From Rhina ancylostomus (Eukaryota): a DNA stretch of 64,000 nucleotides. Both the position numbers and the translations under genes were made by a program. Of the stretch, positions 1 to 64,000 are shown one piece after another. The number at the start of each line of letters is the position of its first letter. The first letter of the stretch is position 1. The notes beneath the pieces were generated by a model that was not told the DNA's origin, ran no database searches, and saw only the letters and a list, made by a program, of their open reading frames with translations. Location of the stretch: assembly GCA_030265395.1 (NCBI GenBank), contig JARFYF010000022.1, positions 27,432,531-27,496,530 of the forward strand. Direction: 5' to 3'.

Positions 1-78
1 CAAACTCCTTACCGACAGTGGAGGGAATCGACCCCCGGTCTCTGGTGCTCTAATAGCATTGTGCTAACCGCTACACTG
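1..78 (-). mobile_element. tRNA-derived V-SINE (HE1-like) 5' head, cut by the window edge
   Basis: Reverse strand reads GTGTAGCGGTTAG (A box) ... GGTCGATTCC (B box) ... GTAAGGAGTTTG, the same head as the copy at 37430-37710. Confidence 0.75.
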
Positions 79-187
79 TTTCTCCATGGGTCAGTGATGA
101 CTGCGTCTGGACATGGCAAATAGGTATTTGTTTTTTCTAACAGTGGAACTGATTCCAGCAAGCAAATCCATTTGTTGCCTTCTAGGC

Positions 188-700
188 AAAGTCAAGTTTA
201 TTGCCATCTGCACAAGTCCATGTGTGCACAGGAGCAATGAAAAACTTACTTGCAGCAGCATCACTGGCACAGAGCATCAGATAAACAGCATTCACAAGAG
301 AAACATAAATTATACACAATTTTTACAAGAAAGAACACAATTAGAACAAAAAAACCCACAAAGTCCATTTTAGTGCAAAGTGATCAAAGTGGTCACAGTA
401 TTGTTAAACTGTCGTGATTAGGGCTGTGCCATTTGGTTCAAGAACCAAATGGTTGAAGGAAAGCAGTTGTTCTTGAACCTGTTGGTGTGAGGCTTCAGGC
501 TTCTGTACCTCTTGCCCGATGATAACTACAAGAAGATGGCATTCTCTGCAGCTTCTCATGTTCCTGCACATTTGAATAGCCATACCAGACCATGATGCAA
601 CCAGTCAAGACACTTTCAAGAGTATATCTGCAGAAGTTTGTCAGAGTGTTTGGTGACAAGCTGAACCTCCTTAACCTCCTAAGAAAGTAAAGACGCTTGG
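188..700 (-). mobile_element. Rex1/Babar-type LINE 3' fragment
   Basis: Minus strand encodes KRLYFLRRLRRF-like post-RT residues (about 655-700) and ends in a ...tggcaataaacttgacttt tail near 190. Confidence 0.7.
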
Positions 701-779
701 TCCTATTTCTGAGATTCCATATTTAAAACCGAGAATTAACAGCCCTTTAGCTGTAACATTAGGTCATTTGGTCTCCCTT

Positions 780-972
780 TGTTCCACCCCTCCCTCTCAC
801 CCATCTGTCTGCTCCCTAAACTAACTTATTTCTCTCTTTCCCAGTTCTGACGAAGGTTCTTGGACTCAAGACATTAACTCTGTTTCTCTTTCCACAGATG
901 CTGCCTGACCTGCTGAGTGTTTCCAAAATTTTCTGTTTTCATTCCAGATTTCCATCATCTGCAGTTTTTTGA
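780..972 (+). mobile_element. Penelope-like element 3' tail with a degenerate hammerhead motif
   Basis: Pyrimidine tract, then agttCTGACGAagg...aact, then ccacagatgctgcctgacctgctgagt...cagatttccatcatctgcag. This tail is shared with many copies in the window. Confidence 0.7.
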
Positions 973-2213
973 TTTTTTTATTTGTGGTTTATTTTTTTCA
1001 TAACATCCCTGGATTTCTATTTCATTATTTTTATGTGAAGAAAATGTTTCCTTGTCCTTTGTCTGCCTGCTATTTGATTTGTGCTGAAGTAATGTTCCAA
1101 CTTCACTCTTGACTTGATTTAGTATATAGTTTTAGAAAAGCCTTTGGGGCAGAGGAGCTCCTGTTTCCTCTGTCCTTCCATCAGTGATTCCTGAACATGG
1201 GCTTTTAGCCTTAGATGGCCAGTGTTCAATTGGTTCTCATGGGATATGTTCCTCTGCCAGGATGGCAAGGAGGAGAAAGAGAACATTTTACACTGATGTC
1301 TTTGTGAGAGTCCTTCTAAGATGGGTGTTCTTTCATGATTTGAAGTTGATGCATTATTAGGGCTTAGATATTTACTGGAAAGCAAACAGGAGAGTGGCTA
1401 TAAACAGTCCCACCTGGGAATGCTTGATGTTGACATTTGATATCTGCACTTGAGGTGAGCTGTTTCCTCCATTTTATGATACATAATTTCAAGAAACACA
1501 TACAAAAAGTCAGTGTATGTTAATTAATCAAGTATTTAATTTTCTTGACAAGAGATCTAATGCAAATAATTTGTTCAATATCCTGTATCCACCTCTGCTT
1601 ATTGGTGTACAGGGATGATGAAAGAGTGGTGGCCTTGATAAGATCAAGTCAAGCTGAAGCTGCCAGTTATTTGATTACAATGCAGCTTACAAGCAAAGGA
1701 ATTTAATAATTGAAAATCCCTTGGGATTTTTTAAAATTCTGAGATATAATCTATAATACCAAGATTGTAACTGGCTTATGCATTGGAAATTAGTTTGCTC
1801 AATAAAATATTAATGTTGGGTTTGGATATGTTGTAAGTTACTTTTCATAGCATCTGAGATTTTTACCGTTTTCTAATATCACAATTTTATGAGGTCAGTG
1901 TAATGAGAACATAATCACTAAATGTGATTATATTTGTACAAAAATTTGTATTCTTCCATGCTAACTTTCCATGTTAATTTTCTCCCCTCTTTTGCATTTG
2001 TACTGTCCCTTTGGGTTCTGTCTCTGCTGGGATATGCTCCTCTGCTTCAATTTCTTGCATCTTGTCTGAATATCCATTGAACACAATGAATATTTGCAAT
2101 TTGCTTCACTTCAAGGAGAATTGTAGAATCTGCACACAGGTCTATGTTCACCATTACTTCTCTCTTCGACCAGTATACGGGCATGACTTTGAGGAACATG
2201 AGTTGGCAAATGC

Positions 2214-2260
2214 ATATATATATAAAAAAAATGTGTGTGTGTGTATATATATATATATAT
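2214..2260. repeat. (TA)n/(TG)n microsatellite running into an assembly gap
   Basis: tatatatataaaaaaaatgtgtgtgtgtgtatatatatatatatat. Confidence 0.9.
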
Positions 2261-2360
2261 NNNNNNNNNNNNNNNNNNNNNNNNNNNNNNNNNNNNNNNN
2301 NNNNNNNNNNNNNNNNNNNNNNNNNNNNNNNNNNNNNNNNNNNNNNNNNNNNNNNNNNNN

Positions 2361-2652
2361 CTGGTGAACCTCCTCTGCACCGCCTCCAAAGCCCTTCCAC
2401 AAGTAAGGAGACCACAAGTGCACATAGTACTCAAGGTGCGGCCTCACCAGTACCCTGTAGCAAGATTTAGCAGAAACATTTGAAAGTCATTTGGACAATA
2501 CAACAGCGGGCAGTGCACAGTAACAACATTTAAAAGACGTTCGGATGGGTACATGGATAGGAAGGGTTTAGTGGGATATGGGCCAAAGGTGGGAAAATGG
2601 GAATCTTGGTTGGGCCGAAGGCCCTGCTTCCGTGCTGTGTGTCTCTATGACT
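2361..2652. mobile_element. CR1 LINE fragments (minus 2361-2455; plus-strand 3' tail 2475-2652)
   Basis: Minus-strand ORF reads VRPHLEYYVHLWSPY and ALEAVQRRFT. Plus strand has the tail gggccgaaggccctgcttccgtgctgtgtgtctctatgactc. Confidence 0.75.
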
Positions 2653-3167
2653 CCTGTCACCATGCACTATAACCCCTTTAATCATCCCTCATTTTCTTCT
2701 CTCTCTGCTGTTCACCACTGAACTCTGCCCTCTCCTCCGCAACAGAACATATGTTTAACTCTGTAACCAGAGGGTGAAAATATATCAGCTTCTCGCTAAA
2801 GCATTGACTCTGCTTCTGTCTCCACTGTTGTTGGCTGACTGTTGAATATCTGGTCTTATTTCATGTTTCTTGGACCTACCGTCACTTCATTTTGATCTTT
2901 TCGTGTCTCTTTGATTCAACACTTGGGAGATCTCTGGGCAACCCCTAAGTTTCCAATGTTGCTATTCACTCTAAATCAGCCACTCATTATTCTCTACATC
3001 ACTGTTAAATCTCCCCTCAGCTCCCTCTGTACCAAACACTGGATCATATTTCAGTCAAAAAGCATTTCCTTGTTTCCTGTCTGCTATTAGAAGTGGAACT
3101 GGGAATAATTCCATGCTTAACAATGTAGTCTCTCTTACTTCAAGAAAAATATTGGCTAAATATTCAG

Positions 3168-3395
3168 AGATATACGGCACAGAAACAGCCCTCCAGCCCA
3201 TCAAGTCCTTGCCAAACATCTGCACCAATCCAAAACCAACTCATTTCATTCTCCCCACACTTCCATCAACTCCCATCAGCCACCACCGACTAAGGCCAAT
3301 GAACTCACTGACCCATAGTCCCAGAGGAAACCCACACGGTCACAGGGATTGAACCTGGGTCACTGGAGCTGTGAGGCATCAGCTCTGCAACTGGC
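3168..3395 (-). mobile_element. V-SINE with CR1-type tail (HE1-like), internally deleted
   Basis: gaggaaacccacacggtcacaggg (V-domain), ttgaacctgggtcactggagctgtgaggc (B-box region), and the reverse CR1 tail ggcacagaaacagccctccagccc. Confidence 0.6.
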
Positions 3396-3454
3396 ATATT
3401 CCATCTGGCATGAGCTACACTGGCAGATTATGTAAGGGTGACCTGATAGAGGTG

Positions 3455-3835
3455 TATTCCTGGTCAGATCACGTAGATGCCACGGCCAAGAAAGCTCACA
3501 GACGGCTCTACTTCCTCAGGAGGCTAATGAAATTTGGCACGTCCCCTTCGACACTCACCAACTTTTGTCAATGCACCATAGAAAGCATCCTATCTGGAGG
3601 CATCATGGCTTGGTATGGCAACTGCTCTGCCCAGGACTGCAGAGCATGTCGCGGACACCAGCCTCCCCTCTGTGGACTCTGTCTATACCTCTCGGTAAGC
3701 AGCCAGCATAATCAAAGACCCCACCCACCTGGGTCAGTCTCTCTTCTCACCTCTTCCATCAGGCAGAAGATGCAGGGGCCTGAGGGTACATACCACAAAG
3801 CTCAAGGACAGCTTCTAGCCCACTGTGATAAGACG
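3455..3835 (+). mobile_element. Rex1/Babar LINE ORF2 C-terminal fragment
   Basis: SWSDHVDATAKKAHRRLYFLRRLMKFGTSPSTLTNFCQCTIESILSGGIMAWYGNCSAQD is a characteristic Rex1/Babar post-RT motif; frameshifted afterwards. Confidence 0.85.
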
Positions 3836-6099
3836 CCACACTACCATGCCTGCCTGTTCAGCACATCATAAACACATATCTGAAGACATCCCAACGTACA
3901 CCATAAGGTTCTCCAGAATGACAGCCTGCTTTCCTCCCATCTGTAAGTCCAGGCAGGTCAGAGAAGAGGGGCTCCTAAGTGGTAAGCAAAGTGGTGGATG
4001 ATAAGAGCAAAGTCTGGATGCTCCCACAGGGTTATCCATGCCAAGAGGAAAGCCTGCTCCTTCATGCTTAATATGCAAGAGAAGACCAACATTAATAACC
4101 AGACTTCATTGAACAGATTCAGATGTGTTTCTCCTTTGTAATTATGCTACCCCCCAGGGTAAGAACACTCAAACCAAGACTGAACTCCTGTTATTGCCTT
4201 ATGCATATGAAGGTACAGCAATTTATCATCATTAAATGTTAGAGAGTTTCCTTTTGATGCTTTAAAGCGAGCATAACCATCCATAAATTAGGAATTTTGC
4301 AAGAGATGTTTGCATATCCAAAACTGCACACAAAACAAGACTTTCTACTTATTNNNNNNNNNNNNNNNNNNNNNNNNNNNNNNNNNNNNNNNNNNNNNNN
4401 NNNNNNNNNNNNNNNNNNNNNNNNNNNNNNNNNNNNNNNNNNNNNNNNNNNNNNNNNNNNNNNNNNNNNNNNNNNNNNNNNNNNNNNNNNNNNNNNNNNN
4501 NNNNNNNNNNNNNNNNNNNGGGTGCCTAGAGTAGGCCTGATGCTGCTTATCAGAAGTGGACTCATTCTTGGGTCATTCTCACAGCATCCAGTGGTCACTT
4601 TAAACATGAATGACAAAGCACAAGAACTCAGCCACACTTTTAAATTCAGTTGATGGGTGGACATAGGAGCGGGGAATAGAATGAACAATAGAACAAAAAC
4701 CCTGCTAACCTAAACTGCACTAAAATAAATGTATAGCTCTCTAATAACAGCACTAAGTAGTTAACCTATGGTTATTCAAGTTGTCAAAGGACAGATGCAG
4801 ATTTCAATTGTGATCTTGTGAAAACCTCTTAGTTACTTTGAGCATGCAAGGCTGCCTTTAATGTTTAAATACACAAGTCCTGATTAATAGTCCTATACTA
4901 ACTGAAATCAGGGAGCCCTGAAAGGATATTTTCCACTAAAATACAGCACTGCTAGAGGTGTACTCATCAGTGATGGTATTGCGGCAAGAGAGGCTCTGCC
5001 TCCTGCCAGTGTCTGATTTCAGCATTGTGGTGGATGTGGTAGAACACAGGAACTAAAGCTTCCAAATGAGGCCCTAGAACAGAGATGAGCTGCAAGTGGT
5101 CACTGAGATCCCCTCTTGGCGTGTCTCAAAGAAGTTCAAGATCTTGCAAGAGAGGTCAAGGTTAGCTGTCATCTTGAACTGCATCTAACTTGTGTTGCTT
5201 TCAAACAGCTGCTTTGCTCACTATCAGACCACAGTTCACACATTGGACCTGCATTATGGCCATAATTTCCAGATTCCTGCAGTGCACTTACCTCCTGGAG
5301 TACATCTGCAGGCCCAGTCTTGCTGGTATTCCCTTCTCCCCAACACCAACATGCTGGCATTCACAGCCCACGATGCATTCATCTCTCCAGGTGCCTTCCA
5401 GGCCTCCTCACTACCTTGTCCTGTCTCACCAGTCACACAGAAAGCACAGATCACATGCACCTACAGAAATTTGATCCTGATAACCATGTCATTGTACTAA
5501 CATTGCTAACACCAGAGCAATCTTTAAGTAACAATTACCATTTAAAATTCTCTGGGATTGTGGCCAATGTATTGCAAGTAGTGCATTCAACACACATTAT
5601 TAATATCTACAATAGTCCAAAGCTAATGGTTTAGTTAAATGATGAGAATGGGTGAATTAAGCTTATGTTTGTCTAAATTCAGTCAAGATGGTTGTTTCAT
5701 TTGCCCTTCATTTCCAAGTTGTAATATGTCAGCTTGTTATTTTTGTTCTCAATGCAAAATTGTGATTTGATACCAACCACCTAATCAGTACATCCTGGGG
5801 CAGCTATTTAATACTATTGTAGTCTGATTTATCAGATTAATTGGTTGGAAAATGTCATTTTGACCTGACAAAATAAATCCCCCCTTTTTTTTGCGGATAA
5901 GAATAACTGGGATGACAGTGACTCTTGATCACAAGAGCCTTTAAAATACTGAGCAGAAGGCAACAATATGTACAGCTGACAATTACAAGATAATGAATGG
6001 ACAGAGCTTTAACAAAACTCAGTACATTTTCTGACTGGCCTTTGATTTACTTTTTTCATCTCTTTTTACTTAAAATGTTCCTGTTGCAATTTTCCCACT

Positions 6100-6425
6100 C
6101 TTTCCAAGGTGCCTTTTTCTGGCACTGTTCCTGTCTAAAAGGCTTTTTAAAAGCCATCACCATCGAGCATAAAGCTGCCTTCACCTGGCATCTAAAGTCC
6201 CTCTGCTCCTGCAGAGACCATGAGGAAATCTGAGCTGTCCCTGATTGTTGCCATATCTAATCTCTTCTTGCAGGTATTCCATCATCCATACTTCAAACTG
6301 CAAATACACCTCTCTGTATCTTGACTTGGTTATTTCTGCCACATCCAACATTGGCATCCTCTCCCCAAGTGCATGAAAGTTAACATCCTTATTTTTGTTT
6401 TTGAATCCCTCTATCGTCTCAGGTC
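6100..6425 (+). mobile_element. Old L2 LINE 3' fragment
   Basis: Degenerate ...ctaatctcttcttgcaggtattcca (NSLLAGLP-like), cattggcatcctctcccc, and ttaacatccttatttttgtttttgaatccct (FKILILVFKSL-like). Confidence 0.45.
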
Positions 6426-9400
6426 ATTTGATGCATTACAGCATTCAAGTTTTGTTCATTGTTTCTCTCCAAAATTATGTGTAGGACATTAGTTGATCAA
6501 ATGTGCCCATAGGTCAGCCCAGTAATTAACCAGGCATTGATGTTGGTGATGTGTTTCAGTGATACTTTTAGATATTAAGTATCAGAAGAATGATTGTCAT
6601 TTGTAAATTGTGCTCACTGGAAGTAACACATTTAGCAGTGAAACAGATTTGGCAGCAGATATTTCATACATTGATATAAAGTATAATATAAAGAAATAGG
6701 TCATCAAGACCAAACAGTCTTGTAACTATTACAACAGTGACATGCCTATCTTATTCACTTATGTAATTGATGAGATGATAACTGACCAACCACAATATGG
6801 AATTTGATCTAATCAAGCAAATTTCGATCAAAACACATTAGCATAGATTTCTCTGTGAAACTATTCTTTAAAAATGGATAAAATGCTGCATTGCATATAC
6901 CATGCAGAGGAAACCTTCCCTATGATTGGGATGCTGACCTATAGAATATCCAATGGCTGTACCTTTTTTAGCACGAGGGAAAAATTACACCACTTTCTGC
7001 CCAATATATTTAGACCTAGTCTGCCAGATAATAAGGTAGAAAAGAGAAAAAAATGCTTTTAGTGAAAGGTAGTATGAGCACTCATTGGTTTTGGATGGTA
7101 TTGTAAATGTGGACAGTCATGTCACAAAGGCATATAGTGACTTCATGATCTTGTACTTGCAGGAAAATGGGGAGTACAACCAGGGATTTAAATGCAGAGT
7201 GTTGCAGCTCTTTCTCTATTCCCCACTCCAATAAATTTGGTTCCCCACAGGAGGCACTGAATAAAAGAAATACCATATTGTGTGAATTTCTTGAAGCTCC
7301 ACGGTCTCAGATTTTTATTACTTTATTTGGTCTGTCTGTACTGGAAAGTTAATTAAACATGGCAATAAAGCTGTTCTATGATACACTGTCATACTGTGGC
7401 AGAACGTTATGTGCAGTTATATTGAGTGTCACAGGGGCTCACTTGAATGCCAAAAATCATGCAGTTGCTTGGCAAAATGTCCAAATAATTTTGCATCTTG
7501 CTATCAGCTTTTTAAGCATAAACAGAGTCGATGTAATAATTTGGCCAAAATAGTTCTGAAATGACTTTCTCCTGTAGTTATGGTTTAGATGGCCTTGATA
7601 TAGTGCAGAGACTTACAGTGTAAATGTGGAAGATTGTTAGATGGTGATAGAACATGTGAGTGTGTTAAGCCATGTCACTTTCGGATTGTTTTAACACTTG
7701 AACATGGCCCATCAGTCTAATGCTAATTCCCGTGTCCTAAAGAGAAAGGGAGGTTGTCTTGTGTTAGGCGAGGAAATGAGAAGTGTCAGAGAACAGTGGA
7801 GGACAATAAACATTTAATCTGTACCTCAGTTACTTCCCATACCAAACTGTTTCTCTTTGTAACTTATTATATCAAACTCAAAATCAGTTTTGTGCATTTG
7901 TCGACCTTTAAGGAAACTGCTATACTTTCAGCTCTGTGATTTATCCCCTTTGAGATGTATCGATGCATAACGAGTCTTTCTCTTTATTTTGTTGGGTGTT
8001 CATGCTCACTCACATGCTCTACAAACTACAAAGATCTTACTGCACTTTCAAGTGTTTGAGGATTAAAGGTCTTTTCCTTATTTTTCTTGAGGTAATAGAA
8101 GGAGTTTATTATTTTTTTCTGGGGAAATTTTGAGATTACTCATTTATTTCCAAGGGGAATGAACAAACACTAAACATAGATTTCCTGCCTCTGCTAATTT
8201 AGATTCTTCACAAAATTTAATGGGGGTTATTGAGTACCATCCTCATTGAATCCCCATCCAGACTACACAGCTGGACTCTGAGGTACGGAGTGCCAGCAAG
8301 ACCGGTTCTCCATCTCCAGCCCGGTTAAGTGTTGGCATGGGCAGACTGTGGGTGTCATTCTGGGGGGTGGGGTGAAACCAGGCCAGTACTCTCCATCCCA
8401 TTACCTAATTAAATAAATATAACAGAAAGAATTAATAAAGAGTATCACTGCTTCATCCATGTGTTATTGGAAACATCTCCAATTACTAACTTGATCTCTG
8501 CTGTAAACTATCACATTAGATGACAATGCCTTTTCAGTGATAAAATACTGCTGGTATCCTATCCTGCACCATCCTGCTCACTCATCATCCTTGCCCTAGT
8601 TGACCGATATTTTCTCTGTAAGCTCCAAAGCCCAATAGCTTCCCTGCTAAGTTTTATGTTCCTCAGACTGTGGCCTCCTATTCATATCTATTCTCTGCTC
8701 CACCACTTGCAGCAATGCTTTCATCCACCTCTTTCCCTCTCTCTCCTGGAAGACTCTCCAAAAAAAAAACCCATCTTGTTGATTAAGCATTGGCATAATG
8801 TCAATCACTTTTATGCTTTTATATTAATGGATGCTTTATAATGAGCTGTAGGACATTAAGTTAGGTTACATTTCCATTGTCTCACAGGAACAACAAATAG
8901 TGTGTGTCTCTTGAACAAGTTCCATATAGCTATAACATGACACATCTGTGTCCTTCTGTGCTGCAATTAAGTTAAGTGCTTATGCTTAGATTTTTGCATA
9001 TGATGCCCCTGTTATGTGGTGTGGATTGTACATCTGCAAAAAGTTTTAAACTATATTTAAAACTAATTTGAACCATGGGTATACTTCAAAGCTTCCACAT
9101 CATCAGGAGGCTCTGGCATGTAAGATGGAATTTACTTCAGAAAGGAAGAAAAATTTGTCAAATTGTGGGGTTTTGCATGGCATAACTTGGATTTAAATCT
9201 CAGCATTAGTGAGGAATGTTATAACGCCCCAGAATCTGGAACACTTCTTTTTACTCCTTTTGATTTTTTTCCTTTTACTTCTGACTTGAGAGCAGTGGGA
9301 GCCTGGTAATGCAGGCAGCATCAATAATCCCATGTGCCATGCTTTGCACATGAGCTTTGACCATACAAGTTAGGCATGACCATCAAAACCAAATCAGCGC

Positions 9401-11959
9401 GCACACAGTTTTCAGGCAAAGTTTCCTGTGCAGTGACTTAAAGTAGAAACTATGGGGGAGAAATTCATCCTTCCTCATTGGCACTTTGTATGTGCAGGAG
9501 TGCAAGAGTACTGGTCGGACCACCTCTGTGGAAGTCACTTGGATGAATGCATGAAGATGTGCATAACCAGCTTCCTGTGATCTTACTAGCATTTACTCCT
9601 GGTGATCAAAGGGGAATTTTCTTTGCCACACCAACTCTTCATCCCATACACCATCTACAAACCCCATCTCCCAACCTCCAGTTCCCGCTTCACCACCAAA
9701 TTGCAGTTTTCTTTTTTTGTCACAGGAACTAACAGTTCACAGTAAGTGGAGTAATAAAAATATTACATATAGAAGGAGGCCATTTCAGCTCTGAGTCTGT
9801 GCTGGTTCTTTGCCTCTCAACTTTACCACCTGTTTAAATTAAATAAAAGTTCTGACAGAAAGGTCCTTTGTCACCACACTGAGGAAGTTAATAATATGTA
9901 TAAGGGACACAGTTGCAAAGGTCGAATTGAGGGATGGCTCCCTATAAAACAAAACAAAGATAGAAAATGCACCTACTTTTTTTTTCAAAAATGTCCGACT
10001 ATGGGTGGCAATCTGAACTTTATTTATTTCTCTTTTATTACCTTAAGATACATTTTCAAATGGAAATCTGCAGCTTCCCAGTGCCTTAGGGCTGGTGGAC
10101 AATAGTAAATTGAGACGGCAGCTTGTGCAGTCAAGCAATTCCAATGTGTAGGACTTCCTTGTCCTCATTTGGCCTCAACTGGTGCTACGTGGTGAAGCAA
10201 GAATGGCCATTCAGTCAGAAACTGATGGTGAGGTTTAGATCAGTGAACTGGCAAGGTTGGCCTGTTCTTTTAAAAGTGCCTGGCAAATGCTGACAGCAGC
10301 TTATGAAGCCCTGCCCTTCCAGGAGAAAGCTCTGCTTGGCAAAGTGGATGAATTTAATAAAGGAGAAATCAAAATAAGACTGAAAGTCTTTTATTGTATG
10401 AGGGCAGACTTTTAATTTCATGTAAGCATATCTGAAAAACTTTCCCTGAGGAAATTGAATTATTTAGCCATGGCAGATGACACTAACACTTGGGGCAGAC
10501 TGAGGAAATACTCTGCCTTTTATTCAGCGGAGTAAAGAAGAAGTGTAATGCAGTGATTGAGACATTAAAAAGGGCAGATGGGCAGAGCTGAGATTGCTAA
10601 GCTTTGCTCTCTGATCGTCGATACTTCATCTATGAAAATTATCAAGAGGTTTGAAAAAGCAGAGCCAGACCTTTGAGCACCAACACAAGAGGAATCACAT
10701 TCACCAGTCTGCTTTATGTGCAAAAGAAAGCCAGAATGAAAATCAAGGCAGGAGTGCTACATCCAATACCATGGGTTAAACAGATTCTGAAAAATTAGAC
10801 TGGAATTAATGCAATGATGGAAGTGAATGTCACTGAACAATGTTGCAAGAGCTCAGTCTCCACACTGAGGAGCCAGTGCCAGATATTTATTGTTTTGCAC
10901 CTAGCTTATTGGTATATCATTCATGTTCATTAATATTCCCCACCACCTATAACTTCATAATTAACAACAATTACCAATTTTTCAACTAAAACTATGTTGG
11001 TCCTTACACAGAACACCTGCGCTCCACCTGTAACCATGATCTGCATCTTCCTGTTGCCAGTCACTTCAACTCCCCCTCCCACACTATCACTGAAATATCA
11101 GTNNNNNNNNNNNNNNNNNNNNNNNNNNNNNNNNNNNNNNNNNNNNNNNNNNNNNNNNNNNNNNNNNNNNNNNNNNNNNNNNNNNNNNNNNNNNNNNNNN
11201 NNNNNNNNNNNNNNNNNNNNNNNNNNNNNNNNNNNNNNNNNNNNNNNNNNNNNNNNNNNNNNNNNNNNNNNNNNNNNNNNNNNNNNNNNNNNNNNNNNNN
11301 NNNNNNNNNNNNNNNNNNNNNNNNNNNNNNNNNNNNNNNNNNNNNNNNNNNNNNNNNNNNNNNNNNNNNNNNNNNNNNNNNNNNNNNNNNNNNNNNNNNN
11401 NNNNNNNNNNNNNNNNNNNNNNNNNNNNNNNNNNNNNNNNNNNNNNNNNNNNNNNNNNNNNNNNNNNNNNNNNNNNNNNNNNNNNNNNNNNNNNNNNNNN
11501 NNNNNNNNNNNNNNNNNNNNNNNNNNNNNNNNNNNNNNNNNNNNNNNNNNNNNNNNNNNNNNNNNNNNNNNNNNNNNNNNNNNNNNNNNNNNNNNNNNNN
11601 NNNNNNNNNNNNNNNNNNNNNNNNNNNNNNNNNNNNNNNNNNNNNNNNNNNNNNNNNNNNNNNNNNNNNNNNNNNNNNNNNNNNNNNNNNNNNNNNNNNN
11701 NNNNNNNNNNNNNNNNNNNNNNNNNNNNNNNNNNNNNNNNNNNNNNNNNNNNNNNNNNNNNNNNNNNNNNNNNNNNNNNNNNNNNNNNNNNNNNNNNNNN
11801 NNNNNNNNNNNNNNNNNNNNNNNNNNNNNNNNNNNNNNNNNNNNNNNNNNNNNNNNNNNNNNNNNNNNNNNNNNNNNNNNNNNNNNNNNNNNNNNNNNNN
11901 NNNNNNNNNNNNNNNNNNNNNNNNNNNNNNNNNNNNNNNNNNNNNNNNNNNNNNNNNNC

Positions 11960-12203
11960 ACCTGCCTATCACTGTCTCTTACCTGCATCTACCTATCACC
12001 ACCTTGTGCCCACCCCACCTCCCCTCTTTTGTCCAACTATCACTGCTCTGCTTTTCCTGCCTATATATTGGGCTTCCCCTTTTCCTATATTCAATCCTGA
12101 AGAATGGTCCTGCTTTTCGCCACAGATGCTGCCTGGCCTACTGAGTTCCTCCAGCATCATAGTGTTTTTCATCGATTCCAGCATCTGTGCAGTCCTTTGT
12201 TTC
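11960..12203 (+). mobile_element. Penelope-like 3' tail (hammerhead region partly deleted)
   Basis: Pyrimidine-rich region, caatcCTGAAGAatggtcc, then cacagatgctgcctggcctactgagttcctccagca...ttccagcatctg. Confidence 0.7.
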
Positions 12204-12429
12204 TCAAAGTTTCCACAGGTTTACTGACAACTTTGTGTTATCAGCACAGGACTAACTCTTTGTGTATATTGTCATACACTGTAGTAGCTACTATTGCAAG
12301 GCCTTTTCCATTGTTTTGTTTCACTTCACCTCTCTCTGATGGTTGGCAGCTTCATACGTGAGAATGGTGAAGCAGACTGAGATCCAAACCAATAGCTGTT
12401 TACTTATTGTCCCAAAGAGCTGGAGAAAC

Positions 12430-12595
12430 TGAAAATGCTGGAGATACACCATCAGGTCTGGCCTATGATGAAGGGCCATTGACCCAATACATTAATTCTG
12501 CTTCTGTATCCACAGGTGCTGCCTGACCTGCTGAGTATCTCTAGCATTTTCTGGTTTAGTATCAGATTTCCAGCATCTGCAGTTCTTGCTTTTCT
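12430..12595. mobile_element. Fold-back Penelope-tail element
   Basis: Short inverted arm gaaaatgctggagatac...caggtctggc precedes atgatgaagggccattgaccc...tgcctgacctgctgagtatctctagcattttc. Confidence 0.6.
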
Positions 12596-12659
12596 TAATC
12601 AGAGTTCCATAGATGAAACATGGTTTAGTGCTTGAAGCAAATCTTAAAGACTGGGGAAA

Positions 12660-13027
12660 AATAAACTTCCATTTTTATAGTTACATTTATGACCTTAGAA
12701 CAGTGAGGCACATTTGAATTGTAGTTACTCCTTTAGCACAGAGAAACATAACAAACAATATGTACACAGCAAGATTCCACAAACAAGATTCCATCTTTTG
12801 AAGGTAAATAAGCATACACAAGACAAGAAGTGACAACCGCCAAAACTACTGAATTGTTGTATAAACCATGTCCTTCAGGGGAGAAATTCTGCTATCCTTA
12901 CCCAGTCTGGCCTGTGTGTGGCACTAGACTCACCAATGTGGTTGACTTTTAAATGCCCTCTGAATGGCTAGCAAGTTGTGCAAAAGCCAAGGGCAATTCT
13001 GGATGACCAATAAATGCTGGCCTTGTT
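12660..13027. mobile_element. Old SINE remnants (DeuSINE-like minus 12660-12790; second SINE-like plus 12830-13027)
   Basis: cacagcaagattccacaaaca and catgtccttcagggg...gggcaattctggatgaccaataaatgctggcc resemble recalled chondrichthyan SINE consensus segments. Confidence 0.4.
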
Positions 13028-14279
13028 GTGCACCTTAAGAGGAAAACTATCCTCTTTGCTGTTTGCAGTCAAATATTAAATGTGTGTATAAAAATCAAAT
13101 TATCTCTAGCAATATAGAAACTCTTCCCTCATACCAGTTTTTTTTATTATGCCATTTTTAATCAAGAAAATCAGCCAAACCCTTTGGTACAAAACTGAAT
13201 AAAAGTTTTAAAGGTTCACAATTACCATGGATTTGATGCTGTCCATCCTAAGCAAACCAGGCGCTAGGAGAACTAAGATCCAATTGACACACCCATCTGT
13301 TTCCTGTCCCATCTTAAAGACAGGTAGCTTATTCAGGCAGGAGTAATCGGAATATTTGTGCTCAGGTTCCTATTTTACAGATGGGAACTCTCAATCATTT
13401 TTGTGCCTCATTGGAGAGATTAGTTGTCATAGGCACACCGCTCAGTAGAGGCTGTCAGGCTAGAAGTGGAAGCTCTTCAAGATAAATAGTGAACAAAACT
13501 CCTTCAGGCCTCTCACATTTTCAAACTCCTGCATACATAGTCATTTATTCAGCCTCCCAACCCAAGTGAGCTGCTTCTGAATACCTGTTTAACCTGGGAT
13601 ACTTGCCTGCTCCATTTAAATAAAATCTGCCCATTAAGATGGAGAAGGGGTGTCTGACTGTACTTCCCAGAAAATGTTTGTGCATTCCTCAGGCTGACTT
13701 CCCAGGAGTTAAAATTATTCCAAGCCAGTCTGGAAAGTATCAATGTGATGCTGGCATATATCTTGATCACAAAACAGTGAGGATGCAAGGATAATATACA
13801 ATACATGCATAAGTGTCTTCATTTATATAAGCCTGTCTGATGTGGAACAGTAATTGCAGCTTTTATTCAATATATTTCCAGTAATGATGGGCAGTATTCA
13901 GAAAGTAGTTCAAAATGGAAGGAAAACCACTTGATTTCCTCAAATTTCAGAGGAGCCAGCTGAGAAAAACTTTCTTTCAATTCCCTGTTAAACTTCTTCA
14001 TAATTGTTCAACAATTACAGTTCCTCCTGAGATCCATCCAATAAAAACATTTGAGTATGTTTTTAGATTTTGCTCACTATTCATCTTTGCATTCAAACAC
14101 CCAGTCAGAGTCATGATTGAGGCCAAAGCTGCTAATATGATGCCATTTAGGACTTGATGATGAGTTCCAGCATGCTTTCTTCATTTAGGCCTGGTGTTGA
14201 TGTTAATCAGTCTTGAGCACAGTACAAGTACAAAGTAGCAAGGAGTAATCAATGAGATAATTCAAAGCAGGAACCAGAG

Positions 14280-14672
14280 ATAAGCAAAAACTGCAGATGC
14301 TGGAAATCTGAAATAAAAACAGAAAGTGCTCAGCTGGTTAGGAAATGAATTTGTCATTAGAAAGATTCTGTTGAAAGGTCCTTGACTTGAATCAGTAACT
14401 TAGTTTCAACAGAAAATGCTGGAAAAATTCAGCAGGTTCATCAACATTTCAGGTCTGCAATCTTATGTCAGACCCTTTAGGCGAAAGGTCACAGATCTGA
14501 AAAGTTGACTGTTTCTCTTTCCACAGATCTGCCTGACCTGTTAGTTTTTCCAGCATTTTTTTTGTATATCAGATTTCCAGAATCTATTTTTTTTCAAATT
14601 TTTATGAAGTCTGTTTTTCTCTTTGTGGACGCTGCCTGACCTTCTGGGTATTTCTAGCATTTTTGTTTTTCT
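14280..14672. mobile_element. Cluster of nested, inverted Penelope tails
   Basis: ctgcagatgctggaaatctg (14291, minus), aaatgctggaaaaattcagcagg (14414, minus), ccacagatctgcctgacctg (14521, plus), gctgcctgaccttctggg (14631, plus). Confidence 0.65.
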
Positions 14673-14814
14673 TTTGTGAGTTGTTTGATTATTTAGCTAC
14701 AAATATTATTTGTGGTCAATTAAAATAATGCCTGCTTTGGAATTGAGCTTATATTTTCAATCTGACTACAAGAATGTGTCACAATAATTTTCAGTTATTG
14801 CTCTGATTAAAACC

Positions 14815-15140
14815 TGTCACAATGTTGATCCAGAGCAAACTCAGAGAACCCAAATGCGGCACACTGATATGAGACTGGAGTCAGGATACTTCCTCAGGAC
14901 AAACACAGGCAGTAACTGNNNNNNNNNNNNNNNNNNNNNNNNNNNNNNNNNNNNNNNNNNNNNNNNNNNNNNNNNNNNNNNNNNNNNNNNNNNNNNNNNN
15001 NNNNNNNNNNNNNNNNNNGCTAGGCCCCTGATGGGGCTCAGGTGTGTATTGTTATCTAATCAGTCCAGCATGGAATCCATGTGCTGGACAACAACGCATT
15101 AATGGAGCCAAATTGAGGGCCAGAACTCAGAACCATGACA
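14815..15140. mobile_element. Solo LTR of an LTR retrotransposon (contains an N gap)
   Basis: Termini TGTCA...TGACA flanked by a perfect 5-bp direct repeat AAACC (14810-14814 and 15141-15145). Confidence 0.75.
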
Positions 15141-15439
15141 AAACCAGGTATTTGTGCCTGGTGTTATAAAATGTCAAAAACTATCAGTGGAGCCAGGAGA
15201 ATGAAAGTAAGCTGGAAGTATTTAACAATGACTGTTATTTTGGAGGGAATATGCAAGTGATCTATGCAAAAGTGAAGATGTAAACGTTTCCAACAAATGT
15301 TTGATAAAATTGTTCAAAATTATCTGTTTGCTTCAGGCTACCTTACTGGTGAAGATTCGGTAAGTGTCCACCTTTACTAAAATATTCATATAATCAGGTT
15401 GATATATTTTTATTCCATTGCATCACCAAGTATTTACAA

Positions 15440-15870
15440 CTTGGAAGTGAAAGAATTGGACCAGAGGGTCCATGCCAGTGTTCATGCTCCACACAACTCC
15501 CTTACAGTCTTGCTTCATATAACCCCATCAACACCATTCCTTTCTCTTCTGTTTATCTCACTTTGTGTTAAGTGCATGTAATTAGTAGCAGAAGTGTCCC
15601 TTGTGGTCGCAGCTTCCACATTCTGCCTACCCTGTGGTTAAAGAACTCACTCTTGAATTTCTTTTAGCTTTATTAAGAATCATATCATTCTTTTGACCCC
15701 TAATTCTGTTTTCTTCTGCAATAGAAAACATATCTGATCTTGAAGATCTCATTAGGCTCTTCTTTGATCCTTACTTTTCTAGAGAGTAGAACCAGAATTT
15801 GTTCAGTTTCATGATAGATGTGGCTTCTTGGTTCTGGTACTAGCCCGGTAAATCATTTTTGCATCTTTAA
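15440..15870 (-). mobile_element. Old CR1 3' fragment
   Basis: gcagcttccacattctgcctaccctgtggttaaagaactc...ttgaagatctcattagg...ggtactagcccggtaaatcattttgca is similar to the younger CR1 at 38030-38500. Confidence 0.5.
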
Positions 15871-18800
15871 TGTCTTTACAAGTCCTGATCTGTTCTTACT
15901 CCCTCAAGTATTTTTGAAAAAAAAACTCAATGTGAATCACAGAAGTGTGTAGCAAGTGGACTCCATAACTTTTCAAAGTGACAGTACGTAAATATTGAAA
16001 TTTTTGGTTGTATTTCTCAGTTTGACACCTACTGTATTGCTGGTATTTCAGTATCATTCAGACTGATGAAAGCTGCTAATTCTGAAACTATTATGTGGTG
16101 TGACATAACTGGCATGGACATCATTGTTAGTTTTCCTTCTATTTGCCACCTACCCTCATTTCCATACTGTTCCCAGGGTATTGTCAATCTTTTTGTACCT
16201 TGGGCATGGGTACTTTTCATTATATAGGAGACGAGGCAGCATTAGTGAGCTGAACAGACACATATGGTAGGGGAGGAAAGTGATCACAGTTGTCTCAGGG
16301 CTCTTCTCAACGATTATTTGTTCTGCAGCATATCCTCAGAGAGAGTTAGCAGACTTCACCAGTTTAGAAAATGCTGGCCAATTATTGTAATCTGGAAACG
16401 CTGTCTGGTTCCATGACAATACGTTTATTACCTTTTAAATTGCCTCTATTTTACCTCCATAATATTGACAAAATTCTTGTTAATTACTTTCAGTGAACTT
16501 GCTGGACAAATGTTTTATGGGGTATGAATCCTAAAAACTTCAAGATAACAGAGGGAGGGATGTCATTTAAATGTGTTAATTGATTTGTCTGTTGATAGCC
16601 TCCAATGACTTCGAGTATAAATGAACAGAAAGCGTTTAATTTAGATTCTGGTGCAGAATGTTAGCGCAGGCTTCAAGAAGTAATTAAGGTAGTGGGAGGT
16701 ACCTTTGCTACACTGACACTCTTTGGTATGTGTTATTACAGGGCCAGGCTTTTATAACCTTACCGTGCCTGTACTGTGCTAAAGCGATGCTTTCTGTTGT
16801 TCTCATCTCAACCTGGCTAAGCTATTCCCATATGTGGAAAACTTACTTGCAGAGTCCTTTTACCCTAGTGCCTATGGAATGCTCCATTTTTGGCAGTGGG
16901 CCATGTTTTCCTTATAAGGGAAAGTGTGCTGAAATTCCATCTGATTTTCAAGTTTATCTGAAGTCTCTGGGGGTTGGCTTATGGCTATCCCCTCCCAAGT
17001 GAATAAGATGTTGCATTTGCCTTTTTACTCTGGACGCTCTAGTTTCAACCACCTTTTGGATTATCTCAGATTCAAAGAAATAGAACAAGAGCCTTAAATG
17101 TTTGGGAGCATTTTATAGCATAGTCAATATGATTTCTACTTGTACAATTACAAAATGCAGCATCAAATATTATGACATCTTATAATGGGGACAGAAATAC
17201 CACAGCTTCCCTGCTTTCTTGATTAGCTCGGTGGGCACGGTATGACAGATGTTTATAATTGTCTGCAGCTGTATAACATTATTGACTGCCGGTTCATGTC
17301 ACAATTTTCTGAATTAATGGAATGCACTGTTTCTGTGTAAACGGTGCCTCTTGGGTTACCTTTCTTTTTAAGCATTTGTTCAAATCAGCAACAAATCAAA
17401 AAGAAAAGAGAAAAGACCATATTTTTTGGAGGAGCAGAGACACTGAAAATTACTTAACAAGTAAAATATAAAAGTCAATGCATAATAAAAATTAACAGAA
17501 TAAGAACTGGCCAGTCTTATTAAATTTAGTGCATTTAATGACTTTTTAATGTATGTTTTTTCTTTGTAACTTGCATTCCTTTTCAGTTTTAAATATGTGT
17601 TATATCCCTTTATCCTTTGAGTCATTTCCTTCCCCTAAGCCCCCGTCACCCTCACCTTTCATCTTCTAGATTGTAATGTTGATAATTTAAAGAGGCAGAA
17701 TGTCTCAACTGTAAACGTGAACAAATTCAGAGTTGATGGAAATTACAAGCAACCATCTAATTCTGCTTAATTTACCAAGTTATGGGTCAGTGGACACATG
17801 ATTTTAATAGACAAAGTGAGAATTTTGAAACAGAAAATCAATCTTTAAAGAGACAGACACATTCAAGGTAAATCCTGTTGTGGTTCTCTATGCTTGTGAT
17901 GGAATTATTCATGATATCATTGCTGCATGCCCGACAGCTATCATTTGATGTAAACAATTTGACATTGCTGCTACAATGTGCACACAAGCTGAAGAAATTG
18001 CATAAGCCTCAAATGTAAGGGCAGCCTTCAACATGTCTTTTCCTCACTGAGCCATTGTTGGAGAGTCTGCAACATTGAGTCTCCCAGGTTGCAGTAAGGA
18101 CCTTCCTTGATTTTGGGGTTGGCAGTGGTGGTGGAATGGGGGTAGGAGGAAGTGCCTGGCCACTCGGATTCTTGCTTCACGTGCCCAGTTCTGACAGAAT
18201 AATATGCCAACGTCCATCAGGAATGCATGATGTTCGTAGTCATCCTGTGAGTAAAGCTGACTCAAATCTGTTTCTACATGAAACTGGTGTAGGTCTCATT
18301 TTACATTTCATGCTATTGCAAGAAATATTTCACCAAATTTTTGTGTTAATAAATTTAATGCTATATGATCAATAATACAAAACAGAAAAGTTAACATAGA
18401 TTACTTTTGGAGATTGCACAAACTCAACTATAATGATTTTTGCACAAGAAAGGTAAATTTATAGTAAAATTCCAATCATTTCAAGTGTGTACTCTCACAC
18501 AGTTTAACATGCAATACTAACAATGCTAGTTTCAGTTTCTAGGATTGGGTTTTGCTGCCAGATTCAACAAAGGGGGCCCAGATCCCATAGTGAAGAGCAT
18601 TCCTTAAATTCAACCAGAAAGTCGTTCTTCAAAAAAAGTAAAGACAATAATAGCAGTGGAAGATGGAGGTTTCTGTTATTAAATCTGCAGCATTTTACAC
18701 CAGTTCAACTTTAACTGAAGTTTACAGATCACATTATAAATATAGAAGTTTAAACAGGGATCTATAGACCCTAAATAAATACATGTGGGGAGGGGGATAC

Positions 18801-18875
18801 TAGAGATTCCCGAATGCCAATAAATTTGTGTCCCTCCTCTGTGACCTGATAAACTGGATTTAACTTAAACCAAGA

Positions 18876-19070
18876 AATACAAGAGAATGCAGATGCTGGA
18901 ATCTGGAGCAAAAGTCTAACAGCTGAAGAGACTCATTGGGTCAAGCCGCATCAATGGAAGCAAAAGGATAGTCGACGTTTCAGGATGAAACCCTGCATCA
19001 GCACTGAGTGTAGAGGGAAGGTAACCCGTCTAAAGGTGTGAGAGGGAGAGGTGAGGGGATGAGGGGTAGA
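18876..19070 (-). mobile_element. Penelope-like 3' tail with a variant hammerhead motif
   Basis: Reverse strand reads cagtgCTGATGCagggtttcatcctGAAAcgTCgacta, then ...ccagattccagcatctgca. Confidence 0.7.
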
Positions 19071-20769
19071 TGTCATTTAGAAGTTAAAAACCTTGGGCCC
19101 TAGCTGTTTTACTACCTGCAACAAAGGCTCCCAAGAAGAAAAGCTTGAAAACCATCGGAATAAATAATGCATTCAACAAACTAGAACAAATTGGAATTAA
19201 ATTTTCCTCTCCTCTGCTAACTAAAAGTCTGCTTAAAAATAGGTCTGAGCCCTTCACTGCTTAATTCCTCAAAGCCCAGTAAGCATCTCTGATTCAACTA
19301 AAATCACCAATCTCAGTCAGCAAAGCTACAAAAAAGATAGTTGTGGCAATGTCCATTATATGATGCATTTTACTGTGTTTTGCCTCCTCCAGATGTGTTT
19401 GGTAAGTTTTCCGGTGCACTCGGCCTTGGTAATCTTGTAGGGATTCAGAAATTCCCTCTGCGAACTGGGAATTAGAATGGAAGAAGGATCTTTGTAAAGG
19501 AAATTGAAAGGAGGATGAATGCATATCTATACAGGCCATTCAGACAGGTTACAAACGCCTGACTTGTGGACACCCATGGATATGAATGAGCTCCCATATT
19601 ATTATTAAATTCTGAAGTCCAACATATGCACATACATTTGTTCCTATGCACAGCAGAACTAATTTCCTCTCTCTGTCCATTTTTAGTGATTATTTTTTCA
19701 GTTTTGTGTATTTTTGATGCTATTCATTACAATTCTGTGGAGGTATGGTTACCATATCAAGTGATTATTGGGTACTTTTTCATTTATGGACAAATCAACT
19801 TTAGGACATCTTTAAAAATGGAACCTGTTTGTTACCTGAGGACAGACTGCACAGGGAATGGGAAAAGTTTGTGATGGAGTGACTATGAAAGGAAGATCAA
19901 TTCGATGTGAGGTTTGGTTGCATAGGAGTATCTAGCCATTTGTTGCCCATGCAAATGGCAATAATTCTTGTGAGAGTTAGGGATATAAATATTCATGGAT
20001 TATTTGCTGAAGCCATGAATCCTGTTTGACCCAACATGTAGACATATGTAGGATGGCTGATTTCTTTTTCCTGCCTGGTTAGGAATATATGGTAATTGTA
20101 ACACATACTCTTCCTGAGCCCAGCTGAAATTGGCTGACACACCATAGACTTGATCTGTTTGGGGGTTGGCTCAGTTTCTCACAAGAGAATGTAGATTTAG
20201 ATCAATCCAGAGACTTCAATTTTCCTTTACTATAGAACAGTTCTATCTTATTGAGCCATGGATAAGTTAATTGCATTTATACTGCATGAAAATCTTCTAA
20301 GGCACATAGAAGTTGTATATTAGCTTTCAAAGAGCCAATGGAAGCCAACTGTATGTTCCTCCATAGGAAAAATGGGCAATTTTGTTCCCTATTTTAAGTG
20401 AGAGATTTTATTAAACCTCTATATGTTACTTTGTCAGAAAAACCGTGGAGTGTGGTCTGGTTAATCTGCTATTGTTAGAACAGTAAATTGACAGCATATG
20501 CATGCAGGCTCCATATAAATAGCACAGCAGACTTTTACATTCCTTTTTGCCATAGCCCAGCTTATCCAGATGAAGTGGTTCAATTGAATACTGAGTAACT
20601 CTGTGTGATTACAAAGCACCAATCTAATCAACAGGACCAGAAACAGCAAAAGTAAATTTCAAAAGTTGAATATTTTGAAAAGAAATGATTCTTTGATTTT
20701 TTTTTTGAAGCCATTCCTTGATAATTTTACATAGCTGCACATAAATGCATATGAACTATAGGGGGGGCT

Positions 20770-21037
20770 ATATGAAAAATAGGGGGCTATGTGGGACGGA
20801 AGGGTTAGATAGATCTTAGAGCAGGATACATGTCGGCACAATATTGTGGGNNNNNNNNNNNNNNNNNNNNNNNNNNNNNNNNNNNNNNNNNNNNNNNNNN
20901 NNNNNNNNNNNNNNNNNNNNNNNNNNNNNNNNNNNNNNNNNNNNNNNNNNTTAGATAGATCTTAGAGCAGGATAAAATGTCGGCATAACATTGTGGGCCG
21001 AAAGGCCTGTACTGTGCTGTTGTGTTCTTTGTTCTAT
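20770..21037 (+). mobile_element. CR1-type 3' tail, duplicated across an N gap
   Basis: ttagatagatcttagagcaggata...attgtggg occurs on both sides of the gap; ends gggccgaaaggcctgtactgtgctgttgtgttctttgttctat. Confidence 0.65.
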
Positions 21038-22194
21038 ACATACATGAAGAATAAATTGTGAAAGCTTTAAATTTTATGTGAGGCTTTAACGAATTATTTA
21101 GTCAATCTTGCTGTGGAAGTAGCTTTCTTTGCAGTCATTACGCATCAACAAATTAAAGCAGTGACACTTCACGTTGGAAGTTTGGCAATAAGCAGTTGTA
21201 AGATGTGAAATAGTTCAATAAAGTATTAGTAAACATATATTGATGCAATAACATATTAAATAATGTGGAAAGTCATTCTGATCTTGTGCAATGGTTACAG
21301 CTCAGTGGTGTGTGGTATTTTTGATGCACCAGTATTTAATCTGATAAACAGGTTGCTAATAATCCTGAAAGCATTCCAGCACTAATAATTGTGATTGCTT
21401 TAAAACCACTAGTTTCTCTTTAATAGCTCTTATTTGGAATATTCCCATAGGTTATGTCAATGATTATTTCCTGCTGTAATATACTTGTAGACAAAATTGT
21501 TGTGTGATTCAATGATACGGCAAAAGCATTGGATAGCAACTAGTCAGATCAAAATGTTTGGATATCACTTGCTTAAAATTCTTCTGCAGAAGCAAATGGT
21601 ATGGACCACTTGGTCAGGAACAGGTTTTTGCAATGCACGTGAGACCTCTTACTACATGGATTAATGGAAAGCAGGCTTTCCTGGTTTGGCTCATGTTGCA
21701 GGTAAATCCCTTTAACAGTTTAACTTCCCTTGCACCTACCCCCACCACCATTCACCACTTACTGTGGGATTTACGTAGGGCCCTCCCTATCAAACCCCAG
21801 TGTTCATGACTGCCTATCCCCACCCCCAACCTCGGCAACTGATCACGACCCCAGCCTATCCACTCAGCCAACCACAATCCACATTCTTCCTCACCTGCGA
21901 TTGCTTCCAACCCCAAGTTTGACAAACACTTTCATCCTCACTTACACCTTTCCCGGGTTTCTCTCAACTACAACCCTCTCCTGTCCTAACCCCAGCAACC
22001 AACAATCTGGCATCTGCCTAAATTCCTCTGTGAACTCCATAATGTAAAGGTGAAAGTTAACACCTCTGCCACACCTTGGGCCTCGTGCGAGAATATGAAG
22101 CTGGGGACAGTGTGAAACAAAACATGCAAACTTGAACTGGTGTACTGTTTGTTGCTGATGTATCAGCTTTTTAAGGTACAGAATGTTTTCCAGC

Positions 22195-22305
22195 CCCTTC
22201 ATTTATAAAGAACCTTTCATAACTTCAAGATGTCCCAAAGCAATTTTCAGCCAATCAAGTATTTTAATGAGTAGTTACTGTTACTTTGTTGGAAATATGC
22301 AGTCT
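22195..22305 (-). mobile_element. DeuSINE/L2-type 3' tail remnant
   Basis: catttataaagaacctttcataacttcaagatgtcccaaagcaattttcagccaat. Confidence 0.45.
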
Positions 22306-23342
22306 TTGTGTTTGTTGATCATTTACGTGCTGTTATTTCACACAAAATTATTTGATGGATTTAATGGATATTCACTATATAACCATGTTGCAACCATTGC
22401 ATTTTGTGTGAACCAGCCAGCCATATGTTGTTTATTTATACAACAGGAATGCATTCTTTTGAATATTCGGCAAGTCAGATCTGTATTTCTTCACAAAATG
22501 GGATGAAATACACTTTTGGCTAAATTTATATTTGAATGGTTGTGGAGAGTGATGAGGCATGAGTTAGAATTTGAACAGAGATTAACGTTTCAACCCATGT
22601 GGTAACGTACCCCTGTTGACAAGAAATGTATTTCTTCTTGCTGAGGTTCAAAGTTGTTCGTATCAAGGTGGATCAATTGGAAGGAAGTAATGGAAGCCAT
22701 CAGAACAAATCAAGTAGGTTTCACCTTAGTAGCACTGTTGATTACAAATTAAATTGTGGCATAATTTTTTTCAGTGACAGACTAATGCTTTTCATGAGTT
22801 ACTGATGTATTTATTTGATGGCCCTCCCCTAAAGTAACTTGTGTAACAAACTACTAATTGCAGTTCTTGATTTTTTAAAATTATTTTCCTCAGAGAAATA
22901 TTTTGAGAAGTTTCAGCTACTTTCTTCTATGTTGTATTGTTTTCTTCAAGATGAGCTGCATCTGATGCTTTTGAATAAATAAATAGCAAATGAGTGATTG
23001 CCTAGGAGTTACAAGATTTTAAAATGCACTGATAGGTCCCATATTTAGGATTGCATTGGAGTGTACTGCAGTGATGTATGAGATAGGTCACTACTCACTT
23101 TGAATGCAGTGAAGTTTTGTAATTGTAACAGTTATTTATAGTTCACTTATTCCGTATGATGCACGTCCATTTTTATTAGAGTCCCTCAGGAAATGAGAAG
23201 TAATAATCATTAAAAATATATCTGATTTAAGCCACAGATAGGAAGTATAAAATTCTGCTTTCTTCCTATTCCTGAAGCATGTTTTTTAATGCATTTTAAG
23301 AGTTTTGCTCCCAATGATGTAAAGGTAGTTTCTCCAAAGTAC

Positions 23343-23343
<1 letters not shown>

Positions 23344-23377
<34 letters not shown>

Positions 23378-23440
23378 TATACGTATATATACATGTGTAT
23401 TTGTGTGTGTATATATATATATATATATAAAAAAAAATAA
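23344..23440. repeat. Compound (TA)n-(CA)n-(TG)n-(TA)n microsatellite
   Basis: Visible directly in the sequence. Confidence 0.9.
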
Positions 23441-23689
23441 AAGATAGTTGTTGACACTGAGAAGGTACTAATAGACAAGAAACAGCCCAGTGTGTTGTCT
23501 CTTTTAATTAATGACTACACCTGAAATGCAGGCATCTACAGAACAATCAGCCTTTCATAACATCAGTGTTGAAGAATGGAATTAATTATCACGAGTAAAC
23601 AAGCAGTATCTGTATCATTCAGACAAAATCAGCATACCTTAGGAAGGGAAAGATCCTGCCTCACAAATCTCCTTAACTTTGAGGAAGTG

Positions 23690-23960
23690 ATGTCACATTA
23701 GGACTGCAGAAGAGCATAATTTGTTAAACTTCCAAAAAACTATTATAGTTATGGGAATTCAGAGAAGCCCCTGGGAATGGATGAGAAACTGGTGAAATGT
23801 AGAAAACAATAGTTACTTGTTAGAGAAGTTATGTCTGGGATAGGCAACCACTGAGCTGAATGCCCCAGGGACCAGTGTTGGGACCACCACTGTTTCTAAT
23901 TTACAATAGCCTGTATTCTGTGCTGCAATGCAAAATTTACAGATGATGCCAAATCAGGAG
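23690..23960 (+). mobile_element. Old CR1/L2 RT remnant
   Basis: ccccagggaccagtgttgggaccaccactgttt (PQGSVLGPLLF-like) and aaatttacagatgatgccaaa (KFADDxK-like). Confidence 0.55.
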
Positions 23961-25659
23961 AAGCAGCAGAACATGTGTTGCCAGTTCAAAACTGACAGGC
24001 TAAGTAGGGGGAAAGTAGGCATAAAACTGCAGACAAAATTAATCCAAACATGTTACAAAAAATGAGTGATACCTCTTATTTATGGAATTATTGAAATGGT
24101 TAAACATAAAACTGAAAGAAATTTGTAATAGTCTTGGTAGTCGGTATATCCAACCAAAGTGGAAGAACAGTTAACAAATCCAATAGAGCGGTGAAATATA
24201 TACCTGAAAGACTAGAATATGCCAGGGGAAACCATTGTTTAAATTGACTGGTCCTGGGGCCAAACTCCACTGGGAATAATGGGCCAGATCTTCCTGGACC
24301 TGGCCCACTGCCAGAAATCCCACCGAGCTGCACCTACAATTTCCATATGGGGAGGACTGAACAAGCTGATCCTTTGTGCCCAAGAGGGAACCTGTAGAGT
24401 GGTATGGATGATGTACACTGAATAGGCATCAGGCAGTGATCCTGAGGCTTTCCCCCAGGCTTGGTGACTGCTTTTGAACAGTTTTTAAATATCTCTGATA
24501 GTCACATTTGTTTTGCCTCTGGTTTATTGAATGTTCATTGTTGCAAACAGTTTATCTTAATTTATTCTATCTAAACATTTCATGATCTTAAGCACAAAAT
24601 CAATACTTGGCCTACTCCACTGTAAGGAGAACAACCCAAGCTTCTCCAGTCTATCTATGTAACTGTACTCCCCTTTCTCTGGAACTATTTCTGCTAAAGC
24701 CAATTCAGATTCCATAAACTAAAATACTTACATTGCTCATATAAATTTTAAATCAAAGTACTTGGTAGATTGCTCCACCAGTGATTTTGATGAACAAAGG
24801 TAAAGCATTGCTCTCTGGTTAAGAGTTGCGTTGGATAAAAAGATTTTCAAAATTAAACTTGCATTTTGTGATCTGTACAAAATCTGCTTAGACTTTATTG
24901 ATTAAACAAGGGAAAAGTTGGCAGTGAGTGAGAGGAAATTTTCCTCTGCTCACTTGAGTGTAGATGTTTCCAGGAAGTAGCTGACAGAAGGAATGTGGTC
25001 TCTCCTCTCAGTGTGCTTGTGGATTCACAAACAGCCCTGTACATATATTATTGCACTGTAATTCAGACAAAGTGCTCTTTTAAAATACTTGGTAAGTTCA
25101 TTAACACTGAATATAGGTATATGTTTATGTTCAATTTTTTTTATTTTTGTGAATGAACATGACATGACCACATTAGATTCGGCACTTACAAGCTTTCCAG
25201 AGGGCTATGCAAATTCATCCAATACTGGTTTGTTCTTCAAGCAAACTTTTATTTGGCTTGGGAGTGTGGGGGTAAAGGCTTATCCAGGAAATAGAAACAA
25301 GAAGCAATATTTTGTTACATTTTGAGAGGAAAACTATCATTTATCACGACTACTTGGCTTTAAATGAATTAACCAGTTTTCAGACTTGTTCATGGCAGGA
25401 TAGAAGAAAAATAAAGCCTTGTCCTTGCCTCAAATCTTGGACTTCTTTGCAAACTAGCTTCTGGTTTTAATTATGTTGTTATATTAGTTAGTAAGTAATT
25501 CAGATGATTTAAATGAATGCCATACATTAATTAGGTGATAGAATGGGCAAAAGAAAAACAAGTGGGATGCACTGTCACTCAATGGGAGATACTACATTTT
25601 CATTTAAAAAAATAAAAATAGTGAATGGGAAGTTGGGTGACGATGCCCCTTCTCAAAGA

Positions 25660-26385
25660 CTTTCACATCTTTTCTAAAGCACAGTGATCAAAATTGAGCA
25701 CAATATTCTAGTTGTGATCTAAGCAGCGTTTTGTAAAGATTCAACATTATTTTCCTGCTTTTATACTCTGTACTACTGCTAACTGAAACCCAGGATCCCA
25801 TATACTTTATCTTAGCTGTCCTCCCACCTTTAAATAAAAACTATGTATGTATTCACCCAGATGTCATTATTTCTGCACTTCTTTTACATTCTCTCCTCCT
25901 CCTTCATGGGAAAATGTATCATTTTTTTTCTGTGTTAAATTTCATCTGCCTTGTATCTGACCATTCCACCAGCTTATCTATGTTCTCTTGAAGTCTACTA
26001 CCATCTTTATCACTGTTTACCACTCTAACAAGCTTTGTGTCAGCCACAAATGATGAAATTATATACGTTATTAATGTATATTGGATTTAACAGTAGTTCC
26101 GCCATTGATTCTTGGGGAACAGCAATGAAGCCTTTCATCAGGCCTCTGTGCTTTCTGCCCAAGCCAATTTCTCATCTTTGCTCCCACTGACCCTGTTGTT
26201 CCATGAGCTGCAATTTATGTGGGAGTTGATCAAACATTTGTGAAAATCCATTTATATGACATCTGCCACTTAGCTTCATCACTCTGTTCTGCTACCTTAT
26301 CAAAAATTCAGTCAGATTAGTTGAGCAGAATTTACCTTTGGAACAATTCATGCAGGCACTCCTTTATCAACATGTACTTTTTTCC
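25660..26385 (-). mobile_element. Old CR1 RT/C-terminal fragment
   Basis: aagctttgtgtcagccacaaa (reverse of FVADTKL), gattcttggggaac (reverse of VPQES), and ttgagcacaatattctagttgtgatc (reverse of QLEYCAQF). Confidence 0.6.
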
Positions 26386-26418
26386 AGGTTCAACCTTTCT
26401 ACATGGCTGCTGGATGTT

Positions 26419-26613
26419 TTAAGCAGTTTTCAGTACCTCCTGCCAGCCTCTTCCTTGTGTTGGCGCCACTGGGTCTCTTTCCTTACCCTCCTGCCCAGCA
26501 GGTAGGACTTCCCTCCTGGCATTCATCTCATTGATGACCATATTCAGATCTTTCTCATTAAATTTAGCAGAGCTCTGTCTTCTCTGCAGCCTCTTTTTGC
26601 TCCATGGCAGCAA
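26419..26613 (-). mobile_element. PIF/Harbinger Myb/SANT-like ORF remnant
   Basis: SAKFNEKDLNMVINEMNARREVLP...RGWQEVLKTA matches the Harbinger/NAIF1-type Myb-like pattern F(S)xxEL..LV.EV..RR.VLF....W.EV. Confidence 0.6.
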
Positions 26614-29399
26614 TTGTGTGTGTTGTTGGTTCTTGGCTGCCTTTGGGAATGTGCTTTAAGAGATAATGCTCTTCTAAGATGTACAGCAAACTGTCTATGC
26701 TGAATTCAGTGCAGTCCCTGTTTTAGTGCATGTTTCAGGAGGGTGGCGGGGTTGGTTGCAAGCCATCCTAGTGCTGTTTCAAACATCTCATAGGCCAGTT
26801 CCACAGTATTTTTTGCTGGGAGCCAGCATGACTTTTTGTACTGGACGCAATGATGGTTTAGTGCACCAAAAGAAAAGGCTAAAATCCAACTTCTGGGTTT
26901 ATTGTCTCCAGTGGTTAAGGAGCTGTAAATGGGGAATCAATATGCAATAAATGTAAGTCAGGAGAGAGGATAACTTTGTTTATAAAGTGATTGTGAATTT
27001 CTCCATCAGTTTTGGCCTTGTGTGAGTGTTAAGTACCAACGACACTGGATGAGTCGAGCAGTCGTTTACTGAAGTGTAATTTTGGCCAAGCTGTTCTTCC
27101 ACAGCCTCTGCAGCTGTCATTTTGAAATTAAGACCACTGCACCCCCCTCCCCAACATATACTTTCCCAGAACCTCAAAACTGTGGAGTCTCCTTTCCTCC
27201 TGCATATGGCTTTTGCAACCCCAATCTCACAATCAGCTAATCAAAAATCCCCTTGCTTCACATATCTAACCTCTTCATTTACTGGACCTTTGTTAGTGCT
27301 CCACACCCGGGCCCAGGCATTTCATTTTTATTCTCTATTAAAAGCATAATATCAAACACTTTATTCCAAGTTGTATTTCACTGAACTATTTTCTGTGGTA
27401 CTACTCACTACTCCAGCCGAGATATTTGGTGGGCTTGGTTTTCAAAATTAACAAGGCAATTATTGGAATAGGCCATTTTTGTTTAAAAACTTGTCTGTAA
27501 AGTACAAGCTTTGACTCATTAAGTGGAACTTAAAAAAACGTGAAAGTCATGATGAATCCACATAAAACATTATTGCTCCACATAGTGCCAAACTATCACT
27601 ATTACATACATGTGAAAGTATGCGCTGCAAATAATTGCCGTAGGAATTCTGGGGCCTGAGAGGAACTTTTTTGGCATTCTCCTTTCACTCTGCGATCTAA
27701 AAACTACAACAGCACTTTTTCCATCAGCGATTTCAATATATTATTAAATGTGCTCTGAATGCTACGTTTGATATATTGTACATAAAGTTAAAACTACTTC
27801 CTAATGATAAGATTCACAAGCATTAGTGTTTTGCTGAAAATTCCTCTGTTTTTTATTTTCCAATCAATCCATACTCTTATGTACCTTGGTTCTGCTCTTT
27901 AACATCTGGTGGTGTGCTGCTAATTAACAATTAAATAGACATGAAAGGTAGGAATGGTGACTTGCCTCCTGATTATCTGCTCATCTATAGCAAACATCAG
28001 ATTCCAAACTTATGGGAATGGATATTATAAATTTCCAAACATGGCTGAGGCTACAAACTATAATGAAGTCTCTGAAATGTGGATTTGAATTCTTCCCATT
28101 GGGGGATTGGAAATCATATAATGAGACATTAATCTGGCACTCCCTGCCAGAATTCAATTGTATTCAGACCTAGGGATGAAATTGACATAGTGATGCACTG
28201 AGCACAAGTACATTATTATGGTTAAGTAACCTCTCTTCAACACATGTTTATTCCTTTGATCACTTGAACTGATAGCTCCTTATGTGGTTTGGTGTCAGGT
28301 TTTTTTTTGGTTTGTTAATGTTCCTGTGAGTCACTTAGGGACATCATTGTTATGCAAAAGATACCATATAAATGGGTGTTGTTTTAGTTAGCAGCCTAAA
28401 CCGATACAAGATCCATGTAGTCAGTAGGAAAATGGAATCTTCAGTTTTATCAGATTTGAACCCAAGTTCAGTGTGCTTCCTCTACACCACTCAGTCCCCT
28501 GTACAGGCCTCTAACTTAATGTGAGCCAGAGCCACTAACGGGAAAGACTACTGTACCTCGGGGGAATATGTTTTTCCCAATCTTCTAAAATGAATAGCAG
28601 AAAAGCATAAAATGGAATTGGTAACTACGGTAGGAAGACTAAATAAAGATAGAAGTCACAATTTCACTCCTCTGTCTTTTGCTGTAGTGGGTTGTTTTCT
28701 GCTTTCTTCCTTTAATGTGGTGCTACTATTTTCCAGAAGTCCACCATTCATTGTTAATTTCCCATTATGTAAAAATGAAAATATCTATTGCACAACTTTG
28801 TCTGGGGATTATAAATACTTTACTGGCAAAATGTAGGGTTAGCATTCTGGTTTCTCAGCTATTATTCAACTATTCAATCTAATCCATACAAGTGGAACAA
28901 AAACCCTTTATTGAATCTAATGTTGCAATGTGAAATGAGCTAATACCCACTTAAAGAAACTGAGACCAAATTAGCAATCACACCCAAAGTTCAGAAGGTG
29001 GCGTGTTTGGGAACTGCAATAGGTCATAAAGATATACTGCACAATGTCGATCAAAAATTGTGCCTGAAGCACAACTGGGTTAGAAATTTGTCCTGTAATG
29101 TATGTGCTAAATATGCTATCAGTTTCTGGAATTTTCTTCCATTGAAGTTACCGGAACGGGATTTGAGAAACAGAGCTCAATGTGCTTATGCATTCAGCAT
29201 GTACTGCACAGTCAAATTTCTACCCCATTGTTCTGATTCATATAGGGCAGATGGGCAATAGTAACAATGACCATCTCTTATTGGCCATGGGGTGATGATG
29301 ATAAACAACCTTCCCGAGTTTCTACCATCTGAATCATTTGAGGTACTCCACAAAGTTGTTTTATTGTGATAACTTTTCTAACCAGAATAACATGTGACT

Positions 29400-29960
29400 G
29401 TGAAATGGTGGCATTCCCTTGTGTGTGCTGCCCTTGCCTTCCATGTGGTAGAGGTTACAGATTTAAGAGGTGCTGCTGAGAAAACCTTGGTGAGTTGATG
29501 TTGTGTTACTTGCAGGTGGTTCACATTGCAGTCACAGTGTGTTAGTGATGGATGAAGTGCACACTTGAAGTTTTACCAGTCAAGAGGGCTGCTCATTACT
29601 GTATGATGTTGAGCTTTGAGTGTGGGCGCTGCTCTCATCCTACAAGTGAAGTGTATTTTGCCATACTACTGATTTGCAGACTGTAAAATGCCTATATCAG
29701 GAGATAAACTAACCCAACCTCTGACTGTCCTGGTAGCCACAATGTTTATGTGGTTAGTCCAGTTATATATCCCATTAATGGTGACCCCTCAGGATGCTGA
29801 TGGTGTTGGATTTGATGCTAGCAATAACTTTGGAAATCAAAGGGATATGATTAGCTACTTGTTGGAGATTGTTTACAATTTGTGTGGCAACAATGTGACT
29901 TGCCATCTATCAGCCTAAACCAATATGTTGTCCATGTATATCTGTCCTCTGCCACTCACT
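29400..29960 (-). mobile_element. CR1/L2-group LINE 3' fragment
   Basis: tgctgcccttgccttccatgtggtagagg... is the reverse complement of the copy at 36410-36510; tggttagtccag and atggtgacccctcaggatg give LGVTI...WT-like residues on the minus strand. Confidence 0.5.
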
Positions 29961-32900
29961 GGTGAGCCTAGTGGCAGAGATGCCTGGAGAGGGAGCTGCA
30001 CAGGTATCTGATCTTGGCCTGTCTCTGAATTCAACATTTTGACATGCAGGCACAGAAGCCAGAGCTGAGCTGAACAGGGAGCAGAGAATAACCAATAACT
30101 CTCTATGGAATCACCAGCTAAAGATCAATGTGACCTGCCAGATAAAATTGAAATACGTAGTATCATCCTAATAATAAGTTGGTTACTGAAAACTATGGAT
30201 GATCTTAAAGTTCGGATGCCACAGATTTAACTAGTACATATTTTTTAGTTCTCAAAATAGGAAGAAGGCATAACATGCCCTTTTTTATTAATGAAAGAGT
30301 CAATTTGTGCGCCACTGATACTGAGCTATTCCTTGATAACCCGATATTGATCAATATGTTTTGGCTCACTTTTTAAGTTGCAGACAACACCAAATTTAAT
30401 ATTAAACCCATATGGGCTTGAATGCCTTAATAACTATATGGAAATGATATATATGTATAATTTAACATGTTCAGATTATCTCATGCCTGATTACTGATGT
30501 GAATAGCATATATTTTGACTTAACATGAGATGAGCTGAATATTAATCCATAAATTAGAAATTGTAATCACATATATTTTGGCTTTCAGTGTTTCAAATTC
30601 CTGTAAATATATCATTTTTTTTAACAGGATCATTTTAATCCCTTATTCCTTTTTATGATCCATTGATTCATTAAATAAATTATTAACAACATTTGTAATG
30701 TGGCAGCAAAAATAAACACTTCCTACATTTAATATTTTGATTAGCTTTTTGGTACAAAACCTAATTGTAAAATTCTGTTAAGGTTTAGTCATCCTTTAAA
30801 AACTTAAATATGTTTGAAAATAAATTAAGTGAGTAACAAGATCAATGAGGCTGTAGAGAGGGAAGCTTCGTGGACCAGTACTGGTACTTTGTGTTCTTGG
30901 TTCTGTAGGTTCAGTGTGGGGCAGCATTGAGTAGCAAAGCATGTTGGAGCTTAAAAGGCTGTGAGTGGTAAGGTGCAGGTTTAATTCACCTGATTAATTA
31001 TTAACTGGAGAAACTTCAAGTGTTTCTTCACAGTGAATTGTGGAAAATTAATTGGAGCCATGTCTAGTGCATCTCCTAGTGGCTCTTTACAGAGTGGGGA
31101 AGGATTGCTTGAATACACGTTCTGCCAGTAGAGTGCGTCACAGATGGATAGGACTGTTGGATGGTGTGCAGGGATGCGGTGGAATGATAGGATAATACCT
31201 TTTCACAAAAAGAATGTTAGAGTAGCCAAAAGTATTGTGAAAGTGGCTACTGACAAGGGACTTGGATTTTTTTTTCTGTAATGCATGCTTTAATGCACTA
31301 CATGTTTGAATTTTATCTAAAATGCAATTGTTCAGGACAGTCAGTGCTTTGTTGGTTCCAAAGCACACTAATGCAAATTCATTCCGAGTGCCCTGTCTGT
31401 ATGATATACAAGTACACAGAGGCCACTGAGAATGACTTGCGATGTCACATGCCATGCAGCACATATTTTGAAGATGCTTGCGCAAAGTTTTTTTGTGCAT
31501 TTGAGGTGCACAGATGTATGTGCTACTCACCAAAGACATTCTAACCTTGGAGAGTCGAGACCTCCCTGAATTACTTAAATGGGATCAACTTTACCTGTCC
31601 ACAGGTATTGATCTTCTTGAAAGTAGGTCCACTTTGCAATATTTTCTTGTTCTATTCTGTACAACCCTCACAATGCTGATCGCTGGTCACCTCCCCATGC
31701 ACTGGAATCCCTCTTCGTGATCACAGGCCAACCACAAGCCCAATACTGCCATGACCACCTCATGATCATGTGTGCAATCCTGTATTCAACACTTGATCAC
31801 CCACCCAATACATATCCCACAATGTCCACCTGCTAACGTCCCATTTCCATTGATGCTGCCCTGATTCCTGGTGCCTCCTACTGGCTACACCAATCCAGGC
31901 TGATACTACCTTTGTCCTTTTGTTTTCTCCCCTCACCTAAACCTCAGTAATACATCGTTTACTGGTCTCCTAGTTCTACAGAACTAGATTCGGTGGAGGT
32001 AAGACCTTTGTGCAAGGTTTGGCAAGGCCTGTTCTGCTGTGCTTGATAGCTTGGGGTTCACATCAGAAGGCTTTTGCTATGGTGAGCGGTCCTTGTGCGT
32101 AACTGGCATGGGCCCAACAGGTAGCATCACTTCAGCTCCTTTTCTGGCACAGAAGCATTTTTAGACCAATTGGAGAATTTTTAGACATCTAGCTATGGGA
32201 GCAGTGGAAAGCTTTGAGAAAAATAAATAAGAAAAGGCATCAGTGTATTTGAGATGAACAAAGTGCTCCTTCCAGATAATGGACTGCTGAGTCAAGCACA
32301 ATATTGGAGCAAGTCATACAGTTTGGGAATCTTTTTTTGGCAGTACTCACAGTATAAGTCTGGGTGAAGTTCCTGCAGAATGCACATTTTCAGAGGAAGC
32401 TACTTTGTTGGTGATCCTGAGTGAAATGAATTTCAATAAACAATTCCAGTAGTGAGAATTTCTTCTGTGACTCTCAAAAGTAATGTTTTCATTATATCAA
32501 CTAGTCTGTCTTGAACAACGTTGAATCTTCAGTCCACTGTTTCCGTCTCCCTTCTTGCTCTGGATTTGCTAACATTGTTACTTTTGACATCTCCCATCTC
32601 CATGTAACAACATTTCTAAGTATATGAGATGTGATATACTTGTGATTAAAAAAGATTTAAACACACATAGTCCAAAACCTGACCTCTTAATATCTATACT
32701 GATAGGTTGGCTGCTTAACATTGTCAGAGGCGTTGAGCAACATTTATCTGCTTTTTAACTAAAGGCTGGTCTACAATCTCATGTGTATATGGAAATCTAA
32801 CAGACTTTCTTCCAAGTTTCTTGCACAGAAAATTTGATTAAAAAAATTACAAAAGCTGAAACTGTAATTGAACGCAGGTTTTCACTTGCCATGTTCAACC

Positions 32901-33754
32901 TATAGTTTTAGTCTTGATTATAGGCTGTTTGCTAAGTGTTTCTTATTCTTGCAAACCAGTGAATGTTCCCTGGTAAATTATGCTTGACAATAAATCAGCT
33001 ATATTGAAGAGATACCTAATCGTCTGCTTGGTGATCATTTCTGNNNNNNNNNNNNNNNNNNNNNNNNNNNNNNNNNNNNNNNNNNNNNNNNNNNNNNNNN
33101 NNNNNNNNNNNNNNNNNNNNNNNNNNNNNNNNNNNNNNNNNNNNNNNNNNNNNNNNNNNNNNNNNNNNNNNNNNNNNNNNNNNNNNNNNNNNNNNNNNNN
33201 NNNNNNNNNNNNNNNNNNNNNNNNNNNNNNNNNNNNNNNNNNNNNNNNNNNNNNNNNNNNNNNNNNNNNNNNNNNNNNNNNNNNNNNNNNNNNNNNNNNN
33301 NNNNNNNNNNNNNNNNNNNNNNNNNNNNNNNNNNNNNNNNNNNNNNNNNNNNNNNNNNNNNNNNNNNNNNNNNNNNNNNNNNNNNNNNNNNNNNNNNNNN
33401 NNNNNNNNNNNNNNNNNNNNNNNNNNNNNNNNNNNNNNNNNNNNNNNNNNNNNNNNNNNNNNNNNNNNNNNNNNNNNNNNNNNNNNNNNNNNNNNNNNNN
33501 NNNNNNNNNNNNNNNNNNNNNNNNNNNNNNNNNNNNNNNNNNNNNNNNNNNNNNNNNNNNNNNNNNNNNNNNNNNNNNNNNNNNNNNNNNNNNNNNNNNN
33601 NNNNNNNNNNNNNNNNNNNNNNNNNNNNNNNNNNNNNNNNNNNNNNNNNNNNNNNNNNNNNNNNNNNNNNNNNNNNNNNNNNNNNNNNNNNNNNNNNNNN
33701 NNNNNNNNNNNNNNNNNNNNNNNNNNNNNNNNNNNNNNNNNNNNNNNNATTAAT

Positions 33755-33838
33755 ATGGAAGGGTGCCCACTGGTCAGTGTGGATGAGTTTGGTGCAATGA
33801 CTTTTTCCATGCTGTATGATTTTATGACTCTATGACAA
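33755..33838 (+). mobile_element. CR1/SINE 3' tail next to a gap
   Basis: ttccatgctgtatgattttatgactctatga repeat tail. Confidence 0.5.
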
Positions 33839-36409
33839 TAAACGGGAATCGGAAGCAGGAAGTTAAGGAAAAGAAAAAAAAACCTCTGGAAAACAGAAAG
33901 AAAAAAGGGGCAAGTGTAACAAAATGCAATTGATTAAGAGACCAAACATGATAAGTATATAACAAAATAATTGTGCTAGAAATTTTACATTAATATAACA
34001 GAATTTTGTCCTTGTGTAGATGCAAATTCTGTACTGTAAAGTCAACTGATTCAAATGTAAGCAATGCATTGAGAAGGGAGTTTGAGAGTGTGAGTGATTA
34101 TATTCAACGATAGTGCCCAATGAATTGATGTTTTGATATGACTTCTGAATTAGGAAAGTTGTAAAGCAGTCTGGGCCTTGCTAGCACACATTTTATATAA
34201 TAGCAGGAAGTCAAAATCTATTTCTTTGAATAACACATGAAGGAGATTCATGTTATCATGTTTCTCTTTTCCATCAATTCAGGTAAAAAAAAAGGGAACT
34301 TTGCTTGAAAATACAGAGCTCCATATTTCCTGACTGGAGACTGACTGAGTTGTAGTCAGCTATTAATTGAAGCAAGTATCAGTCTAAAGTTGATCGCATC
34401 CATGCCATTAAATGAGGGCAAAATGCACAAACAACACTTTACGACATTTGGCTATTATCAATGCGGATGTATTTTACAAAAAAGTGTTCCGTTATGATGT
34501 TTAAATTATGCAGTGTGATGCTAGTGACACAACTGTTGGTACATTTGTATGAAATTCTTTTGTGAACCACTGTAATGAAGGTTTTAAATGGAGTAATCCT
34601 CTTAAAACAGTGGATTGAGATGAGTATGTTTACACAGTCATTACTACCACTATGCACCATGGTTTAGAGCCTATATGGAATTCTCCAAAAATAGATTCCA
34701 CTTTACATTGGAGACCACGCAGGGTGGTGCTGTTTTTGGTGTTTAGGCTGTTGACAAAGATTTAGCCACTTAGATCTTGCAGTCTCTCCCATATTGGCAC
34801 CATTGCACACGTTTTGATAAAAGAAGATGTTCAGTTGACTGCAAAGACTGAGGAAAACTAAAGTAAAAGCTGAAGAATAAAATGTACTTTGAAAATTTAG
34901 AAGATATATAAACATTCCCTATAATTTGTGTTTTGATTGCAATCAGTCCAAGTTACCAGAGGAATTTGTTTGTGTTATGTTTCTCATGACCTAATTATAC
35001 AGTGGGAAGGGCTTTCATAATATTTACACTCAGCATTTTGAACATGAAACCATACATTTACAATGAAGATTGCAAATGGAATCTTTTTAATGCCAGCATA
35101 TTCCAGTGCTTTCGGGGTTTGATCATTCCATTTCCATGGGAAAAAAACATACTTTTAACTCTGAAGGGACTGCTATTGTGAGAATAATACTGAATGCACT
35201 TTTTCCCAAGATTCAGGATGTCATTTGTGCTGTGGTAACTGCTGCATGCAGATTGCCTGATGGTTCAAGGTTTTATTGAATCAGGCAAATGACTAATTTA
35301 TACCNNNNNNNNNNNNNNNNNNNNNNNNNNNNNNNNNNNNNNNNNNNNNNNNNNNNNNNNNNNNNNNNNNNNNNNNNNNNNNNNNNNNNNNNNNNNNNNN
35401 NNNNNNNNNNNNNNNNNNNNNNNNNNNNNNNNNNNNNNNNNNNNNNNNNNNNNNNNNNNNNNNNNNNNNNNNNNNNNNNNNNNNNNNNNNNNNNNNNNNN
35501 NNNNNNNNNNNNNNNNNNNNNNNNNNNNNNNNNNNNNNNNNNNNNNNNNNNNNNNNNNNNNNNNNNNNNNNNNNNNNNNNNNNNNNNNNNNNNNNNNNNN
35601 NNNNNNNNNNNNNNNNNNNNNNNNNNNNNNNNNNNNNNNNNNNNNNNNNNNNNNNNNNNNNNNNNNNNNNNNNNNNNNNNNNNNNNNNNNNNNNNNNNNN
35701 NNNNNNNNNNNNNNNNNNNNNNNNNNNNNNNNNNNNNNNNNNNNNNNNNNNNNNNNNNNNNNNNNNNNNNNATGTGACTTTCATTCATGAAAATTAAAAA
35801 TAAATAATTTAATAATTCCACTGAGAAGCATTCAGAGTATTTGAAAGTGTTATATACTTAAAAGGCGGGGAAAAATATCTAAGCAAAGCCATATGGAAAG
35901 TGAAATGTGATTAATACTGCAAGTAATCAAGTGGCCTAGGAATGCTGTCCTTTGTATTGTTTGATTATTTGAGTAATGGAATGAGTAGAAGTACAGCAGT
36001 TGACTTGAGGAGCTGAATTGCAGAGACAACAGATAAAAGTGGCCTTTTGGAGAGTATTACTAGAAAGAAGTTATCTTGCTGTTCATAGTGTCCACAGCAT
36101 TAAGAAAAACCTATTGAACAACATCAACAGGATGCTGTATGACATCAAATAAGAATTAACATTTGGGACGAGGGATGCTTATTAAAGGATGGTTGAGATT
36201 TTGACCAAAGTACTTAGGAGGTACAATGTCACTCCTGCAAAAGCCAGGGTACATTTCTTATTGTCATTGAGCATAACATTCAGTGAAGTGACTGAACTGT
36301 GTGGTTATGGACATAGAGGTGTAACTACGTTAGAGTGGTCCAGAATTCACTAGGAAGGTGGGCGAACCAATGTCTGTATCCTTTCCCAAGCCAATAACTG
36401 CCGTTACAT

Positions 36410-36510
36410 GTCCAGGCTACCCCTACAGCACTTCCCAAATCCATGATTACCACCAAGAAGGACAAGGGCAGCAGTCACAGGGGTACATTGCCCTCTACAA
36501 ATTCCCCTCT
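36410..36510 (+). mobile_element. LINE 3' fragment (same family as 29400-29960)
   Basis: cagcacttcccaaatccatgattaccaccaagaaggacaagggcagcag. Confidence 0.5.
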
Positions 36511-36904
36511 TTTTAACTGAGAAACAAAGGTTGTAAATTGCTTCTTAATGCACCCACTTATTCCAGTATTTGCGTAAATAGTTACTGTGCTTGTGATGAA
36601 GTCATTAAGTGCGCAGCTGACGTCGGGCGAACGCAACCTGCGCTGGTTGGGGACTGTCTGGAGCTGCCCAAGCCATTTACCCAATGAGCATGATATGACC
36701 TGGGGAAATGACACCAGTTTAAAGGCTGCAGTTTGATGTATGGCAGAGGTTTAGAAAGAGAGTGCGTTTTACAAATGAAACTGATACAATAAGCTACTAG
36801 ACCAGTATGGATATGATGTTTAAATCCAGCCAAAGGCAGGGCTGACAGTATTTAAGGTCCTTAGCAAAATATCCTGGGTTTTGTTTTATAACAGATGAAA
36901 GCTT

Positions 36905-37320
36905 ATAAGAACATAAGAAACAGCAGGAGGAGGCCATCTGGCCTGTGAGCCTGCTCCTACATTCAATAAGGTCATGGCTGATCTGGCCGTGGACTCAGAT
37001 CCACCAACCTGCCTTTTCACCATAACCCTTAATTCCCCTACTATGCAAAAGATCTATCTAACTGTGTCTTGAATATATTTAATGAGGTAGCGTCTACTGT
37101 TTCCCTGGGCAGAGAATTCCACACATTCACTACACTCTGGGAAAAGCAGTTTCTCCTCATCTCTGTCCTAAGTCAGTTCCCTCAAATCTTGAGGCTATGT
37201 CCCCTAGTTCTAGTCTCACCTACCAGTAGAAACAACCTTCCTGCCTCTATCTTATCTATTCCTTTCATAATTTTATATGTTTCTATGAGATCCCCTCTCA
37301 TGCCTTCGAATTCCAGCGGT
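36905..37320 (-). mobile_element. Young CR1 3' end, truncated by a gap
   Basis: (cataagaa)n tail; closely similar to 38030-38420. Confidence 0.85.
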
Positions 37321-37429
37321 NNNNNNNNNNNNNNNNNNNNNNNNNNNNNNNNNNNNNNNNNNNNNNNNNNNNNNNNNNNNNNNNNNNNNNNNNNNNNNNN
37401 NNNNNNNNNNNNNNNNNNNNCAATTAATT

Positions 37430-37711
37430 TATATTTATTTATTACTCACATGTACATCGAAACACACAGTGAAATGCATCTTTGGCGTAGAGTGTTCTGG
37501 GGGCAGCCCGCATGTGTTGCCACACTTTGGGCACCAACATAACATGCCCACAGCTTCCAAACCCATACATGTGGGAGGAAAGCGGAGCACCCGGAGGAAA
37601 CCCACGCAGACACCGGGGGAACGTACAGACTCCTTACAGACAGTGGTCAGAATTGAACCCGGGTTGCTGGCTCTGCAATAGTATCACGCTAACCACTACA
37701 CTACCATGCCC
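37430..37711 (-). mobile_element. Near full-length tRNA-derived V-SINE
   Basis: Reverse strand: GGCATGGTAGTGTAGTGGTTAG (A box), GGTTCAATTC (B box), V-domain GGGTTTCCTCCGGGTGCTCCGCTTTCCTCCCAC, tail ...gatgtacatgtgagtaataaataaa. Confidence 0.85.
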
Positions 37712-38029
37712 GCTGTTATTTGGAAGTGTTACTTTCTAGCCAGAAGCACACAGCAAATCCAATTGCGATTATTACAGGTGCACGAATTGTCAAATGGTAG
37801 GAGAATTCTGTTCCACTTCAACTAGTGAAATAGTACCTGGAACATCTGCCTTGATAGAAAGGCTCGTGATTCAAGGAGAACAACTCCCACAGGGCAGCAT
37901 TTGGTCAGTGTCGTCTTAGATTCTGGCCGTATAGTTATTCCTCAAATTTCATCACTAAACAGATTTTTTTGGCTGTTGGGGAATCAAGGGAAATTGGTTC
38001 TTATGGGAAAAAGCTAAAGGGAAACAGCT

Positions 38030-39437
38030 ATTGAATGTCATCTGGCCCATCAAGCCTGCTTCGCCATTCAATGAGATCATGGCTGATCTGGCCGTGGACT
38101 CAGATCCACCTACCTGCCTTTTCTGCAGAACTCTTAATTCCCCCACTATGCAAAAATCTATCTAACTGTGTCTTAAACATACAATGAGGTAGCCTCTATT
38201 GCTTCCCTGGGTAGAGAATTCCACAGATTCACTACTCTCTGGGTAAAGCAGTTGCTCCTCATCTCTGTCCTAAATCTATTCCTCTGAATCTTGAGGCTAT
38301 GTCCCTTAGTTCTTGTCTCACTTATCAGTGGAAACAACTCTCCTGCCTCTATCTTATCTATCCCTTTCATAATTTTATGTGTTTCTGTAAGATCCCCTCT
38401 CATTCTTCTGAATTCCAGTGAGTATAGTCCCAGGTGACTCAGTCTCTCCTCATAGGCTAACCCCCTCATCTCCAGAATCAACCTGGTGAACCTCCTCTGA
38501 ACCGCCTCCAAGGCCAGTATATCCATCTTCAAGTAAGGAGACCAGAACTGCACGCAGTACTCCAGGTGCGGCCTCACCAGTACCTTGTACAGTTGCAGCA
38601 TAACCTCCCTGCTCTTAAATTCAATCCCTCTAGCAATGAAGGCCAACATTCCATTTGCCTTCTTGATAACCTGTTGCACCTGCAAACCAACCTTTTGCAA
38701 TCCATGCACAAGCACTCCCAAGTCCCTCAGCATAACAGCATGCTGCAATCTTTCACCGTTTAAATAATAATCTGATCTTCTATTTTTCCTACCAAAGTGG
38801 ATGACTTTGCAGTTACCAACATTGTACTCCAGCTGCCAGACCCTTACCCACTCATTTAACCTATCTACATTTCTCTGCAGACTCCCTGCATCCTCTGCAC
38901 AACTTGCTTATCCACTCAATTTAGTGTCATCAGCAAACTTGGATATGCTGTACTGGGCCCCCTCTTCCAAATCTTTAATGTATATCGTGAACAGCTGTCG
39001 GCTCAGCACCGACCCCTGCGGTACCCTGCTCACCACTGATTGCCAACCAGAGAAACGCCCATTTATCCCAACTCTCTGCCTTCTATAGGTTAGCCAATCC
39101 TCTGTCCAAGCTAATACATTACCCCCAGCTCCATGCATCCTGACGTATGGATGTCTTTTTTGTGGCACCTTATCTAACACCTTCTGGAAATCCAAGCACA
39201 CAACATCCACCTGTTCCTCTAACCACTGTGCTCATTATATCCTTAAAGAACTCCAGGAAGTTTGTCAAACAGGACCTGCCCTTCCTGGATCCATGCTGCT
39301 TCTGCCCAATGGAACCACTTCTATCCACATGTCTTCCTTAATGATAGCTTCAAGCATTTTCCCAACTACAGATGTTGAGCTAACTGGCCTATAGTTATCT
39401 GTCTTTTGTCTACATCCTTTTTTAAACAGTGGCGTGA
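38030..39437 (-). mobile_element. 5'-truncated CR1 LINE, reverse transcriptase to 3' UTR, frameshifted
   Basis: ORFs read LDFQKVLDKVP, VPQGSVL..LFTIYIKDL, SKFADDTKL, RDLGV, LYKVLVRPHLEYCVQFWSP, LEAVQRRFTRLI, FTQRVVNLWNSLP. Confidence 0.95.
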
Positions 39438-39519
39438 TTTAAACTCACTAGTTCACGAGTGAGCAAACCAGTGACACATTAAACAGTGGTGTTTAATAAC
39501 TATGTTATTAAATTAAATG

Positions 39520-39650
39520 AAAATAAAAAAACTGCAGATACTGGAAGTCTGAAATAAAAACAGAAAAGGTCTTGGGCCTGAAATTTTAGTTTTGCTCCTC
39601 TTTCCACAGATGCTGCCTGACCTGCAGAGTGTGTCCAGCATTTTCAGGTT
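39520..39650. mobile_element. Fold-back Penelope tail
   Basis: ctgcagatactggaagtctgaaataaaaacagaaa (minus) is joined to aggtcttgggcctgaaa...ccacagatgctgcctgacctg (plus). Confidence 0.65.
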
Positions 39651-39974
39651 TTGCTGTAAGCTAAATATTTGTTTGCACAGTGCTTTGCAGAAGAGGCAAA
39701 CAGAACCATATTTATGTGGTTTCAATCAGAGTATCCCCAAAACCAACCTTCCATTATGACTTTCCTTCACCTTGAACTTAAATGCCCTGAAATAGAAAAG
39801 AAACTCCAAATATCTAAGGAACCCATTCTAATTCAGGTCACAGGCCTTTAATCTGGGGTCCAAAATACCTCCCAGGGTTAATGAAAAAAATATTTTTGTC
39901 ATGTCATTGGCACAGAAACGATTCAATGACTCAGTCAGCATGTCTTCTAGAAATAATGGCTTTATTCTTCTAAT

Positions 39975-40508
39975 AGATTCATAGTGTTGGAAACAGGGCC
40001 TTCCTGAGCTAGTCCCAATTGACTGTGTTTGGCTCATTGCCCTTTAAACCTTTCCTATTCATGAATCTTTTCAAATATCTTATAAATATTGTAATCGTAT
40101 CTTCATTAACCACTTCCTTTGGCAGCTTGTTCCATATACCCACCATCCTCTGTGATGGAAAAGTTTGCCCCTCACCCTGGGAAATGTTTCCGACCATCCA
40201 CCTTATCTATGCCCCTCATAATTTTATAGACCTCTCAGACTCCGTCACTCGAGGGAAAAGTCCCAACCTGTCCGGTCTCTCCTTGTAACTCAAGACCTCC
40301 AGTCCAGGCAACATCCTTGTGAATCTTTTCTGTGTCCTCTCTAACTTAATTGCATCCTTCCTCCAGTATGACGACCAGATCTGCACATAATACTCCAAGT
40401 GTGTTCTCACCAACATCTTGTACAGCTGTATCATGACATCCCAACTATTGTACATAATGTTCTGACCACTGAGGGCAAGGATGCCATACACCTTCACCAC
40501 CCTGTCTA
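39975..40508 (-). mobile_element. CR1 3' fragment
   Basis: LYKMLVRTHLEYYVQIWS..LERTQKRFTRMLPGLE..SYKER and QRMVGIWNKLP. Confidence 0.9.
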
Positions 40509-42059
40509 CTAATGGGTTGGAGCCTTCCCAGGAACTTGCCAGTTTCTTCAGTTGAGAATTCTGCTGAGAATTTCAAAGACGTAAGAAGGTGAATCTTCAG
40601 GGAAGCTAAGAACAGCAGCCTGAAACCCTGCTTGACAAAAGGAAATCCCTGGACAGCCTCTGACTAGTATTGAAAGGTCCTCCATTAACTAGACAGATTC
40701 CCAGAGGAACTTGGTCTCAAACCACATGTCACTGCCTCCAGGCAGAAATTGGACGTTCCTTCCCCTCAAGCCCTAACAAGAATAAAATTCCAAAAACCCT
40801 ATAAAAACCATTACAGACAACTAAATGATATCTCTCTGTACCCTCATCCCACTCCAGCCAGCTTTAAGAGAGGAAAGAACTCGTCTGAGAGTGGGGCAAT
40901 TGCACTGCTATATGGACAGTACTGTTCTAAAGCACATGGTACTCCGACATAGCTATTTGCTGTTAAAACCATGTAGTCATTTTGTCATCCTCCTGACTTA
41001 TGTGACACTGTAGGAAATGACAAAAAAAAAGTTCTAATTTCCAGCATCAACCTGCCCCTTTCCCATCCCTATCTTACTGTTATTAGACCACATAAAGGTA
41101 AATCCATCCATAATAATAGATAACATAACTCATTGACAACAATACATGAAGCACATTTCTTAGAAGTTATTATACCAATGTTTAGAGCATGTTGTTGTAT
41201 TCTGCTGACCTTTCTAACTGAAAAGTCAGTTCAGCATCTCAAGGGAATTTCCAGACAAGCACATTTCCTGGAATCACCATAAAACGTGTCTGAAATATTT
41301 CTCTTGAAGCTTAAGTATTGCATGACAACAAATGCAATGCCTGATGTAACTTAAACAAGCTTAGTTTGACTTAGCTTAAATATGTTGGTTGGTACAGTTT
41401 TGCAGGTTTTGCTGCTCCTGCACCTGGGTACATTAAATTCCCTCATGTAGACATTCAAAGCTTCCTCTAGAAATGCTTCACATCCTAAACTGGTCGACAT
41501 AGTCCTCTTTTCTGGACCTTTGAACCAGGAGGTATGTGGCACAGGAAGGTCTCTCCATCACCATGGATCTGAGGCATCTGGCACTCAAGCTCAAACCTTC
41601 CATCTATGCTGTTTATTAAAATTATCTCATAGCTTTAACTGGCTCAATACTAACATTTCAGCTTTGTGTATCTATCACCTAGGGCTAATATTTAAATTGC
41701 ACATTAGTTGATGGCTCACATTTGAGCATTTTGCTCAGTACTACTATTAAATTAGCATTTGATGTTGTCAGAATCTAAGGCAACTACATAATATAACCTG
41801 ATCAAATATTTACTCCTGAGTACCTTACCTAAACCATTTCTAGTCATTATTCATGTATGCTGGTTACTGGGAAATTGAGTATTGAGCAAATGAAGAAAAA
41901 CCTCAGATGCCTCACTGTGGATAGATTGGCAGCTATCAACTAATTTGTAGTTCTAATATTACTAGGTATGCCTTGATTCATGCAACATTCTGTTGCATAA
42001 TGTTCCAATATAGATGATACTCTTATTAAATAAGTTGATGGTTCTTCTCATATCTGTAT

Positions 42060-42325
42060 CTCATTGGGCACCCTCTCCAGGGTAATCACGTACTACTTAT
42101 AGTGTGGTGACCAGAGCTGTATACAGTACTTCACTGTGGTTTAACCAGTGTTTAATTAAAAATGGACATATCTGACTTGTGGAGAAATTGGTTTATGGAT
42201 AGTTCTCAGGAATTGAACCCTTACGTAACCTGAGGACTGCCTATATTGCTTCCTTCACCTTATCTACCTGTGCTGCCACCTTCAGGGATCTTTGCACTTG
42301 TACACCGAGATCCCTCTATTCCTCA
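42060..42325 (-). mobile_element. CR1 fragment
   Basis: gtggtgaccagagctgtatacagtacttcactgtgg (reverse of PQxKYCIQLWSP) and cacttgtacaccgagatccctc (reverse of RDLGVQV). Confidence 0.6.
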
Positions 42326-42449
42326 TGAGCATGTGAGAGAGGATATGTTGCAAGGAAGGAAGGAATTTGTGAGATTGTTCTGAGAGCTGGGCTTGGATGC
42401 GATGGGTTCAATGGTTTCCTTCAATTTTGTGAAGACTTATGAGAATATA

Positions 42450-42800
42450 TTAAACAATGCTATGTGAGGTTATTGAAGCCCAGGATTTTTGTTGCACAAC
42501 TAGGGTTGTGCAACATTGGCTGGAGTCAGACCAGGGTCTTGTGCAGGGAGGTAGAATTCCACTGGGTTCTTGTACTGATGGCGGGATGAGGTGTGGAATT
42601 GCAGAGGAGTTGTGTGAGGGGAGAGGGAATTGGATTTATGTGAAAGAAGATGGATAGTACTGTGGCGTAGGATAGGGGATTCAGATTGTCGACTGGGTGG
42701 GTGTGTGTGTGCAGAATTCGGAATGGCATTTGGCCAGTTAGATTGGGGATCAACATTTTCAATGTAGTGGAGACACATGATTGGAAAATAGGCAGGATGT
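42450..42800 (-). mobile_element. Probable old L2 RT fragment
   Basis: Purine-rich plus strand; the reverse has cctacgccacagtactatccatcttctttcac (PQGSIL.P.LF-like). Confidence 0.35.
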
Positions 42801-42986
42801 TAGTGGATGGCAGGATGGGAATGGGTCAGGAGAAGCACTCATGTATGTTACATAATGTATGCACAGACCCAGTCTGAAAACTATGGATTGTGCAAGGCAT
42901 ACAATGTGATTTCAATCTTTGTTCCTATCTCACTTTTAATAGAAATTATCACATAGCACGGAGCTGTTCAATCTAATTTCTTACCC

Positions 42987-43210
42987 TAGACACAAGAGAT
43001 TCTGCAGGTGCTGGAATCTGCAGCAACACACACAAAATATTGGAGGAAATCAGCAGGTCAGGCAGCATCTATGAAGGGAAATAAACAGTTGACATTTCAG
43101 TTGAGACCCTTCATTATGTCCTAATGAAGGGCCTCGACCCAAAACGTCGACTGTTTATTTCCTTCCATAGATGCTGCCTGACCTGCTGAGTTCCTCCAGC
43201 ATTTTGTGTG
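42987..43210. mobile_element. Palindromic Penelope-tail element with a 13-bp target-site duplication
   Basis: Arms 43028-43116 and 43122-43211 are reverse complements around a tgtcc loop. TAATTTCTTACCC flanks both sides (42974-42986 and 43211-43223). Confidence 0.85.
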
Positions 43211-43377
43211 TAATTTCTTACCCCATGTTTTACACAAGACAAGATACTTTGGGACATCAGAATTACTTTTGTCAATTNNNNNNNNNNNNNNNNNNNNNNN
43301 NNNNNNNNNNNNNNNNNNNNNNNNNNNNNNNNNNNNNNNNNNNNNNNNNNNNNNNNNNNNNNNNNNNNNNNNNNNNN

Positions 43378-43542
43378 AAAAGACCCTATTGTTTCCGCTT
43401 CCACCACCGTTGCCGGCAGCCCATTCCACGCACTCACCATTCTCTGAGTAAAAAAACGTACCCCTGACATCTCCTCTATATCTACTCCCCAGCACCTTAA
43501 ACCTGTGTCCTCTTGTGGCAACCATTTCAGGCCTGGGGGAAA
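43378..43542 (-). mobile_element. CR1 3' fragment
   Basis: TRGHRFKVLGSRY and FFTQRMVSAWNGLPATVVEA. Confidence 0.85.
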
Positions 43543-44978
43543 GTATTGTTAAACTTGATAAATTATTAAGATCCATTGATTAATGACAATTGGTGGTCTG
43601 AATACACCATTCGTCGCAAATTTCACTTCTTGATTACTTGAAAAATTGTATCAAGTGTATTATCTCTTCTTTCCAGTTGATGTTCTCATCTAGGTGACCA
43701 TCTATCTTTCTGCCCCTGGTCATGAAGGTACGAGGACAAAATTAGAATCCATTTTCATTATAGTTTGCTTATGGTGGATATGTTTGGATGTCAGCCCACT
43801 GAACTAAATTTAACAGAGGCATCAAATCCAGCCAGAAATATCAAAAGTGACTTAAATCATGAAAAAGGCTAGAAAGTTGCAAAAGGAACTCCATGATGTC
43901 AGCCCCTTAAAGTTGTTTGCATATTTGTAAAGCTCAGTACCAAAGTATGTGTGTCTGGAGATTTAGTTTATAGTGCTAAATGTACTGTGCAGTGATCAGT
44001 CCCTGCCTCCAAAATTCATTCCATTGACTTCTTTGAGCTTTTAGGATGTTTTCTCATAATTCTGCTGCTTGGTTGCTGAGTGTTAACAGGAAGTTGCCAA
44101 ATACTGATAGTGCAATGTAAATTACCCTGCTTATAAATAAGAAAGAATGACGTGGGGCAGTGTGTGGTGATTCAATAAAATGTGCCACAAAGAAATAGAC
44201 TATGGGTTCAGACCACTAACCTTCATACATAGAAGTTCTCTTTTTACTCATGCTGATGAATTGAGTCCGAGCAGCCAGCACAGAGCAGGAAGGAGATTCA
44301 ATGTGCAGTCAATGAATCGGTTACAGACTGAGGCATGCAAATAGGTTTCCTGGTCAGGGAATGGTGCTGCAGCAAGGTAAAGAAGAACTCAGAAAACACA
44401 GTTCAGCAGCACAGTTTATACAGCTTCTATGTATGATGTAGATGATTGAATGTTTTATTAAAGTTCTGAGTTGTTGCATTTGCCTCGTGACTGCCATTGC
44501 AATGTTAATATTTGTTTTGTAAAAGCCTTGCAGTTATTTCTTCAAGTGCAAAGCTGAATGCATTTGTCGTGTAGCAATAGCAAGGTTGCTACAGAAAGAA
44601 AATCATCAATTGGTTAGGTGTAAAACCTTCCTGCATCAGTGGAATACTTCCTAGATTTGTATTGTGGCTTGGTGTCAAACTTAGTTTGAATTACAGTGCT
44701 TTCCAAAATTCTTGCCAGGCTAAGGGCACTAGATAAATGTAAGTTGTCTTCTGCCTGTTTTTATGGAACTCAAACAGCAATCTTGTGTACAGGCTGCCAG
44801 ATAATACATTTACATCCATGTTCATGGATTCCATCTGATTCATCAAAAAGCAGAATTTTATTTCTGTTGTAATTGACAGGTTTCATCTTTGTGAACTGTT
44901 GATGATATAACATTATTATCCACTGGGATCAGGTTGAAATGCAGATGCAAGTAATTAGCATGTCCCTTTCCTCTGCAG

Positions 44979-45009
44979 GTGACCAGGGACACTGAGGAGA
45001 TAGGTAAGG
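44979..45009 (+). other. DENND2B: 5' UTR part of the DENND2B first coding exon
   Basis: Pyrimidine-rich acceptor tgtccctttcctctgcag ends at 44978; 31 nt separate it from the ATG. Confidence 0.75.
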
Positions 45010-45083
45010 ATGACTGCCAACAAGAATGCCAGCACCAATCATGCAGCTGGAGCATCTAAAGCAGTTTGTGACACAAGCGCCAG
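45010..45083 (+). CDS. DENND2B: First coding exon (CDS part) of DENND2B/ST5 (DENN domain-containing protein 2B, suppression of tumorigenicity 5)
   Basis: ATG at 45010 reads MTANKNASTNHAAGASKAVCDTSA+AG, followed by the donor AG|GTGAGA at 45084 (phase 2). It aligns without gaps to the recalled human ST5 N-terminus (MT)MTANKNSSITHGAGGTKAPRGTLS-R. In-frame TGA and TAG upstream within the exon make this ATG the start. Confidence 0.85.
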
Positions 45084-47344
45084 GTGAGAGACAAGTAATG
45101 TACTGTTACCTCAGCTGCTTAAATTTCTATATCTAAGGAAAACTTCTGCAAAGTTTCTCATGACCCTTTCAAGGTAACTCAGTGAAGTGGTGAAGTGTGT
45201 TAGCCTGACCTCACAGCCTACTCAATTTGTCCTTGACTTGTCACTTTCCATAGGTTCGAACCAGGGCTGCCTTGACAGAACTTAATATTCCCCAATAAAA
45301 ACCAACGTGCACACGCTAACTGAAAAAAGTTGCAGGACCTAAACCACTGTCATCGACATCTGAACAACATACTGACTCAGGCAGCCAAGGCCCAGCACTA
45401 CATGAAGCATCTGTGAATAAAGCAATTTCCAGAGTTGTCATAAGAAAATACAATGAGAACAAAATTTAATCTGAATAAGAAATATCAGTTTCCTCGAAAT
45501 GCAGTAACAAGAAAAATGGAAAGCATCAGCTGTGACTCACTTTACTGAGCTCATACAAACTAAACACTGGCAAAATCCAGTCTCATCAAGAAATTATTGT
45601 TTTTGATACAAATTTGAAAGATAAATGACTGACAATGTGAAGCAGGGTTCATTTCACAGAGCCAAGGTTACCATCCAGCTGAATTTTAAGTGGCTGTCTG
45701 AAAATTTCTGAAGTATGAATCATACACTGAAGGGCATTATTTTAAAGCAGAAATCTATTTTTGACAGTTGCTTTTCTCTTTTAGATTTTAATGCATTTCA
45801 TCAGCAGTAAAGTGAACAATAGGTCAAAAGCCTTGACGGTCCATGCACATTCATGCACAGACTATGAATATGTTTTCACACAACACATTAAGCCCTTTAG
45901 AAATGATGCAGTTTGCTTGGAACACTGCTTAATTCATTGAAGTTAACAAAATAAGAACTACCAGTTGAATGTTTAAAGGGAGCCATAAACAAATGAGAAT
46001 ATAAACCAATAGCTAAAGGTAACAAACTATGAGAAGCCCAAATATCAAATTATTTGGGTCACGACTACATTCTGGAACAAGGGAAGTAATGGAACAATGT
46101 AGAAAATCATAAAGTGGGCACAGACTGGTGCCAAATGTAAAGAATTGGAGACATTGATTTGTGGAATACTCAGTATAAAAAAAACAGTGGATAGAGTCCA
46201 ACTCTTCCAACTCTTGGTGTATTTAGAACAAACCAAAATAGCAGTAACGTGGAGAATAGTGGATTGTTGCTGTAATTGTTATCGAGGGATGTGGGTAATG
46301 TCACAAATATAAAGGCTAAACTCAAACAGTTATTAATTATCATGTGAATTTTGAAATGACTTTAAAGTCTAGTGTGTCTTCTTAGGATATGAACCCTAAG
46401 GTTCAGAGGTCAGGTACTTGCAATGTTTTTCCTCCCCAGCTGCAGTTATGGTGGTGGATCTTAATGCCATTGTAGAGTTGCCATGTGATGATTAGGGCAA
46501 CAACAGTTTTGCTTGAAATGATTCGTTGATGTACAAAAGCTCAAAAGTTGGTATTTTCACTGCCTTTGCAACATTTGTATGAATTCCTGGCATTCAAGCA
46601 GAAAATTATGTTGTACCTGGCTAAATGTAGATTTTTGTAAGTTTTGCACCTAATAAAATTTTCCACACAGAGAGATTAGCAATAGTATCACAGTTGCTGC
46701 AGGTTTAGTGAGTGATGTCAACAGATGGTTACCAGAAAAAATGTAGTACAGCACTAATAGAGTAATTATTAGACCTGACATGAATAAGGCATAAGTACGG
46801 ACAAATTCTTTTTAAAGAATAGATCACAAAATTAAAATGTGGATGTATGGACATTCTGAGCCATTGAGCAGAAAACTTCATAATATACCACCAAACAGTT
46901 CTGTAATGTCTCGACTTTGCCAAATTATTGCTCATAAAAATATTATGCCCTGCAGAAGATCTGTCTTTTAATTATTGATAATAATAAATTACATATTATA
47001 AAGGTCTTTTGTTGTTAAAAATGTACTGAGGAGTTTCAGAAGTGATTAATTCTGTTTGAAGTCTAGTAATTTCTGTTAATAGACAAATACAGGTGCAAGG
47101 AGACACAAACAGAAAATGTGGTAGATAATTGATAATTTAGGATAACTACGTAGTTTGTTTTGGGGGCATTAATTGATGGATGAATGCTCATTAGTTTAAA
47201 GGATAAACATCCCTTTTTAATTTTTAAATGGAGTTTAGCAAGAGGATGATGTGGGGAATCGATCTAACACCTCAATGTGGAGTAGGAAGGAAACAGCACT
47301 TCCTGAGTAAGGAAGGGTTCAAATTACACAAGGGTTCAAATGTT

Positions 47345-47437
47345 GGAGCAACGAACAGTCTACTGGAGGAACTCAGCTGGTTAAGCAGTATCTATAGGGG
47401 GAAATGAATTGTTGGTATTTCGGGTCAAAACCCTGTG
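47345..47437 (-). mobile_element. Penelope tail fragment
   Basis: ctggaggaactcagc...gcagtatctatagggg...tttcgggtcaaaaccctg. Confidence 0.6.
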
Positions 47438-50400
47438 CAAATGTGGGTTGGTATTTAACCAGATGAGTTTCAGCCACAATAGGTGAAAAAGCTGTCACTG
47501 AGTTAAGTTGAGGTCTAAGCCTTCTGGAAATGTCAAGGATTATCGTGGAAGAGTTGAAAGGGACAGGAGACACTAAAATTGGGATTAAACTGGGTTTTCA
47601 TACATAAAGTGAACTTCATGGTGCTAATATTATTTTGTTTGGGGACTTTGGCCAAGATCTTTCACTGAAAAGTAGTTTGTCACGTACAAGTTTAATTTTC
47701 AATGTACCTCTAATGGCTTGAATGGAACCCATGATTTAACCAATATATGATGGCACTTGAAAAGGAACAAAAAAGCTGCAGGTGCTGGAAATCTGAAATA
47801 AAACCAGAAATGCTGGAAACAAATTTCAAGTTCCTTGTGACCTTTTGACCGAATGTGTCCTCAAAACTGTGTTGATATTAGTGAAAGCTTAGGTGGTGCA
47901 GTAGTCAGCATAATGTGTATTCACCTCTGTAACTCAGTCCTCTTTAAGTTGAGTATATGAGTCTGATGTAAACATTACACTGTGCAAAAGATTGTAATCA
48001 TAGACAAAAGCCCCAAGGCAGGACAGGTGTGTGAAACTGTGAAAGATTTACTTTATTGAGAGCCAGACTAAGACAAATTGCTGGTAAAGTGGAATTTGTT
48101 TCACCATACCTGGGAGTAATTGACTCTCAGTTTAAAAAAAATGGGATCTCTCAGTATATATTTTTCCCATTTTGGACCTGGCTATCTGAACATAGAAAAG
48201 TTTTTGGCAATTTTCTTCCAGTGGACAAATGGACATTAAACTGTGACCCCAGACTGGGCACTGCATGCCAGAATTTTCAACTCTTCCTCTTACTCCCTGC
48301 CTTGGCCACTCACGGCATTATTGAAATGGGGTCACTATCCCCGGCCCCACTTGGGTGTGGTCAGCATTGGATTTAACAGGCAGGCTGCATTCAGCAATTA
48401 TCCTGGGATCCCTGACGTGTAATTTTTGAGGCAACAAAAAATGTTAGAGAAAAATTGCACAGGTTCAACAATTTAATGCTCCGACCATCAAACCCCTTTT
48501 TGAGTCATCTAATTAAAGTTAATTCGCTATTGTGAAACATACTGACAAGCATCTACCTGTCAAATGAACTGAAGGTCTGTGAACAGCCTGTCTACAGAAA
48601 GCAGCCAGAAACTTATGGTGAATTAGGAGGCAACTTGTACTTTGGGTCATGTTCTTCATGACATCATTTGAGATGAATAGAGCTTGTAATAATAATGCTT
48701 TCTCGATACTGCTAGTTTCCAGAGTCAACAGGGATAAGTAAACTATGCCACTGTACCATCAACACGAAATTTCCTATCAGAACTCTCAATTCCACTTATT
48801 AGTGTGAAATAACTTGCATCCACCAACAGGTTTATTCTTTGCTTACAGGGTCCTTGAAACTCAAAACTATTTTCAAAATCTCCTTTTATGATAATTTAAT
48901 CCCAAGACAATCCCAAAGCATGCAACATAATGTAGTATTCTACCCACTTCCTGTTGGAGTGGAAAAAAACCCAAAATATCTTTCATGCAATTGATAATCA
49001 GCCAAGGTAGTTTTTCTTGTGTACACTTCCCACCCTAAAGATCTCACTAGACTTCAAGAGTTCATTAACTCTTAAATATAGTGCAAACACTTGGTTTTCC
49101 AGATCAAGTTTCATAAACAAATTTTAATAATTTTTTTGGTACTTCAGTTTAACAATGACATGCTCCCAGGGGGAAAGGGAAGGAGGGCCTTTGCTCAAAG
49201 GAAAGTGGGTTGGTGATGCAGTTACAGTACTTTACTGCTGAATTTCCAATCTGCAATCACTTCTAAAGTGTCTACTTGTTGGGAGTATATGATTGGCATA
49301 TTTCCCATTTCCTGTTTTTGTCCAACAAAATGAGTCTTCTTGCTCAATTTATTTGATTAGAATTGAATGAGATCTACATTAGAAATTGGCTTATCATTGC
49401 AAAACCATGATTTTCTACTTTGATTATTATCCTCAACAGGATATTCTCCTCAAAAATAACAAGACTGCAAACAACTCAACAATTTATTCCCTATTTGCTT
49501 TCATGACGCATAGCTCCCAGTCAATCAGCTCATAGGCTTGCAGCCAAGGCTTCTCTGTAATTGACTTAATCAAGGTGAGATAGAATGGCCTCGAGTGATA
49601 GTGACTTTTTCTTTCTTCCTGGTGGAAATAGCCCAGCAATGCTTAACCTAATCTTGAATGACCTGAATAAGACCACACACATTCCATGTGGGAATGTATA
49701 TGCAAACTGGTACTCTAATGTTTTATAGCTTAACAAATGAATGCAAGGTTAAATAATCTTTATAAATATTGTGGAAATCTGCAAACTAGACTATATTTAA
49801 CATTGGCATAAAACAGATGTGTTCTTTATAGCTGAGGTAAGAATTGTATGTATAATATTCACTCAAAACTTAAATGTTTATGAAAATACGCAAACATCAA
49901 TCAATCATTTACTTGCCCAGACAAAAACTAGGTTAATTTCTCTGCTCTACCATAGCATAGGCCTTTGTCTATTCATCATAGTCTAACAGTGATGAACGCA
50001 TACATCTCTCCCACGGAAATGTAATGATAAAGCAATTGAGAGAGGATGGTAGATACCTCTTAATGTAGGTTTGTTTATATATTCACTGAAAGAAATGTCC
50101 AAACGGTTTTATAATTAACAATTGATGTGAGCATCATATCTATTTCTATGGGAATTAATATGGTGTTAAAACTAATTGTTAGGGAGTGAGGCCATTCTTC
50201 AGAGCTGAAATAATGCATGTTATAAAAAGCCTGAAGGAAACGTATCTTAAGGGATATGACTTTTATATGAACAGTTATGTTTGCATAAAGATAACTAGCC
50301 CAAAAGGCCTCAGACCCTGGATTTCAGTATTGTGATATGCCCACACAGGAATTGTACCACTGACTCTCTCAAAAGTCAACACATGTGGAAGAGGTGACTC

Positions 50401-51450
50401 TTGCACATATTACGTGTCTGGGTAGCCATCATTGCATAAGAACCAAGTACGATTGCTCACATAACCTTACGAACGAGGGTGGCTATTTAAAAGTTTGGAA
50501 CAGAGTTGTATTTAGATTTTGGAGATCTAATCTCATGTGACAAGGAGGCTCGAGTGATGTTCGTGACCATCATTGGACTAAGTATTTGTTCACACAGTAG
50601 CAAAAAGAAGGCTTGCACTTTTGAAAATGGCCTTACCTTGAAGGAGAACAATTTTGTTTACAGTTGTGGCAGTTTTAATGGCAGTTAGAAAATTTGTCTC
50701 TTTATTTTTAGATGGAATTTTCCTTTTCCTTAAAGTGATGTCAACATCAGTGCAACTTTAGTGAGATCTCCAACCTCACTAGACTGAAAAAGTCACAGGA
50801 CAACCGGGTTCTATAATTACTAACCCTGCTTCCCCTGAAACTGTTCTATTTAAAGGGCCAACACTTAACCTGCATTCTTTATCCTTTCTGAGATCCATGA
50901 CCGTTTGCAACCTCAAATGCCCTGTCACATGTGCCTTCATTGCTTTGCCGATAGAGGTCAGGGTCATGGTCATTTTCAGCCGCCCAGCCACAGGATCATT
51001 ATTGTTGCTACTACTGACCTCCTGCCACAACGCAAAATCTGCTGCTCACTGTTGCATCAGAGAGGTCACATGAACTCCATGCTCAAGGAGAGACAGACTT
51101 CGTGCATTCTTCCGACAACCCACAGAAGTAGGCAGACGTATTTGGCTGCATTGCAGGGATTCAGACTCAACTTGCATCATGACAAAGACCACCTTGGCAA
51201 CAGTGCCTCCTGTGGGTGGGAGGAAAGATGACAGCCTTTATCACCAGCCCATTCCAGAACCCCCTAACCCTCGGGAATACAGTTGGAAAATCCGATGGTT
51301 GCTGGAAAAGTGTGGCCTGTGTTGTGGCATGTTCCTTCAAGAGCTGGCTGCAGAGATTGCACCTGGTGGGCTAAATGATGACAGCTGGCGAAGCAGTGAC
51401 ACATCAATAAGAAATGTGGCACTGAAACTGGCTGTGACAAACTAGGTTTC

Positions 51451-52035
51451 TGTTGGTGAATGTCCCTTTAAGATAGAGCATAGTGGTGTGTGGCGTGGTT
51501 ACAACAACAGAAGGTAAAAGACGTAATGACGTTTTTGGATCAGTCAGTTGGAATCAGTCTGAAGGAGAGAGAGAGAGACATCAGCCTGCTAGTCTCTATT
51601 GATGGATGAACAACAGTAACTGTGTCTATTGCAACAATCCACATATAGATTTTTGGAGTAATCCAGTGGAGTCCACTTTGCCATTAACCTGTAGAGGGAA
51701 ACAGGTATTTGTGTGGATGGCCACATCTCAGATGCCTTTCGGGGTGGCAGATACTTCGGAACAAAGTAGTGGAGATCACTTTGTTGTTAACCTGTAGAAG
51801 GAAACAGGTATTTGTGTGGACGGCCACGATTCGAGTGCCTTTTGGTGTGTGGAAGATGTGGTGGAGTAGTCACTGCTGAGTAGACACTGAGGTGTCATAT
51901 AGGTTCCATTGCGGAACATTTGGATTTCATAATTACTCTCTACATTTTGTCTTCAGTCAATGGTGGTTGTTGAAGAAGCCTTTACTCACGTTTCACCTTA
52001 TGGCTTGCTGAACTGAACTTTAAGAACCATTTAAC
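51451..52035 (+). mobile_element. Probable LTR fragment (TG-initiated), truncated by a Rex1 insertion
   Basis: Starts TGTTGG, has a (GA)n run, and an internal direct repeat ttaacctgtaga(g/a)ggaaacaggtatttgtgtgga(t/c)ggccac at about 51685 and 51787. No matching right terminus or TSD seen. Confidence 0.45.
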
Positions 52036-52897
52036 GAGGTAGACCGTGAAGTCAAAAGTCCTTCTTATTGTACTAGGGGACGATTCAATAGTCTTATAAC
52101 AGTGGGTTAGAAGCTGTCCTTGAGCCTGGTGGTATGTGCTTTCAGGCTTTCGTATCTTCTGCCCAAAGGGAGGGGGGAGAAGAGAGAATTCCAGGGTGAT
52201 TGGGTTTTTGATTATGTTGGCTGCTTTACCAAGGCAGCGAGAAGTGTAGACAGAGACCATGGAGGGGTAGCTGGTTTCCATGATCTGCTGAGCGGTGTCT
52301 ACAAGTCTCTGCAGTTTCTTGTGGTCATGGGCAGAGCAGTTGCCGTACCAAGCCAGTGATGCACCTGAATAGGATGCTTTCTATGGTGCATCGATAAAAG
52401 TTGGTAAGTGTCAAAGGGGACATTCCAAACCTCTGTAGCCTCCTGATGAGCTTTCTTAACTGTGGCGTCTACGTGGTTGGACAAGGCCAGGCTATAGGTG
52501 ATGTTCACTCCTACGAACTTGAAGCTTTCAATCCTCTTGACCTCAGCACTATTGAAATAAAGAGGAGCATGTGCACTGCACTCCTTTCTGAAGTCAATGA
52601 CCCTCTCTTTTGTTTTGTTGACAACCTGACACCATGTCACTAGGCTCTCTATCTCCTTCCTGTGCTCTGACTTATCATTATTTGAGATTCAGCCACTATG
52701 GTGGCGTCATCTGCAAACTTGTAGATGGAGTTAGAGTAGAATCTGGCCATGCAGTTGTGAGTATATATGGAGTAGAGTAGGGGGCTGAGGATGCAGCCTT
52801 CTGGGGCACCAGTGTTGAAAATAATCATGCCAGAGGTGTTGCTGCTTAGTGATTGCGGTCTGTTGTTCAGGACATCAGGAATCCAGTTGCAAAGGGT
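52036..52897 (-). mobile_element. Rex1/Babar LINE, RT domain to 3' end, frameshifted
   Basis: LCNWIPDVLNNRPQ, NTGAPEGCILSPLLYSIYTHNC, IYKFADDATIV, KTKERVIDFRK, ESFKFVGVNIT. Confidence 0.9.
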
Positions 52898-52929
52898 TGC
52901 AATTGCTTTAATCTGCATGTAAACTAGTG

Positions 52930-53215
52930 AAACCAAATGGGCAAAAGAGTGTGGAGGATGAATTCATTGGGTGTATAAGAAATGGTTTCCTAGATCAATA
53001 TGTTAAGGAATCAACCAGGAAGAAGGTTGTTTTTACACTTGGTATTGTGTAATGAGAAAAGGTCAATGACCTGGTTAATGGCCCCTTTAGGAAACAGTGA
53101 TAAGTTTTATGCTATAATTTTATGAAAAGATTAAAAGTGATTTTCTTCAGTCTGAATCCTGGGCCTTAAAATAAAGCATAACGCATGACTTGGTTATAGT
53201 AGACTAGGGATCTAC
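52930..53215 (+). mobile_element. CR1 endonuclease-region remnant
   Basis: ttcctagatcaatatgttaaggaatcaaccagg...ttacacttggtattgtgtaatgag (FLDQYVKESTR..LxLVLCNE) and ttaggaaacagtgat (LGNSD). Confidence 0.6.
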
Positions 53216-53217
53216 TT

Positions 53218-53297
53218 TAGGCTATGTTGGTGCTGGAAGAGTGGTGACACTTGCAGGCTGCCCCCCAGCACATTCTTAGCAACGCAAAAAGACATAT
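53218..53297 (+). mobile_element. V-SINE 3' half
   Basis: ctatgttggtgctggaagagtggtgacacttgcaggctgccccccagcac resembles the reverse complement of 37495-37545. Confidence 0.65.
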
Positions 53298-55044
53298 NNN
53301 NNNNNNNNNNNNNNNNNNNNNNNNNNNNNNNNNNNNNNNNNNNNNNNNNNNNNNNNNNNNNNNNNNNNNNNNNNNNNNNNNNNNNNNNNNNNNNNNNTCA
53401 CACTTATGTATTTGTGTGTTTCTTTTGTTGCTGGTTTGTAACACTGGCCAAGTCAGCATTACACAGGGAAACTTGAAGATACATTTCATGAACCTTGTTA
53501 GTGAAGTCCTTGCTCTGTATTCAAACACACCACAATGTTTTAACAAATGTGGAGTTACTCCCTTGCCTGTTGGGTCATGTGTGAGCTAGCTGTAAGCCGA
53601 GTCCCAGGAAAGGCCCTCCTGTGCCCTCTCTCATAATTACAGTAGTTTACTGAGAAGCATTGCTCCCAGCAAGCTATCCTGAAAACTCTACAGTATAGCT
53701 GGGCCCTGCTAACTCTGAGCTCTGACTTAGTTTTCAGTAAGTTATTCTGGAGCCATTTTATAGATTGTTGTAATAAAATTCAGAAGTAAATTCTGGCTAG
53801 CAATGAGACACAGTTCATCAATGCAAGTGTTAAATAACTGAACATCTGCATTTTAACTGCAATTGGTGTGAAACAAACTTTAAAATTTTCCTACTAATCA
53901 TCTGGACACAGCTCAAGAAATTTTTAAACATCATTTTTAAATGGTTCCTGTTTAGTGGAAATGCAGGAGCAGGATTAAGTGATGTAACCTTCCTTGCCTT
54001 ATACCATGCTTTATAATCTGCACTCAGTTCTATTTAGCTATCCGACCTCCATGTGTCAAGATTGCTTTCCCCAGTAAAGCTTAGTCTGTGCAGTTTAAGT
54101 TGATATCACATCCCTGACTTTCCAGGCAAGATCTCCAGATTTCCCTTATTCTTTATATAAAAGGTTGGTACCTGAGTAAACTCCTGAATGGCCCAGCTGT
54201 AATTTAAAGGTTAGAATTCCTTACTCTGGATTTTCTCCTCAGTGAATCCAAACCAAGTTCATGAAACCAGTCTTTGTAATTGAAGCCTTTCAGGTCTGCT
54301 CCATGCACAGCCAACACCAGCACCAATATATCCAGTGAGCTAAACTGAACACAGTATTTCTGACTATAATAACTTCTTCTCTTCGATCTCCATTAGCCCA
54401 GGATAGTGCAACAGTGGTACCTTTGAGGTGCTGTCACACAGACCCTTAGTTCTTTGCAGCGCTCTTGGTGCAGAGAAGTCCTCTGCTATACTTTCTTAAA
54501 AAAAAGTCATCCGCTCTGGTTTCGTGTTGTGCCAGGGACCTGAAGTGAATCCTGTCGTCCACATTGCTGCACCAGGCACCTGGGTGCTGGGAACATGGTG
54601 TGAGTCCCTGCTGATTTCCACCTGCAATGAATCACCCCACAACTTGGTGTGGAGAGGCTGACTGTGATGGCTGGCGTTGGTGGTCCAGAGGAGAGTGGGC
54701 AGGGAGTATAGGGCTCAGGACTGCAGGGTGGGCCATTGCTGGAGTCTGGCAGCACCTGCTCTGTATGTTGACCAAGTGTGTTGGTGAGAATGGTGCAGGT
54801 AGGCAGAGATGGAGAGACAGCAGCTTCCTTCACAACCGCCAGCTGATGATGAGAGAGACTGAAGGATCCTGAGATCTGGCAACAGGTGGAGCAGGTCATG
54901 GCATTTCTGAGCAATGGCCCACACACACCAGGTGACCTGGGGTGTAGCAGTCCTGAATCCCAGATCTCAGTGCTGAGTTGTTGCACTGTTTACTCCTCCC
55001 ATCAACATCAACCCTCACAGGAACCTCGTAGAGCTTGGAAACAA

Positions 55045-56620
55045 AAATAAGGTGATCACTTTACTAGAGATGTATTTCAGACCCACTAACAGTCAGCTGG
55101 AGATACAGGAATAGATATGGAGGCAATTCTCACAGAGGAGCAAGAATAATAGGGTTATGGGGAAAGGAGTNNNNNNNNNNNNNNAATAGGGTTATGGGGA
55201 AAGGATTTGGGGGTGAGGTGAATCTCAATATGATAAGATAGGATCAAAAATGGACTGGGAGCAGCTACCCACATAAAATGAGCAGTGGGAGCCATTCAAA
55301 AATGAAATGGTAGCAGTTCAAGGCCAATGTGTTTCTGAAATGGTGAAAGTAAGGCCAATGAGACTGAGGAACTTTGGATTTCAAGGAATTTTGAGGGATA
55401 AAGAAGCAAAATGTCTTATGGTAGGTTCAGAGAGCCAAAAACAAGTGAAACCCTGTGGGAATATAGAAAGTTGTTGGAGGTGCTTTAAATTATAAGGATG
55501 GAGAAGGACATGACGGGCAAGGTTAAGGAAAATCCTAAAGTGTTTTATATTAAGGACAAGAGAGTAAACAGGGAAAGTGGCAATCTGTGCATGGAACAGG
55601 AGGAGGTACACAAGGTCTTAAATGAATACTTCTAATCTTTGTTCCTTATGGAGAAGGACATTGAAATTGGAGAATTCAGGAAGGGGAATGGTAGAATTCT
55701 AAAGCAAGTTAAGGAAGGAGGTATTAGATGTCTCAGCAGGCTTATTGGTGGATAAATCCCCAGGGATGCAATAAAGCAAACAGAGTATTTTGATGAGCAT
55801 AGAGCAGTTGATGTGGTCCAGAAGATTGGAACTACTGGGTTCCAGGGCAAGTTGGATCTAAAATTGTCTTGGTAACAGGAGACAGAGGGTGGTGGTGCAG
55901 GATTATGTTTTGATTGGAAGCCTCTCATTAATGTGGTATCACAGAGATCATTATTAGGACAGTTATGTGAATGTAGGAATTAAGATTAGTAAATTCATAG
56001 ATGACATCAAAATTGGTGGTGGTGTTGATTGTGAAGAGGATGGTCAGGCCACAGGGCAGTATTGATAAGATGGTAGGATGGGTGGATCATTAACAGATAG
56101 AATTCAATCCTGATAAGTATGAGGTGATGTTTTTTTGGAGACTGATATGGCTAAGACCTACACAATGAATGGAAGGGTCCTAAGGAGGCTTGGGGAACTG
56201 AGGATCTTGGTATACAAGTCCAAAGACCTCTAAATGTGGCAGCATCAAGTGGTTAAGAAGGCATGTGGGATACTTGCCTTCATTAGGTGGGAAATAGAAG
56301 ATAAAGTAGTGAAGTTATGGTACAACTTTATAAAACATTGGATAGGCCACAACTCTAGTATTGTGTGCAGTTCTGGTTACCACACAATAGGGAGAATGTG
56401 ATTGCACTGGAGAGAATGCAAAGGAGATTCATCACAACATTGTCTGGGATGGAGCCTTTTAGTTATGAGGAAAGACTGGATTAGCTGGGATAGTTTTCCT
56501 TGGAGCAGAGGAGGCTGAGGGGAGAGCTGACTGAGGTATACAAATTGAGAGACATATATAGGGTAGATTGCAAGAACCTTTTCCCCATTGTAGAGGTGTC
56601 TAATGATAGGTTTAAGGTTG
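55045..56620 (+). mobile_element. Degenerate, internally deleted CR1 ORF2
   Basis: Endonuclease remnant (tatttcagaccc), gagcagttgatgtggtc, aaattcatagatgacatcaaaattggtgg (KFxDDxKIG), tattgtgtgcagttctgg (YCVQFW), and LEQRRLRGELTEVYK. Confidence 0.85.
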
Positions 56621-58269
56621 GCCTAAGAATATCCTCCTTGCTTTCAACAACACCACTAATTTTCATGTTAAGTGAAACAAGTGACTAGTATTCAGATGTA
56701 GGACAACATTTTTTTCTTTTAATCGAAATCATGGTCATTTCATTGGTTGACCACATTCAAATAATATGATGATTCAGTGGCTAAAAATCAGGGTTGTGAT
56801 TGATGATATCATGTTTGGAGATAACTTGGTATCTTCCCTTCAGGTTTTGTACCATTGGTTTGAAAATGTAAATAACTGAGTGCTGATGTACCCATAAGTC
56901 CCTCATTCCAGGCTTGAAGTAGCCTATGGAGATCACCAGGATGTTAGCTGGTCTAAGTATTGACAGCCACATTAAACTACTATGTACCATTTGTTATTTC
57001 TAGCATCATGTTCAAGGGTTCAAGTAGTTTTCTTCAGCAGTAGGTGCAAAATCTAATTTGAATAAGATGGCAGGTTACTGAAATAGATACATTCATTTTA
57101 TTGAGGAAGGAAACTGTGAGACGATTCAGGGCCAAGGACTATTGATGCATGGAGAAAACTTACTGAATGTCTTCCAGGTTAGTACAAGTAGACAGACAAT
57201 GTAAGGTAACACCGTCTTGAAGTCATTAAACATTATTATACTCCTTAGGAGCTTGTCAGAGAATGGTTATAAAATCCTGAAATTACATCTGATACATTTG
57301 TACCAATCATCATTTGACCACACATGCAGATAATCAATAAACCACGAACAAATGATTAACAAAGTTTTGTACTGATCCTTATCTGTGCTTCATGTATAGC
57401 CAGTGATGATGTCACCATATACAATTGTGTAGCAACAAAAAATCTGAATCAATTTAGTTTCAGGATAGCCCCAGTTTTAACTCTGCACCCGTATGGATGA
57501 GTGAGCAGTGTTGCTGATGGTCAGAACTGAGACCTAGGATGTTTCAGCAACCAGATCTCATTTAATTTTTGCTGTTAATTTGCTGCAAGTCTGAAATAAA
57601 AATAAAACATTCAAAAGAAACTCATGAGGCCAGGTGTCATGTGAGATGAAAAAAATGGAGATATTGTTTTAGACTGATGCCTTTTATCAGAGCTGATTTC
57701 TGACTCACTGTGGATTGGAAGTTGAGCAGGAAGTGGTGGAAAATCACTCTGCATGCAGTGCAGCACTTGACACCAGGTAAATGATGGCATTTCCTCCTGG
57801 GCCTCCACCTTCTCTTGGTTCCTTATTATCTCACAAGAAAAGAAATTTGGTGATACTTATTCCAATCTACTTGCACAGACCTCTAGGTCAATTCCCACTC
57901 AGGCTGCCTGGTAAAAATTTCAGCTTTGATGATTTATTGGACACCAACATGCAAATGATTAAGAAGGATCCCTCCCAGCTTTGGAAAGATGCATTTTGCT
58001 TCAATATAAGCATAGAGCCGGATGGGAGTAACGAAATTGACACTAACTTGCAACTTAAGCCAATGGTGTTTATATTTCTCCACCAAGTATCCTGCAATCA
58101 TTTTGGAGAAAATGAAAGAAAGTGTAGAATAGCCGGTGGAGAGATGCAAGTATTGAAGGGGCAAGTTGTGATGTCTGGGTGTGGGTGGGTATATCCACGT
58201 GGACAGTGAGCATTTTTACATTCAGATAATTAAATTAAGGCATGTCTGATCATCAGGAAAAGAGGAAAA

Positions 58270-58455
58270 CTGGAGCAACACACAAAAAGCTGGAATAACT
58301 CAGTGGGTCTGGCAGCATCTATAGATGGAAATGGACAGTTGATGTTTTGGGTCGAAACCCTTCAGTCCTGTTGAAGGGTCTCAACTCAAAATGTTGATAG
58401 TCCATTTCCTCCATAAATGCTACCAGACTCATGGAGTTACTGCAGCTTTTTATGT
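58270..58455. mobile_element. Palindromic Penelope-tail element
   Basis: Arms aaaaagctgg...gggtcgaaacccttca and tgaagggtctcaactc...cagcttttt flank a gtcctgt spacer. Confidence 0.75.
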
Positions 58456-58859
58456 CTTCCCTCAGGATTTGTCCATATGGAATCCAACACCACCCCCTTT
58501 CTGATGGAAACTTGTTTCAGAATTCCACTATGTATCTTCCCGCATCCCCAATGTTTTTCTCCATGAGAAAACCGGAATGGAAGTGAATGGAAGTGCAAAT
58601 TATTAATTCAAATTTGAAACTCCATGCATAGATTGCCACTGTAGACCCTCACAGGCTGTACTCATTCCATGGCTACCATCTTCTCTTTATAGTATTTATT
58701 ATGCTTTGGGATTTTTAATCTTACCTGGCATTGTCAATTTGTGCCTTCTCTTTTTACATATCTAACTCTAAGTGTGAACAAATCAAATTCAACGCATTTA
58801 TTCCTAGCTCTGAAGGAAACAACCTTGATGTGATTAATGATGGCTTTAAAGTTTAAAAG

Positions 58860-59198
58860 CATTTCTATTCAGACACTTGGTTGATGTTATAGAAACTGTT
58901 GTGTTGAGACCCTGGGTAAAGGCATGAACTTTGTTCTCTTCACATGCTGTGTTAAATGTGCAGAAGATGATCCCTTCAGACTCCAGGTAAATGTGTAGAA
59001 CTTGTTCTGTTCAGACTGTAGACTCAACATTGTTCTATTAAGGCCCTGGGTTCAATATGTTGTAGTTAATCACTGAAACCCAGGGTTAAGCATGCAGAAG
59101 TTGCTGAGTTCAGACCATGGCTTAAACATGCAGAGGCTGCTCTGGTTAGTCCATGGTTTATCCATGTAGAATTTGATCTGTTAAGACCTTCAGCCTAA
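58860..59198. repeat. Diverged ~36-bp minisatellite (resumes at 59950-60017)
   Basis: Approximate consensus CATGCAGAAGTTGCTCTGTTCAGACCCTGGGTTAAA; units exactly 36 nt long start at 59091, 59127 and 59163. Confidence 0.75.
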
Positions 59199-59298
59199 AA
59201 AAATGATCAGGAGGCAGAGAGGGGAAAAAGTCTTGTATTAGGATTGATCAACACTTGGAAAGTCTAGGATTGATCAAACATGGTCAGCATGGCTTTGT

Positions 59299-59812
59299 AC
59301 ATCGATTTCTTTAACTTCCGGTAACCCCACCCCTTCTTTTTCTTCCACCACCACCACCCCCCCACCCCCACTCCTTTGACTTCCCTTATCCCTGTGGTTC
59401 CCTTCTCCCGTCTTGATGACCTGTTCATCTCCTCTCCTCCCCTCCTCCATCCTTTATTCCATGGTCCACTGCCCTGTCCTACTGGATTCCTCCTCCTTCA
59501 GCCCTTTGCCTCTTCTGCCCATTGCCTCTCAGCTTCTTGCATCTTCTCCCTCTCCCTCACCTACCTACCTTCCCCCTTTCACCTGAACTCACCTATCACC
59601 TGATCTCACCTATCCCCTGCCTGCCTGGGCACCTCCTCCTCCCCGACCTTCTTATTCTGGCTTCTGCCCTCTTCCTTGCCAGTCCTGATGAAGGGTCTCG
59701 GCCTGAAACGTTGACTGTTTGTTTCACTCCATGGATGCACCCTGACCTGCTGAGTCCCCCCAGCACTTTTTTGTGTATTGCACCAGATTCCAGCATCTGC
59801 AGAATTTCTTGT
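59299..59812 (+). mobile_element. Penelope-like element 3' end: last ORF codons, 3' UTR/pLTR, hammerhead motif
   Basis: IDFFNFR* (59301-59324) resembles the recalled C-terminus of chondrichthyan Penelope GIY-YIG ORFs, followed by a C/T-rich UTR, the hammerhead motif and the shared tail. Confidence 0.8.
59680..59717 (+). ncRNA. Minimal type I hammerhead ribozyme motif
   Basis: CAGTC-CTGATGA-AGGgtctcggCCT-GAAA-CG-TT-GACTG: stem I CAGTC/GACTG, core boxes CUGAUGA and GAAA, stem II AGG/CCU, palindromic ACGU in place of stem III, and NUH triplet GUU. Confidence 0.75.
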
Positions 59813-62800
59813 GAATCCAATTTGATTGTTTTGAAGAGGTAACAAAATGTGTTGATGAGAGTTGTGCAGTTCATATGGATTTCAATCAATCCTCTGTCAA
59901 GATCCCACATAGGAGACTGCTCCAAAAGGTTAGAGATCATAGGATCCAAGGGTTAACTGTTATGTTGCTCTGTTGAGACCCTGGGTGAAATATGCAGAAG
60001 TTGTTCCATTCAGACATAGCACATAAGAAATAGAAGGAGAAGTGGGCCAAATGTCTGCTTGGCCGCTCAATTAACTCATGCCTGAGTGATGTGGTAAATG
60101 GAAAGGATTCCATCACCAAGTCAGAATGTCCCTGCTTGTTTAACCCAGGCTCTGCATGTCTTTTTCAGAGCAGACTGATGACTGACTCTGGTTCATTTTA
60201 TCGGTGGTGCACACTGCAACTACTGGAAGTGCCAATTAAGCAAAGCATTACTGTGCTCTCCCGTTATGAAGGCGATATGGATAAAGTTAAGAAGGAAGAA
60301 GGAAAATAGTAACGTTTATGTGTTTCCTATAGGATAGTAGAATTAGATGAAGATAAATAATAATAGTGTCGGAAATAATTGAGGAATAAAGCAATCATGA
60401 TAGATTCAGTATATGATTTAAAAAAAAGGACAAGGAAGAGACCTGGATAAAATCTCTGGGATTAATAAAAAGAAGCATTCAACAAAATGAGTTTTATTGT
60501 GACCAAAACTGGAAGAAAAGGTCAGCTAGGTAAACTTTCAACAAGGAAGTAAACCAAGTAATTACTTCACTGTAAAGTAAAATGTAGATGTGCCAAAGAA
60601 ATATGTTCCAAGGATAAATCTTACTGGAAATTAAAATGGAGGTATGTGATAAAGTCATGGCTAAAATGCTAAATATAATTGTGAAGAATATAGAAATTGT
60701 TTTAGGGAAATGAAAAGGAATATCAGAATAGCTAAAGCAGAATTTTAAAAAAAGTGGGATGATAGATAATATAACATGTAATAGCAAGTGTTTTTAAAGA
60801 AAGACTATTGAAATAGAAGGTTGGACCATTCAGGGATGAAAGAAGGAGCTACATGCTGGAGGATGATAGATATTGAGAGTGAATTGTAAAAGACAGTTTC
60901 CTCAAGAAATCAGTGAAGAGAAATCATGAATTTAAATGACTGCTCAGAGAAAGGATATGTGTGCGATGATTGTGGAACAGAGAATGCTTAAACCAAAGAT
61001 CATTATACTTTATAAAANNNNNNNNNNNNNNNNNNNNNNNNNNNNNNNNNNNNNNNNNNNNNNNNNNNNNNNNNNNNNNNNNNNNNNNNNNNNNNNNNNN
61101 NNNNNNNNNNNNNNNNNGTAAGTGTTTAGTGTGAAGAGCAGGTTGATGGGACTAATTTAGATTAGAGGGATATGGCCATCCCAGACATAATTAGAATAAG
61201 TAACAACCTTTTGTGGTGTAAACTGCAGTTGCCTTTTGTGTAATTCTGCCCATGACTAGAATGAGAAACTTTGACTACGAGGAAAACATTTGTCAGCACT
61301 ATACTATATATCTCAAACATTTAGATTGTGCTTAGTATCAAAGTTTGTATTTTAAAGTGCTTGATTTCCAACTAGAGGGCATTAATTCAAATTATTAACA
61401 GTCATTTAGTGCTTAAACTAATCACTCAGTGGGTTTGTTGGATGAAACACTGTATGTGGTGAAAGATAGAGATAAAATAGAGTTTAAGGACAGAATGCAA
61501 CAGAGTTGTTAACTACTGGACCTCTCAGGCCAAGCAGAGTTAGAGAACCCAAACTGTCTCTGCTGAGGTGAGAGCGGGAGAGGTGATCTCAAAGAGCATA
61601 AACTGATGAAGTAAATGCATGATAATTTTACTGGCAGCCATGCTCACTTAATTTGTCATGTCAGACAGATTATCCAACTGATATCATTTAGCTGCCTAGG
61701 TCACTCTACCTTGTTCCACTCCTTCCTCTGGTTTCAAGAAACTCATTAAAATCTGCCCTTTAACCAAATTTTCTTTTTTAAATTGCTCTGAACCATCTGG
61801 GAACATCACTTTTATTGCCAATGCAAAATGGGTTTTGCCTGTTGGATGAGCTTACTTACATACAGCTATTTGTCCACAGGGTATACTATAGCTATCCCTT
61901 TGAAGCCATGTCTATGGGTGGAGAGTTTAAAGTTCATGTTTCCCTATGACCTCATACTATCAAAAGCAGTGAGAAGCAATCCAGGGCTATGGGTCTGTGT
62001 AGGCAGAGTGCCAAAACATTGAAAAAAAGGCTGCAAAAATTCATTCTCTGTTGCAGAAGTTCCCACTGACAATTCCCACATGGTTCAAGCTCAGGAATTC
62101 CTCGCTTCCTCTTGCCTCAGTTGATCCTGTCATCAGCTGAAGTTCATACTTCTCATTCCAGCTTACCCTGATGGTTTTGTGAACATGAACGTGAGAAGCT
62201 AGTGATGGCTAGCTACCCTGGCCCTTGTAGTAAGGTGGGTAACTGCGTTCAGTTGGAGCGTGGAATGGGGAAGTGGGGAGGGAGGGGTGGGATGGGATGG
62301 GATGGAGAATCTCAAAAAGAGCCAGAAAACATCAGGGAGTTCAAGGTGAATGATTTCAGTGCAGAAAATTAGAGCCGTTGGTTTCTATTCTGTATTTTTT
62401 ACTGAAGCATAAGAGGTAACTATACTAAAAATAGTATGGAAATCCTAGACCCTTGTTTACCAGCTTTGTAAAAACAAAATCCCATAAAGTCGACAGAGTC
62501 TCAATCAGTAAGAACAAGTCATGATTGTTTCCATCTATTGAATTAAGTTCATTCACTATCTTCTTGCTTCTCAAGGATTGATCAAACCATCTGCAGAACT
62601 GTTTGTACTTTCAGACTCTGAAAGATCTCATTACATTCAGGTCAGAATGATCTAAACTGAATGCAATTCCCTCAGGACTTTGTAGCAACCTGCACTCAAG
62701 TTCATTCTTGTTTGGCAAGGTAGTAAATGGCTTGTCTGATGCTTTCCAAATAATAGCTGAAATCAACCAGAGATTGTTATGAAGGAGTGTGATGCAGAAG

Positions 62801-63044
62801 GAGATAATTCCAAGGTCAAGCAATGGGAGGTTTTACTCTGGCATCTGAACAAAGTAAAAAAAACTAGTCACTACTAATCACAACATTTCTGCTGTGAATT
62901 CACAGCCAAGGGAACAATGGTTGTACAAGTATAAAGACCTGGGGATATGTGGAGAGCTCTAGTTCTGGGACAATGGATCAATTTATGTTAAACAGGTAAA
63001 ACTGGCTAGTGTGTGTATCTGCCTGTATGCGTGCGTGTGCATGT

Positions 63045-64000
63045 CTTTTATGTCAAGTGGCTGGACAAGCAGCCATAGGGTGAGGTCAAGGATAGCAAAC
63101 AATTCCATGGCCTTGGGTGAGGGAGCGTGAATAGTTGTGTTGCCAAGGAAGGACGTCCGACCTATGTGGTCACGTCAGAATTTGGGCTACTTCTCATGTT
63201 GCAAGTGGCAGCACCTTCCTCAGACCATTAATGGTTTTCAGGTTTTCATTGCCAGCTTAAATCCTGAGACTTCATCACGTATGTCAGTTATCTGGCTGGA
63301 GTGAGTGGTGTTTGTGGTCATTATTGTGGTACGCTATTGAGATTGGGTCTGTCATTGGTCTTTAGTTTGGAGGGTGTTTGAGTAGGTGCTGTGGGAGTTT
63401 AGTTTGGTTCCCCAGAGTTTTGTGGTTCTTTGTCAGTGCCTTGCTGGCTGTCAGCCAGTGATACTGTTTTAAGGAGCAACAACAAAAAATGCTGGAGGGT
63501 CTCAACGAGTCTGGCAGCATCTGTGGAAGGAAATGGGCAGTCTGCACTGTTCAGATACATGGTCTCAACTGGAAATGCTGGGTGGCACAAAAAGCCACTT
63601 GAACTGCGTTGGTCTCAATGCTCCAGAGATGATTCTCATGGCTTCCTGGAGATGGATCATTTTCGTGTTTGTCTGGTGCTTCCTGAGCCAGATTGAGCAG
63701 AAGTAATCTGCCTTTGGGTAAACCAGGGCAAGTGAAGTGCTAGGTGATGTGTTGTCTTTGCTGCACCCTGTTGTACCTGCCAGTTTCCATATGAGGATCA
63801 CTGTTTTCCTGTCCTGAGCTCTAGTGTTCTGGAGGCGTTGCTAGCACATCACTCTATATGCCTGAAGTATGTTACCAAAGGCTGTGGCATGGTCCTCTGT
63901 TTATGATATACCAACAGAAGGAAGGTGCTGGGTGACCTTGAGTGGTGTCAATCAGCATGCAATACATGGATGATATCAGTCATGCAATTTTCTGACACAA
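63045..64000 (-). mobile_element. Vingi/Ingi-like non-LTR retrotransposon C-terminal remnant (Penelope tail fragment inserted at about 63472-63542)
   Basis: LIWKLAGTTGCS..TSLALVYPKADYFCSIWLR..LQEAMRIISGALRPTQFKWL resembles the recalled Vingi motif KLAGTTWGA..ALALVYS.AEYC..VW..MRIISGTL.STP..WL. Confidence 0.65.

What the first reader, a model, noticed from the sequence alone, without database searches (positions are those of the whole stretch)
59680..59717. Near-intact minimal hammerhead ribozyme in a Penelope tail, sense to DENND2B
Seen: all core nucleotides (CUGAUGA, GAAA, UH) and a 5-bp stem I are present, with stem III reduced to self-complementary ACGU. Two positions look like CpG decay from an ancestral ...GGCCCGAAACGTCGACTG; the ACGTCGAC form survives at 43144 and at 18971 (minus). 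Known: Penelope-like elements carry minimal hammerheads thought to cleave as dimers. Inference: this copy lies downstream of the DENND2B first coding exon on the same strand, so the intronic pre-mRNA would carry a possible self-cleaving site.
Basis: partly seen in the sequence, partly recalled or inferred. Interest (0 to 1): 0.7.

Follow-up and report, generated by a model that had tools for sequence, protein, structure and literature searches.

The report
Decayed Penelope hammerhead in DENND2B intron
The self-cutting RNA motif is real and lies in a DENND2B intron on the gene's own strand, but it is one worn copy among thousands left by a Penelope-type jumping gene in this ray genome and likely does not cut the gene's RNA, so it is ordinary.

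Summary
59680-59717 is a minimal type I hammerhead with all 11 core bases, a 5-bp stem I and ACGU in place of stem III. It lies sense in the 33.9-kb intron after the first coding exon of DENND2B. It belongs to a 515-nt, 5'-truncated end (59299-59813) of a Neptune-like Penelope element; sister copies carry RT and GIY-YIG sequence upstream. Nothing marks this copy as special. Its own 31-mer occurs 22 times in the genome and the CpG-intact form 122 times. Core bases decay as fast as flanks, 5.8% against 4.7-5.1%, and 3 of 45 copies picked blind to the motif are as well kept. Related copies in the gene lie 15 sense, 15 antisense. It has no dimer partner, and private changes are predicted to fold a hairpin over GAAAC. 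Lone minimal hammerheads did not cleave in published tests. Against my reading: GUU is native to a sister family, so that change alone need not kill it. No RNA data were available. The scan reported such elements before, in this genome and others.

The parts
59680..59717 (+). Minimal type I hammerhead motif: stem I 5 bp, core, extra A between positions 9 and 10.1, stem II 4 bp with G.U at both ends, palindromic ACGU, GUU triplet; potential cut 59712/59713
59299..59813 (+). 5'-truncated 3' end (pseudo-LTR) of a Neptune-like Penelope element; 40 of 462 positions outside the motif differ from the family majority
59299..59324 (+). Last codons and stop of the element's RT/GIY-YIG reading frame
   Evidence: sister copies run from the endonuclease frame straight into this sequence
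59704..59726 (+). Predicted 7-bp hairpin (59704-59710 with 59720-59726) that hides GAAAC; it rests on changes private to this copy at 59704, 59721 and 59726
59240..59298 (+). Left part of an older LINE reverse-transcriptase fragment (CR1-type by recall) into which the element inserted
   Evidence: translation; compare the frame at 122481
59814..59950 (+). Right part of the same LINE fragment; about 7 codons of the target are missing and no target duplication is seen
44980..45084 (+). First coding exon of DENND2B/ST5 (ATG 45010); the intron holding the motif runs from 45085 to about 14.9 kb past the window end
58257..58480 (.). Nearest related copies: head-to-head pair; the sense arm (58361-58480) has 2 broken core bases
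42993..43213 (.). Head-to-head pair of the same family upstream of the first coding exon; both arms have 2 broken core bases
18888..19032 (-). Copy of a sister family with A9->C core

Best explanation
This is the inherited minimal hammerhead motif of a 5'-truncated Penelope-like (likely Neptune-clade) retrotransposon end that sits sense in a DENND2B intron, and it likely decays neutrally without cutting the pre-mRNA. Shown: the anatomy, the link to RT and GIY-YIG coding sequence in sister copies, the copy number and the position in the gene. Inferred: in the active parent, two tandem repeats paired their ACGU palindromes to build stem III and cut the element's own RNA, probably with help from the element's protein. 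Reverse transcription from the element's 3' end stopped after about 515 nt and left one repeat inside an older LINE fragment. With no second motif, no tertiary contacts and a predicted competing hairpin, the intron would be spliced out uncut.
For: Element: RT, endonuclease and a tail 72-84% identical to this one lie in order on one strand in many loci, e.g. L005, L057, L060, L076, L101, L103, L104, L106, L107, L112, L113, L116, L118, L120; translated pieces show a YIDD RT motif, a CX4CxxC linker and a GIY-YIG-like motif; ray homologues score Pfam GIY-YIG at E 5e-4 to 2e-3 in 4 of 6. Abundance: 7,813 first-look candidates; exact counts 122, 22, 292 and 1,160 for four narrow core-intact patterns, controls 0; 67 profile hits in 393 kb around the locus. 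No sign of selection on copies: non-CpG core 26/447 changed, flanks 173/3701 and 63/1233; 9 of 45 copies have <=2 changes and 3 of 45 are as intact as this one. No strand bias in the gene, 15:15. Fold: stems I and II about 0 with flanks of 13-100 nt, against 0.60-0.99 at 13-20 nt for the 5 distinct CpG-intact copies that could be folded. Best partner strand in the intron -5.5 kcal/mol against -14.1 for the local fold. Literature: a single min-HHR showed no detectable cleavage and dimers little (PMC4209133); the Anolis PLE hammerhead did not cleave without protein and no RNA-seq ends were seen at its site (PMC11167929).
Against: It is the only one of the 34 near-complete motifs listed in 424 kb that keeps the whole core plus the palindrome. 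GUU obeys the NUH rule, and 100 of 100 listed copies of a 1,160-copy sister family carry U17, so U17 is no proof of death. G10.1.U11.1 still pairs, and the isolated 38-mer forms stems I and II at 0.8-0.99. The insertion seems shared with a second organism about 3% diverged in the flank, so it has persisted. Pfam scores of the element's own pieces are below the curated cut-offs. Ten of the 45 control copies also helped build the majority sequence. Folding predictions ignore co-transcriptional order and proteins. The abstract-level case of CPEB3 shows that a slow intronic ribozyme can matter.
Confidence: 0.87

Rival explanations
1. The copy is cut occasionally in trans: a transcript of another core-intact copy, or a second DENND2B pre-mRNA, pairs through ACGU, perhaps chaperoned by the element's protein, and nicks the intron at a low rate with little or no effect on the gene.
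For: Core and palindrome intact; at least several hundred core-intact partners exist in the genome; protein-assisted cleavage was shown for an Anolis PLE (PMC11167929); U17 is native in sister families.
Against: The ACGU duplex is worth only -1.7 kcal/mol and a trans half-site -7.9, against -14.1 for the local fold. No intact reading frame was found among the loci examined. Even tandem dimers cleave poorly.
Confidence: 0.09
2. The motif has been domesticated as a regulator of DENND2B splicing or isoform choice, like the intronic hammerheads of amniote RECK or the CPEB3 ribozyme.
For: Sense orientation; best kept motif in 424 kb; insertion apparently shared with a second organism; precedents exist (PMC6155905; PMC10919898).
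Against: It lacks stem III, which a lone ribozyme needs; it carries two CpG changes, one in the conserved G10.1-C11.1 pair; its state matches neutral decay; orientation in the gene is 15:15; the host copy is 8.7% diverged like its sisters.
Confidence: 0.03
3. The resemblance to a hammerhead is accidental and the family never used it.
For: No Rfam hit; the 38-mer folds no better than shuffles; only one two-sided stem change was seen between families.
Against: Across five sister families the differences fall at N7, loop II, N17 and outer stem I, with a C-G to U-A swap in stem I and U.G to U-A in stem II, while the core stays put except A9->C in one family. The extra base between 9 and 10.1, G10.1-C11.1 and the 15.2-16.2 palindrome match the published consensus, and the motif sits in the terminal repeat as published.
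Confidence: 0.01

Closest known systems
Minimal hammerheads (min-HHR) of metazoan Penelope-like elements (Cervera and De la Pena 2014, PMC4209133; parts 1-2 of 4 read)
   Same: Type I, no helix III, palindromic 15.2-16.2, extra base between 9 and 10.1, short helix I, in the terminal repeat, mostly as scattered single motifs of truncated elements.
   Different: This copy has U at 11.1 and U17 from CpG decay and a short 4-bp helix II. No cartilaginous fish is named in the parts read; the supplements were not seen and may list one.
Neptune-clade endonuclease-bearing PLEs (Craig et al. 2021, PMC8557442; passages read)
   Same: C-terminal GIY-YIG, CX2-5CxxC linker between RT and endonuclease, strong 5' truncation, inverted 5'-truncated partners, hammerhead in the pseudo-LTR.
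   Different: No tree was built, so Neptune against Nematis is not settled; this copy is a lone tail with no inverted partner.
Poseidon element PAc of Anolis (Frangieh et al. 2024, PMC11167929; parts 1-2 of 4 read)
   Same: Hammerhead with stems I and II only; sharp shared 3' end downstream of the motif; an ATG lies at the start of stem II.
   Different: Different clade; here the frame from that ATG stops after 21 codons in sister copies and 8 codons in this copy.
Domesticated intronic ribozymes: RECK-type hammerheads (PMC6155905, passages) and CPEB3 (PMC10919898, abstract)
   Same: Sense position in an intron of a protein-coding gene.
   Different: Those are conserved across species and cleave as monomers; this one is a high-copy repeat without stem III and with no sign of conservation beyond neutral.
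Non-LTR retrozymes (bioRxiv 10.64898/2026.07.22.740005; part 1 of 5 and passages read)
   Same: Type I hammerhead, PLE origin, reported in one chondrichthyan genome, about 43% of Xenopus copies in introns.
   Different: Retrozymes are tandem arrays; this is a single copy that still carries the end of the PLE reading frame.

Membership tests
PLE minimal hammerhead | Core C3 U4 G5 A6 N7 G8 A9, G12 A13 A14, A15.1-U16.1, H17 | tested here: met
PLE minimal hammerhead | No helix III; palindromic 15.2-16.2 | tested here: met
   ACGU at 59708-59711
PLE minimal hammerhead | Extra base between positions 9 and 10.1 | tested here: met
   A59692; 98 of 98 family copies
PLE minimal hammerhead | G10.1-C11.1 pair | tested here: inconclusive
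   G.U in this copy; G-C in 66 of 98 family copies, G.U in 24
PLE minimal hammerhead | Stem covariation across families | tested here: inconclusive
   One two-sided swap in stem I (C-G in 65 of 98; U-A in 18 of 31 of an older family) and one one-sided change in stem II; no formal statistic run
PLE minimal hammerhead | Self-cleavage as a dimer | not testable with these tools
   No assay; no RNA run listed
Endonuclease-bearing Penelope-like element | RT followed by C-terminal GIY-YIG, then terminal repeat with the hammerhead | tested here: met
   Order shown in sister copies; Pfam support weak; this copy keeps only the last codons
Endonuclease-bearing Penelope-like element | 5' truncation, inverted partners, shared 3' end | tested here: met
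   (opposite-strand motif in 6 of 44 loci, same-strand in 5 of 44)
Neptune clade | CX2-5CxxC linker and CCHH motif in the endonuclease | tested here: met
   Read by eye in L060, L071 and ray homologues; definition
Neptune clade | RT phylogeny groups with Neptune | not tested
   No reference PLE sequences in session
Domesticated intronic ribozyme | Monomer-competent fold with stable helix III | tested here: not met
Domesticated intronic ribozyme | Conserved at the orthologous site across species | tested here: inconclusive
   Left junction shared with run X2, but contigs break inside the repeat
Non-LTR retrozyme | Tandem array with a hammerhead in each unit | tested here: not met
   Single copy

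The most novel reading that the evidence does not exclude
Ray pre-mRNAs carry hundreds of core-intact, sense, partnerless hammerhead halves like this one, and these are cut in trans when Penelope repeat transcripts (with the element's protein) pair with them through the ACGU palindrome. Transposon activity would then nick host introns genome-wide, DENND2B among them.
Probability: 0.04. Interest if true: 0.65.

Novelty: new member of a known kind. Interest (0 to 1): 0.13.

Why it matters
As it stands it matters little: it adds a ray example to a class described in 2014, and shows that 'near-intact and sense in an intron' is expected by chance when a family has tens of thousands of copies. The family set is of modest use to specialists, because sister lineages vary at U17, A9 and stem I and offer natural variants for asking whether PLE hammerheads must cleave at all. 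If trans cleavage of host introns were shown, it would be a new way for a transposon to act on host RNA.

Tried and rejected
Rfam scan of the window: no hammerhead family at E<=5. Expression and cut ends: no RNA holder listed; both runs are DNA-like contigs, so no evidence either way. Orthologous motif in run X2: contigs break inside the repeat at both stringencies. Full-length intact element: four loci with long 'open frames' gave no stop-free frame of 250 aa once N was excluded. PDB search with an RT piece: 1 chance hit, E 1.3. Pfam on 9 window and locus frames: nothing informative for the element. Protein atlas: unavailable. Luense et al. 2017 on dimer cleavage (PMC5785218): not held; known to me only by its title in reference lists and a review's summary. 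A number for GUU against GUC rates was not found in the passages read; that GUU is slower is recalled. That cut introns can still be spliced (exon tethering) is recalled; one search showed only the reference. A discontinuous hammerhead with the copy 1.3 kb upstream: -1.5 kcal/mol, rejected. Selection for the silencing hairpin: loss of the fold is common, both stems <0.1 in 16 of 35 control copies at 20-nt flanks, so rejected. A loop-II pseudoknot: looked at by eye only; the candidate downstream partner does not change when the loop changes between families. The alignment included a wrong stretch and was not used. Searches for a published chondrichthyan PLE hammerhead gave 1 paper each, neither shown to be on point (passage read; listing only).

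Full report
Observation. It is the only zero-mismatch hit among 34 hits of a loose core pattern in the window. Rfam has no matching hit and the 38-mer folds no better than shuffles, but the genome holds 122 exact copies of the CpG-intact 31-mer and 22 of this copy's own 31-mer, with 0 for the reversed controls. The one at 43144 has lost G5 and G12; the one at 18971 belongs to a sister family with A9->C.

Host gene. An exon at 44980-45084 has AG and GT splice signals and an ATG at 45010. The large exon beyond the window is 90% identical to a ray ST5/DENND2B protein, and the named hits are almost all DENND2B/ST5. tblastn places residues 1-25 at 45010-45084, residues 25-438 at 78936-80177 in extended coordinates, and the rest in order on + up to 225056. 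The motif is therefore sense, 14.6 kb into a 33.9-kb intron. The host is a ray-like cartilaginous fish by this homology.

The element. Homology to other genomic copies starts at 59299 and ends at 59813. The first 26 bases are the last codons of a reading frame that in sister copies continues upstream into an endonuclease and an RT. RT, endonuclease and a tail 72-84% identical to this one lie in order on one strand in at least 14 loci. Translations show YIDD, a CX4CxxC linker and a GIY-YIG-like motif, which fit Neptune as defined in PMC8557442 (passages). Pfam support is weak: E 0.057 and 0.085 for our pieces and 5e-4 to 2e-3 for 4 of 6 ray homologues, all under the cut-off. No tree was built. 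The copy interrupts an older LINE RT fragment, with about 7 codons of the target missing and no duplication (CR1 label recalled). A contig of a second organism, 20 differences in 630 bases, runs about 30 bases into the element, so the insertion appears to predate their split.

Is this copy special? A profile built from 19 sister copies finds 67 related hits in 393 kb of called sequence around the locus. Eight near-complete motifs of the same family in that span extrapolate to roughly 45,000 per genome, a crude figure from one region. For a control I took 58 copies chosen by the sequence upstream or downstream of the motif, dropped 13 whose motif was not fully covered, and scored 45. Non-CpG core bases were changed in 26 of 447 cells (5.8%), flanks in 173 of 3,701 (4.7%) and 63 of 1,233 (5.1%), CpG sites in 101 of 359 (28%). 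So inserted copies lose the core at the neutral rate. Eighteen of 45 keep the core, 9 have at most two changes, and 3 are as intact as this one. Ten of the 45 also helped build the majority, which slightly flatters them. This copy differs at 40 of 462 positions outside the motif, near the high end of the controls. Between the first and last mapped coding exon, related hits lie 15 sense and 15 antisense. It is, however, the only one of the 34 near-complete motifs listed in 424 kb with whole core and palindrome.

Can it cut? A minimal hammerhead needs a second copy to form stem III. A single Schistosoma motif showed no detectable cleavage, and dimers and trimers little (PMC4209133). The Anolis PLE motif cleaved only with protein, and no RNA-seq reads ended at its site (PMC11167929). 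Here the nearest sense copy, 1.3 kb upstream, has two broken core bases. The best of 28 possible partner strands in the intron gives -5.5 kcal/mol, against -14.1 for the local fold. With 13 or more flanking bases, stems I and II drop to about 0 predicted probability, because 59704-59710 pairs with 59720-59726 through three changes private to this copy. CpG-intact copies keep 0.60-0.99 at 13-20 nt of flank, though 2 of 3 testable ones fall to 0.3 or less at 50 nt. Such loss is common among decayed copies (16 of 35), so it needs no special cause. These are equilibrium predictions, not measurements.

Results against my reading. U17 is allowed by the NUH rule, and a sister family with 1,160 pattern matches has U17 in 100 of 100 listed copies. 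An older family also has mostly U17 and U11.1. The two CpG changes therefore need not inactivate the motif; the lack of a partner and the competing fold are the stronger arguments. No RNA run was listed, so nothing here tests expression or cut ends.

Was the motif functional in the parent? Probably. Between five families the changes fall at N7, loop II, N17 and outer stem I, with one C-G to U-A swap in stem I and a U.G to U-A change in stem II; the core is constant except A9->C in 16 of 17 copies of one family. This is thin covariation, one two-sided event, but it agrees with the published consensus.

Mechanism. Shown: anatomy, parent element, copy number, gene position. Inferred: tandem repeats of the active element formed a double hammerhead through ACGU to process the element's RNA; a truncated copy was written into the intron; it has since decayed like its sisters and is spliced out uncut (0.87). 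Rivals: rare trans or protein-assisted nicking (0.09), domestication (0.03), chance likeness (0.01).

Novelty. The class is known from many animals including fishes, and related tandem forms were reported in one chondrichthyan. Two searches found no paper on this family; supplements of PMC4209133 were not seen. The scan's own notes report the same kind of element six times in this genome and in others. Verdict: real, correctly identified, ordinary; interest 0.13.

Noticed in passing
L151-L179 (29 copies picked by the 3' tail): 5' ends cluster at the 5' edge of stem I (within 15 bases in 9 of 29) and none lies at the cleavage bond (+33), so truncation tracks the motif's edge and not its cut site.
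   Followed up: partly
window 42993-43213 and 58257-58480: Head-to-head fold-back pairs joined at the 5' edge of the hammerhead.
   Followed up: partly
L200-L209; G000 pattern search: A sister family with at least 1,160 near-intact copies has N7=A, U17 and only a 3-bp stem I in most copies seen; a natural test of whether GUU minimal hammerheads cleave.
   Followed up: partly
window 18888-19032 (-) and 16 other copies: A sister family carries A9->C in 16 of 17 copies, a change of a normally invariant core base.
   Followed up: partly
window 59240-59950: The element is nested in an older LINE RT fragment with a small target deletion and no duplication.
   Followed up: yes
L014/L015 (G000:C7:74622928-74623128): Two CpG-intact motifs 170 bases apart on one strand, a natural tandem dimer candidate; an N run lies beside them, so it may be an assembly duplication.
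   Followed up: no
proteins P0123, P0124, P0128: Public ray gene models named mucin-2, divergent protein kinase domain 1C and chitinase domain-containing protein 1 contain this element's endonuclease sequence, likely annotation fusions or exonised pieces.
   Followed up: no
window 23330-23433: An AT/CA microsatellite hairpin gives 12 sub-threshold miRNA hits in Rfam; artefact of simple repeats.
   Followed up: no
window 3353-3868, 51985-52688, 38176-38907, 40219-40572: Fragments of other LINE-type retroelements (one scores Pfam ALKBH8_N at 2e-8).
   Followed up: no
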